A DNA stretch of 64,000 bases from Kondoa subrosea. Lineage: Eukaryota. The notes under the pieces are model-generated. The model did no database searches and had not been told where the DNA came from. It was given only the letters and a program-made list of their open reading frames with translations. Below, piece by piece: positions 1-64,000 of the stretch. The translations under genes and the position numbers were made by a program. Location of the stretch: contig BCIN01000007.1 of the NCBI GenBank assembly GCA_039545335.1, positions 868,001-932,000 of the forward strand, written 5' to 3'. Every line of letters begins with the position of its first letter. Within the stretch, counting starts at the first letter, position 1.

Positions 1-819
1 TTGCTGCGGTTTGTTGAAATTGATCCATACCCCAGTTCGGAAAGCTTCTAATGTATCTGCTTGGGACAATTCGATTGTCTTTTCTTCACTGTTCTCAGGC
101 GTGGCATCGTTCGCGACTACGGTTAAGCAGGTGAAGCGAGGAGGGAAGAATTCGATTCGATGTTCTGTTTGCATGCTTTCGCCATACGAAATAACTTTGC
201 GAGGTAGATCTACGCTTTTGAGTCCATACCATTTCATGAGTAGATTCCAACCTTCCTGCGGAACAAAAACAGCATCTTCGTTCTCAACCGGTGCTTTGGC
301 TAAATCGTTGTAAGGAGAGTTGGGTACCACAAGAGGAGTGTTATCAATAGGACCGACTGAGGCCATGGTAATATCTGCAAATTCTTTCTCTGCTTGCTGT
401 CCAGCATCAGACGCGCAAGCTGCAGACCATTTTCGATACCAGCTTCTTGCGACAATGTAGCGAGTTTCGCCCTCTACAAGCGGAGCCTTCATTATGGGTT
501 CCATTTGGGCCAGTTGGGCAGCTCCGGAAGGTAAATCATCGTCAACTGTCATGCTGCTAGATTCGCGAGAGAGCGCAGAAAGATTGTCAGGAGCGTCTGA
601 AGAGCCAATGTTGAGTTGCTCCACGACCATAGCACTTTCTGACAGCAAAGATGTGCCAGTATTGGAAGATCCGCGACTCAAGACAGATCCCATAAACTGC
701 TGAGAGCTTGCACTTGGTTCTTCTGATGCGGCTCTTTTGTTTGAAGATTCAGTGTCGTCAGAGGCCAGACTTTGAGAGCGGCTACGCTTCAGACTGGCAG
801 AACCGCTGGACGAGGACAT
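1..819 (-). CDS. Ubiquitin C-terminal hydrolase, Ubp12/USP4-15-like, N-terminal DUSP region (runs off the window start)
   Basis: Manual translation from ATG at 819: MSSSSGSASLKRSRS...LVEGETRYIVARSWYRKW...VGPIDNTPL...VFVPQEGWNLLMKWYG...LPRKVI, which matches the DUSP domain pattern. Confidence 0.8.
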   Translation of the reverse strand, partial: MSSSSGSASLKRSRSQSLASDDTESSNKRAASEEPSASSQQFMGSVLSRGSSNTGTSLLSESAMVVEQLNIGSSDAPDNLSALSRESSSMTVDDDLPSGAAQLAQMEPIMKAPLVEGETRYIVARSWYRKWSAACASDAGQQAEKEFADITMASVGPIDNTPLVVPNSPYNDLAKAPVENEDAVFVPQEGWNLLMKWYGLKSVDLPRKVISYGESMQTEHRIEFFPPRFTCLTVVANDATPENSEEKTIELSQADTLEAFRTGVWINFNKPQQ

Positions 820-1018
820 TCAAACCCAAAAAGGCGAGGCAAGACAGAAATCAAGCGAGCACAAGCGAATGAGCTGCCTCTGTATGAGTACTGCGGATAT
901 TCTTGTTGGACCTCAGTCTGAGAATCAGGCTGCCTCTTCTATGCTTGCAAAGTCACGGTGCAGGTTCGACCAAGTGACCAACTAAATCTTGTCGAGCATC
1001 AATGACTTCACTCTCGGC

Positions 1019-1720
1019 ATGTTAGCTGTTGCACTCACTTCTCTTCTTACAGCTGTACATTCGCTGTTGTGAATCTCCTGTCCCCTTTCTCCAGTTGCAA
1101 AGTCGAAGCTTCTGGTCTTTACAATGTTCTGCTCTCTGTCCTTGCCTTCTGTTTTGCTGTGTTCCTCTTGTCTACTACCGTATCACAATGTCAATTACTG
1201 CATATTTGCAAGCCCTGCTGCATGCGCTGTGGCTTCGAGTACTTTGGCTACCATGCATTGCTACGTATGGCTGACTACACTGTGGCTCATACATCCCTAA
1301 TCTCATTAGTAGGTTCGTCTACTACTGCTGCATGAGCTACAATCGATACGAAAGATTGGAACCTTTGGCGAATCGAACTGTTCTGGGATGGTTCAAATAT
1401 GCTTTTTTATCGACAGGCTACGTCTCTTCACTTCGCAAAGCAAGAGTCGATCTGCCTGAAGGTGTATTCGTCTCGCTTGCACTATGGGCCTGTACTCAGT
1501 GGTTTGACAAGGTGCATTTGTATCATCCAATTTCGGTGCTGTAATCATCCTTTCGAGCGCAGCCATCAACAACGATGTAGATTGGGATCCAGAGAAGCAG
1601 GGCGAGTGCAAAATGACTCTTAAAACAGTTGTCATGCTGATCTCTCGGAATAGGTTGATTTGGCGAAAGAGGGAGCTAGAGAAGATGAGAGCCGTAGTAT
1701 ACCGTCAGTCATGCTGCTCG
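1019..1720 (+). CDS. Hypothetical membrane protein, multi-exon, boundaries uncertain
   Basis: Hydrophobic ORF pieces (LYNVLLSVLAFCFAVFLLS; FVSLALWACTQWFD) separated by GT..AG intron-like spacers. Confidence 0.3.
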
Positions 1721-2046
1721 TAGGTAGACACATGGCGAAAGGTTCTTAATTGCTTGGACAGAATGCATTTATCGATAAGCCGTTGAGCAAGACATGTTGT
1801 CAATCCATCGATAATCTCGCCTCTAAGATTGAGTCGACATTCACTGCTCTATGCATATCTATACGACGTATCGTACTAACCCTTCTTTGCCATGCCTTTT
1901 CATCTCTATATCACCGCCTTCGCTTGGGCTGTATTTATAAGGCCTGTCTTTACTTACTCTCAACCTGTTCATATCTCGTCTTTCATTGTTCTCTACGCTG
2001 GACGTATAGGAAGCAGCTGGTCCTGCTCAATCGCTTTCGCTCATCT

Positions 2047-4124
2047 ATGCCGGCTTTGAGATGGCGAAAGGCGATGTTCGCTAGAGATCAAGTCCAAGTC
2101 TATAGCGCATCAGAAACAACTCTAGAACCTCTGGTACGTGATCTATACTGTCCAGATCCGCAGAAGCATCGCTAATGCTATTTTATGTTCTGGAAGGACA
2201 TTATTGGCATTATTATCGGAGTCTTGTTTGCTTGCGGCCTTCTCTGGTACATATAGTAAGGCCATAGTCTACTAGCTAGAGTCTATCTGACTCCTAGCCA
2301 GCTCAAAGCATACAAGAGGTATTCTTCTCAATAATGACCCTTTGTCTGCTCATCGGTTTTTATAGATAAGCACGACAAGAGTCATAATAGGCCTTATTAT
2401 CCTCCAATACGTGCTCCAAGGCCACACTTCATGCCATATCCTCCCAAAGCAAGAGGTCAGAAAAAGCTTGATGAACTTATGATAGCTTCTGATATATGTG
2501 TGCAGGACATGTTCTGCAAAGGCCTCAGCAAATATATCAGCATCCTTCCCGTCCGAGAGCACCTCAAATTAGCTCTAATCGACCTAATCCACGAACAGCG
2601 CCTGACCGCGCACCACCTCAAAATCGTGGACCTCTGCCACCTCATACAGTCATTCAACGTGAACCAGGATACAATGATCGCGGTAATGATCCAATGAGCG
2701 TAGTCTCTCGTTGGCAGATCGAAGTGCGCCCAATTCATTCGCAAGCACCTATAAATCCTGGAGTTCGAGCAAATTTGGGAATCACTCCCATACATACTGT
2801 TCTGGATGAGCCGCCTACCATTCGTCACCCTGTGCCCAATTCCAATTTCGCAGCTATACAGACTCAGCATACTGCCCCTACCAATCCTACACCTACAATC
2901 CAGGCGAAATTGAGCCATGCTGCGATACATACTGTTCACAATCAGCCGCCCATTTATCCAGTCCCTGCGACTCGTCACAACTTCGGACCTATTCAGGGCC
3001 AGCACGTAGATCCCATCTATCGAGCGCCGCAGCTTTTGACTTTGCATCCCAATGTCGCGCGTGTGGCGACACGTCCAACATCTCCTTCACATGCACGTCT
3101 TCTTGCTGAAGTTCGTCTGACTGTTAATAACAAAGCCGGTACTGCCACTTTGCAACAATTGCCTCCTAAAGGGACATACCGCTCCATCGCATCTTCTGCT
3201 GTTTCTTCTCGCTCGACTGGTACAGGGAACCTCATAGCTGCTTCCACTAGCAATAGATCAGCCGCTCTATCAAATACATCGGATCTTATGGCCGCAAGAG
3301 AGAAGGCTCAGGAGTTTTGGAATGCACACAAATCCGACTACACAGCTCGTTCAGCCCACGCGATTACAGCTTCAGCTCCTTCTGACCACAACAGCAATGC
3401 AACAGCCGGACCCTTAGATCAACTCAATGCAGTAGCGACGACACAGACACAAAGCGACACCACATCCAGTTTTGCGTACACAGCCAGCTGGATCGATAGG
3501 GTTTCTGATCAGCGCACAAACCAGCTCAGTAATCTAGCACCAGATCCGGATTGGACACCATCCCGATCCAATGCAGAAAATGCTAGCAGAGTTTCATCTT
3601 CTGTGACGCGGAGTGAATCCTCGGCAAGTCATAGTGGGACGTCCAATGGCTCGCTTCGGTCGGCGGCGAATGCATCTTCGCGCAGACAGATTTCACCTCC
3701 TCAAAGCGATTCGCCAGCTTCGCATCGTCAACCTCTTTCAGCCCGCACCCATTCTGACGCAGAAATCACACATAACGGCAACTCTATTGAATCTGGCACA
3801 GAAAGCTCGATCAATGAACTCAAAAAAGTAGTAGTATCCGCTTTGCAAGATGCTCTTGTAGATGCCGAAAAGCCCGAAAATGGAGGCCAAAGCATGTATT
3901 CCTACAGCTATAACGCGTGCCTGCGGCGTTTGACACGCGACACAGCTTTCATGTTTAAAGTCAGTAATTCGAACGCAAATCAGCTTCAAGCGGATATGGA
4001 GGATTACATCAAGGTATGTGACCGTACAAGGATCATGCAAAGCTAAGGCTAGTCGACAGCCATATCTGAGGGACAAATCCCAGATATCTCCAGGGGAGGG
4101 AATTTCCGAACGCATGATAGGTAA
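2047..4124 (+). CDS. Hypothetical single-pass membrane protein with long Pro/Ser/His-rich tail
   Basis: TM-like exon DIIGIIIGVLFACGLLWYI followed by short exons and the 516-aa ORF 2496-4046; probable last intron from about 4014. Confidence 0.55.
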
Positions 4125-4359
4125 TTCGAACGGGAACTAGACACAGACCTGCTACACTTTTACTATCATTACGTGTAGATGGCATGGAAGTAAAGCAAAG
4201 CTTTCATTACAACAAAATCTATGAGTACACCTAAGATATATATACGACTACAAAATGAGCTGGAAGACTACGTGTGTTCTCGCAAATTGATGATAGAGTA
4301 GCGGTCACTTCTGTCACTCAAACTGAGCATTCCTCATTGGACACGGAAGGAAAGAGAGC

Positions 4360-4686
4360 TTACCAAGCCTGCTGCTGTTTGGTTCCTCTCGCCTTGACCT
4401 TTTGACTCATCAGATGCATCTCAAACAGATTCGCCTCCTCCGCAATCATTCTCTTGACCTCACGCTTCCAGCTGTGCCCAGAGTCCTTGAAGTTGTGCTC
4501 CGTGTCCTTCTGACCATCGCGCTTCCAAGCCATCGACCGCTGGTTGTTCTCTTCGACAGGGGCAGCGTCGTTATGTGTTGTTGATCTTAAAGCGAGACTC
4601 TTGTTTGAAGGACCGAGAGGAGCTGCCATGGTCAAAGAGGTACCCAATGCGAGGATACAGAAGAGTAGAGCAACGAAGCGAGTCAT
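4360..4686 (-). CDS. Small secreted peptide precursor with Kex2 (KR) sites
   Basis: Signal-peptide-like MTRFVALLFCILALGTSLTMAAP, then ...SMAW-KR-...GHSW-KR-EV-KR-...QQAW-stop; no introns. Confidence 0.75.
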   Translation of the reverse strand: MTRFVALLFCILALGTSLTMAAPLGPSNKSLALRSTTHNDAAPVEENNQRSMAWKRDGQKDTEHNFKDSGHSWKREVKRMIAEEANLFEMHLMSQKVKARGTKQQQAW

Positions 4687-5017
4687 GCTGAACTTCAAAT
4701 ATATGAGACGGTTATATCAACGAATCGAGGTAGTGGATGAGCTGATTGCTTGCTGCTTGGTAAAGATTGAGAGATCGAAAGGGAAAAAAGAAGCACTAGA
4801 ATGATGTTGATGTTATTGCGAACAGGACTGAGCTAAAAGTCGACCGATTGTCTAGCGAAAAAGGGTAGATTGTATTGCAAGCGCTAGTTGACTTTGAAAT
4901 GCCGAGCAGCCAAGAGTACAGCTGTGAGAGAAGATAACGCTGAGGAAGAAGAAGAAACACATCGTGATATCGGAATGTCGCAGGGAAAAGTCATTGGACG
5001 AGAATCGCATTGCATCA

Positions 5018-8000
5018 CTATGACAGAACTTCTGACTCCTCGGGCCGGAAGGTCAGAACAGACAGCGTCTACCGTAACTTATCAGATCAAGGCGGTTGAC
5101 AATATGCAGGGACTGACCGTTTTGCCATCCCTCTTGCACAAGATGACGCATTTATCATCTCTAAACGTGACTCGCCAGACAGCTTCACAAGGCTCTACAA
5201 GCTCTCGGATGAATTGCCCTGTTGTACTTCGTCAAGCAAGCGTTTGCTTCTGAGAACAGAAATTGCGTACCTGTTTTGAAATCGAACAATTTGACTCTCC
5301 CGTCGTTTCCACCAGATACAATGAAGCGATCATCAAATTGAAGGCAGGTGACAGAGTTATCGTGAGCACATAGACGATGCAGGCATTCGAGAGTCGCCAA
5401 GCTGAACACGATGACACGACCATCGGAACCGCCAGTCACAAGAACCGAATCCGTGAGCTGAAGTTGACCGACCAGAGATGTATGTCCTTGTAATAGAGCA
5501 AGACATTCACTATGTGCTGCGTCAGTCCTCGCGTTTACTGGTCGGAGAGCCAGACTCACCCTGTGCGAGCTGACCAGATACGAACAGTAGAGTCTAGGCT
5601 TCCAGAAGCTACTCTTTGACCGTCAAAAGCAACTGCATAGACTTGATGGAAATGGCCTCGGAAGACATGCAGACATTGACCAGAATCAATATCCCAAAGC
5701 TACCATCGGAACATGAGCATGTATATCAGAAATGAGTCCAGGTAGCTCACTCGACATGTTGTATCGTAACTTCCGCTGACCATCTTGTTTCCGCTTACTT
5801 CCAGACACCTAACGCAATGCTGATGACCTTCAAGCACTCGGATTTGCCTGCCTTTCTCGATATCCCAAACTCGGATCGTTGCATCTCTGGATCCAGATAT
5901 AGCGATAGGTCGGCCGTGCAAGACTTTCAAACATCGAATAGTAGAAGTGTGACCTTCCATGCTAAACTTGCACAATCTGTTCAAGAGAAAATTAGCACAC
6001 TCCTTCGGATTGCGGGAGGAGTAGCACTCACCCAGTAGACAGATCCCACACTTTGACAACTCTATCGCAACCACCGCTGACAACTAAAGCAGAAGGTTGA
6101 CCGTGACCTCGAGCCGTTCCACAAATATTAGCTTGCTGAGCGCTACTTCCTGTTCCACCTCCTGCTCCTAGACCCATACCGCCATTGGTTCCAGCGCCAT
6201 GAGGAACGAAACCTTCAAAATCTTTAGACGAACCGACTGAAGCAGGTCGATTTCTATAGCTTCTGTTATTCCTCGCTGTGGAAGGTCTACCATGACCTAG
6301 ATCAACCATCTGGATTCCAGTCTTCTTTCCATAAATAGGCACTTCTTCCTCTTCTTCCGTAAGGATTGGCGCATCTTCTCTTTCACCACCTTTGCTAACC
6401 AAAACCAAAGCCCAAACACCCATCGTATGACTTTTCAATGTTCTCACATAAGTACCAGTATTGGCTTCAAAGACATGGACTAAAGAAGTAGCCATGCCGA
6501 CAACGATCCATTCATCATCGAAACCGAGGGAAGTAACCACTCCGTCATCTGCACTAGCTTGAGCTGATAAAATTCGACCTGGTCCTCTGAGCCAATTCGA
6601 CTCGGTTAAGTAAGCCCGCTTGAATTGATTCTTGTAACTAAGTTTTTCTGATTTGGGCTGTTGCTGTTGTGTTAGAATAGAAGGCTCGCTCGGCCGAGTG
6701 AAACTAGCAGAGACGGATCTAGTAGGAGCAGTAGCTGAAAGGTGAGAAGTGCTTGCATGTGGCGTGGGTGGTTCTCGACGGAAAGCAGGTGGTGAATGCT
6801 GGTCATTCGATTCGAACGTCGCCGAGATTGAAGCTGGAGGAGCTGATGAAGTAGGTAAGGAGGACACAAAGTGTTGTGTAGTCGCTGCTGCTGTACTTGT
6901 CACAGGTCGAGGGAAACCTACTCCAGGCATCGATTGAGGTCGAGATCTACTTGGGGAGACGGGTAACGGGCGCAAAAGAGTGGGCTGAGAGCTATTGTTG
7001 CGAGTCAATACTGGCTGTTGAGGTCGCCAGGCATCAGCAAGAGGTGCAGAGACCGGATCAGCCTGTTGACGACCGAAAGTACTATTGGACGATGACGCAT
7101 TCGAACTCGATGTAGCTCTGGCCAGACTCGGTCGACGACCAAAGAAGTCTTGAGGTGAACCAGGAGAAGAATGCTGCTGTAATCGAGGTGCTGGAGGAAC
7201 TTCAAACGGAGTTCTTGGTCGAATAGCAGGACCAGACGAAGGCCTTCTGTCCATAGGTGTGGGTAATCTGAAGCCTTGCACTGAGACAGGTGATTGGAGT
7301 GATCCGCTCCGGGTAGCGAAAGGCGATGTTTGACCTTGAGCGAAATTGCGGACGCGAGGGGTTTGACGAGAAATACCTAAGCCACGCAAGGCCCATTCCT
7401 CATCCGAAGCAGACAGACCAACAATTGGGGTGGTGCTCTGAGTATGAATAGATAGACCACGTCGGTTCATAGGTGTTGCGCGAGTGGGTGTAGTGTCATT
7501 GTTGTTATTGACATTCGCTCTTGAGCCTCTTGGAGGCGTTTGCAGCTGAAGTACTCCAGGCAGGCTAGTAGCTACTGGTCCACTCGAAGTGGCACCACCA
7601 AATCGATGTCTCTCACACATTTGCTTCCAAGTCTGTTCATCCCAAACCAAACTTCTCCAAGTTTTAGACACTCTGCTAGCCCTGACTAAATCCTTCGGAT
7701 CTTCTACGAAGCTGAGGATATGTAGACCTAGTTCTTGAGGTAATTCAGCAATGAAGTCACGTTTCAGTAAAGGTGCGATAAGATTTGAAAGCTGGGCTAG
7801 ATCTGAAGTGCCAAAGAAAGGAAGAATTGCTGTAAGAAAAGCTCTTCTTCCATTTATAGATAGTCTAGGGAAGTCTTTGCAGTTACTTCAGCCGATTGGA
7901 TACAGTATCGACAATGAAACATACCTGAAACTGCTTGAGCGATAACTGCTTCCTCGTCCTCCAGATCTCCATCTTCAGTCGTCCACTGATCATCGTCCGA

Positions 8001-8219
8001 TATACGAGGGATTGGAGAAGGTACAGGCGTCGGAGCAGGACTCAGAGGAGACACCGTTCGAGAGATTTGATGTGCAGCTAGAAGCTGTGAGAGATCAATC
8101 AAGTCCTTTTCCCTTCCCTTGCCTTTATCTGTTGAGCTATGCATGTAATCGACAGATGGTGGTGTAGCAGGACCGTCCTCAAAGAAACGTAAAGGAGACT
8201 GTATATTGGGATTCGACAT
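5018..8219 (-). CDS. F-box/WD40-repeat protein (Cdc4/Fbw7-like SCF substrate receptor)
   Basis: [18 protein letters not shown]-box and multiple WD40 repeats ([36 protein letters not shown]) over several exons. Confidence 0.9.
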
Positions 8220-8755
8220 TCCTTGAATCGATACGCAGCGGTTGAGTTGCGGAAGAGTTGTGCAGAATAAAAAGAGACGCTTATTCTTGCTGCGTCAATC
8301 ACAATCTACTGTAGTCCGAGTCCGACACTTTTGAATTATGCCAAATCCGTGTAATGGCTTGAACTTTGTCACTTTGAAGCGCGCAGACTGTCAGCCGTGC
8401 CTTGCTTGGGTATATCTAGATGCAGGTGCACTGGCTGCAGAAGGGTATATGGAATTCGCTGTTTCAGTCAGAGATAAACATCTAATCGGCGGATCGGAAA
8501 GATCTTGGTCTCAAAGATCGAGAGGTATCTTTCAGTTGATTTGGAAATCTACTATGCTGTTCTATATCTATTAGATAGCTGAGTAATGCAATGCTACATT
8601 CCGAAGCCTGTGAGAGAACACGCATAAGTGAAACATCGCTATGTGGAAGCATAGCAACTCTGACCTCGTCTCTGCCTTCTCTGACCTCCTCCACCCATTT
8701 GAGCGTTGAGTAGATCTGTACAAACGGATCAGCTTTGATCGGTAACTTTGAGCAG

Positions 8756-10941
8756 CTATTCACCTTCGAGATTGATTCCGCCTAAATGCATCATCAGCTC
8801 TTGCTCAGGACACTATGGAAAAGAAGAGGCAGCTTACCTCCTCCTCCGAATGGATCAAATCCTCCATGAGAATGACCTCCAAAGCCTCCTCCAAATCCTC
8901 CACCGCTGTGATAAACCCTTTTCAGCACAATAATAGTATAAACGAGATAGGCAACTCACAAAGGTGATCCTCCACCGCCAAACATATCTTCCATCGATGG
9001 TTGATCGAGATCTTCACCAGCCTGAGCATAACGAATTGAGTTCATACAATCTCAATATTGGAACGCTGTACGTACATCATGCCGCCTTTTCTTGACTGGA
9101 TCACTGAGTACTGAATAAGCTTCCCCAATCTCTTTGAACTTCTCTTCCGTTCCTCCTTTATCCGGATGGAACTTCAGACTTTGTTTCCTGTACTGTATTC
9201 ACACCATCTTTAAAATCAAACATACAGTAAACAGAATATCGCGACATACAGCTTTCTTAATTTCATCTTCCGAGTAGCTTTGGTTCTTGTCTAAGCCTAG
9301 TTCTTTGTAGTAATCCTTCATCTTGGATTTCTTGAGTTCTTTCTCGGCGTTTTCTAGTTCCCGAGCTAAGGATTGACGATCAGGTCCACTGTCGCATGCT
9401 TCGATGGCAGATTTGAAATCTTGCACTGCTCCTTCGTAGCTGAATGTTCCTAGACGTGCTCGGGCTCGCGATCGAAGACTGAACAAAGATACTTCAGAAC
9501 ATATAATAAAAAGGGAAGGAAGGGACATACGCTTTGAAGTGATCTGATTGAATAGCAAGAATAGCATCGCAGTCTTCAATAACTTCATCATAGCGTTTCA
9601 GCTGTTCATTGTTGTACAGCTTAGCAGAGATACTGCAAACATGCATTCCGACGAACCGCATTGAGAGCCAAAGCACGATTACTCCTGAACAAGACCTGCA
9701 TCTGTTCATTTTCGGTGTCCACATCCAAAGCTTCGGTATACTTCTGAACTGCTTCTTCGTAGTTTCGTGATGCAAAAGCTTGTTTGCCTGCTTCTCTTCT
9801 CGCTTCGAATAGGCGCATTCGTTTGAGTGCTTTGCTGTTTGAGAACAATGAAGATATCAGCTTAATCAAGCAGACTACTTCGTTGACGAACATCGCTAAT
9901 GGGTAATCCGGATCTAGACCAACAGCTCTTTCGAAGTGATTCTTTGCTTGATCCCAATTGCCTTGTTTGTAGAAAACTGTCCCTCGCCAATATAGTGCTT
10001 CGGGCTATCGAGAGTTTAGCTATTGTACATCGCAGCGATGGAAGACCGACGTTGGATTGAGATGCTCGAACCAGGTCGCTGTGGATGAGTCACGGCTTTA
10101 AGTACATCTCCCTGAAGCTATATGTACTCACGTTGCTAAGAAAGATGCCTCATCAAACATTTTCCTTCCAATCAGTGCTTCCAATCGCCAGATCTTCCAT
10201 TGACTCGGAACATCCTCTACTTCTTTCTGCGCTGCGTCCAAAGCAAAGATACACATTCCCCAGGATTGCCTTTCTCTTTCTCTTTGTACTGAGCTCAAAT
10301 GGTTCTTCAATCTGTCCAATTTCGCTAGATCCGCTTGAACATTCTTCAGGGTAGCAGCGTCATCGCTGTTCGATTCAGCTATGTTTCTTGCTTCTTCTAA
10401 ACTAGATTCAGCAGGTTGAGTTTGAGCCATAGCAAGTTGAATTTTGCCCATTCGTGCCAAAGTTTTCGCTTGTCTGGGCTGCTTTTGAGCTACAAGCACT
10501 TCACGACAATCTTGCAGTGCAGAAGGATAGTTTCTCAAGGCCATATAAGCAGCAGCTCTATTAAATTGAGCAGGCGTTAAAGTCGAATCCATCTCCAAAG
10601 CTCGTGAATAGCAATCAATAGCTTCTTTGTAGTTCTTTAACTTGTATGCTGCTGTTCCTTGATCTTTCCAACTCTCAGCTGTAGCTGGTGTTGTACTTTC
10701 GACTTCGACTTCAGAATCTGAAGATGAGCTTCCTCCAGCATGGTTCCCATTCATTTCCACATCATCTTGCTGCGAAGGGGTGCTATGTCCATTAGTAGAT
10801 GGTCCAGCTTGAGCTCTGCCAGATTTCTGAGCATCAGGAAGGACGCTCAAACCTGCGATCAAAAGTCACGCACTGCTCAGCTGCTGCCTCTTCAGCTGCC
10901 TTTTTCGCTTTGCGCTGAGCAGGACTCTTTTTCTTCGCCAT
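8756..10941 (-). CDS. TPR + J-domain co-chaperone (DNAJC7-like)
   Basis: TPR repeats ([25 protein letters not shown]), [16 protein letters not shown]-domain motif, G/F-rich tail. Confidence 0.9.
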
Positions 10942-11154
10942 TCTCGCAATCTTTAGTGGGTATCAACAATCCTTAGATAGCGGTGTCTGAACAAAGACAC
11001 AATCAAGCAATCAAAATTTCATGCGCGTCGAATGACTGATCAGTGGCGGAAGAAAGTGAAGATATATGCACAGTGAGTATATACAATAGACTTATGACTA
11101 TTCGACAATGAAATCTTCCCTTATATACATTTGAGGTTGGTTGCGATTCTCATT

Positions 11155-13728
11155 TCAGGCATTCTCAATCATCTCTTGAGTAGCTTCAGGAGAAGGTTTG
11201 CGATATATCTTATTCTCTCCTTTAGGTGAAGGAGGAGCATCGCCGACCAAGGTGCGATTATCCGAGTTGTCGACACTTTCTTCTCCTTGCTCAGTGCGCG
11301 AAACGTAACCTTCTGGAATATACTGTAAAATGGAACAGAAGATGCATCAATCAGCTCATGAAGCGTATAAAGGATCGGTATGACATACCTTTCCACTATT
11401 CCAAGGAGTCACGCTCTTGTCATTGTACATTTCACTGTTTTCGCTCTGAGCATTATACAGTTGTTCAGCAAGACAATACACTCACTCGACCGCTTCTAAT
11501 GACAGACCAGCTGAATCGTAGAGGAAGAAAGCGACAATGAGTGCACCAGCAATATTTGAAGCGGCGAAGATGTAACCATAGGAGTAGCCGATGTCATTTG
11601 TACTGCAGAAATCACCATCACATTGGTGTAAGATTACGTCATGTGAAGAGGCTTACATTGGCTGAGTAACTGTTTTGAATAGCTCAAGTCAGATGTTAAC
11701 TAGCAATACTGCTTGCCAAACCTACAGAAACCCAGATTGAAGTTCCAAGTCCAGTTCGCTAATGTAGCAAGAGCTCCTTGCTTAGCACGAGTACCTGCAT
11801 TGACGGGGATCTTTAGACATTCATCGATATTTTCAATGAACGGGCTTACGAGTCGGGAAAGTTTCGCTAATAAGAATCCAGATACCAGGACCCTATTTCA
11901 AGGAGATGAGAATGTTATGGCGAAAATCGAGAGACAAACAAACCCAAGTTGTAGCATAACCAAGAATAAATAGCTGTAAGACGCAAACTCATATTATGAG
12001 CACAGGCAAAAGTGATCATCGAAGAAGCGCTTACACAGCCTGCTACAATCATCACTTGACCGGCAGCTTTGTTGGTAGTCGGATCTTTAGCTGTTCCAAC
12101 GGAAGCGAAAACCAAAAGCCAAGCTCCTTGCCTGAATGAAGAAACTTTCAAACGAGATAGCAGGAAAGAAAAGAGTGATGTCATACCAAATACCTCCAAT
12201 CATTAAAGGCTTACGTCTTCCAAACCGTTCCATGATGTAAAGACCACCAAAAGTGCAAAAGAAGTTGACTCCGTTTAAGATAATCTGAGCTACGAATGGA
12301 TTGACCAGGCCAAGTCTATATCGCCTTATGAGTGGAGTAACGGCAAACATCAAGAAACATGAAACTAACCCCTGGAAAAGAGTGGCGCCATAGTAAAAGA
12401 AGTAATTTGCTCCAGTAAGTTGTTGGATTGACTGAAGAACCATGCCCAGAAGCGTTCGGTAGAGAGTTTTATGATCTCTTTTGAAGCAATCCGACCATTC
12501 CGCTTTGGATCGTTTGGCTTCCGCGGCTACACCAGATTGAATTTCTCTGTAAAGTCGGCCAGCTGCTTCCTTTTGTTCTTCGGTCTTAGTTCCATTGAGT
12601 TTGAAGACTGCTGCTTTAGCTTTCTCGGAGTGACCATGAGCTTCCAGCCATCGTGCTGAGAAGAAATGTCAATAACCTTCGCTGGAGGTGGTACCGGAAC
12701 CTACGACTCTCAGGCATGAAGAGTATACCTATACCCAGAATTGATGCAAACGCAATACCCAGAGCTATTGGTATACGCCAACTTGCTGAAGAAGGTGTCA
12801 ATTGATTTGTACCAAGATTGAAGCAAGCAGCAACAAGAATGCCGAACTGCCACTAGGACTTAGTACGGCTTGAGCTACCGTATCTAACAAGCCTACGGTG
12901 ATAGCAAGTTGATACGTTCCCTATATTTAAAGGGATAAGCTGAAATAATCCCAATTTCCGATCCAACTCACGACTAAAGACCCTCTGATTGCCTTCGGAG
13001 CAGTTTCACTTTGGTAAAGGGGCACGACCGCGCTCAGTGCTCCCACACCTAGACCGGATACCAGTCTGCCGACCATAACTTGTTCCCAAACAGTAAAAGC
13101 AGTAACTTGAATAACGACACCAACGGAGAAGATGAAGCTTTCTAGAGTCATGGCCTTTCTTCTTCCCAAGCGATCAGCAATAGGAGCTCCACAGATTGCG
13201 CCTAATATTTTAAGTCAAAATCGGTAAAACCCAAATAACTTGATAAATGCTTACCAATAGCTGTGCCAATCTGTGTCAATAAAGTATCTCATGTCAACAT
13301 CATTGAGACCAGATAATCTGGCAGAATGCATTACCGATAATGAAGCGACAATCTATGGCAGAGTCAAAAAGCATAGACATGAGCGGATGTTATGGCTTCT
13401 GAAGAGGTTCTTGACGTACGATACCTTCTCTCCATACAGGGAACTTGCAGTCAGCCAAAGCTACACCACCACAACTTGCGAATCTTCTTTTGAAGTCATT
13501 CATCACAACAATGCCTTAATTGCCGAATGTCAGCTCGACATAGCGGGCCTGTAGAAGGTCTGTCACCTGAGATCTGTCCGGTATCATAGCCAAAGATGAA
13601 GCTAACAAAAATAATGAGTGAGACATTATTTGACATCATGAAGAGGAATGTTAGGCTTGCCCTCCAGTACTGGCTAGGACAGCTAAAGCTATAGCATGGC
13701 CAGTGATAATTTGACCACGAAATCGCAT
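11155..13728 (-). CDS. MFS sugar porter (hexose transporter), many introns
   Basis: GGFIFGYDTGQISG, DRLGRRK, PLYQSETAPKAIRG, QQLTGANYFFYYG, ERFGRRK motifs. Confidence 0.93.
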
Positions 13729-15875
13729 TCTCCTATGTATGAGTTGCTGCGGGGCACCGAGAAATAAACCGAGGCTTGAAGTACAACTTGTTGGTAGCTA
13801 AGTTTGAAAGAGATGAATCACAATCCAGCCAATTGAGGCGCCTAATCAAGAGAAAGCGAGTGCAGTAGTGTGAAGGAGATGGATGCAGGACAACGAAGGA
13901 TTGGGTCAGCCAATGGGCAGACTTTAGAGTGCGTCATGCCCGCCAAGGGCATCTCGCTGTTTGCCGGCATTGCCATATGAGGTCCAGCTCGTGCCATCAC
14001 AACTGTAGCAGACAGGGCTGCATATGTAGCGCTCCACAGATATATTGGGCAGCAAGGTTTTTGGCTCAAGACATGTCAACGCGGGACAGCGATTGGGAAT
14101 CCAGGGCAATACCACTCCTTTGATACCACGAGCGCTTTGTACATCTGGCGGATACACGAGTCAGTACTGGACCCATTCAAAGCTCACAACATCGAGAAAA
14201 TTCGCATTCGAGAAATGCTGGCGTATTCCGAGGAGAAGACTGGTACCACGCGCTACACAGCTTCAAGACGTGCAAATAGACTGTAATCATAGCCTTATGG
14301 TCGATCACGGCATGCATTTCTTCACGACAAATCCCAAGAGCAGCAACCCTACTCCTTGCCTACTCTGGCAGATCGTCAATCGATATATGGCAGAAGCTTT
14401 CTTAGCTTCAAGATCATTGATGTACGCCTCCCTGATTTCTATGCACTCGAAAGCGATACGCAAACACTGATTGCTACCATAGGCAGACAATTGCCGATCA
14501 GTCCTGGCCAGGCTACATTAAGGTCACGAAGTCCCAAGAAGCTGCATCACACGTAGAGCAGAAGTGCCTTCTTATCGCTGATCATCAGATCGGTCTTGCG
14601 TCAGAAATCGCCTTATTGCTACTATTTCCTACAATAACATCAATATGAATCAATTCAGCTACAACCCTTGCTATTCAGCTGTACCAGAACAAAACGAAAG
14701 GACCACGTCGCCGAACTGCTGCAAATTCTGCGCATCAATCTATCTCAGAACACAGGATTACGCCAATCTCATGCTTCAATTTACGCCGAAATAGTCCACA
14801 ATGTGGCCAACCTTACTGAATCTATGCAGCAAACGTGCAGTGACAAATTCGACCGAATTCCTGCTAAATCACTTGCCAATCATTCATCATTCAAGCTAAC
14901 GAATTTGAAGCCAAGACAGCTTCGGCTGACTCTGAAATCAGGATCTTCGCATCGATCCTACAAGTCTTTCAAAGAAGTCGCAAAACAGGTTCCTCTCTTG
15001 CACGCATGTCATTTCGTTATGTATTCATTCTCTTGAGGACACTCACTCACGGAATGGCGATTTGCTTTGTGGTTTTTCTCCATGGTGATGATATGCCCAA
15101 GCTTCTTTCTGCTGGAGGAATGCTTAAAACGGAGCAGACAGCTGGAGAAGATGGAAATGTTGAGAAGAAGGATAGATACCAGAAGATTTTTGGATCAGTG
15201 CACAGCGGATATGTTCAAGAGAAAGAGGCTTACTGTGGAATTCTTACGGTTGGTTTCTAGAAAGTGGCACCCAACGAAACTGGCTACAAATCAAGCGCAT
15301 GAATGGAGCTCGGCGATGAGCACGAATGTTACGAACTGAGTCAGTCGGGCATTACTTGTGTCTACAATGATATGGAGACTGATAGTATATTCATCTTGCA
15401 GCGCTTCCAGCATTGGACGATGTAATGATCAAATTCTATACGAGAGCCGCCAGCTCCAAGCCAGTTCTCCTCTTCTGGCTAAAAAAGCGGCAAGCATGAG
15501 CATCAATGATGAAGAACCGCGTTGCCAATGTGGATCTCGGCAATTACTCTCAATCTGCAACATCCCCAGACGCTCCAAAACTCAGGTCAGTAGGTGAAGT
15601 CAGGACCAGCATTGTTGATCGCGCAGAAGGTAGTCCGGTCTGGGATGAGAATGGTCGTCGCATCAAATGTCGCTCAGCAAACGTTAGCGGACTTTGGCCC
15701 AGGCTTCTTTAGTGCTTATATAATTCTAGTCTAGCATTGATACTGTACCTATCAATGAACTAGACACTTGCCCAAACTTCTACATTTCAACAGTCTTGCT
15801 ACGGACGGCGACGGTACACAAGCAGAAGAAAGCCAAACAATCAACTGGAAAGACTGCTCAAAGATCGAAAAAGGC

Positions 15876-17409
15876 ATGCATAGAGCTCTTGAACAGCATG
15901 ACATCCTGTTCAAAATAGTTTCCGAACTTCATGAATCAAGAGTCGAGGGCAATTCCACCTGGTTCTCTACCAGGAAGCACTATACACCGTTATGTCTGGT
16001 CTCTAAAGCTTTTGCTGCCATCGCCCAAAGAGCTCTGTATCACACCATCAGTTTAGCAAGCTTTAATGTTAGAAGAACCAATAAAACTATCGCACTGTCC
16101 AAAACTTTGCAATCTAATCCCGAATTGGCTAGTATGGTTGAACGATTACAAGTGTCTGCACCTGATCATCAAGACGAAGGGTTTGAGGAAGACGCCAGTA
16201 TAGCACACGCTGCTGTCATTGCTGCTTGTCCGCAACTGCGAGTCCTGGTAGTGGAAGGCTGGACGTGGGACACAGACACGACCACGGCTCTGCGGAAAGC
16301 TGTAGCTTCTAGAACACGGCTGGAATCTCTTGAGTTGAGCACTTGGGTCGGTGATCACCCAAGCGGCTTTCTCGAGAGTGATCTGGCTCCAGTATGTGTG
16401 CATCAGCTAATGAGCGGATAACAAGTGCACCTGTCCTAGATTGCTTCAAATAGTTGCCGATATGCCAGCCCTTAGAAGTCTCACTATATTGGGGGAAACT
16501 GTTTGTAGCGTGGTGCATGAAGAAGCAGAGGATCTTGTAGCTGCAGAAGAAGCAGAAGAAGGAGAACGGGTCTTACAAAGCAAGTCAAATCCTCTTCGGC
16601 AGCCAATTATCATCAACGAAGTAGGCAGTCTCCGTTATCTTACGCACATCGATCTATGGGGCGTCGGTATGACTGAGTCTGATCTACAAGTCTTAGTCAA
16701 GCTAGCACCCAATATTGAAAGCGCATCGCTGTGGATGGACAATTGCACCGTGTCCAATATTGCCCTAGCTACCGCTATACGGAAATGGTCTCATACATTG
16801 AAAAGACTCTACTATCCAAATGTACAATGGATAGACGAGGTTCGCTTCGACCACGACATACATGAAGCTCTAGCGTCTTGCGATGCCCTGGTGACACTTG
16901 GATGTCGCACAGAATGTCTCAAGGTCTTGAAACTCGGAAGAGGTTTCCCAAACTTACAAGAACTATCGTTGTACGATGCACGCTACTCTGAAGCCTCAGC
17001 TATTGCCAAAGCTCTCAAGAACCGAGAAGGTCTGCACACGCTATGGGTGGATTTCGCGATGCTTGATTGGCTCAAAGACAAGAAAGAACGAAGAGAAGGT
17101 GGAGATATCGGGAACAGTGAAGATTGGCGAGAGATTGACAAGATCTGCCAAATGAAGAACATCAAGTTTCGATGCCGAGAGAAAGAGAAGGATTTGGATC
17201 CAGAAAATTTTAGCCCGCCTATCCTATTTCCAGATCCTTGTCAACCTCCATATCCTCAAAATCATGATTTCGATGATGTGCAATCCAATATCACAGAGGA
17301 AGATTGGGGTGATCATGATGTCAATATGCCTGATGATTGGATCGGTGACGATTCGGAAGAGGCAGAATGGGAAGACGAGGACGATCAGCAATACGTATCG
17401 GATGGTTGA
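15876..17409 (+). CDS. F-box-like / LRR (RNI-like) protein with acidic C-terminus
   Basis: LCLVSKAFAAIAQRALYHTISL, ACPQLRVL, LRR-like repeats; one intron at about 16393-16439. Confidence 0.7.
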
Positions 17410-18767
17410 TAGCAGAAGATTGATGCAGGCGCGACTTTGTCACCTCGAGCAGCATCTTGTTCTGTGAGTTAGTGATTGACATAGCGCTTGTTCCGCAGCT
17501 TTATATCTGAAGTGCTTTTGACCGATAAGTCGTCCGAATTCTCTTCAGGCACTTGGTGCTGACAAAGTTACTTCATCTCTACCACGTCCTTTGTCTGAAT
17601 TTGCGAAATTTGACTGACTTGAGATTTTTGTCAACAGATTTATTTTAGAGCTCGAGATCCAGTTCATATAATTACTGTACCTGCTTGTCGTCCCAAGTGC
17701 TGCTCGAAATGAGACTGGTTCTCTGGCAGTTGTAGAATGTCGCATTGAACTGCACTCAAAATCAACAGCGGTCCTCTACAAAAGGGCGTTCTCTCTCTTT
17801 TTCCTCTCCTTATCCCAAACATGCTTCACTTTCCTCCTTCTCTCAAAACGCTCACCCCCGTTCTGTTTCGCTTGTTTGCACCGGAATCGAGACAGAGTCA
17901 TACCAGTGCTTCCCCTGATCAGCGTGCTCCAGCGATTGCTCTTCTTGTTGATGAGAGTAATCAGCTTTCGCGGTCAGTCAAAGTAGGACTGAAGCAAAAG
18001 TTTACGTATGTTGTTGCGTGCGCCCGCTTGCACTGTGCGAAGTGCGCAACCGCTTCCGAAGATGTCACGGAGCGCAAGAGTCTCTGCTCACGTCCTTCTC
18101 AGAGCTATGTACTTCAAAACGCTTACGCATCACTCAGTCTCCCTCTCACGTCGCTACAGCTGCGCAATTGGACTTCAAAAGCGACATTGGAAAGAAGGTG
18201 GACATAAGCAGGCGAGACATCTGTGATTGCATGCAAACTCTTCCGAAACTGCGCAACAGACTTGACAAGAATGTGCGCAGTGAAGATGTGAAAGGAGAAA
18301 TGAAGATGGCAAAATTTAGTACTGTAGTCATGGAAATGACACATTGTCTCAATGTGCCGAGGTGACCCGTTACGTCTCTACCTTTGTTGCACTTTTCCAG
18401 CTTGTCCACGTACAGCTTTTTACCTAGGCGAGAAAGTATAGGCGAGTGAATTTAGCGGCTCCCGGCCCTTCCTCGTGGTTTATCCTGCCTTACGCTCGAT
18501 AGCCGACGAATAGCCGATTGTTTCGTCGTAAAGCGCATTGCCGTTGTCTTTTCCTTCAACCAGCAATCCTACAAGCAAGCTCCAGCAACCTGCAAATCAA
18601 ATCAATCGTTCCAGCGCCGGCGCCCTTAGCATCATACCGAATCCTTTCGAGTTTCCTCAATCTGTCAAATAAAGTGAGATCTACCATTCGACGGTGGCTA
18701 AGCTGATTCATAGCACAGCTATCAGTCTCATATCTACATTCTTATCACATACCTAGCAGTCCCAATC

Positions 18768-19964
18768 ATGCGCTCTAGAAGTGTCACCATTTCCAAAGCA
18801 GAAGGTGAGCTGTCCCTTGACATCCGGGTCATTTCGCTGATCTATCCATTCATAGTCTTGACCGATGTTGAGCTATGGGGCGCTCAGAAGAGTTCTGATA
18901 TACTCAAAGAAGCTTTGGCTTCGCACAACAGCATCGCTTCTTGGTGTACTTCCCTCAACAACACCATTCTTCCACTCACAAGCGATCCGTTACCAACTTC
19001 AGATGCTCTGGCCGCAATGATTGGGAAGCTGGTTTTCAGTCAATGCTTCGAAACCTTCGTTGTGGAATTAGAGAAACTCACCTTGAAGACTCCCAGAACC
19101 ATGGCTGATGTGGACGCACTCGCTCAAACAGCTGAAGCTCTACATCCTGTCTACTTTTGTCTTTCTACCATTGGCAATTGCCCTCCATCTCTGGTGGAAC
19201 GTTTCCTAGAAGCAGCCATTACAGCAGAACTTGTCTTTGCCGACATTACTCTACAACTCTGGCTTCATGAGCGCTCTTTGAGTGAACCGACACTGAAGGC
19301 TACATCAAGAGAACCCAGCATTCTGCATATCAAGGAGTCTTTCACCTGTTTGTGCGCCCTTCTTTTGCGTCATTCAGCTGTCAAGATCAAGCCAACGGTT
19401 GGATTCCGCTGTACAACGACTCCAAGCGAGCAAGGTCTTCACATTTCCGCCGAACCTCAGATCACTCGTAAATCCCTAATCCTCTCGCAACTTCTCAGTA
19501 TCGTCGATCAATCTGCCCAAACCAGTATCATCTCCCTCATGCTCGCCCTAAATTACCCTGTTACCAAAATACCAGACATTCCAGACTCAATTCGACAAGC
19601 ATCTTCATTACCAACAGCTCAAGAAAGGCTTGATTTCGCTTATCCTGGCATCATTTTCGACATCAAAGTCTTGCAGACGGAAGTATGTCTTAATTGCGGC
19701 TTCTGGAAAGATATTGGTCAAGGGATGCGCTACAAAGTATGCGGAGGATGTTTTACCGCTTCCTAGTACGTTTGGAACAATCATACGCTGACTGAGCTGA
19801 CTCGTCGTCTTGTGTAGTTGTTCGAGTAGATGTGCGAGAGAGCATTGGAGGGACGGGAAGCACAAGCAGGTCAGTCTCTTGATTCTATTTTACTAGCGCT
19901 GGAGTTGACGGAAGTGCAACAGACTTGCAGCGGCATTGGGAGCAAATACCGCCCTGTTGTATAA
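18768..19964 (+). CDS. MYND-type zinc finger protein
   Basis: Spliced C-terminus CLNC...YKVCGGCFTASY|CSSRCAREHWRDGKHKQ|TC fits the MYND consensus. Confidence 0.8.
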
Positions 19965-20388
19965 TTAATTATTCTTAGATTTTAACTTATTGCTATTGTC
20001 AAGCATTCGCATTCGATTTCAGGTGTAGTAAGAGCCTATTCGCTACTTACGCCAATTCCTGTCTGTTCTTCTCTTTCGCGCTAGCTACATCAGCCCATCA
20101 GACTAGAGTAAGCCACACACGTACGTCTCAGATTCTTTCATTCCTTCGGGCGGACATTTGAGAGAGTTTGAAGGGCATCATTACAGAACAATGTGTTCTG
20201 ACTATACCCTCTTCTGATCTATAGAGTCTCCATGATCTCGAGCTCCATATGCGCTACCCTTCCTTCTGTGAAGCTGCTCTCCACCTCTAAAATACTTCAT
20301 CGGGGCTATACCTGGTGCTGGGTGCAATCGCTAATCTCTCGATTACCTCCTCATCGATTCTCCTAAGCCTTGTTAGTACTGCACAGAT

Positions 20389-21082
20389 CATGTCCCGCGC
20401 TTCAGCGCCGACCAGACCCAAACCCAATGCACGACAGTGGCGTCAAGGTTCAGAAGTCCCGCGCGAGCTTGCTCAGCCAGTAACGCATACCATTCTATCT
20501 CATTCCATCCGTCAGCCCGAGATCTCGCAACCTTATCGTCAAGCATATCCGTCAACAATTTCTCTTAGAGCATATCGCAGACCCGTTCGAGTATCACCGT
20601 TCTTTCAACTTCAACCTCAAGTTGTCCTGAATCGCGTCATGCCTGTTTCGAAGCAGGGCCTAGCGCCCACCTCGAGATACATAAAGAGGCCTCGACCGAT
20701 CGGCAACAACGAATCACGAGTTGTAGCGGGACCATCGCGAGAGCATCAAGGTGAGTTCTTGATTGATGCACCGCCCTAATGCTCAGAACAAAGAATCGAA
20801 TAGTTCCGATCGATTGGCGAGCAATGCAAGCACATGAGGATGCTGCAGCTGGCAGCTGACCGTCAATACCAGAAGTATGTCAAGAGGTTACAGGAGGAGA
20901 GAGCAAATCAACCTGCTCAATTGCGAGATGACAGAAGAATTAGAGCAACGCGCCCTCGCGAGAGTAGACTTGATCAGACGCGACAGCCAAAGGGCAAGAG
21001 AGAGTCTCGCGCGATGAAGCCAAAAGCCGGAGTGCACATACTTCCCAGTGTAGCAGAACATGATCTTGCAGAGTCTGAATAA
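20389..21082 (+). CDS. Hypothetical basic (Arg/Gln-rich) protein, two exons
   Basis: ORFs 20315-20779 and 20834-21082 linked by a GTGAGT...CTAAT...TAG intron. Confidence 0.45.
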
Positions 21083-21090
21083 GTTTACAC

Positions 21091-22707
21091 CTATCTGTCA
21101 CCGGCTCGGGACTTGACCACTTTATCCTTGAGAATCTTCTCTTTCAGCAGCCCTTCCCTATCAACCGACTAAGTTTGCATCAGCCTTTGTTGCCAATCAG
21201 ACAGTATAAACACTTACTTCTTCTGCTGGTGGAGTACTAGCAGCTCTATCTCTCGGAGTCGGAGGGCTAGGACTTCGTTTCCGCTCCCTCTCCCTTTCTT
21301 TTCGAGGTGGTGGAGATCGATCTCTTCTAGATGATCTTCTATCATCATCTCTAGACCTAGAGCGACTTCTCCTTCTCCTTGAGTCTCTTCGATCATCAGG
21401 TGAATAACTTCTTCTTCTTCTGTTGTCTTCCCTTTCTCTACTACGTTTAGGTGGAGGAGGACTTTCATCCAACAAACCACCTTCATCAAGTAAAGGTGAT
21501 TTGGCTCTTTCGTTATCCGGAGGAGGAGGGGGAGAAGATGATCTTCTTCTTCTACGATCATCTGGACTAGGAGATCTCCTTCTTTTGCCTTCATTTCTTT
21601 TTTCAGGTTCTGAGCTATCTCGTCTTCTTCTTTCACGACTTGGATCTCTGGATCTAGATCTAGTGCGATCTCTTCTGCCTGATCGTCTACGAGGCGGAGA
21701 ACGAGATCGAGAGTAGGAACGAGCGCGACGTGAACGTTTTTTGGATGGTGGAGAGTGTGAGCGAGAACGAGAACGGCTGGAAGAAAATGATCTGGATCTA
21801 GATCTTGAACGACCTCTAGGTGAAGGAGATCTTCGACGAGGTGAAGGTGAACGACGGCGCTACACACTCTATTAGACTGTGCTGACGAAAAGCGGTCAGA
21901 AGCTTACATCATGGCGTCTATCTGGAGAAGGTGACCGTCGACGCTGTAAGGATTCTCAGCACGATTCGTTAGTTGTAGGCATTAAAAAGAAAGCGCACAT
22001 CGTTTCTGTTGTTTCGATAGCCGTTATCTCGTTCACCACCTCTGAACGATCCTCTGCCTCTGCCTCTTCCACGTCCGCGATCATCTCTAGCACCTCTTTC
22101 CCTTTGACGAACTTCATCCAATCTCGCTTGACCAGCCTGGAAAGAACCTGCTTCGTCTTTCCGTCTAGTGAGAGCTAATTCCTGTTCTTCTTTGCGTTTC
22201 CTCATCTCTTCTTTCTTTTGTTCAATAAACTCAGCAGGCACTTTGACAGGAGAATCTTGTGCTGACAACAGTAGTTTCCATAATTCCGTCATAAAGATTG
22301 GCGTTTTCTTTTCCAGGAAACCAGTCAAGCTGATTTGCATCTTCTTTGCATCGATGATCTGTTAGACCCGAGATCAGTCTCTATCACGTAGGTGATACAA
22401 CCGATAAGGCTAACCGGTTGAGCTTCGTCTTCAAGCAGACCATTGACATACTCAATAACGACCTCATCTTCAAATCCAAGCAGAGAATTGATTTTCTGGG
22501 CAATCCAAGGTTTCATGACTGAGAGCTCTACTTTGCGCATATCGACTTTCTTCTCGAAAGAATCGTCAAACTTCATAGTACGAAGCAATTTTGCTGTTTT
22601 GTCCTTGAATCTGTTGTCCTGCTCCAAGCTGGTACCTCCTGTAGTGAATCAATGAGCATCTAACACAATTCAGAGCCAGTGCAAGCCTAACGGTATCCTT
22701 CTGCCAT
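21091..22707 (-). CDS. PWI-domain SR-related splicing factor (SRRM1/SRm160-like)
   Basis: GTSLEQDNRF, KVDMRKVELSVMKPWIAQKI, MQISLTGFLEKKTPIFMTELWKLLLSAQ, long RS region. Confidence 0.92.
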
Positions 22708-22929
22708 TTTGAGTTTCTATAAGATGAACAGCAAGCTTGCCTCGAGCTGTACAGAAGTGATCTCTTGACGCCCGTTTACTCGATTGCGGATGTCAGTGCT
22801 CTACGTTGAGCTACTGAAAGACGAGGAGACAGAGACGAGGCAACGGTTTAATGACAACCTGTTCAAAATATATGGAATCAAGCTCTACTCACACCCACCG
22901 GCTTGACTGATAGGCCAATATTCCTGAGC

Positions 22930-25900
22930 ATGGCTCCTTCCGCTCAAGATATAGTGGATTCCTTCTTAGTTGTTGAGAATGCCCAGGAATCGACTCTGCC
23001 TGATGATCTCTTACAATTTATACCGTCCTCTATTTCTTTGCTTGGGCTGGTCAAACTGCTCAGAGATGCTTTGACGAGCGAGCATGAAGCTACTAGAACA
23101 AGAGGTTCCTTTCTCTTCGAGCTGTGCTGTGTTTCAAGGGAATGATGCTTGTTTTGTTCGCCAGGTGTTGGCTTGCTCGCTATCGTCATTAAGAAGCTAC
23201 CAAAAGATGCTGTAAAGCGTCAAGAAGGTTTGATGATCTCTTTACTTTTGGTATGGTGATAATTCTAAGCACATTTGGCGATGGAACAGCCCGAACCTTG
23301 ACGGACTTCTTCACTTCTGAATCTACATTGGCAACTCCATCAATCATAGAAGCATTGGAGGGTCTTACTGCTCTAGCTCAATTACCTACATTCGGATCTG
23401 GAGATGCTCAGCAGGTCTGCAAAGCGTATGTCTCGTATTGATTGTTGTCGAGCTCTCAAATAGCTTATATATGGCAGTATCTTCGAGCACGTCTCTATGT
23501 CGAAATACAATCAAAGCATCCGGTTTCTAGTATACACTCTTATTGACACTCTTCTAGCCAAACACCTTTCCGGTTTGTTTTTCCCTTCAACGTTCTTACA
23601 TTTCACTCAATTTAGGGTATCAGGTCTAGTCAAAATGGGTACACCTTTTCTTAAAGGTTACTGTGCTCTAGCAGAAGGTGAAAAAGATCCAAGAAACCTC
23701 AAACTAGCTTTCTCTATCGCTCGAGTCATCTTACTAGAATGCGACATCACTTCTTGCGTGGATGATATGTTCGACATCACTTTTTGTTATTTCCCAATCA
23801 ATTTCACTCCACCAAAAGATGATCCTTATGGTATCACATCGGAAGAATTACAGATTGCTTTGAGGCATACTTTAAGTGCTACACCTTTGTTTGGTCCTTT
23901 GGCTTTACCTTTATTATTGGACAAATTACAAGCGTCGACGAAATCAGCGAAATCTCAGTCATTGAGAGCGATAGAGGAATGTTTTCCCGTTTATGGCCAA
24001 GCTTGTGTATTGGAAATGGATCGGGTTTTCTGGGAAGCACTCTGCGTTGAAGTAGGTACAATTGCGCCTTGTCGGTTATAATAAGGCTAAACAGAGAGTG
24101 ATAGGTGTTTCATGCTACCGATAAAGAAATGGAAGCACTTGCTTTGACAGCCTTGAAAGCCTTCCTCGCTACTCTCTATCCTGAAGATCAACAAAGTATA
24201 AAAGGAGTAGCCCTCAAGTTATGTGAACACTGTCTTGGTGAACTCAAAGAAGCAGATAAGAGTCAAGCTGGAGTGGCTGTCAAGATCCTTGGTACAGCTA
24301 TAGAAGCTTCAACTCCTTTGGCTACCTTTGTACTAGAGAAGAGTTTGCCCACATTCATGGCTACTTTGCGAGCTCCGGAAGAAGCTTCACAACGACCTGC
24401 TGCTATAGGCCATCTGGCCACCTTACTTTCCTCTCTGCGCAAACTACCAGAACCAAATCTTACACCTTTCGAAGAAGATAAAGATGAATTGATTTCTCTT
24501 CTTGCATCATTCTCTCGGATCGAAACTTCTCGTACACAATCTTTGCAATGCTTGGTCCACTTTGCACACCTCCCATCTTTCCTCCTGGACGTAGAGAAAG
24601 CTTACGTCGTCTCCATTTTCAATGATCTACTGAAGCAACCAGAAATAGCAGAAGATGCAACCGAGACCCATTCAATCTTGTCTGGACTAGTTCAGCTCAT
24701 CGACCTAATACCAAGAGAAATTGAACGTTCCACACTACCTATTCTCTTTGCTCAATTACCTACCGAAGCAACACCAGGCGAAGAAAGTTATAAACTCGCC
24801 TTGAATTCTTTAGCTCGCCTATGCATCAATCCACACTTGACCCAAACTTTCACCTTACGCATTATGACTCGATTTGAATCGCTGCAAGACAAGAGTCAGC
24901 TTCTTTACGCTCATCATTTACTTTTCTCTTTACTTGCTACTTTGAAAGCTAAAACTGCAAAGGGCGATCAAGATCTACCTATTTACTCTGATGGAGTAAT
25001 AGGGAGGTTGTTCCGTTTCTTCCTTGTGGGTCAAGGACATGTGAAAGAAGACTCGAGAATAGCGGATGAAGCTGGTCAAATAGTTGGCGTGCTTGTGAGA
25101 TCTCTGGATGAGAGGTATGACTTTGTTGTTAGCCTGAAGCAAAGGCTCACAAAGAACCAGCCGGCAGGATGATCTGTCAAGGTCTTTCAGCGAAGCAATC
25201 TGGAACAAGAAGCCTAATGAAATGCTGAATCTCGCACCGGGCAACAAGCAGATTGTTGAAAGTCTGGATGTTTTCTCGGTTCATTCTGCCATGGTTCCAC
25301 TGAGATTCAAGCTGATACACGTGACAGGCTTCTGTACTTCCCGCTGAGCTGAATACGCTTATCCTGTACAACTACGCCTTACTACAACTCCGGCCGAGTA
25401 TACTGTTACAGCTAGATCCAGCATCAATATGTCAGATCTACCTGAACAAATCCCTAGAATGGTCAGATGATCTCGTACGAATATCGGCACAAAAAGTACT
25501 CGCTTCTCTGGTCAACAAATGCCTGGATCGTTAGTCTAAGGCATTTCTATATCAGTCCCGTACTGTTTCTGATTTGCGTATACACAGAGCTATCACCCTT
25601 TCTGGCTTCGGTCGACGAATGCTGGACTCAGGTTGCTGCAAATGCTTCGGCAGACTTATCAAACCGAACATATGCTATTCAGACTATAGCTTGGGTCAGC
25701 AACACTCTACGCCTGCAAAAAGAGACAACTCTGACTCTTCCGTGCAGTTAATTCGAGGTCTGGTCGTGAGATCCGATGCTCGAGGCTATACTCTCTTGGA
25801 CAAGCTATTATCACTCTTCGAAGATCAGCAAGTCGGTCGCATAGCAGCTCGTGCGCTCGATATCGTTGGCCGCGACGATGGAGAGGTGCTCTCGAAGAGC

Positions 25901-26519
25901 AATTTCTCAACTATCAAGGTGCGTTGCTGTTGCTGTCTGATAAATGATACCTCATACTGGCGTTAGCTTCTATACAAACAACGACTGTTCTCTTCCACCT
26001 TGTCTAAAATCGTAGCAGGGTATCAAACAACTTCAGATAAAGCTGTCTATCTGGTAGCGCTCTCGGTCTTACTTCGCAACATCCCTCGACAGCTGTCAAT
26101 CTCTGAGCTGCCAAAGGTGATTGCCAGACATCTTCATTGTGAACATTTCCTGATGTTGTTCACAGCTCATGCCTCTCCTCTTACAAGCGCTCGATCTACC
26201 TGACACCGATCTTCGCGGCAACGTGATCGATACAGTAGCTCTTCTCACTCGAGAATCACCAGATGCCGTTTCTGAACATTCATCAACAATCATCAATTCC
26301 CTCTTGACTAACGCACTCGATACCTCTTCAACTGTTTCTACCCGAATAGCAGCTCTGAAGTGTTTAGCTGTCTTCCCTGAAAAACTCGCTTATCTTACCA
26401 TTCAACATCAGAAACTCAATGTCATCAAACAATTGGGTTCAGTTTTAGACGATAAGCGGAAGCTGATCAGAAGGGAAGCAGTAGATACAAGAGCGAAGTG
26501 GTATTTGCTTAGCGGATAG
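22930..26519 (+). CDS. MMS19: MMS19/Met18 cytosolic Fe-S assembly targeting protein
   Basis: EGEKDPRNL, FDITFCYFPINFTPPKDDPYGIT, C-terminal LDDKRKLIRREAVDTRAKW. Confidence 0.95.
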
Positions 26520-26564
26520 ATGAAATAGATGAGACGAATATAATAAAATGTATAATAGATGCTT

Positions 26565-27485
26565 TCATAAACCTAATTGCTGCCGTACTTGAGCTCGTAT
26601 CCTCGCTTCGTATTCCGCCTTGTTCGTTCGATATACCTTCTGTATACGTTTATCAGCGTGGTTACCAAGAGATAGGCAATGTTTTACACGTACGCATGCA
26701 TCGCTGTACGTAGGCACAGTCCGATCAGCTACTATCTAGCGTGATCAATTTGGTCAGACGTACATATTCGCTCCACTCTCTACATTGGGTTCTAAGACTG
26801 AGTCAGACTCTGACCGGCCTCTCGATCGCGCAAGAAGCTCACCCGCTAGCATACTGACAACACTCAGCAGAATTCTGTTTGTCATTGGTGGTCAGATTAC
26901 AGCCACTAATATCAGGACGAAAGAGAACTTACTTCTCTATTGACTGTACAGGTGACCAGCGTTCGTTCGCAGCTTCATAATGCATAGGATCATCACCAGG
27001 TGAGTGCAATATCGATATACAAACTTCTCCATTCGCATATACTGCAACGCAAATTATGAATATATTGATAGATGCACTATCAGCAAGGAGTGCTCACTGT
27101 TAGGATGAAAGATTGGAGGGTTGAATTTCATTTTGGGAGGTTGCAGAGGATAATCGCGTGGGAAAGTCAAGATAGCAGTAAAGAGTCCTCCTTCGAATGG
27201 AGTATCGTCTGGTCCTTTAATCAACGCTTCCCATTCGAAGAAGTTGTCTTCAGAAACAGGGCCTGTTGCGAATACTCAGTGAGTCCTCGAGAATCAAGCT
27301 GCCTCATTGATGAAGCAACTGACCAGCTGTAAACATCTCATCATCTCTACCACTAGATGCACTGAGTTGTTTGTACTGTGGACAGAGCAATGAGCTCCAG
27401 TCTCGAGATCCGTGTCATAACGTCGTCCACTGACTTCGACCATTAAACGCTTAAGAGCTCCTGCTGCTAGATTGCGATTATTCAT
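26565..27485 (-). CDS. UBC7: Ubiquitin-conjugating enzyme E2 (Ubc7/UBE2G2)
   Basis: Spliced translation ...[14 protein letters not shown]...[62 protein letters not shown]; has the acidic-loop insertion typical of Ubc7. Confidence 0.95.
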
Positions 27486-27836
27486 GTCTCAGAAAGATGA
27501 GCGGTGAGCTGGATGAAGGCAGATGTAAGTGATAAAAGCTTGGCCGTAATAAGCAACAATGCAACATTATTGCGCGACAAAAGTGGTTCGGTCAATGTTC
27601 ATTGCTCGAATTTCTAGTCATGCAGACCAGTCTTCTTCGTAAGGAAGTGTAAAATTGCAAAGTTGTCTCATGCCTATACAGCCATGACCTTGCGATAGGT
27701 AAAACTGGATGAAGTTGAATTTGTCAGAGTAATTCAAAGCGCAGCATTCATCGTAAAGAGGAGAAAGAGAGAACAAATTGCATAAAAGGTCTAAATAAAT
27801 ACAATACTGCTACGCAAAGACGGCGTCGAGAAAGTT

Positions 27837-28906
27837 TCAACCTCTTCTTGAACTTCCTGCAAAGGCTTTCTTGACAGATGAAGCAGCTCTTGCAGCACGA
27901 GTTGGCCCATAGACGTCTTCAGGCTTTGCATATTCAGCCGGCGAACCGTAGATAGGGTGTTGAGCTGCAGCAGCTTCATCGCGAAGTTTGCGAAGAAATT
28001 CGAAACCTCGCCGAAACTCCTCCTGGAACATCGTGTTGAACTCCTTCGGGGTTATCTTTCTCTGTTCAATCTGACCCTCTCGCGCAAAAGCCCGAAGGAA
28101 TAGAGGGTCTGGCCAAGGTGCTCCGTTTCGTGTATAGCCTGCGAATCGATGGGCAATAGCGTAGCGAACGTTCTCCATAACGCATTCTATATCCAGAAAG
28201 GCTGAAGATAAAAAGCGAATCCATAAACTCGGGTCATTTCTGGTGTAAACCGCTCCCGCTTCAAAGTCGATTGCGACTGGTAGAACAGGCATACCGCTGC
28301 GGACAATAATGTTGCGCAGTGAAAGATCACCGTGAGCGACCCTATTATGCAAGAGTAGTTCTTCAGTATGCTGTAGCATAACACCTAGGAAGCTGAAGAT
28401 ATCGTCTTGAGCATGAGCAAATGCAACTCTGTCCGAAGGTAGTCTATCCAATCGGAAGTATGTTTGGGCAACCTGTCAAACCTTGTGTCATACGCTATTC
28501 AGTACGAAGTGAAAAGTAGACTCACAACTCCAGCGACATTTTCAAGGAGTAGGACACTTGTAGTGGTCTCTTGAGCCAACCCAGCTACAGTTTCGGCTCT
28601 CAGAATACGGAAGCCGCCAGGGGTCAGCACTTGATGGCAAAGAAGATGTTCATAAGGGCGAGCGACAAATCCGGGCACAGCTTGATGAGCAGCTTCGTGA
28701 ATACTACCTTCAGCCAGTCGGACAGAATTCAACTTCAAGTAGCCAGATACACGACCAACAGAGGTGCTCGATTGATGAAGGAAGGTGACCCTCGCGAGCC
28801 TTTTGCCGGGTTCGGTATATGGCTCGTATCCTTGCAATTGAATTTGCCGTTCTCCCAATAATTGACCTGTGAAGATAGCATTGAAGACGTTCTGCAAGAA
28901 TGTCAT
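27837..28906 (-). CDS. Divergent protein-kinase-like protein, two exons
   Basis: VAHGDLSLRNIIV catalytic loop and AIDFE metal-binding motif; SVLLLENVAG hinge-like segment; intron at about 28473-28526. Confidence 0.65.
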
Positions 28907-29459
28907 AAGGAGATGAAATGGTGATTGTTGTTGACAGAAGGCAGGAGAGAAAGAGCGAGGGCAGAAGCAAATAAGAGAAGAGAAGAAAGGGATTATTAAT
29001 CGCCAACAACAAGGGGATTGTTTGTTACGGCCAACTTGCGAAAAGATTGGACCGAGTCATGTCGTTAGAATATGTCTGGTGCATCTCAGTACTGGCAAGA
29101 TACGCGTAACCATTTGCAACATTTCCAGTCAACCGGAACTACTTGAGTCATTAAAGGGCTTAAGCTTCTTCTAAGCGAATTAGCCATCTAGTACAGCGGT
29201 GTCTTCAAGGCAAATGCTATGCAAGCAACTAGCTCGCTAGGGAACCATTTTGACGAATCGATGACCGAAAAGACCTATTCGTCCTACCAAAGCTGAAGTT
29301 GGCGCTGGAGTGACCGGGTCTAGGTATACAGCGACGAGACCTGGAGATGTAGGCAGGTATTAGAGATCTTATAGCGGTCGATTGTACATGACCGACATTT
29401 GACAAGCTTCCTACGAGGTTCCTACAATCTTGAATGGCATCGTTTCTTTTCCGGAGCCC

Positions 29460-30355
29460 ATGACCTTCCTGCGATCACTCTTCACAGCAAGTATGGCCTC
29501 TGCAGCAATCAGACAACCTCAAATCCCTGCAAGCTGGCCTTACAGCGCTTCAGATTTCACGCGGAGCGATTCATCTCCAGACACGCATTTCTATTCTAAT
29601 GCCCGTTTTATGGAGCACATCGATGATCGCTGTATAGCTGCCTTGACTGATTACTACGGATCTGTCTTACCTCAACCTTCTTCTCAAGCGAAACCGAAGA
29701 TCCTCGATCTGGCTTCATCTTGGATCTCACATTTACCTAAAAGTTTCACGCCTGAAGCTACTCGAGTAATAGGAGTTGGTATGAATCAGAAGGAATTGGC
29801 TGCGAATCCTGCATTGAGCAGTTATTCGGTCAGAGATCTGAATGCCAATCCGTCATTCGAGGGAATCGAGGGATTGGAAGGAGGAAGCGTGGATGCGGTC
29901 GTATGTAGCGTATCGATTGACTATTTGAGTCAACCTAGGAAGATTATGGGCGAGATAGCGAGGGTGAGTGCGATGACTGCTCATGTGAATGTCGTTGATT
30001 TGTCCTTAGGTACTCAAAGCTGGCGGATCAGCTCATATGACCTTCTCGAATCGTTGCTTCCCTACCAAGGTGCTCTTTCCGATTGTACGAATGACAATCA
30101 AGCTAATATGGTATATAGGTTGTTAATCGTTGGCTGCACATATCAGAACCAGAGCGTTGCAATCAGGTAATTCTAACGTCGTATAAGGTGTTGCAAGCTT
30201 ATATCATGGTTCAGGTCGCCAACTACTTTGCTTTCGCGGGTGACGAGAACACCTCAAGTCCATCTAACCTGTTCAAGGAAATCGAGATCCTGACTGTATT
30301 GGAACCGAGTTGGTCTGGCGATCCGCTTTATGTGGTGCGAGGGAAGAAGGCATAG
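29460..30355 (+). CDS. SAM-dependent methyltransferase (type 11-like)
   Basis: FYSNARFMEHIDD, ILDLASSWISHLP, GMNQKELAANP, CSVSIDYL, TFSNRCFPTK, SGDPLYVVRG; start codon uncertain. Confidence 0.88.
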
Positions 30356-30980
30356 TCAGTGAGAAAGATTCTTCTGCTTGCTCGGAAGTTGACTGATCTC
30401 ATACATAGGCTATGAAAAATAACTGTTGTGTATATGTCGATTTGCACTCTTTTGCGATGTGAGGCGAGCTTGACCTCTTTTTCTCTTTCTCCTGCTTCGA
30501 TGCCTTCCTTCTTCCCTGCTACATCAGTTTCTTTTTGCTGTGCTACGCTACTGTGGCTATTCTGATCAGCAAGCGCTGCTGTACTGTCGCTGGAGAAATA
30601 TCTGACTGTAACTCCAGGACTAAGATCAATTCTGCTCTTTCTCGTTATCACCCATTGGATAGTCCAGTAGATATGCCCTAATAGCCGCAGCTTCGGGGTC
30701 CACCATGACAAAGACATTGCGCTCCAGTTTCCAGGCATCGCATACCTGCTCTCGAGGTTGCCCGAGCCCGTCGGACCCTACCAATTGAACAGGTTTCCGA
30801 CTGCATTCGAACGCAAGGTCAGACAAACGCACACAATAAGTTGGAGATCTTGGAAGATGTCTAGGGTTTTTTTTTTTGCGATGAGCGCGAACGAGGAAAG
30901 AACTCATTCATGAGGCAGACAAACTTTGAACAGGAAATAAAAATCTATATACAATCATGGTTGAAGCAGAGCAGTGCAGA

Positions 30981-31551
30981 TCAACGGCTATAGAACCCTA
31001 GAGGAGTTGCCGATCCTCGTCTATACGCAAAATCCCGTTGAGTCACCATTCAAACCATGCAAGAAAAGCCAAAAGACTCACGCTACAGTGTGTTGTGTCA
31101 TATGCTGATGGATCGCCTGATGATCAGGGCTGCTGTTATACCAATCGTGTATGTAGGCGACTTGAGCCTGGACCAGAATCATTGAAAATACCACAAATAC
31201 GATGCAGATGCAAAGAGCCTACGGAGCCGACATTGGGACCTGGATGATTACCAGGATTTCCTGTATAGTTGGGATGGAAAGCGTGCCATTCACCAGATGC
31301 AGTTGGTCTCAGCATGTTCGTCGCTTTGGCGTATTCCCATCCCTGAACGGCATGGAACAGGTGAGCGTCATGAGCCTGCTGCCAAGCTGCAAAGTGGGCA
31401 GGCTTGCTGCCAAGCTGCAAAGTGGGCAGGCTTGTAGAGGCATCAATGGTGTCTGTTACCGAAGACAACCGCGACTTACAGATGTCGGATTGTCGTAAAG
31501 AGCCTGAGTGGCAGCGATATGAGCTTCTCTAGCTTCTCCAGGTGTCGACAT
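30981..31551 (-). CDS. Small His-rich hypothetical protein, four exons; possibly disrupted by a 28-bp duplication
   Basis: Spliced model MSTPGEAREAHIAATQALYDNPTS|PAHFAAWQQAHDAHLFH...NVGS|AQVAYIHDWY...HTV|ARGSATPLGFYSR* with GTAAGT, GTAGGC and GTGAGT donors. Confidence 0.55.
31377..31434. repeat. Perfect 28-bp tandem duplication
   Basis: TGCTGCCAAGCTGCAAAGTGGGCAGGCT occurs twice head to tail. Confidence 0.95.
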
Positions 31552-32042
31552 AATGATTCAGGTTACTGGAAAGAGGAGAACGATTGGATAGCGGACAGAA
31601 AGCGGGGGCTGACTGCATTTTATAGTCCTCCAAGCGATTCATCCGCGGAAGAAAGTCAAAAACCGAGGAGCTTCTTTTCCACGGACGGACATAGATGGCG
31701 AGAGATACAGGACTGGAGATAGCATACTCAATACACCGCACAGATAGGCTTTCTATTGGTGCAAAAGAATAAGTTGGATAAAGCAAGCTGGTGATGCAGG
31801 GAAATGCTCCAAGGCAAATTCTAGCAGGCTTTTGAATTGACAAGAAGAGCAATCTGCATGGTCATCACAACGGAACAATCAATCGGAAGAAAGAGATGCG
31901 ATTGAGGATGATCTTGTCGTTGAAAGCAATTCTCACTGCATAGACTGGCTGCGCTCTCTGCGATTGATTAGCCCTGAATCAAAACTGGGGACCTGCTACC
32001 ACTCAGACAGATCACGGCCCGAGTGATAGCCTCGCTCCGCAC

Positions 32043-32100
32043 CGATGCACGATGAACGAGATTCTCGATTTGATGAAACGATGAAACGAGATTCTCGATT
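32043..32100. repeat. Short imperfect tandem repeat with palindromic core
   Basis: GATGAA(A)CGAGATTCTCGATT twice plus CGATG(A/C)A units. Confidence 0.8.
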
Positions 32101-32200
32101 GTCTTTGCCAGGTTCAGTAGCCACAACTGTAATAAATCTTACAAATTTTTAGTTTTGATTCTGAATATGTTTGAGGACCAGGGGTCGACCCATCTAAAAT

Positions 32201-32351
32201 GGGGATATGACCGAGTGGTTAAGGTTAGCCTCATCTCACATTCAAGTTGACGAAAATCTAACTCTTCCCTCAAGGTGCCGTGTTTAGGCAGTTTCGTCCA
32301 AACAGTGATCCGCGGTTCGAAAGAGCAGGAGTTCAAATCTCCTTGTCCTCA
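32201..32351 (+). tRNA. tRNA-Leu(UAG) with two introns: 51-nt GT-AG insert in the D-arm (32224-32274) and 21-nt canonical intron at 37/38 (32289-32309)
   Basis: Spliced sequence GGGGATA TG ACC GAGTGGTTAA GGT G CCGTG TT-TAG-GC CGCGG TTCGAAAGAGC AGGAG TTCAAAT CTCCT TGTCCTC A: all four stems pair, class II variable arm, A discriminator. Confidence 0.9.
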
Positions 32352-32353
32352 GA

Positions 32354-32358
32354 TTTTT
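32354..32358 (+). terminator. Pol III oligo-T terminator
   Basis: TTTTT 3 nt after the tRNA-Leu discriminator base. Confidence 0.7.
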
Positions 32359-32511
32359 GCTCGCCGTCATTTTTGCACGGGGAGATAGATCAAATTAGGG
32401 AAGTAGGAAAGGGAACTATACACCAGCGCCAACAGCTTGACGCAGGATCCGCTGCTAAGGATCTCATCAGCATGTATTGGATGATCCCAGAGGAAACAAA
32501 CCATGACATGC

Positions 32512-33480
32512 TCAATGCCTCCAACCGACTTCATGCCCATTCTCTCGATGCAGTTCCAAAAAACCTCTGAACCTGACTGAATGTTGCTGATCAACAGTCC
32601 AACGTATCCCGTAGCCTTCAAAATGACGAACTTCGACAGCTGTGATGCCATGAGGTAGACTATGAAGGTTCAGCCATGTTGCATGAGAAAGGATCTTGAT
32701 TATGGCTTCATTGGCTGAGGCATTGATCTTGTGCTCTGTCAAGACATGAGATACAGCAAAGCAGTAGGCACTCAACACGCACGAGGACCAGTATTGCTTG
32801 GCCCTAAGACAAAATTCAGACTTGACAAAATAGCCAACAAGCGACTCACAAAAGGAAGATGATCGCTTTGCATGCTTAGAGAGTGCTCTTCCGGCCACAG
32901 TGAGCAGATTCGGTACTCGGCGCGGTTTCTGATGCACATTTGGGTTACGATTATATTCTGACCATCGAGCAAAGATTGTTTCATCGTATTCATGCAGACT
33001 AGTAGCAGCAAAGATGCAATCTTTTAGAGAAGGCGGCAGTATGGTGAACTCTGAGCCTGGCGTTCTCCGACATCGACAGAGTAGCGAGAGGCATTCGACT
33101 GGAGTACACTTTCTTGATATCAGACCAGGCTGCAATATGATTCTATTCATACTCACTATACGGAATGCCTTGAGAGCGGCATGCAAATCCACAACTAGGT
33201 CTTTCCTCAATTGGACGATGTTGCGAGCCAGTGTTTTGGCGTGTGATATTGCTTCAGCGGCCACTGCGAAGCCTTGTCTTGTATACTCTTTCTCATCCAG
33301 TAGATTTGTCACCAATTCAGCACAGCTCAGAGGGCCAGAAACAAGTGCGAGCAGAGGTTCGTTTAAGCAGGTTTCATTCCGTTCCGGCAGCAAGGTATAG
33401 GAGGGCAGGGCAGCTCGCAATGGCTCAAAGGCTGATACAAGAGCTGGAGAAGAATGCTTTTCATCGTGCAAAAGCTCCAT
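32512..33480 (-). CDS. Uncharacterised protein; C-terminal domain resembles the one in plant 'RNA-binding ASCH domain' proteins
   Basis: LTVAGRALSKHAKRS...WLNLHSLPHG...EVRHFEGYGIRW...FRGFLE...GHEVGWRH; the ORF probably reads through in-frame introns. Confidence 0.6.
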   Translation of the reverse strand: MELLHDEKHSSPALVSAFEPLRAALPSYTLLPERNETCLNEPLLALVSGPLSCAELVTNLLDEKEYTRQGFAVAAEAISHAKTLARNIVQLRKDLVVDLHAALKAFRIVSMNRIILQPGLISRKCTPVECLSLLCRCRRTPGSEFTILPPSLKDCIFAATSLHEYDETIFARWSEYNRNPNVHQKPRRVPNLLTVAGRALSKHAKRSSSFCESLVGYFVKSEFCLRAKQYWSSCVLSAYCFAVSHVLTEHKINASANEAIIKILSHATWLNLHSLPHGITAVEVRHFEGYGIRWTVDQQHSVRFRGFLELHRENGHEVGWRH

Positions 33481-33725
33481 ATGAGGTGGTCGTCTGCAGG
33501 AAGGTGTTTCGAGATTTCTCGCGACAGCACATCCAGTGATGATTACGCGTTCTTTGGTACCAGATTCGACTCTTACCAGCCAGTCACCCTTCTCTTGGCT
33601 AATTTGAAGGCTGCTAGAAGGCTTCTGAACCGCGATGAAACCGCACGCAAAGAAATAGAAAACGCTTGACAGAGTATTGTTTTGGTTATCTAATGTACAA
33701 AAACTGCACAGCTCTCATCAATCCC

Positions 33726-33817
33726 GCATTAGTAGGCTAGTGGTAAACTGCGGCTTTGCCAATAGATTCATTTCTATCATAGTAGCCGCGTCCCGTGTTC
33801 AATTCACGGCTAATGCA
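33726..33817 (+). tRNA. tRNA-Gly(GCC) with canonical 21-nt intron (about 33762-33782)
   Basis: GCATTAG/CTAATGC acceptor stem, TAGTGGTA D-loop, CGGCT/AGCCG anticodon stem with TT-GCC-A, CCGTG-TTCAATT-CACGG T-arm, downstream TTTTT. Confidence 0.93.
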
Positions 33818-33980
33818 ATTGCAGTTTCTTTTTGCTCGTCGCCCGTTTACATCCCTTTTTGGTTTCATTTGGCATCAAGGTTATTTCCATTTTTGGCCGT
33901 TAATGTCAAATGAGGGCTGTTGCAATTGTTCTCTGCTCAAATCGCAAGCACAAACAACTCTCTTTTGATATTCATGCGAA

Positions 33981-36603
33981 CTAGACTAATGCTGACCGAT
34001 CCTTGACTGCTTTCACACCAAACAATTCAAAATCATCTCTGCGAATCCACATATCGTTGGACACATCTAGTCTTGCTAGAACGCTGACACCTTTCCAAGC
34101 CAGGATGCGATGGTCCAACTCGCGTGTAGGTGGTTGAATTACTACACTAGGCGATTGCGAAGAGTTTGGATAGCGAGCAGCCATAAGTGGAAGAAGTCTG
34201 GAAGGCGAATGAGCTCTCTTCTTGTCGCGAAAAGGGAAAAGACTGACCTAGATTGCAATCCCCAAGCTACGTTTACCAACTTCGCTGTACCTCCTACAAT
34301 GAAGATGTTTGCAGCCAACTTCTTCATTCTTTCTTCGGTAGCTGTAGCGATCAAGCTTTCAAACACAGCCAAATCCAATGGAACTTTACTTGATTCAAAA
34401 ATAATCTCCGCACTAGATCTGGTGTCTTTGACTGTCGGGGCTGAAGCAGGAACAGGAGTCGGAAGAGTGGCTGGTTTGGGACTGTTGGCTCGAGACATGC
34501 TTTCGTCAGCACCGGCGTTGCTTAGTGAAGGCGAGACCGCTCGCGATTGAGGTTCCGGGGCCAGGGAAGGGGTGGATACTCGCGGTAGTGTTTGGTCGAG
34601 CTGTACACTTGCTCTCATTGCTGCCGTCTGCGTAATATTATAAATGTGTATACTTTCCGGTAAAGTCTTAGATTGCTCACTGCTCGATGTTTGCCAACAT
34701 CCACAACGCCATCTACACTACCCAATGGTGCCCAGAGCTCATTTCTAGCTGCTGCTTTCTTTTGAAAGTCAACAGCTCTTGGATGGAACAAGCACTATGC
34801 CCAACTTTAGCTAAACATCGCAATCAAACCGAAAGAGCAAAACCTACATAAGGAGCGAGAATTATTTCATCAAGTAATCTGACGGTATGCTTATGCATCG
34901 GTTTGTTTGGTCTCCGAACATCAAAGTTGAAAAGATTCAAGCCAACGTCAGCCTATTTTACTTAAGCTGACGAACAAAGATAATGCAGAAAGTCAGAGCT
35001 CACCTCCGAAAGAACGCAGATAGATTCCTTGAGCGTATTCAACATCTGCCAGTCATAGGCGCGATTAAGGTTCAAATCCTCGTAAGGTAAATTTGCACGA
35101 AGTAGAAGTTGCGCCAAGAGCTCTGTAATATCGTCGCCTCCATACGCGAGCGTCATTCTGGATGGAGATGAGTAGACGGACGACATGGCAGAATAATCAT
35201 CTGACCTTGTGTCTGCCATGATATTCCCTTCCTCGATACAAGCAATACTGGTCTTCGTCGCGCCAATATCGATAATGCAAGCTGTTGACACGCCTACACC
35301 AAATGTCACAGCTAGACTTTCCTGAAGGCTGAAGTGAGTACTAGTATGGGTTCATATAAGATTGCACCAACTTGTTGAAGGCAGAGCTTCTTGAAACCCA
35401 TTGTACAAAGCAAGAGATGCGTCATTTCCCTAATGAAGACATCGTCCGCAAGATCAGGTATGATGAGAAGGACAGAATATTGCTATCTGCATTTTCAGCA
35501 GATGGAACCGCATGACAGACGGGTGACTCACCTCATGTTCCGTTCGGGGAATCTCCAGCTCCTTCTCTAAAACCAACGTCCATAATGTTTCGATATCTCC
35601 CAGAAGCTCAGCAGAGGAGTTGTAGCCTTTGCTATTGAAGTTCCCTCGAAGAATTGGCCATCGCAGGCTGTAGCCCGACTTTTCTGGATCAGCAAGTCGG
35701 AGTGCCTGATCGAGCTGTCAGTTTGAATCAGCAGACAAGCACGCAGACTGACTTCTTGCCCTATCAATGCATCAGGATATTGTAATTCAGCAGGTTCAGT
35801 CCAATCAATCTTGAAGGGATCATTCATTTCAGGTATGATATCTGGATGAGAAGTTTCGTTGTATGATTGAGCTTGACCTTGACCATTTGGAGCTAGTCGA
35901 AGCTTGTAATCACGCATTCGAGCTCTGAATCTACTTCGAATCACTTCAATTTTTGGGTCGAGAGACTCATCAATCTCCAAAGGTGAGCCTTCATAGATCG
36001 TTGGCTGCTTTGGATCTCGAGTTCTCTTTTGTTTGCGAGCAATAACATGTTCAATGGAAACAGGTAACGGGTCAGAAGCTTTGCCAATCCGAAGCCAACG
36101 AGAACCAGGATGAATGACAATGACTTTGGCAGCACCTTCTTCTGTAGTGCTGGGTTGCGGCACTACAGCTGGTAAAGTGGAAGTAGAAGCTTTAGGTGGT
36201 TTCACTTCTTCTGATGTTCCCTCAGTCAAAAGCATAGCTAGACTTCCTTTCACTTCTCCCTCTGGCTCGCTCAGCTTCCTACGCTTCTCTGCTCGCTCAG
36301 CTTGCCAACTCGCATCGGTCTTGCGTCTTGAGCCATACCAAGTCTGACTGTCTTGTTTCGCGAATGAGCCAGAGACGTTCTTTGCGTTCAATGCACCAAT
36401 AGGAGCAGCTAGATGTGACATATACGATCAGGATACACGTGTGGCAGAAGTACAGGAAGGCTTACGAAAGGACGAGAACTTGAATGAATTGCCAACCGAG
36501 TCTGTGGTCGCTTTCGTGGATTTGGCAGCGCCAGCCTGTAGCGGATCAATGAGGGTATGTAGCTGAAGTGTACTCGCATTACCTTAGATACTCCTCTGGG
36601 CAT
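33981..36603 (-). CDS. ARP8: Actin-related protein 8 (INO80 complex)
   Basis: KVIVIHPGSRWLRIGKASD, TFGVGVSTACIIDIGATKTSIACIEEG, LAYGGDDIT, LAWKGVSVLARL. Confidence 0.92.
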
Positions 36604-36808
36604 TTTGGTGTGGTGCTTCGATGCAAGGAGTGTCAACCAGTGGAACTGGAACTAATACTATAGGAAGCAAGTAGATCAATGAATCTTCAAATGATACAAA
36701 TGATACACGATGCACGACGACGACAAGAAGTAACAATCCGCTATTCTACATTTTCTTCTTCTTCTTCTTCTTCTTCTTGCTCGAAATCCCTCAACATCGC
36801 CAACCCAA

Positions 36809-38482
36809 TCATACATCCTCCTTTTCTTGACCTTTTGGAAATGAAACATAAGCAGAGGAGTAACCACAAGTTGGTATCTCATGTGAATCTTCCAACATTT
36901 CCATCTCCGCAATGGATCCTTCTTCCTCCTTCATCGTAAGTGATTTCAATCCTACAGTTGATTCCGTCGGAGTCCTTCTGTCAGCCCATTGATACCGCCG
37001 AATGACTGGTGATCCTTGTTCTACAGTAGTTGTCGAATCAATAGTGATATTGATATGATCGCTGAGTCTTGATCTTGCTCCAGACGCAAGGCGAGCCTTG
37101 TTAGTCATTTCAGTATGTGTAGTTTGCGTTGGCTGTTCAGTTCGGTTGATAGTGATGGAAATGACTTTTCTTGTTGCTGTATAGAGAATGACGTTGATGG
37201 CACCAGCAGAACAGAACAGAACGCCAAAACCGGTCAGGATCTTGAAACTGAAGATAGTTGGATGTGCGAGAGCTGCGGCACGATAACTGGCCATAGGAAT
37301 AGTACATGCTCCATAGGCGATTGGAAATCTATATTACGATATAAGTATGAGTTGAATTATTGTGCAAGAAGGCAATTGCGCGTACAGTAGCATTCTTTTT
37401 GCAATAGTAGAAGTCTGACCGACAGGTAGTCCGGCTGCTTTGCTCTTGCGGTCTTGACGCATCAACATGATGAAAAGATAGCTATAGACCAGGAGGTTTG
37501 ATGTTGCGCAAAAGAAGATAAAGATACTGAAAGCATGTCAGTCAAGCAGTACTTAGCTCAATAGACGAGACTTGCTAGTGGAAATAAAGGCGATACCATC
37601 TGAAGCTTCCCCCAATAAAACCTAATACAGACAACTCATTCAGCGCTCTAGTCAACTGCTACAGGCGGCTCCAGGCGCTTACACCATAATCCGGTAAATG
37701 TGTAGTATGATCCTAGTCCGTCCTTCTGTAGTAATACCGGACCGATGAAAGCCATCTAGGCATGGTACTTCAGCGAGCAATAATGGAATCTGCACCAAAC
37801 TTACAACTGCATCAACGATCCAGATGAAGACGACTGCTGCGCCTACCAGCTTATTGGAAGGTCGATAACGATGACATAAAAGGGCTGCTGTGCTGTATGA
37901 AGGCTCAATTCCAGTATACAGTAGCTGATATTGACGACACGTACTGATATCCGATAGCAACTGCACACCAGCGATCAGTCCGGTACATGATCTGGTCAAT
38001 ATAAGCTCACTACTGAACAATCCTGAGGCGAGATCGCCGAGCGAAATCAATGCACCTTGAAGTTGGCATGATGCTGGAGCGTGATGTTGAGGACTTGCTA
38101 CGACAGGCGAGCCATTGATTAGCCATATATACTCGAAAGTGAACCCTATAGCCGTAAGAATATCTAAAGCGAAGCTTTGTTTATTGCTATTCACATAGCG
38201 AAAGATTGTGTGCTCACCTGCCAGAAGTAGATTGATAAAGAGCATGCCGAATTGGTTGTTGATATAGCCCACTTCAAGTGTACTTGTTGTTGCCGTCAAG
38301 CCAGATGATCTTCTATTCTTTCGCAGCCTTGCTTGCACAAGGGAGAAGCAGAGAAAGGCCAAAAAACCGACGCATACGACCAGCGAGATCAATGCAAATG
38401 CTGCAACAATATGCATAGCTTGACGTTGGGCTTTGGTGCCATCCCAAACTTGCCAAAACGGTGTTTTAGGCGCAGAAACCAT
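36809..38482 (-). CDS. Git3/Gpr1-like 7TM G-protein-coupled receptor (copy 1)
   Basis: NQFGMLFINLLLA, CQLQGALISLGDLASG, RWYRLYFHY, IAKRMLL..PIAY, GAINVILYTATR. Confidence 0.8.
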
Positions 38483-38780
38483 TCTGAGTTGCCAACTTTG
38501 CGCAGAATGAACTGTTAGTATTCAAAGGTAGTTCTCCAGAGCGAGAGGGGCGCAAGCCGCCCTTTGCTGACTTGTGAAAGGGGAATTGAAGAAAAGCAAC
38601 AAAAGCGGAAGGTTGAGTGATCGCCATCTGGAGTCGCGACTTGCCATGTTGATCGGAGTATTTCCGACTTTTGGCCGAAAGCTTTGGCCGACAGCGCATG
38701 CTTGCTGCTACAGAGGTTGCCAAGCAGGTTGCGAAGCGCCCAGCAAGTTCGAAACTCGACCTCTACCCGCTGTACCAATT

Positions 38781-39983
38781 TCAGGCTTCTGCTGTCCTAT
38801 CCTTTTCTGACTCGGTCCAACTGACAGCGGTTGCTGTTTGTGCCATGAGAGCAGGATCTACTTTGCGTGTGAGCAAAGAACTACACTGAAAGGGTTTGCA
38901 CGAACCATTGCGATGTTGCTGATGAAAAGCTGGGCATTCTATTGTACACGGACGTTCGCCCGTGATGTGAAAGTGAACTAGATCACGAGTCCAGCAGTAA
39001 AGAACCACGTTGCACAGTCCAGACGAAGCGAAAGCGGCGCCGCCAAATATCAAAAGAGCGGGTGAACGAGAATGACCTTGCAAAGATGCAAGTCGGTAAG
39101 CTGCCAAAGGCGACACGACTGCGGCATAGAAGAGTGGATATAACAGCCTGCAAGAGAATAATCAGCTTTTGGACTATTAGTCCGAAGATAGGATTTTCAC
39201 ATTCGCGCTGCTGCACCTAATTGCTGCTTATCACCCAGACCTAATTTCTTCGACCTGAAAAATATCCAAGCAATATAGACAGAGACTGCAGCGTAAATAA
39301 GAGCGTTTAGAACGACTGCAGCCAGAATATAAATGTAGTGACACCAGAATCGCCAGCGTGGGTAAGCATTGCTTGAGAAGCACCATGCACCAACTCCAGT
39401 ATAGTATTCAGGTTTGACAATAGGTGGTACAGCTTCATTGAGTATGATGCAGGTGCAGATCATGCTTGCGATCCATACGAATTGTCTTCTGGTCGGACGA
39501 TGATTGAAGAGAATGATACTACTTGTGTGCAAAGCCTATTGAGACGTCTCATTAATGATAATCAACAACATTCGACTTGAATGTACCAGTGCTACGGTCC
39601 AGAATGCGCCCGAAAGATCACCTGCTGTGATGAGTACGGCTTGTATTCGACAGAGGGTGGATGGTGTTGCACCGGTCTTGATCCATGCGAAGCTCATCGA
39701 AAAGCCAAGCGCTGACATAAAATCTGCTCAATTTATCTATATTAGCTCGTAGAATTGTTCAGCCTGAGGGCATCTGACCTGAGCAGATTAGTGCCAGAAA
39801 AAGAGCACCGAATTGAGATCTGATCACGGGTCTTTTCAACTTGAGCTTTCTCGTGATAGTAGAGCCACAGGTCAGGCAAAGAATGCAAGTCGAACACGCG
39901 ACTACCGAAAATACAGCAATGATTGCTACTGCTAGGGCTCCCTTTCTGATGGTTTGCGGTGAGGCATGGCTTTGAAAAGGCAT
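38781..39983 (-). CDS. Git3/Gpr1-like 7TM G-protein-coupled receptor (copy 2)
   Basis: SQFGALFLALICS, LCRIQAVLITAGDLSGAFWT, GAWCF, RWRFWCHYIYI, GLCNVVLYCWTR. Confidence 0.8.
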
Positions 39984-41301
39984 GGCTGGAGGAGGTTGTG
40001 GACGTAAGAAGATGATTGCAAGGCGTTACGAGGAAAGAGAGAGAATGAGTACAGACGAGATTGAAATATTTAGTGTAAATTCATCAAGCTCGCTTTTCCC
40101 ACCGAGCGAGGAACCATCGCTCCACGTATACCAAGCATGTATCTGCACATGGAAGCCGAAGCACCGCTGCATAAATGTTGTGAGCGTCGCGCGTGGCACA
40201 GCTCCTACGAAGCCCTGCGGTGATCAGACGAGTAGCTGATCTGATAAAGATGACCGCAGTGCCTTCTTCAGGGTTGCGCCAGACTGGAAAGTGCACATTG
40301 CGACCAACCGCTAAGGCACATTTATGCAAAGATCGAAAGATCGAAAGCTACGGCATAATAGCGAGCGGTATCGCACCACGCCAGGCAATTGTCCGAGACC
40401 GAAGAAGAGGATCGAAGATAAAGATTGATCTTGGACCAAGTTGCATTACTTCACATGATCACTCTAATGCATCAGATGAAAGAGCGTGAATTCGGTTGGA
40501 ACTGCCTCTATTGACACAGACAGCTAGCATGTAGCCAACAGGAAAACGACACAGATCTTTAAGGTCGTGGTATAAGCCTTACAAGCTGGATTTCCTTCGC
40601 GTATATTGCGAGCAAATTTTTGCAAAGGGTTCTTCTGTCACCGTACTCTTTCTGTCTTCTCACAGTTTGCTGGCCGGCTAGTACTGCGCTCTGCAATTGC
40701 GTCTCGTCCTACTTTCCTTCGCTTTCTCCCTACACAAGCTTGAATGCACAATTTTCAACGTAAGTTGCTCTCTCCTCTTCCGTCCTTAAGCTCTCGGCCT
40801 GCCCTCTTTCTCTGATGTTTTGAGTGCATTTGGCTAGATTGAAGGCTCGCTGGGGCAAACGGCCGATTGTCCTAACTTATATAATACAAAGACGCTGTGC
40901 GTTCTGGCGAGCATTCATGCTGAAACACCTCAGCTACCTACTCTTCCGTAAAACGAAGAGGCAACCTCTGATCCTTCACTCTTTCTTCACTACTGGAGTT
41001 TGCAGAAAGACTTAAGCTGACTATTGTCTCGCTTGACAGTCTTTGTTGAAACAAAAGAAGCTTGGCTAGGCAGAAACCGCTCGGTGTGAATTTGCGTATA
41101 GGCACCGCTTTTGCTAAAATTGATGTAATGTATTCATGCAAATTTACCAACTTTGCTGTAGCAATACACTCTTGACTTTGGCCTCGATCTTTCTTGACGT
41201 CGTCTTCTTACATGAATGCATGAACGCCCAGTACCACTTGGTATAAGATTCTTGCTTTTTCCCTTTATTCATCTTATCAATTGTCTAATTCCCATGTTCC
41301 T

Positions 41302-43040
41302 TCACCTTGACGAGTCCGCCAATACTTCTTTAATCATTCTTGCGTTGACCTGTCAGCTACTCAGCTTGGGATCAATGTTCCGCGCAGAGAGCAAATCACC
41401 TTTGAAGCATCTTCGAATCTAGGTTCAAAGAACTTGGCAATCTCTTCAAACCGTTCTTTGTACCAAGCGAAACTTCCATGTTTGACACATTGACTCCAAC
41501 CTCTTGCAGCAACAACGAATTCACAATCATCACTTCGATGAGTTTTATCCCTCACTGCAGCTTGAATAGCTCTTTCCAACCTCTCTTCATCCCTGAACAA
41601 GTATTCCACAACGCCGAACCATAATCGAAAGATAGGAGTAGCTGCTAAATCTAGATGAATGAAAGGTCTGATTCCTAACCGAGCCCAACAATCCACCATA
41701 GCTAAAAGTGATAAATGAGAATTTGGTAATTCTGTTTGACCATCTTCCAAATTAGGTGGTGGTCGACCAACAGTAAAAGCATTGAAAACTTTATCAGAAA
41801 CAAAAGTAGCTTTCCTTTCTTCCTCTTGTCCGTTGGGTAAACCGAAAACGAAATCCCTTGCTTTTTTCACTCTGGAACGTAATTCATCTTCTTTCTCTTC
41901 AATCATAAGTTTAAACAAATCAGTTGTAGATTGAGCGTATTGTTCAATTTGTTTTCGAGCTGCTGGGTTGAGGATAGCTAAACCAGCATAAACGTGCCAT
42001 TTGTTTGAATAGATTCGTAAAGTGATGTTGATCTTGACGGTTTCGATACCACCAATATAACGAGAAGTTTCCCATGGGAAACCTTCTGAACATCTCCAAG
42101 CAGTTCCCATTCTGTGAGATCGATCAACGTTGTAAACAATCGAAATTATTACAGTCATTGATGGACGCACGAGAGGAAAGCAGCGTGAGTGACTGCTTGT
42201 GTATTGGCTGTGATCTCATCATGTTCTTCATACGACATATGGACATATCTTGATTTCAAAGGAGCCATGATCTTCTCTACTAGATCTAAAGCAGATTGAG
42301 GTGCTCGATATTTGATGAGAATCTGTCAGTTCTCTGTCTTCAGTTCCAAACGCACAATAGCGCATTGAACATGAAAGAACTGACTAGCGGTTGACCTTCT
42401 GGCGAAACACCTGGACCATGCAAGGAATGTAAAGAAACAATAGAGACATCTTCTGGTAAATGGGATTGGAAAGCTTCTTTTTCCGGTGCTTTGACTGAAG
42501 TTTGACCAGCTACTATAGCTCCAATTTTTGTTGCTGTCAATTCCGCCTTACTTAAATACAAGACAGATGTATTAAAGTTTAGGTGAACTGACAAGGACCG
42601 AATTCTTTCACTACTGAAAGAATGAACTCTGCTTCTACAGAATAGATGATGAAGTCGCTGATCCTTGAAACGAGATGACCATTCTTGAGAACATTGAAAC
42701 CGCTGTCTGATACAGTATCATTCTTTGCATCATCAAAAGCACAAGAAAGTGACGCGCCTTTGAGTTCTTCTTTGAGTTGTTCATACTTGGAAGGTAGATC
42801 GCAAACATGTATTCTACGGAACAGCATCATAAGACTTGTTCAGAAGGCAAAAGAGGGTAAAGGGGCACTTCTTAAACCCGCCTGCGTACAGACGTCGAGC
42901 ATACATTCGACCCATTTCTCCCAGTCCAATAACTAATGGGATTACAAGGGAAGCAGAATGAGCTCCATTGAGCTGGAAATAGGAAATTCATAAGACTGAC
43001 TTCCGATATTGATTTGACTTAATTCGCTCGGTAACGCCAT
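41302..43040 (-). CDS. TYR1: Prephenate dehydrogenase (NADP+)
   Basis: IGLGEMGRMY, SRISDFIIYSVEAE, GQTSVKAPE, HSLHGP, YSNKWHVYAGLAILNP, ATPIFRLWFG. Confidence 0.95.
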
Positions 43041-43193
43041 GACTGCGTTGGAATCACGAGATGAGGACAGATACACAGAACTAGCAGTCGTTGAGAAGCA
43101 GAAGCTTCTAGAGACCAAAAGGCATAGGCAGACTACGCGAGGACTAATTCGCTGTTCTTTAAGAAACCGCGACATATACCCAAAGTGCAAGCC

Positions 43194-44047
43194 ATGTCAG
43201 ATCATGGACACAGTCACGAGCATGGAGGACATTCACATGGCCCACCTCAACCTCAGCAAGGCCAAACCATCCAGCTACCACCTAATTCGAATTACACACC
43301 ACCTTCTTCAGTCGACAGTCTGCTCTCCCTACATGCCCTGTCAATATCCACAAATAATGAAGTTTCCTTATCAACGACAGACTCTAAAGATCTGCCGTCC
43401 AAATCAGACTTGCTAGACTTGAACGAATCCATTTCCCTACTCAATAGAATCACTCAAGACCTCTTGCGCTCCAAAATAGAGAATCATCCACCTCCACCAC
43501 CTCAACCACAACCAGGAAACATTCGTTCCAATCTAGTCAATCGAGCAAAAGATGAAGGCAACGCTCTTTATAAAACAAAAGACTATGCTCAAGCTTTACA
43601 GAAGTACAATATAGCTCTACAATTCGCTTCAACTAGACCATTAATAGAAGCTTCGATTTTCGCAAGAGAAGAAATGTCTGTTGTGTTATCAAACAGGAGT
43701 GCAACGTATATGGCTTTAGGGTTTTATGTGGAAGCTTTATGTGATGCGGAAGCTATCGTTGGTTTGAAGAAAGGTTGGCCAAAGGGACATTTTAGAAAAG
43801 GGAAAGCTTTGATGGCTTTGGGTGAATTGGAAGAAGCGAGAGATGCTTACATCTTTGGTTTGGATTTCGAACCAGGCGAGAAAGTAGGCTATTCAAACAC
43901 TCGTCTTCCTCATAAATGCTCATGATGCTATAATAGGACTTGGCCGCCGCTTTGGAAGAATGCGAGAAGGCTATTGCATCAAAAGCGGAAGCGAAGAGAT
44001 TAGGCGACGGTAGTACTACACAGAACAGTAAAGCAATTGAAGCATAG
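43194..44047 (+). CDS. TPR protein, Sec72-like translocon subunit
   Basis: N-terminal HGHSH; RAKDEGNALYK...RPLIEAS...VVLSNRSA...WPKGHFRKGKAL TPRs. Confidence 0.7.
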
Positions 44048-44157
44048 ACAGGAGAAGCTGGTTTCTTTTCCGCTCGCATTCTAAGAAGGGGTTGCATGGA
44101 GTCTAGTTTTCTATTTGTACATGACGAATGTTTCTATTGGCATTTTATATACTGCTT

Positions 44158-45408
44158 CTATACCACATTGCTCCCTTCTTGTTCCCTTAACCGTTTCTCC
44201 TCTAATGTCTCTTCTATCCTTCCTTCCTCATCTTCTTCCGTAGTGATGGCCAAACATGACTCATCGCCTATTTCAGAACCTTCTTTAGTTGCTTCAGCTT
44301 CTGCTAATCTTCTTTTATGCGCTCTTGGATTAAGAATCAAAGCCATAGTGAAGATAATGAGCTCAAAGACTGGTGGCCCAATATAGCTGACGCAGGCCAA
44401 GACGTCGAATTCGTGAACGGAGAAGACTGTAGGGTCACCAGAGCACCTTAACTTGACGGTGCAAGAGAAGAAGCAGCGCGACTTACCTAGCGAGATAGCT
44501 GATACTATTCCACCTAGTCCATCGATGGCTCTACAGCGTGATCATTAGCATCTTCATTCGAACATCAAAAGGCGAGACCTTACAAGAAGATGAAGGAGAT
44601 TCCGAAAACCTCTCTCGATTTCCAGCTCGTCCATATCTGGGGTAAGAAGCCTCCGTTCTAATCAACACCCATCAGTACATATCCAATGCTGTAAGACAAT
44701 ACAAACTCACAATCATGCATGTTGCCAATATCCCAAGAAAAGTAGTGAAACCCGTTATTCCTCTATCTTCAGCAGCCTGTCCGGTCGCGTCCATGGTAAG
44801 ATTTCTCGAGCATCTGACCATGAGCGAAAGAACGGACCCTAGCAGCAAAAACGAGTCCTAATTCCACTCCTGCAGCAACACTAGCCAATACTAAGAAAAT
44901 GCTCCCTACTTTCCAAAGTGGAACTTGTTTGTCGTAGTACCAATGTTGAGCTGCACAGAGAGCGCAGAGTGTTCCCACTATAAAAAGGGATAAGTCTTCA
45001 GAATGAAAGGTGGAAGAAGAAAGGCGAACTGGATTGTGGTTGAACAATCAGCGGAATACTGTGTTATATCAGCCCACGCTGCCTGTTTGAAGGAAGAGAG
45101 GCAAGGAGGCGTACTTTACTTTCTTGACTATCACATAACTCCCTAGACTATACTGCAGGTTCAGAATGACTCCGTGTAGCAAGTTATAAGGAGAGACTCA
45201 CACCATCGAAGCGTAAGACCAGAGAATCATCATTCCCGTATGGAGTCCTTCAGTCGTTTTCCTCGAGTAGGATTTCCATAATTGTGGGAAGAGCTGAATA
45301 CTCCAGAGCACAGCACCTGGGGCTCATGTTAGCTACTCATACGGAAGACTGAATATTGGACTAACCCATTGTGCCCAGTACATTCTCGGCATATGCGTTT
45401 TGAGGCAT
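44158..45408 (-). CDS. PQ-loop repeat membrane protein
   Basis: ENVLGTMG..LWSIQLFPQLWKSYSRKTTEG and FLPQIWTSWKSREVFGISF PQ motifs. Confidence 0.9.
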
Positions 45409-45836
45409 GCTTGCACGTTTGCTTGGTAAGTAATCGCTTGGAGGGTATAGATTGTCTGATAGTCAGATTAAGCTGTGCATGTCTGTCAACGCATCAATGA
45501 CGCATACAGGTAGCTCTGATTAAAGAATCCGATTTTTAGGAGAAATCTGGTTTCTTAAAGATGACCGATATGATCGCGTTCGTTGAATTGAAGAGGAACT
45601 GAACAAATCTAGCAGAAGAAGAAGAAAGGGTATGTGCTATGTAGAGAACGGGTTTATTATATGGGTCGCATCACGTAATCTTAAGAAGAGAAGTGAAAGT
45701 CGAGCGGTGCAGTATGCAAGGGCGGAGCGGAATTTAAAGTTCAAGAATACATCTGCGCTGCTCCCTTGTCAAGGTAAACCGTCTTATTTTACATGCTTTC
45801 GTCATTTCAAGTACGAGCGATGTTGCTTCGGTAGAA

Positions 45837-47215
45837 TTATTTCGAAGGTAACTCTGGTGTTGTAAAATTCGCTTCCATGTGCTCAGTATAATGCCTGAAA
45901 TGGACTTGTTTCCCAGTTGAAGAAATCCTGTACATCATCTTCAGCATAAGAAAAACAAAGGCAATTGTGAGAGAACTTACTCGTCAGTCTCTTCTGCAGT
46001 CAGATCAGGTAATTTGGCGACTTGAGCGAGGCTTTTGACTGTAGGTTTGATCGAACTTGCTCAGCTGTGCTCAAGCTGACAAATCTCGAACCTACTTCGA
46101 TCAGCATTTCCACTTGTAGTGATTGCGACCGCTCCAACAGCTTTGATCCCTGTAAGTACAAGTAGACCTACCATCAGCACAAGCCGAAAGTAGAGTCATC
46201 GCATTCACATAGCAGTAATACCGAGGTTTCGTCCACTACCATTCCTTCTTCGGCATCTTTCTGAACCCTCTGCGCAATCTTTTTCAAAACCGCATCTAAT
46301 CTCCCTCCTTTGTTTCTCAAAATCGGTGTCAAAGGTCCATAACTTTCCGTAACGATACCATGTTCTTGATGAATCTTCAAAACAGGTTCCAAATGACTCA
46401 AGAGGTAAGGATGGAATTCGATTTGGTTCACTACTGGTTTATGCTTGCAATCTTTCAAGATAGCTTGCAAATCTTGAGGACGGAAATTGGATACACCGAT
46501 AGATTGAAGTTTTCCATCATCTTTGAGCTCTTCAAAGATTTTCCATGTTGCAATCAAGTCTTCTGGTGTACCTTTTCCTGAGCCAACGACAAAGGGATTG
46601 TGAAGAAGCCAGAGATTAGGGACCTGTAAGCATTGTAAGCTTATAGGTTAAATGTGGAGAAGAAGAAACGCACTCTGCCTAGTTTCTTGGTAGAAGCGGC
46701 GACAGACGCTTTGATTGAATCAATAGGCTGAGTATCTTGCCAATTCTACCAACCAAAGCACGATATTGGCACTTGAGCCTGTATGACTTTACTGAGCACT
46801 CACGTTTGTCTCAGATAGCTTCGATGTCAGATAAACTTTATAATCTGGATCGTGTTGACCTAGCAATTGGCCAGTCTGAGCTTCCTGCTGTTCATTTCCA
46901 TAGCCCTACTTCCTCATTAGCTTGTATTCGGCTGTCGATCTAGCTTGGGACTCGCCTGCGCAGTATCTATCTGCAACATCAATCACATGTCTTCTTTCAT
47001 GCATTGAATACGCACCTATATGGACAAATCCAGCATCAAGAGCTTGTACGCCATAAGACTCAAACTTCTTGATATCGTTTGCTTTGCCCGAGCCGTTGCC
47101 ACTAATCCGAGAAGCATGCACGTAAGCACAATTCATTGCTACTGAAGAGGCTCCAGACATACTAAGCCAACCAAGGAATCGATGTGTTGTCAAGTAATTT
47201 GACTGAATGGACCAT
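45837..47215 (-). CDS. Aldo-keto reductase
   Basis: IPWLA, LDAGFVHID, LHNPF, SIGVSNF, PVVNQIEFHPY, ESYGPLTP. Confidence 0.92.
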
Positions 47216-48923
47216 CTTGGTTGAGAGTGCGCGGAGAATGCTGATTGCCTGGTTGTACCTCGAAGAATAGGAAGAGCGCTTCCAATGTGCTCTGTGGCTG
47301 TTGAGATTCAAGAAGCGAAATTAAATTATTAATGATGACATTGAGCGGCCAATAGAAGTCCTCAGTTCGGCCTGCTCTGGCTGTGACAAGCTCAAGACAA
47401 ACCCTCATAATGACTTGCTCAGCCCTTGCAGAGCGGATTCCTCTTCATATCCTGTTTTTCCACTATTCCAAAGCCTGCAGACCATTTGTATTGAAAGCAC
47501 CGGACACGATGCTATCACAGTCGATGACAATTGGCTAAAGGTCTCAGGGTAGAAGCGTGAAGTCGCCATACTGTCATTCAGATCATGTTCCTGCATTTCA
47601 TAAACCGTCAGCTTCAAAATACTCTTTCTTTCCAATCAGCGATCTATATGAGAGTGCCATCTCTACCATTCTCTGAAATTGCTCCAGTTGATGGCTTCAT
47701 ACAATATCATGTTTACTGGCCTCACAGACTGGCCGACCCTGATATTCGCTTGGAGAAGCCTGATGATTCGGTCAATGCGAAGGACGTCTCGGTCTGTCAG
47801 TATCAGATATACGACGCTGAGCATCTCCAACACCTTCAAGTTAGATTTCCGCTCTTTCGTCGGTTGAAGTCAATGATGCTAATGTATTTCTTAGCACCTG
47901 GTCTATTTCAGAAATTTATTGACTGCGGATACTATTGGTGCAGAGGAGTGGGAATGCTTCTCAATGTTGCGCGACAAATGCGATCATATACACGCATGGC
48001 TTGGTAGTCTCATTGCTGCTTGAGGGAGGTCGGCGAATATTGCTGGTTGAAATATCGAGTTCGAAGAGCTCGAATGGACATTTGATTTCTTAGGTATATC
48101 GCAGTAAGTATACTTTCGATGTGTTCCAAATTGCTTGGCGATGCTGATAAACCTGCTGTGCTAAATCTAGTCCATTCAATGCCAATGACGAGCAACAGAT
48201 GTTCTTGATGAACATGCACGTCACAAGGCTCTTTTTCGATGCTGCAGGTGCTTATACTAGTGAGCTTAGCAGACCTCAGCAAGTTCACATGCTTAGTACT
48301 GCTTTATTCGTTAGAGGAAATGGATAGGCTGCGGAGCGAGAGGTCCCTGCTTTCTCTGGTAAAGAATACTTTCGCTTCTTGGTTCCCATTCAGAACGAAA
48401 GTGACAAGGTCAGGCAGGAAAGGTTTGACTCAAACGAATCATCGAAGTCTGATAATTTTTATTCTAGCACTTCAAACACTCTTCCGTCAAATGCTGCAAC
48501 CACATCAAATGTGTCGTCAGAGACCGAGCAAGGAGGCGAGACTAGGCGAATTCGGGGTATTGGTAGTCTGCAATCCCGAAACTTATTGTGATAAGCTCTG
48601 CAGACTCGAGAAACGTAGTGTAGTAGCATCATTGGTGGTAAATTACCCTTCGTGGATACTTCTATTGTACTGTTTCCCGGTCAACGAATATTTCCCATGA
48701 CTATATCGGTACCAAAAACAATTAGGCGAGGCTGAGAGAGGGACATGAGTGAAGTTGATAGATGAGGGTTGTAATGTATAGTTATCATTAAATTGGGAGA
48801 TGAAAAGAAGCCTAAAGCGAGACAAGTAAAATAAATAAAAGAGAGATCAGAAGGATTCAAATAGAACTAGAGGGAGAACATACATTTATGTATTGTTTAG
48901 ACTGTCCGTCCTTTCACTGCCAG

Positions 48924-50316
48924 CTACAAGATGCCCGGAAAGATAGCAGCTTTGTCTCCAGCAGCTTTCCCAAATTCCTTCTTATACGCTCGTTTCCTTT
49001 CACACATGTAAGCTAGAGTGTAAGTGAGATGCTGAAAAAACTCACTTCTTCAACGCCCAGAGGGTCATCTGAGACATGGAAACGATTGTAAAACCCCAAG
49101 CTATTCATTATATCAGATAATTTGTAACGAACAGGCGGGAGTACGACTGACCAGCCCAATCCATTGTGAAAATAGAGAATGCTATCCATCCCAAACCTTC
49201 AAAGAGATAATTAGGGCACCAACACAAGTCGAAACCATAGCCATCAGGTAAGGATCGTTTCTTAGTACCTGCTGGTCTGAGCGAACGAAGGTGTAGGTGG
49301 GTGAGCAAGTTTGACAACTCGCAGAACTGTTCGTACTCATTAACCTGACATTCCGTACTGGAAAGCGACCAGAACACGAACCAGCCAGAACCCAACCACA
49401 GGGAAAATGTATTCATCTGTCTTTCGCCACGAGTTGGATGCTTGCAAAGCTTTCTGACCATGCCAAGGTCCGTATAGAGGAATAGCCAGTGCTAAGCCAG
49501 AAAGGATCCAGTAATGGGCGGAGCTGTTCAAGGTACAGCTGAATTAGACATATCACTAGTCAATCAGCAGATAGCGACGTACTTCTTGAATAGGTTGAAG
49601 AAAGGCATAGTAGCGTGAGAGAAACGATGCACGCTATGTAAATTCAGCAGAAGATAGCATCAGAAATACTGGAATCGCACAAGAGAGTCTCCATTTCTCG
49701 CTTGAAGTAGTGAAGCATGACCATTACTAGTGCGTAGCTGTGATACCGACGCGACTCTTAGACGAGAAGCAGTCTGAAGCCTCGCGAACTCACGTCTGAA
49801 TCTTGCTACGGACGAAGTCCTCGCCATAAATCCATTGCTGACCGTAACGATAGACAAGCGGATGTATAAACAGAGGACCAAGCTAGCAGGAAGTCAGAAT
49901 CGGCCGATGCGAGCTCATACAAACTCACATATTCGATCAGAAACTGAAGTGCAACAACATAAGGAATAGATCAAACAGAACAAGATGAGAGACCCACGAC
50001 CGTCTTCCATGCTGCGACTGCAATCAGCGCGACTCAAAATAACATGCTGTATCGTCTAACCTATTTGAGCTCCCATATCTTTCACTGTCACTCCTCCTTC
50101 GCCGCCTCCGACACGATACTGATCCAAGGTCTTGTCATCATCGTCTAGCACCTTGTTTCCATCATTTGTCAGACGCTGCCTTTCGACTGAGATTTTCGTT
50201 CGTTTGGCCAGGACTTGCTTTAGTTCAGCAACCGTAACCTCGCTGGCATTGCGACCTTCTATCGTAATAGCTGACTGGTCCTTGGCTCCTCTCTTCTTCC
50301 ACAAGACTAAGACCAT
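48924..50316 (-). CDS. TSC13: Very-long-chain enoyl-CoA reductase (Tsc13/TECR)
   Basis: Ubiquitin-like N-terminus, KDMGAQIAWKTVFLIEYLGPL, VHRFSHATMPFFNLFKNSAHYW, CPNYLFE. Confidence 0.93.
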
Positions 50317-50348
50317 CTTTCACTGTCACTGTTTGGCTCCAAACAAGC

Positions 50349-51516
50349 ATGTCATTGGGTTTAGATCAACTATCAGCTCCGCCTGCAGGCCGGTTCTCAG
50401 CTCTACACGTCTTAGTCAACCCAGTATCTGGATCAGGCGAAGCCGAACCGTATTTCAGCACGCAGCTCGGGCCCTGGCTGCGAAAACATGGCATTGACTT
50501 CACATGTCATACAACGACAAGTTCTACTTCCGCAACAGAACTAGCTTCCACCTTATCCCTGTCCGACGACACAACTTGTATGGTGTTATCAGGTGATGGA
50601 ACATTGAGTGAATTCCTTCAAGGTCTTCCGACTTCTTCTTCTTCTACTTCGACCTCACTCAACCTCATCCTCTTGCCTTTCGGTACCGCCAATGCGCTCT
50701 ATCATTCGCTCTTCCCTCAATCAACAGATCAACTCTCTTCCCTTCGTTCCGCCTTGCAATCTTATTCTACTGCCAAACCAAAACTTCTACCTCTAGCCAA
50801 AGTGAAGATCAATGATCAATCTTTCTTAGCAACAGTAGTCGTTTCCACTGCATTACATGCTTCCATTTTATTCGATAGCGATAAACTTCGGTCTTCTATA
50901 CCGGGTTTGGAAAGGTTCAAGAAAGCTGCAGAAATGAATTGGGGTAACGAATATTCTGGTCGCGCAAGTTTTAGAGGTCGAGTAGAGAAGTATAAACCAG
51001 GAAAAGGATTCAGTGAAAGTGGGGTCAAAGAAATAGAAGGCGAATGGGTTTATTTGAATGCTTGTTTGACGGATCGGTTGGAGAAGACTTTCGTTATTGC
51101 TCCAAAACGCAAGTCTGAAGCTGGAACAGTTGATGTGATTGGGATCAGAAGACCGAAAGGGATGGAGAAGGACAAGTTCTTCAGTGAATTAGTCAAGGTG
51201 TTTGGAGCGATCTATGATCAGGGCAAACATGTGGGTTTGGTTTGGGGCGAAGAAGGTTGTAGAGGGTGGAAGGAAGGCGATGAGCTTGGACAATTGGTCG
51301 TTGACTATTGGAGATGCTCTGGTCTTGATTGGCAGCCAGTGAGCTCTCTTCAACTGATTTTTGAACGTAATTGACATTCATTGACAGGCTGGTCATGCTG
51401 ACGACCGATCGCGCTTGATCTGCATTGATGGAGCAATTCAAAAGATAGCAGAGGGTGAATCTTGTATTATAGATGCGCTGGACGCAAGTGAATCGGCAAT
51501 CAAAGTTTGGGCTTGA
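50349..51516 (+). CDS. DAGK-catalytic-domain lipid kinase (sphingoid base kinase-like)
   Basis: LVNPVSGSG, SGDGTLSEFLQGL, LLPFGTANAL, C-terminal ICIDG after an intron at about 51339-51388. Confidence 0.85.
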
Positions 51517-51523
51517 TCACGTA

Positions 51524-52566
51524 TCAGGTTTCATTGAGTTCCTTTGACGGCTCAACGAAACTTCTACTCCTGATCATGCCAGATCCTGGACCAGCTTCTG
51601 AGATGATGGAACTGCTTCGCATTCGAGCCAGAGGACCACCTGGGCGTGGAGGTGTTTTGCCTTTCAAGACTGTAGGAATTTTAGGTGCAGGCGGTGAAGG
51701 GGAAGGAGACGACTGTTCTTCCTCTGTATCGAGAATAGTTGTTGCTGTTGAGTGTGTCTTGACATGGGAGTAGCCATAACTTGCTGACCGACCGCGAGGG
51801 CCCAGAGGTAAAGCATTTGACAGGGAAGAAGCTCTGGAACGAGAAAGAGGAAGCTGATGATATGTACCGCGCCGAATGTGTAGAGCGAAGGAGTAAAGGC
51901 ACATGATGAAGTAGATCTGTCGCGAAATGAGCGAGAACGGGCAATCTTTGACTTGAGTGCGCACCTTAACAGCCCAGCTCAGAACGAGCACAGCCATAGC
52001 GAATCCTCTTTCTTTTGACCATACAGCCTCCGCAGCCAATCTCGCTACTTCTGGGTCTACTGAAACTTGCGAGCCCGTTCCCGAGATCGCTTTCTGCGCA
52101 TCCGAATTCGCTACTCTTCGTCCATCATGCGGCACAAAGTACCACCATATAACTCCAAATGCAGCAGTATAGATCGTTGATACGAAATGATCGAGCGTAT
52201 ACAGATGCGCGTAGTTCAGAGATCCAACTGGGTTTTCTTCCGCTATACCTCGCAATCCCCAGAGAAAGACAAGCAGAGTAGCAACAGAATAGAGATAGGC
52301 ACTGATTTGAGTCCAAGAGAGGGAGCCTTGGAACATCGCAAGCACTCCATACACCCCAGCGACTTTGTTCAGAATAGCGAAAAGTGTGATGATGGAGGCG
52401 CCTGCTTATAGTTCAGCCTCTTATCTGACAGACTTTGAGGCCGCTTACCTAGCTTGATGTCCTACATCCGGCGCGAAAACATCATTAGCGAGCAGAATAA
52501 TGAAATCTGCTCTTGACCTACAACGCCGACGAACGAGCTGAATGGAGAGAAACTAAGGCCAGCCAT
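51524..52566 (-). CDS. KEI1: Inositolphosphorylceramide synthase regulatory subunit Kei1 (DUF1753)
   Basis: LNKVAGVYGVLAMFQG, YAHLYTLDHFVSTIYT, WWYFVPHDGRRVANSDAQK, LYSFALHIRRG. Confidence 0.85.
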
Positions 52567-53020
52567 TGTCTGTGATTCTTTGCGATCAGAGCCTGTTCTC
52601 GGACACGACTATATGGCTGATTTGAAGGAGAATCACTGGCTTTCAAAACTCTGCCTCTGTAACTACGCTCGGTCTTGTATCTGCTTCGCTCAACCGCAGT
52701 CAATCCGCTACTCTTTGCATACGCACATCGCACCGCGTTACTCTCACTCTGAATGGAATTCCCCTGTATAGGAAATCATGTCGTACCCGTTCTCTTGTTT
52801 GCATTTCTCTGTTTCATCTTTCGTTGGTGTTGCAACCGTTCTGTACATGTCAAAGCTGAGCGTAGGTAGGCCTTTACTAGCTGTCATCAGACCATGTTCC
52901 CTTTGTTGTTGAATTCGGAAAGGCCAATGTCAGTCGATTGAACGTTCTTTCTTCTCGACCACCAGCAAGTCCGTCAATTCGTACTCTGAATCAATTTGTA
53001 TGGTCCTACGTTGGTTCCCA

Positions 53021-54088
53021 ATGCAGCCCTACATTGCTCCAAAGAAATCCACATCGACAACTCAGCTTCATACTGTTCAAGTCTTGACACCCTCGCTACA
53101 ATGGCTAAAGCCAAGAACTCTCTCAGAACATGTGGCTCAACTGACCATACCTGAACTGGCTCAGCATGAGCAAGTCACGAGCAAAGACCGAACGGAGGCC
53201 GACTCAGAGACCAAGCTTGTAAAAGCATTGAAGGAACGCAATGACTGCAATATTAACATTTACGATTTTCGAGTCAAGGATTTGAAGATCAGTGTACATC
53301 GAATTGCTGTTGTCTGAAGAATAAGCTGACTGGGCATCTTTAGAAAAGAGAGCAGGATGCCTTCTTGGGTTGGAGAGCGAAGTTTGAGACAGCTCACCCA
53401 GAGCTTCAACCCATTGTGGGTGCCTTCTCATACTACAAGCTACTAGATAATAGAAGCGAGGTCTTTAGCTTGTATCAAGAAGCATCTCCTCCAATCATGA
53501 GCAGTCACTTTTACAGCAGTATAGAGTGGCCTCCGAGCACGCGGGACCCTCAAACCAGCCACAGGTAAGTCGCTATTCGACTTCTCAGCGTAAGCTGAAT
53601 AATACCATTAGCAGCCATTAAAGCAATCTGACATCTTCTTCTATTGTGCGACTATCTTTCACATACAGAACGACCACTTTCCCACCGACAAGAGCGCTTC
53701 TTGGCTGCAGGAAGAAATTCGCCCATATACCCTGCCAGCGCCTCATAGACCAAAACATGAAAAGCACATCGTCTATGAATTAATGAAGTCAAAGGGAGGA
53801 ATAGTAACTCATTTTCGAGTCTCCCCCGTCGACTCCGACGATCACGTTCATCCTTCTTTTTCCTTCGATGTTATGCTTCGATCTCAGCCCGGTCAGAACA
53901 AGTACTGCTTTAGCTTATGCTCCGTTCGCCGTTTGGCTCAAGAGGCTCACCAAAGATACGACCGATCTGCAAAGCGGTGGGAAGCCTGCTGCGGAGGGAA
54001 AGAGACGGAAACTGTGTTTCCTGTTCTTGTCTTCGTTGGACCCGGTGGTCTGTACTTTGCATACTTCCAAGCAGAACCTCTCCTATAG
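53021..54088 (+). CDS. Hypothetical protein, multi-exon
   Basis: Consecutive + strand ORFs (53000-53317, 53365-53568, 53783-54088) with a GTAAGT...CTGAA...TAG intron; exon structure incompletely resolved. Confidence 0.4.
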
Positions 54089-54249
54089 GTAAGTTTGACA
54101 GAGCCATTGCCTCATACTGCGCACTCATTACTTTGACAGGCATATTTTGTGCAAGAGAATGACTGGTCTCAAAAGTTGTACTCCCTCTGTGTCTGTGCTT
54201 GTTACTACCTTCTTTTAGATATGTATAGAACATACATGCCGTGCACATT

Positions 54250-55567
54250 TCATTCATACTGCAACATACACTTCTCTTCCTTCCAAGCTTCCTCTTTCCC
54301 TTCTTCTATACCACAATCTCTCTCGCAGCAGAACATCCAAACCGCACTCCAAGTAATCTCCATCTCCTCTTCTTCCTTCCTCAACAACCCTTCTTTACTC
54401 AAATAGCTAACCAATTGAGGCATGAGCTGAACTTCAAAGACTCTTCCATTCCCACAATCACATTTCTCAACTTTAGTCGAATCGTACTTCTTTTTCTCAT
54501 CAAACAATTTCTTGTAACTTTCATCCACACAAAAAGGTAATGGAATTCCACCTCTTTCATACCTCAGAACTTGATCACTTAATTCTCCATCATTTTTAAC
54601 CATGACCGTATCTTGAAACTTTAGATAAACGCTATCCAAACCAGTCAAATGTTGATGCTCGTATTGTTCTCCTTGCCAACCTTTTTCAGGTTTGAGAGAA
54701 GAAGAAGAAGAAGATCTGCGGGATGAGGAAACGGTTTGAAAACCTCCTCCCGCATCGTTGTTGGGAAGGGAAGAAGGTTCTTCTACTGTTGCCAGATATT
54801 GAGCTGGTAAACGAGGAAGAGCAAATAAGTCCCAGGAAAGTCTTTCGGTAGAAGATGGTTCAGCTGGTTGCGCTGCTTCTGCTTCTGCTTCTGCTTCTGG
54901 TTCTTCCTCTGCTGAGACAGATAGCATGGAGAAGGGATTTGAAATGTCTGTGGCTGCAGAAGAGCCGAAGATCATCGAGCCGAAATCTTGCGATGCTTCA
55001 TTTGGTGAAGCACTTGCGAAGGAGAATGGATTCGTCGGCTATTCAAGATCAGTTTTGTTATAGCGCAACAGTAACAGCAATCACCTCTTCAGCTTTCTCT
55101 TTGCCTTTCTTACTAGGAAGGACACGTCTCAAAGCACGAAAAGCACGAACACTGGAGCAAATGCGGAAAAATAAATAATGCATTGAAACAATCAAGGGAA
55201 GGGCAGTAACGCACCTTCCCTCTTTCCTTTGACATTCTTTGTACACACAAGCCCAAATGTAAAGCACTCTATGCCAAAGTTCCCTTTCTGGTTCAGCTCC
55301 TTGTACTTGTTCAGTCGATAAAGGGCAATACATCTGAGCGATCAGAGGCATGGCTCGTTGACACACAAGACAATGACTGCTTGAAGTAGATGGGAGAGAA
55401 GTGAGGATGGGAGAAAAGGAAGGATAACCGCCAAGCTTGTTGCAAAAAGCAGACTCTTCTTTAGTAAGTTTGCCATCTACGAAACCGAGCGTTACGCCAG
55501 AACCGAGTTCTTCTTCATCGTCCGAATCGATATCCACAGCTGAAAAAGATACGTTCTGAAGCGGCAT
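54250..55567 (-). CDS. TSR4: PDCD2L/Tsr4-like 40S biogenesis factor
   Basis: VTLGFVDG, KLGGYP, CLVCQRAMPLIAQMYCP, RVLYIWAC, QVLRYERGGIPL, FEVQLMPQL. Confidence 0.88.
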
Positions 55568-55570
55568 GTC

Positions 55571-55909
55571 CTGTTTTCCATGCAAAACAATTAGCATCTT
55601 TGTTCCCTTGTCTATTTGCAAGATTTCGAGATTTGATGTGTCTCATGAATTAACTGAGTCACAAAAGCATCAGCGACCTGAATCCATACTGTTTTTGAAA
55701 AGAAGTTTGCTCACAACATATTTTTTTGGGCTCTCACTGAAGGGTTCAGCATGGGTCTATGAACTCCCAGCCAAAACAATTATGTTCCCTCGCGAAAGGG
55801 AACAACTCCTCGACTTCGTCATCTAATTTTTGTCAAGTTTTATAATCATTGATAGAAAGGGAAAAAGGTCTCCGCGAAAGACAGAGCGATGGAGGAAATG
55901 GATAATCAC
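55571..55909 (-). other. Long (339-nt) 5'-UTR intron of the TSR4-like gene
   Basis: CAG|GTGATT donor at 55909, GCTAAT branch near 55592, CAG acceptor at 55571 just before the ATG at 55567. Confidence 0.6.
55666..55853 (-). ncRNA. Probable intronic box C/D snoRNA, snR75/U15-like D' guide
   Basis: Box C-like ATGATTA (55843-55849), terminal CTGA (55670-55673), 13-nt AATTAGATGACGA complementary to conserved 25S rRNA UCGUCAUCUAAUU, internal hairpin GTTCCCTT-TCGC-GAGGGAAC. Confidence 0.65.
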
Positions 55910-56070
55910 CTGTTTACAGTCTAAGGCGAATGGCTTGCAGAGAGACTGAGCAGCACAAGATAGCGAGCAGAGGAAGTTTTACAAATTTGGATGTGGAACA
56001 GGACAAGAGGGAATTACCAATTTTCTCAAAGTCATCCGCTGTCGGCCTGTTACTCCCGAACAAGCTGGCC

Positions 56071-57756
56071 ATGAGCTGTAAGTGCCTTCACAGCTGTCCA
56101 AGACTCAAGCTGATGCCTTGTCTAGCACTGAAAGACTTGCTAGCTGAAATTGGCGAAGTTCGACCTGCAAACACTTTGGATCCAGAAAATGAGCTCGGTG
56201 CTGGATCTGAAGCTGAAGAAGATGCGACGAAACGAGATCATTATGTTGATGTGGGAGCCAGTCAGCTCAGAAGGAAAGCTGGAGCTTTGGATGAAGATCC
56301 GAAATATTCAGGTGTCAAAGTGAGCAGGCGTGATTTGTACGGAGATGCGTTGGAAGAGAGTCAATCGGATCAAGGAGAGGATTTGGATGAAGATGACGAA
56401 GAAAGCGAGGGATTGGAGGCAGCGAATGATCAGAAATTGGAGGAGCAAGAATCGCAACAATCTGGTTCGAGCTCTTCTGAGGCAGAAGATCTCCCTGAAG
56501 ACGTACCTATACCATCTCGAAATGATACTTTGCAAACCATAGCAGCGGAAGAACGGTCTATGATCAAACAACTCAGACAAGCTGCTTCTGTTGATCTTGA
56601 CAAGGGAAAAGACGTCAAGAAACAGTTGGTATGCATCATCGTTATTCAATATTCTTCTCTCTAATCGTAAAGATAGACAATGTGGGACACTATTGTTGAA
56701 GCGAGAATCAAGATGCAGAAACCTTTGACTATGATTAATGAGCTCACAAGGGTCAGTCTAGGCTACATGTCTTTTCGCACAGCTGATCATATCTCACAGG
56801 AACGATTGACCGCTGATGGACCCTCGGACGAACAAGCTCGATGTTTGACTGCATTGCGGAACCTCAGTGAATCGCTTTTCGAATTACGTGAGGTAAGTAG
56901 AAGCTTCTGCATTGCAGAACATAGCTCATGTACATCTGCAGGGACTCATGAAGAAAAATGCTGATCTCGAAGCGCCATCGAAAAAGAGGAGAAGGTCTGA
57001 TGATTTCGATGGCACAATAGCAGATCTACAAGCTTTATCGTCTACGTATATTCCTTCGCATCTCTGACTGACTTGCACTGTGCTAATATCTGAGTAGGTA
57101 CGAACCCTATCTGAAGGGCACAATAACGAAATGGTCAGATAAAGTTTCGGCAGCGACCAATGCCTCTTTGAAGAACCGAAACAAATTCGCGGCCAAGAAT
57201 CAAAACACCAACACTTGGTTACAAATCGAGCACGCTTTATCTACAGATGCAGAGAAGTTGTATATTCAAGCAAGAAAGAATGAGGATGGTCTGGTGGATG
57301 AGGAACGATTTGATGATGGAGAGTTCTACCAAGCTTTGTTGAAGGAGGTAGTAGAGAATCAGTTATTAGATCTAGGTGCGGATTGTTTCACTTGAGTTTA
57401 GCTCTGTGCTGATGTTAGATGGCCTCAGACGACCCATCTTTAATCGCTTTAAAAGCAGCTACGAACACAAAGAAGGCAAAGAAGGTAGTCGATACGAAAG
57501 CGTCAAAGGGCCGGAAGCTGAGGTAGGTTTGTTCCTATTCATACTCCATCTATGCTCAATACTTTGTTTCAACAGATATCATGTTCATGAAAAGCTTCAG
57601 AATTTCATGGTCCCTATACCGAACGGAACTTGGGGAGAACAGCAAGCTCAAGAACTATTCTCTTCTCTCTTTGGTCGGAGGACAGAGGAAGAGGCGGCAG
57701 TTGTGGAAATTGCTCAACCGGTCGATAATTTGGGCGGGTTGAGAATCTTTGGTTGA
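56071..57756 (+). CDS. BFR2: Bfr2/AATF small-subunit processome factor
   Basis: HYVDVGASQLRRK, DPKYSGVKVSR, FDDGEFYQALLKE, VDTKASKGRKLRYHVHEKLQNFMVP, LRIFG. Confidence 0.93.
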
Positions 57757-58074
57757 ATCCATGCGTTCATCCTTTGACTACGGCTTCGGTTTTGCGTGAG
57801 ACTTCCTTCTGCTTTTACCTTCTTTCCATTCTCTCTTCCATATCTCCTCGCTGTTTCATCTGTGTCTGTAGGATTGACATGTGCATTCATCCTTTTCTCG
57901 GCTGTCTGCAGCCTCTGGTAGAGGGAGACCCGGTCGAGACGTAATCCCGACAGCAATTGGTTTATGAGGCCTCTATATTGGGGACTGGTAATCTCTAAGT
58001 GAGGGATATTTCATGAGATGGACTACGGCAATAAACAAGGATCTATAGCGTAAGAATATACAATGTACAGGCCA

Positions 58075-59930
58075 TCACAACTTCCTCAGCTTTGGTGCAA
58101 TGTCAGACCGGTCTTGCTTCGAGAAACACATCTGCAGCATGCTGTTATAGGCCAAAGTTGTTCCCGGCTCTAATAGCCAAAGACGAATGAAGGACCGGGC
58201 AAAAGGTGAAGATTCCCAAAGATTTCCATATTGCCGCCTAATCTTGTCAGTTGCTTTGACATCGTTCGGAAGCCGTGCTTCGCCCATGAATTGGGTGCCA
58301 GTTCCGACATTACCGAGAAAGGTTTTCATCCTCGAACCATGTCTTCATCAAGTCCTGCCACAGTTCGACTAAACCGATGGAGCCAAGAGTACGGGTTTCT
58401 TCAAATCCCTTCAAACCGAAATCCTTCCAAAAATTAACATATATCGGTGGCACTAAGTTCGGTCGAAGTTGGCCAAGGGTCATGTACTGAACCGTGCGTT
58501 GCCCAGCTCCGGCAGCACCATCTTGATTGCTGTGTGCCGACTTTATGCTGTAATTCAGGATCTCTTTCTTCGCGTCTGATAGTCCGAGATATTGAAAGAT
58601 GGTGCACAGACTGGACAGATGAAGATCTGTGTCAGGAAGAGTATCAAGAGTCTCGAGAAATGCCCTTGCGGTTTCTTCGCCCCAAGGATCGGGCTGTGCG
58701 AGAAGATTGATCAAGAACGAGCGTTGCTTGATGAGTGTGTCGACAATAGTGTCAGACTTTAAAAATTGTTGATGAAGCCAGACTAGATAGGTGAGAGCTT
58801 GCTGTTTACTCTGATCGCCAATGTCTGAAGCTGGACGACTGATCGACCGGAATTCTTCCGGAAGCGAGTTCTTGAATTGCTCCAAGCTGAGCTGCGGCAC
58901 TCGTGTGTTTGGTAAATGTGACTGCATCATGGGCTGGCTGGATAAGGATGACGCCATTGAAGTCTGCCAGGCTGTAGCATTGTCCGAACGTGTCCTGTCA
59001 AGCTGTGCTTTAGCTGGAATGCGAGCATGCTGATGTCCGGGAGGCATATTTTGCGGCTGCATGGTTGCTTGAGTTGGGGCTGCTGATCTAGATATAGCAG
59101 GAGGCGAGGGTAAACCAGCAATTGTCCTAGCATCAACGGGACCTAGATTCGCACTTGATCGAGACATCGTGGCAGCAGGGCCAGTAGTATAATGCTGGTT
59201 TGGATGCTGCGCCGGACGGTTTCCTTGTTGCTCTGATATAGAAGTTGGGGGATTTGATGCAGGCACAGCACTTGGAGAAGTAGGGCGGTAAGGATTAAAC
59301 GCAACGGATGGTCCGGTTCTGTGGCCAGCAGGAAGAGCAGGAGTGACGGGAGCCTTTGCATTAGGAGGTCGGAGCTGTGTCACAGGCTGTTGCGACCTGT
59401 TTTGTAGGGGAAGAACGCTGCGTCGAGATGCTGTCGGGTCCCTCTCTAAGCCCTGCATATGCAACACGTCCTTTTGGTTCGGCAGCGGAGGTGATCGGGG
59501 CCAAGACAAAGCCCCAGTACATCCTCTTGGATCGGTATACGGCGGTATTTCGTACTCAATCGGACGCAGAATTTCAGTTTGAGTACTACCATGAGCATAT
59601 TTCCCATCGCGAATCTACAGAAGAATGCCGTCAGATGTGGCTCTACAAGATTATATAACAACTTGCCTTTTCAGACGAAGGAGTAAAAATATGCGGATGC
59701 ATCTGACGAGCTATGCTGCTCTGAGGCTTTTCGCCTGGTCGGAGATTGAGAGAGACAAAGGAGTCAGCGATGGAACGACCGCTCGTATTGCTCGAGTTAG
59801 CAGAGTACATGTCTTTCGGCGTCTGAGTCTGGGCATGTACGTGCGAATAGGCAGGCGCAGAAGAAAGAGGAGTCGTAGCTCTCGAAGGCGCGGTATGATA
59901 AGACGCTGGAGAACTTGGTCTGGTGGACAT
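58075..59930 (-). CDS. Hypothetical protein with low-complexity P/Q/S N-terminus
   Basis: 399-aa ORF 58310-59509 plus upstream exon-like ORF 59643-59930 and downstream 58075-58329; junctions unresolved. Confidence 0.5.
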
Positions 59931-60413
59931 GATAAGATCTTGGAGCTATCGAAGAAGTAGTTATTCAAAATATGAATGTGAAGCGAGAGATGATTAATAC
60001 AATCGAGAGAAGAAGAGCAAGACAAATTCAGAAAGAGGAATAGACGAGCACGGCCTTAAGGAAATCGGCCTTAACATTGCTCCGTCTGTCTTGTCAAGGG
60101 CAAAGACTAGCGCTAGATCTCTCGACTCATTCGCACTAGGGACAGATCGGCGTTCAGGATTCAGGAAGCAAACTGGTCGAGAATGGGCGCTTTGAGGATC
60201 TTCGGGTGAACCGTATCTGGATATCTGGAGATCTCAGTGACACCGCTGCTTTCCTGCTACGAGCTGAGCTACTTCTTCGCTTCTTCCTCCCTTGTCTCCA
60301 TCGGATTGACCGGCGAACGACCGATATCTCTGCTTCGAAGTTCGAGAGCTTTCCTTCTCTTTCTTCCTAACCGTCTCTGTGCAAATATATCAGCACACAC
60401 TGAGTGAGCGAGT

Positions 60414-62558
60414 ATGGATGCCGACATGTCAGAATCACACCAAATTGAGGACACAGACATGGATTCAACAGTTGAAATTCAGCCCAACGAATTTGAGATG
60501 ACTGACGTTGCGACGACGGCACAAGAGGATGCTGATGCATTGATGGAGGCAAACGATCTGATAGACGCAGAAGACGATATGCCTGTTTCAGCGCCCTCGC
60601 CGGAAATTCCGCCGGTCGATTTTCTGCCAACGTCAAGTGCTCCATCATCGAGTATGTCCATGGCTCCTACTCCTTCTTTCTCTGCAACCTCTTTCCCTTC
60701 TACTTCTCATACTGTAGTCATGGAATCTTCTCTTGCAATGCCTTCCGTTCCTACTCCGGTCCAATCGTTACCTAATTTGGAACAGCTCTCGCCCGCTGCC
60801 ACTTTCACTGAATCGCCTACCGCTGCAATGTTGGCTGCCTCTGAACCTGGATTTTCCTCTTTGCCTACACAAGAGCAGACTTTGGGCAACACTGCTCAGA
60901 CCGATCAAACCGATATAGAACAACCTGAAGCTGAAAGCACTGAAGCAGTCTCTTCTGCACCGTCCCCTAGATTTTTAGAGCAAACAGCAACAGAGCAAAC
61001 TGAGCAACAACAGCCGGAAGAAGAGTCTTCTGCACCTGATGAAGATTTGGATACTGCGACTTTAGCAGAAGATGATTCAGGCATGGAATATTTTCACATG
61101 AGCGACATAGTCGAACGACCACCAGCCCAGAAGGAACTCTTGGATCATATTGAGTTTCCGCCATCTTTGAGCAAATATCTGGTTGCACCATCGGAAGAAG
61201 AAGATGAGTTGGCGGACGGAACCGTAAGGGAAGTTGACCTAGAAGATTCAGTTCGTCGAGCTCCTCCTATCCTTCTTACTTTCCGCAATGAGTCTTTCTG
61301 GCTGTTTGGCGCATTCAAAGAATATGAGGGTGAATTGCCTACAGCTACACCTTTGTTCGAAGATGCAGCTGAACATCATCTCTACTACAATCCTTTGGAT
61401 ATGTTATTCAAGCGTTTGCACGATCATTTCCCTTCTTTCGAAGAGTCGCAAATGGAAATGATTCTGTCTGTCGAAAAGCTTGACATGACAATTTCAGAGG
61501 TAAGCTACTGTTTACTTGCTTAGAAGAACCCATTTCTGATTCCGTTTTTCAGGACAATGCTTATTCGAGTGAAGTTTCTTTGCACGATTTTGGACGCATT
61601 CATACCGGTTGTGATCAGCCTACGCCGATGCAGCTTTCTATGTCCGAATCTCCTAGGTTTATTCATCGTTTCAATGCTTTGGCCAAACATGTGGCAAAGT
61701 TCACTGCTGATGATATGCAGAGTGAGTTTAATGAGATAAAGAGATCTTGAACCCGACCTAATTTTACGTTCGTCAGATTTGTCCGATGACGGAAAGGAAG
61801 CTACTGCTGAAGAAGAAGAAGAAGAGAATGTAGTTTCGGCTAAAGCTTCTCAAGACGATGATCAAGCTGAATTAGTCGATCTTGAGAACGAGCCAGCTAC
61901 CGACTTACCAGACGATTTGGAAGATGGTGAGACTTTTGCGATTCCAGACAAGTTCGATTTAGCGGAAGAAGAAGTTGGAGAAGAAGATCAATTGGAAAGC
62001 TCACCTCGAGTTGCGTTTGAAGATGAGGCAGTTCTACCTGAGAATGCAGAGGCTACTGAACCCGTTCAAGAACCAGAGGAAGATGATTCTGAGCAAACTG
62101 AGACTTGTGAAGCAACCAAAGTCAAGGTCGAGTCGAACGAAACCACGTCAGGCGAACATGAGATTGATGAATTGGAAGAGCTTGGGGTCTCTACGAAAGC
62201 TGAGGCAACTGCAGAGAGTGCGGAACCAGAGGCAGATATTCCCACGACCGGTACTGCATCTGATCCTGTCGGTCAGTCATCCACGAGTCTTATAACGATT
62301 GATGCTCAAGCTTTCCTCCGTACAGATCTTTCTGTACCCTCTGCCTCTCCTATCTCTTCTGCTGTCTCACCTTCTAGCAAACCTGATTCCGGTCACGGCC
62401 TGAGTCCTAAGCGAGCTCGAGAGGATGCTATTCTTTTGCCGACCGATGCGCCTGATGCGACGCATGACTTGATACCTCGTGAGTCATTCGCATTGTGTCT
62501 CTGGGTGTAGCTGATATTACCTTGTACAGCAGAAGCCAAACGTGTGAGAGCGCAATAA
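60414..62558 (+). CDS. Acidic low-complexity protein with a conserved central domain (DUF2420-like)
   Basis: E/D-rich ORFs joined by clear introns; LDMTISE|DNAYSSEVSLHDF motif. Confidence 0.65.
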
Positions 62559-63079
62559 GGCTTATTTCCTTGGCTTGAGCAAAGTCCTCGCCTGAGCAAA
62601 GCTCCACTACTCTAGCTGTGATGTCCGACAATTTGTACAGCATCAATTTATCTTCTTCTATCGCGCAAGCTAACGGAAGAAGTCAAAACAAGACAAGGTA
62701 ATAGTAAGCAAGAATCGCAAGATCAACCAAAGTATCGTTCCGCCCTCGAGTAACAGCAGCCTGACATTTGCGAATTTGTTTTACTGATCTTTTCTAGCTA
62801 TCCTTACAAAAAATATGGCATCATCACTCAGCATTCAGCATTATAATGACATACTTATACCCAGACATGCATGGTTCGCCCTTCTTTTGGCTTTCTTCAT
62901 CGACGAACTTGTAAAGAGGGTACATTTTGGTATTCGCATAGGCAATTTTTGGGATTGTATCGTTTCCGCATTCAGCTTCGAAGGCTAATGGCTTGGCCAA
63001 TGTACAATACAATGAAATGTTCACACTTGCATAACAGCCCGCGACGGTACTACTTGGATGTCAAACCGGGCCACATCTA

Positions 63080-64000
63080 TCATTCGCTGCCTGAACCTGA
63101 CCGATCGCTTGCTGATCTTTGCATACACTTCGAGATAGCTCTTTTGCGCAAGTCTCCTTTCCCACGACGAGAAGAGACTGTTCTAGCCAAAGGTGGTCTT
63201 TCTTTTGGTTGACCGGACAGAGGTGAAGTCATTCGTATCGGCGGCTTTCCAGGTATTTGAGATGCTGCTACTGTCTTTTTTGACATGAGCTTTCGCAGCT
63301 ACAAAGGGGTCAGGAGAATGACAGGGAAGCAGACGCTAGCCTGACTCACATTTGAAGGAGATTGCTTTCGTGCACGCTTACTCTTCTTTGCGTGTTCTGG
63401 AGAGTTTCGAGAGAAGAATCGGATGTAGAGAAAAGTTTCAGCTGCGCCTATGAAAAGAGAAGCAGTCATAGCAAAGCAGAGTTTCTGCGTTTGACATTAG
63501 CATGAGTGGATAGAGAGACAAAGGCTGATAACGGACTGTGATAGGTGAACGATTACCTCCAGCCCACCAAGCAGCAGTAGCTACAGCCATCATTGAAGCT
63601 AGGACATTGAAAACAGCGCCCATTTCTTTCTTTGCTTGTTTCCAATCATCTTGCTCTTGTTTCGTTTGAACGGAATTTGTTTTGGTATTCGATGCGAAGA
63701 GACCTATCCGATGTGTAGGTGTACTCGTCATACGATTGTATTCCGCTTGCTCGTTGGCTTGTCGTAAAGAGTCCATATGATCTTTGAAACTCGTTGACTA
63801 AACGAAAATGAATGAGCTTCGACTAGACTCTGCATGCGGTGACGACGGACTGATGATGATGAAGAAGAGGAGTTCGAGAGAGATGTAGCACCTATTCCTT
63901 CATCGCCTTGCTTGAGTTTCGAATCTCTTAAGAGATTCGCCATTGTATATTGCAAGCCGTCTTCTACTGTACGAAGATCATGTAACCTACCGCTGATATA
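63080..64000 (-). CDS. VMA12: V-ATPase assembly factor Vma12/TMEM199 (5' part outside the window)
   Basis: YTMANLLRDSKL, LRQANEQAEYNRM, two TM helices (AVFNVLASMMAVATAAWW; LFIGAAETFLY). Confidence 0.78.

Follow-up and report, generated by a model that had tools for sequence, protein, structure and literature searches.

A tRNA-Leu(UAG) gene with a candidate mRNA-type intron in its D stem and an ordinary intron at position 37/38

Anatomy and detection of the tRNA-Leu(UAG) gene

The DNA analyzed here, a stretch of 64,000 nt that we call the window, is eukaryotic and includes genes for Kei1, MMS19, a DAG kinase, PDCD2, and F-box/WD40 proteins. The best named relatives of two window proteins belong to the Pucciniomycotina (Microbotryomycetes, Sporobolomyces, Rhodotorula, and Puccinia), one relative (P0008) has an F-box/WD40 protein with 72% identity, and on protein similarity the host appears to group with Pucciniomycotina-like basidiomycetes. 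On the plus strand, at 32201..32351, lies a tRNA-Leu(UAG) gene composed of three exons and two inserts. Exon 1 (32201..32223) provides tRNA nucleotides 1 to 23, ends with G23, and contains the 5' strand of the acceptor stem (32201-32207, which pairs with 32344-32350), the A box (32208-32218), which is located 5' of a 51-nt insert, and the D loop. This insert (32224..32274), the candidate mRNA-type intron, interrupts the 3' strand of the D stem between nucleotides 23 and 24; in this stem, the ACC at 32210-32212 pairs with G32223 and with the GT at 32275-32276 on the far side of the insert. Exon 2 (32275..32288, tRNA nucleotides 24 to 37) contains the remainder of the D stem, the 5' strand of the anticodon stem, and the anticodon TAG (32285-32287), and it is followed at position 37/38 by an ordinary endonuclease-type tRNA intron of 21 nt (32289..32309), which was also called by ARAGORN. 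Exon 3 (32310..32351) starts with nucleotides 38 to 43 and continues through the variable arm (32316-32326), the T arm (32327-32343, with the B box at 32331-32339), and the 3' strand of the acceptor stem (32344-32350) to A73 (32351), and a Pol III terminator-like TTTTT run is found 3 nt past A73 (32354-32358). All of these features are on the plus strand, and both the exon structure and the cloverleaf were obtained from reading of the sequence and from the ARAGORN result described below. The conserved tRNA bases T8, A14, G18G19, A21, T33, GTTC, and A73 are present, and no TTTT occurs anywhere within 32201-32351. An initial annotation of this DNA had listed these elements and described the gene as looking intact. 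Each element was found at the position given there, and the tRNA body, the A and B boxes, A73, the terminator, and the 21-nt intron are all undamaged.

The gene was not seen by standard tools, as the initial annotation had anticipated. ARAGORN, the tRNA finder used throughout, reported no tRNA genes in the untouched window and no tRNA in the untouched region 32151-32400 when introns were allowed; relaxing the threshold for the untouched sequence added just one call, a tRNA-Glu(ctc) with an intron of 72 nt that is not plausible. Rfam gave nothing at its gathering score, and when extended to an E value of 10 over 32100-33900 it found no tRNA and only three chance-level matches. After 32224-32274 was deleted in silico, a check that had been suggested previously, ARAGORN called a tRNA-Leu(tag) that has 81 bases, an anticodon-loop intron of 21 nt, and a full cloverleaf in which all stems are paired; this call starts at 32200, one base before the start at 32201 determined by reading. 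A tRNA-Gly(GCC) gene is present 1.4 kb downstream of the tRNA-Leu gene (33726-33817, plus strand); its anticodon loop is interrupted by an ordinary intron of 21 nt, and a T5 run follows the gene at a distance of 13 nt. This gene was also missed by ARAGORN at default settings and by Rfam, even to an E value of 10. A minus-strand open reading frame of 400 codons (32512-33714) lies between these two tRNA genes.

The frequency with which a deletion of this kind creates a tRNA was measured by removing each GT..AG segment of 35 to 100 nt from both strands of the window and scanning the product for tRNAs. A tRNA call across the deletion junction was created by only 1 of 32,268 such deletions, and that deletion was 32224-32274. 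When the procedure was repeated with longer flanks on the window together with 120 further loci (220,232 deletions in total), 32224-32274 was again the only one recovered in the window.

Splice signals of the 51-nt insert and comparison with host introns

The insert carries signals of an mRNA-type intron, and they are on the same strand as the tRNA. A candidate 5' splice site, GTTAGC (32224..32229), is preceded by the exon sequence AAG, reading GAGTGGTTAAG/GTTAGC across the junction, and a candidate branch site, CTAAC, is located at 32258..32262; its branch A, at 32261, precedes the last base of the insert by 13 nt. This is followed by the pyrimidine tract TCTTCCCTC (32263-32271) and then AAG, together spanning 32263..32274, and the acceptor junction AAG/GTGCCG is at 32274/32275. 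The 3' end of the insert reads TCTTCCCTCAAG, and the acceptor is the first AG downstream of the branch, with no AG before 32273. A 5-nt direct repeat, AAGGT, flanks the insert, with its left copy at 32221..32225 and its right copy at 32272-32276 (plus strand). The initial annotation had placed the insert in the D arm. That location is confirmed and can be narrowed to the 3' strand of the D stem between nucleotides 23 and 24, with junctions that are ambiguous across the AAGGT repeat and give GT..AG in one register only. The insertion site, AAG/GT, marks in class II tRNAs the point where the D loop passes into the 3' strand of the D stem. A group I or group II intron was ruled out because 51 nt is too short for either, and an intron of a host gene on the opposite strand was ruled out because that strand reads CT..AC.

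Host introns for comparison were collected at exon junctions of the MMS19 and F-box/WD40 genes by choosing, at each junction, the GT..AG candidate that gave the best homologue match after splicing and translation. This yielded 10 homology-supported introns (7875-7924, 5977-6031, 5510-5559, 5219-5270, 23426-23477, 24052-24104, 25530-25587, 25695-25747, 25919-25966, and 26117-26165), of which 5977-6031 tied with a 70-nt alternative; the junctions at 23105-23164 and 25115-25160 were left out for their weak scores. A splice matrix self-trained on all GT..AG candidates that bridge open reading frames drifted to coding patterns, produced 449 "introns," and was dropped. The 10 introns are 48 to 58 nt long, a range that includes the 51 nt of the tRNA insert. 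Their donors have A at position +3 in four cases, G in four, T in one (GTTAGT), and C in one (GTCAGC), together with G at +5 in 9 of 10 and T (eight) or C (two) at +6, and their acceptors are CAG in six, TAG in three, and AAG in one. The MMS19 introns 25530-25587 and 25695-25747 (plus strand) have the donors GTTAGT and GTCAGC, respectively, and AAG is the best homology fit for the acceptor of 7875-7924. The claim that the size and signals of the insert resemble those of neighboring mRNA introns is thus upheld: every feature of the insert occurs in real host introns, since T at +3, C at +6, and the AAG acceptor are each present among the 10. These three are also minority forms in the host (1 of 10, 2 of 10, and 1 of 10, respectively), and the fact that both donor and acceptor are of minority type counts against reading the insert as an mRNA-type intron. 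With pyrimidines at +3 in both GTTAGT and GTCAGC, the 5' splice-site rule of this host looks like GTNNGY rather than GTRNGT.

The insert could also be filler or some other small insertion unrelated to introns, with a 5-bp target duplication and a coincidental GT, CTAAC, and AG. The AAGGT repeat would automatically supply the GT and the AG under this explanation, and the window contains no second copy of the insert that would link it to an intron family, the best other match being 12 nt. Conversely, four of the five bases of the repeat are forced in any case, because any GT..AG intron in an AG/GT site gives them. The signals beyond GT and AG were therefore counted separately, with a CTRAY motif accepted at 7 to 30 nt from the segment end. 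Of the 127,898 51-mers in the window, 470 are of the form GT..AG, and 10 of these also have G at +5, a pyrimidine at +6, and a placed CTRAY. Among the 15,381 GT..AG pairs of 40 to 70 nt in the window, a suitably placed CTRAY alone occurs in 9.6%, and its combination with G at +5 and a pyrimidine at +6 occurs in just 1.35%. The insert signals are thus improbable by chance even when GT..AG is granted, which favors an mRNA-type intron. Coincidence also leaves the insert length falling by accident within the narrow 48 to 58 nt of real introns, and the ends of the insert, as read from the sequence, are not inverted repeats. Together with the four other tRNA genes described below that carry comparable inserts, two of which (L071 and L023) have textbook GTGAG..CTAAC/CTGAC..CAG signals, these results make coincidence improbable.

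We investigated whether the insert has the features of a non-canonical tRNA intron, in which a bulge-helix-bulge motif directs cleavage by the tRNA splicing endonuclease. Tests were made on six equivalent registers in each of two arrangements, and pairs were counted both in the central helix of 4 bp and in the helices on either side of it. None of the 12 combinations had all four central pairs, the best having three of four together with one of three outer pairs, and the predicted folds show no bulge-helix-bulge. The motif was also absent from two of the metagenome genes described below, L095 and L111, and no motif is common to these two and the window gene. tRNA genes with more than one intron, including one in the D arm, that are missed by ordinary finders are known from Cyanidioschyzon merolae, nucleomorphs, and Archaea (Crenarchaeota) (PMC3978253), and in these respects they resemble the window gene; the 5-nt junction ambiguity also permits registers other than GT-AG. 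Unlike those introns, the window insert has no bulge-helix-bulge and instead has a GT, a CTAAC, a pyrimidine tract, and an AG at the spacing and length of host introns, a match that endonuclease cleavage leaves unexplained. Ordinary SEN/TSEN introns at 37/38 are present in both the tRNA-Leu (32289-32309) and the tRNA-Gly gene of the window, each 21 nt long. Position 23/24 is not one at which SEN cuts by its ruler mechanism, and unlike a SEN intron, an insert at this position would disrupt the folded body from which SEN measures. We consider cleavage of the insert by the endonuclease to be very improbable.

Two folds were predicted, and neither was more stable than those of shuffled sequences (z scores of -0.97 and -0.14, the latter for the fold of 32208-32290). 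In both, the donor GUUAG (32224-32228) is paired with the branch sequence CUAAC (32258-32262), of which it is the exact complement. This complementarity may be a coincidence, given the T at +3, or may bring the two sites together. In the 32208-32290 fold, the ACC pairs with GGU at 32274-32276, which closes the D stem around the insert, and this would be compatible with an insert that stays in the mature tRNA, where it would enlarge the D loop to 61 nt, with the D stem closed by the right-hand AAGGT. The z score of -0.14 for that very fold argues against this arrangement, as do the intron signals, which it leaves unexplained, and we know of no description of a nuclear tRNA with such a giant D loop. 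Retention is the least probable of all the explanations weighed here.

Intron-like inserts in tRNA genes from metagenomes

Metagenome sequences were scanned with an 18-mer ending in AAGGT, which gave at least 121 matches at at least 120 loci; because of its final AAGGT, this pattern biases matches toward the AAG/GT site and toward inserts beginning with GT. ARAGORN called a tRNA at 109 of the 121 matches listed, one of which (L071) is a miscall as Leu(cag) with a 132-nt intron. No call was made at the other 12 of the matches listed, which include L070, L114, and L120, all cut by contig ends, as well as L003, L052, L050, L112, and L093. No orthologous locus was found among the metagenome matches listed, and comparison of the window with 13 selected loci by blastn and tblastx showed only the tRNA D-arm region to be shared. 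A loose delete-and-scan over the metagenome loci produced 1,616 mostly trivial matches from tRNA-dense contigs, and a filtered version was used instead. Control boundary pairs recovered the same split genes in this filtered run, which is therefore no test of GT-AG specificity because ARAGORN tolerates imprecise deletions. The anticodon-arm region of a tRNA-Ser at locus L074, which ARAGORN calls as Ser(ACT) with a 15-nt intron, contains TACTAAC and ..TCATCCAG/GT.

GT..AG inserts that contain branch-like motifs and occupy non-canonical positions were found in at least four distinct tRNA genes. The first is present in two contigs (L095 and L083) that represent one locus and is a tRNA-Ser(AGA) gene with a 45-nt insert, GTATTT..GCTAAC..AAG, at the same AAG/GT site as in the window. 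The two versions (L083, 230-420; L095, 156-346) show 5 differences over 491 aligned bases. The gene itself accounts for four of them: two fall within its insert, and the other two hit the T arm of L083, where G53 and T55 are destroyed. This distribution looks like relaxed constraint on the gene. The second, L111, is a tRNA-Leu(CAG) gene with an ordinary intron and a 44-nt insert, GTGAAT..CTGATAAC..GAG, also at the AAG/GT site used in the window; its insert holds a T5 run (TTTTT), and no T run is found directly behind the gene. The third, L071 (insert at 148-274, minus strand), is a tRNA-Ser(GCT) gene on a eukaryotic contig of 61% G+C, with an ordinary 19-nt intron and a 127-nt insert between nucleotides 26 and 27 that has the textbook form GTGAGT..CTAAC..pyrimidines..CCAG. 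Near-identical uninterrupted twins of this gene occur in L015, L046, and L097, and its insert may be an introner-type insertion. In the fourth, L023 (insert at 357-410, minus strand), also a tRNA-Ser(GCT) gene, a 54-nt insert of the form GTGAGA..CTGAC..CAG lies in the T loop between nucleotides 57 and 58; the gene also contains an ordinary intron of 24 nt and is followed by a T6 run, and ARAGORN called it only once the insert was deleted. The usual internal Pol III promoter of L023 cannot work, because the insert splits the B box. Intron-like inserts thus recur in tRNA genes that are recognizable as such from their remaining sequence. Such inserts can sit in dead genes, as indicated by the broken T arm of L083, the T5 run in the insert of L111, and the split B box of L023, and some of the four analogues look decayed or untranscribable.

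These results bear on the main alternative to a functional intron, which is that the window gene is a recently inactivated copy: intron-derived or intron-like DNA would have been inserted into a single copy among several Leu-UAG genes, through reverse splicing and recombination, through break repair, or as a small mobile element, would not be productively removed, and would leave a copy now decaying. The signs of death in the analogues, including the existence of intact twins of L071, are in keeping with this explanation, as are the 5-nt direct repeat that flanks the insert and the minority forms of both donor and acceptor. tRNA genes are usually multicopy, which also counts in its favor. The event would have to be young, since the gene looks intact. 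Opposed to it are the absence of even a single damaged base in the tRNA body, the promoter boxes, the ordinary intron, and the terminator, the preservation of all three splice signals at the correct spacing, and the lack of any TTTT. An uninterrupted tRNA-Leu(TAG) gene with an ordinary 32-nt intron, found at L009 (match at 2001-2018, minus strand), provides a further comparison: its D arm and variable arm (TTCGAAAGAGC) are identical to those of the window gene, and the differences in all of the stems compensate one another, a clean covariation that also counts against inactivation. Genes for U6, U2, U1, and U5 with introns of this kind in a yeast of the same subphylum (PMC5855946) also speak against inactivation. 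A young dead copy is a serious contender that we regard as possible, at clearly less than an even chance. Coincidence, endonuclease cleavage, and a giant D loop are each less likely than either a young dead copy or a working intron.

A possible spliceosomal intron in a nuclear tRNA gene

The reading that we tentatively prefer, and to which we give slightly under an even chance, is that the insert is a genuine U2-type GT-AG intron that was gained at an AAG/GT proto-splice site in a gene that still works. Judging from the gene's elements, the A and B boxes, both intact, would direct Pol III transcription of the tRNA-Leu(UAG) gene, which would end at the T5 run. AAG/GUUAGC, the CUAAC branch, and the AG that comes first after it would be recognized by the spliceosome, and the joining of G23 to G24 would restore the D stem. 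SEN would then remove the ordinary 21-nt intron at 37/38 from a product that could be put to use; its step would come after that of the spliceosome because SEN measures from the folded tRNA body. This reading is also favored by the presence of spliceosomal introns in snRNA genes of Pucciniomycotina, the group with which the host appears to be allied. Several points count against it. The AAGGT repeat could be a target-site duplication of an insertion at the DNA level, in which case the GT and the AG come free; the analogues L083/L095, L111, L023, and L071 do not look healthy; and the GUUAG-CUAAC pairing in the predicted folds could hinder recognition.

Our full-text literature searches, whose coverage mostly lay outside subscription journals, found no description of a spliceosomal intron in a tRNA gene, and the excerpts of PMC10275265 and PMC3978253 consulted contain no mention of one. 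The noncoding RNA hosts of spliceosomal introns named in the excerpted part of a review on U6 are U6, U2, U5, U1, and rRNA, with tRNA not among them, and the determinants of insertion into noncoding RNAs are called unclear there (PMC5855946). Introns are present in the U2, U1, and U5 genes of Rhodotorula hasegawae and in the U6 genes of Schizosaccharomyces pombe and many other fungi, and in S. pombe the spliceosome excises the intron of U6, an RNA made by Pol III (PMC5855946). The window insert resembles these snRNA introns in being short and otherwise unconserved, with a canonical donor, branch, and acceptor, and in residing in a small structured noncoding RNA gene, and the Rhodotorula cases come from the subphylum best matched by the window proteins (PMC5855946). 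Although made by Pol III with the help of internal promoter elements, U6 undergoes spliceosomal splicing (PMC5855946), and the window tRNA would be its counterpart in this respect. Unlike the snRNA cases, the host RNA is a tRNA and lies outside the spliceosome, and the usual account, in which reverse splicing occurs into an RNA at the catalytic center, is therefore not directly applicable. The second intron of the gene is of the endonuclease type, and a single precursor of 150 nt would thus have to serve as substrate for two unrelated splicing systems.

Spliceosomal introns have reportedly been found in ascomycete rRNA genes by Bhattacharya and coworkers (2000). They are like the window insert in being mRNA-type introns outside the set of genes transcribed by Pol II and unlike it in their polymerase and host RNA and in that the rRNA transcript has no second type of intron. 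tRNA genes are prone to R-loop formation. Reverse splicing into the single-stranded DNA of R-loops is a route that has been discussed for intron transposition (PMC11146597), and a short class of introners has been reported in fungi and algae (PMC11282704, PMC11146597). Similar to introners (PMC11282704, PMC11146597), the window insert would be a new intron at AG/GT with a short flanking direct repeat. It may differ from them, in that no second copy was found in the 64-kb window, its ends as read are not inverted repeats, and its 51 nt is the ordinary size of a local intron.

A broader proposal would be that the nuclear tRNA genes of several eukaryotes harbor spliceosomal introns that form a genuine, recurrent, and expressed class overlooked by tRNA finders, with insertion in the D stem, at 26/27, or in the T loop and with the spliceosome acting before the endonuclease. 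We consider this generalization unlikely on present evidence. A 2025 paper describes the three eukaryotic intron types as completely unrelated and assigns spliceosomal introns to Pol II transcripts; spliceosomal and tRNA introns are currently treated as unrelated classes with separate substrates (PMC12530127). If the window gene is spliced as suggested, its product would be without precedent among known tRNAs in depending on both splicing machines, and the spliceosome would act on a short, uncapped, and highly structured Pol III transcript outside its own parts. It would also provide a clean natural case of intron entry into proto-splice sites outside protein genes, and the tRNA gene sets of at least this fungal lineage would have been undercounted by standard tools. 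If the interrupted genes are instead dead copies, they would be footprints of intron insertion where selection on the reading frame plays no part. Should the intron be functional, the supply of some tRNAs, here a presumably low-copy Leu-UAG, would depend on spliceosome activity, and the translation capacity of the cell would be linked to it.
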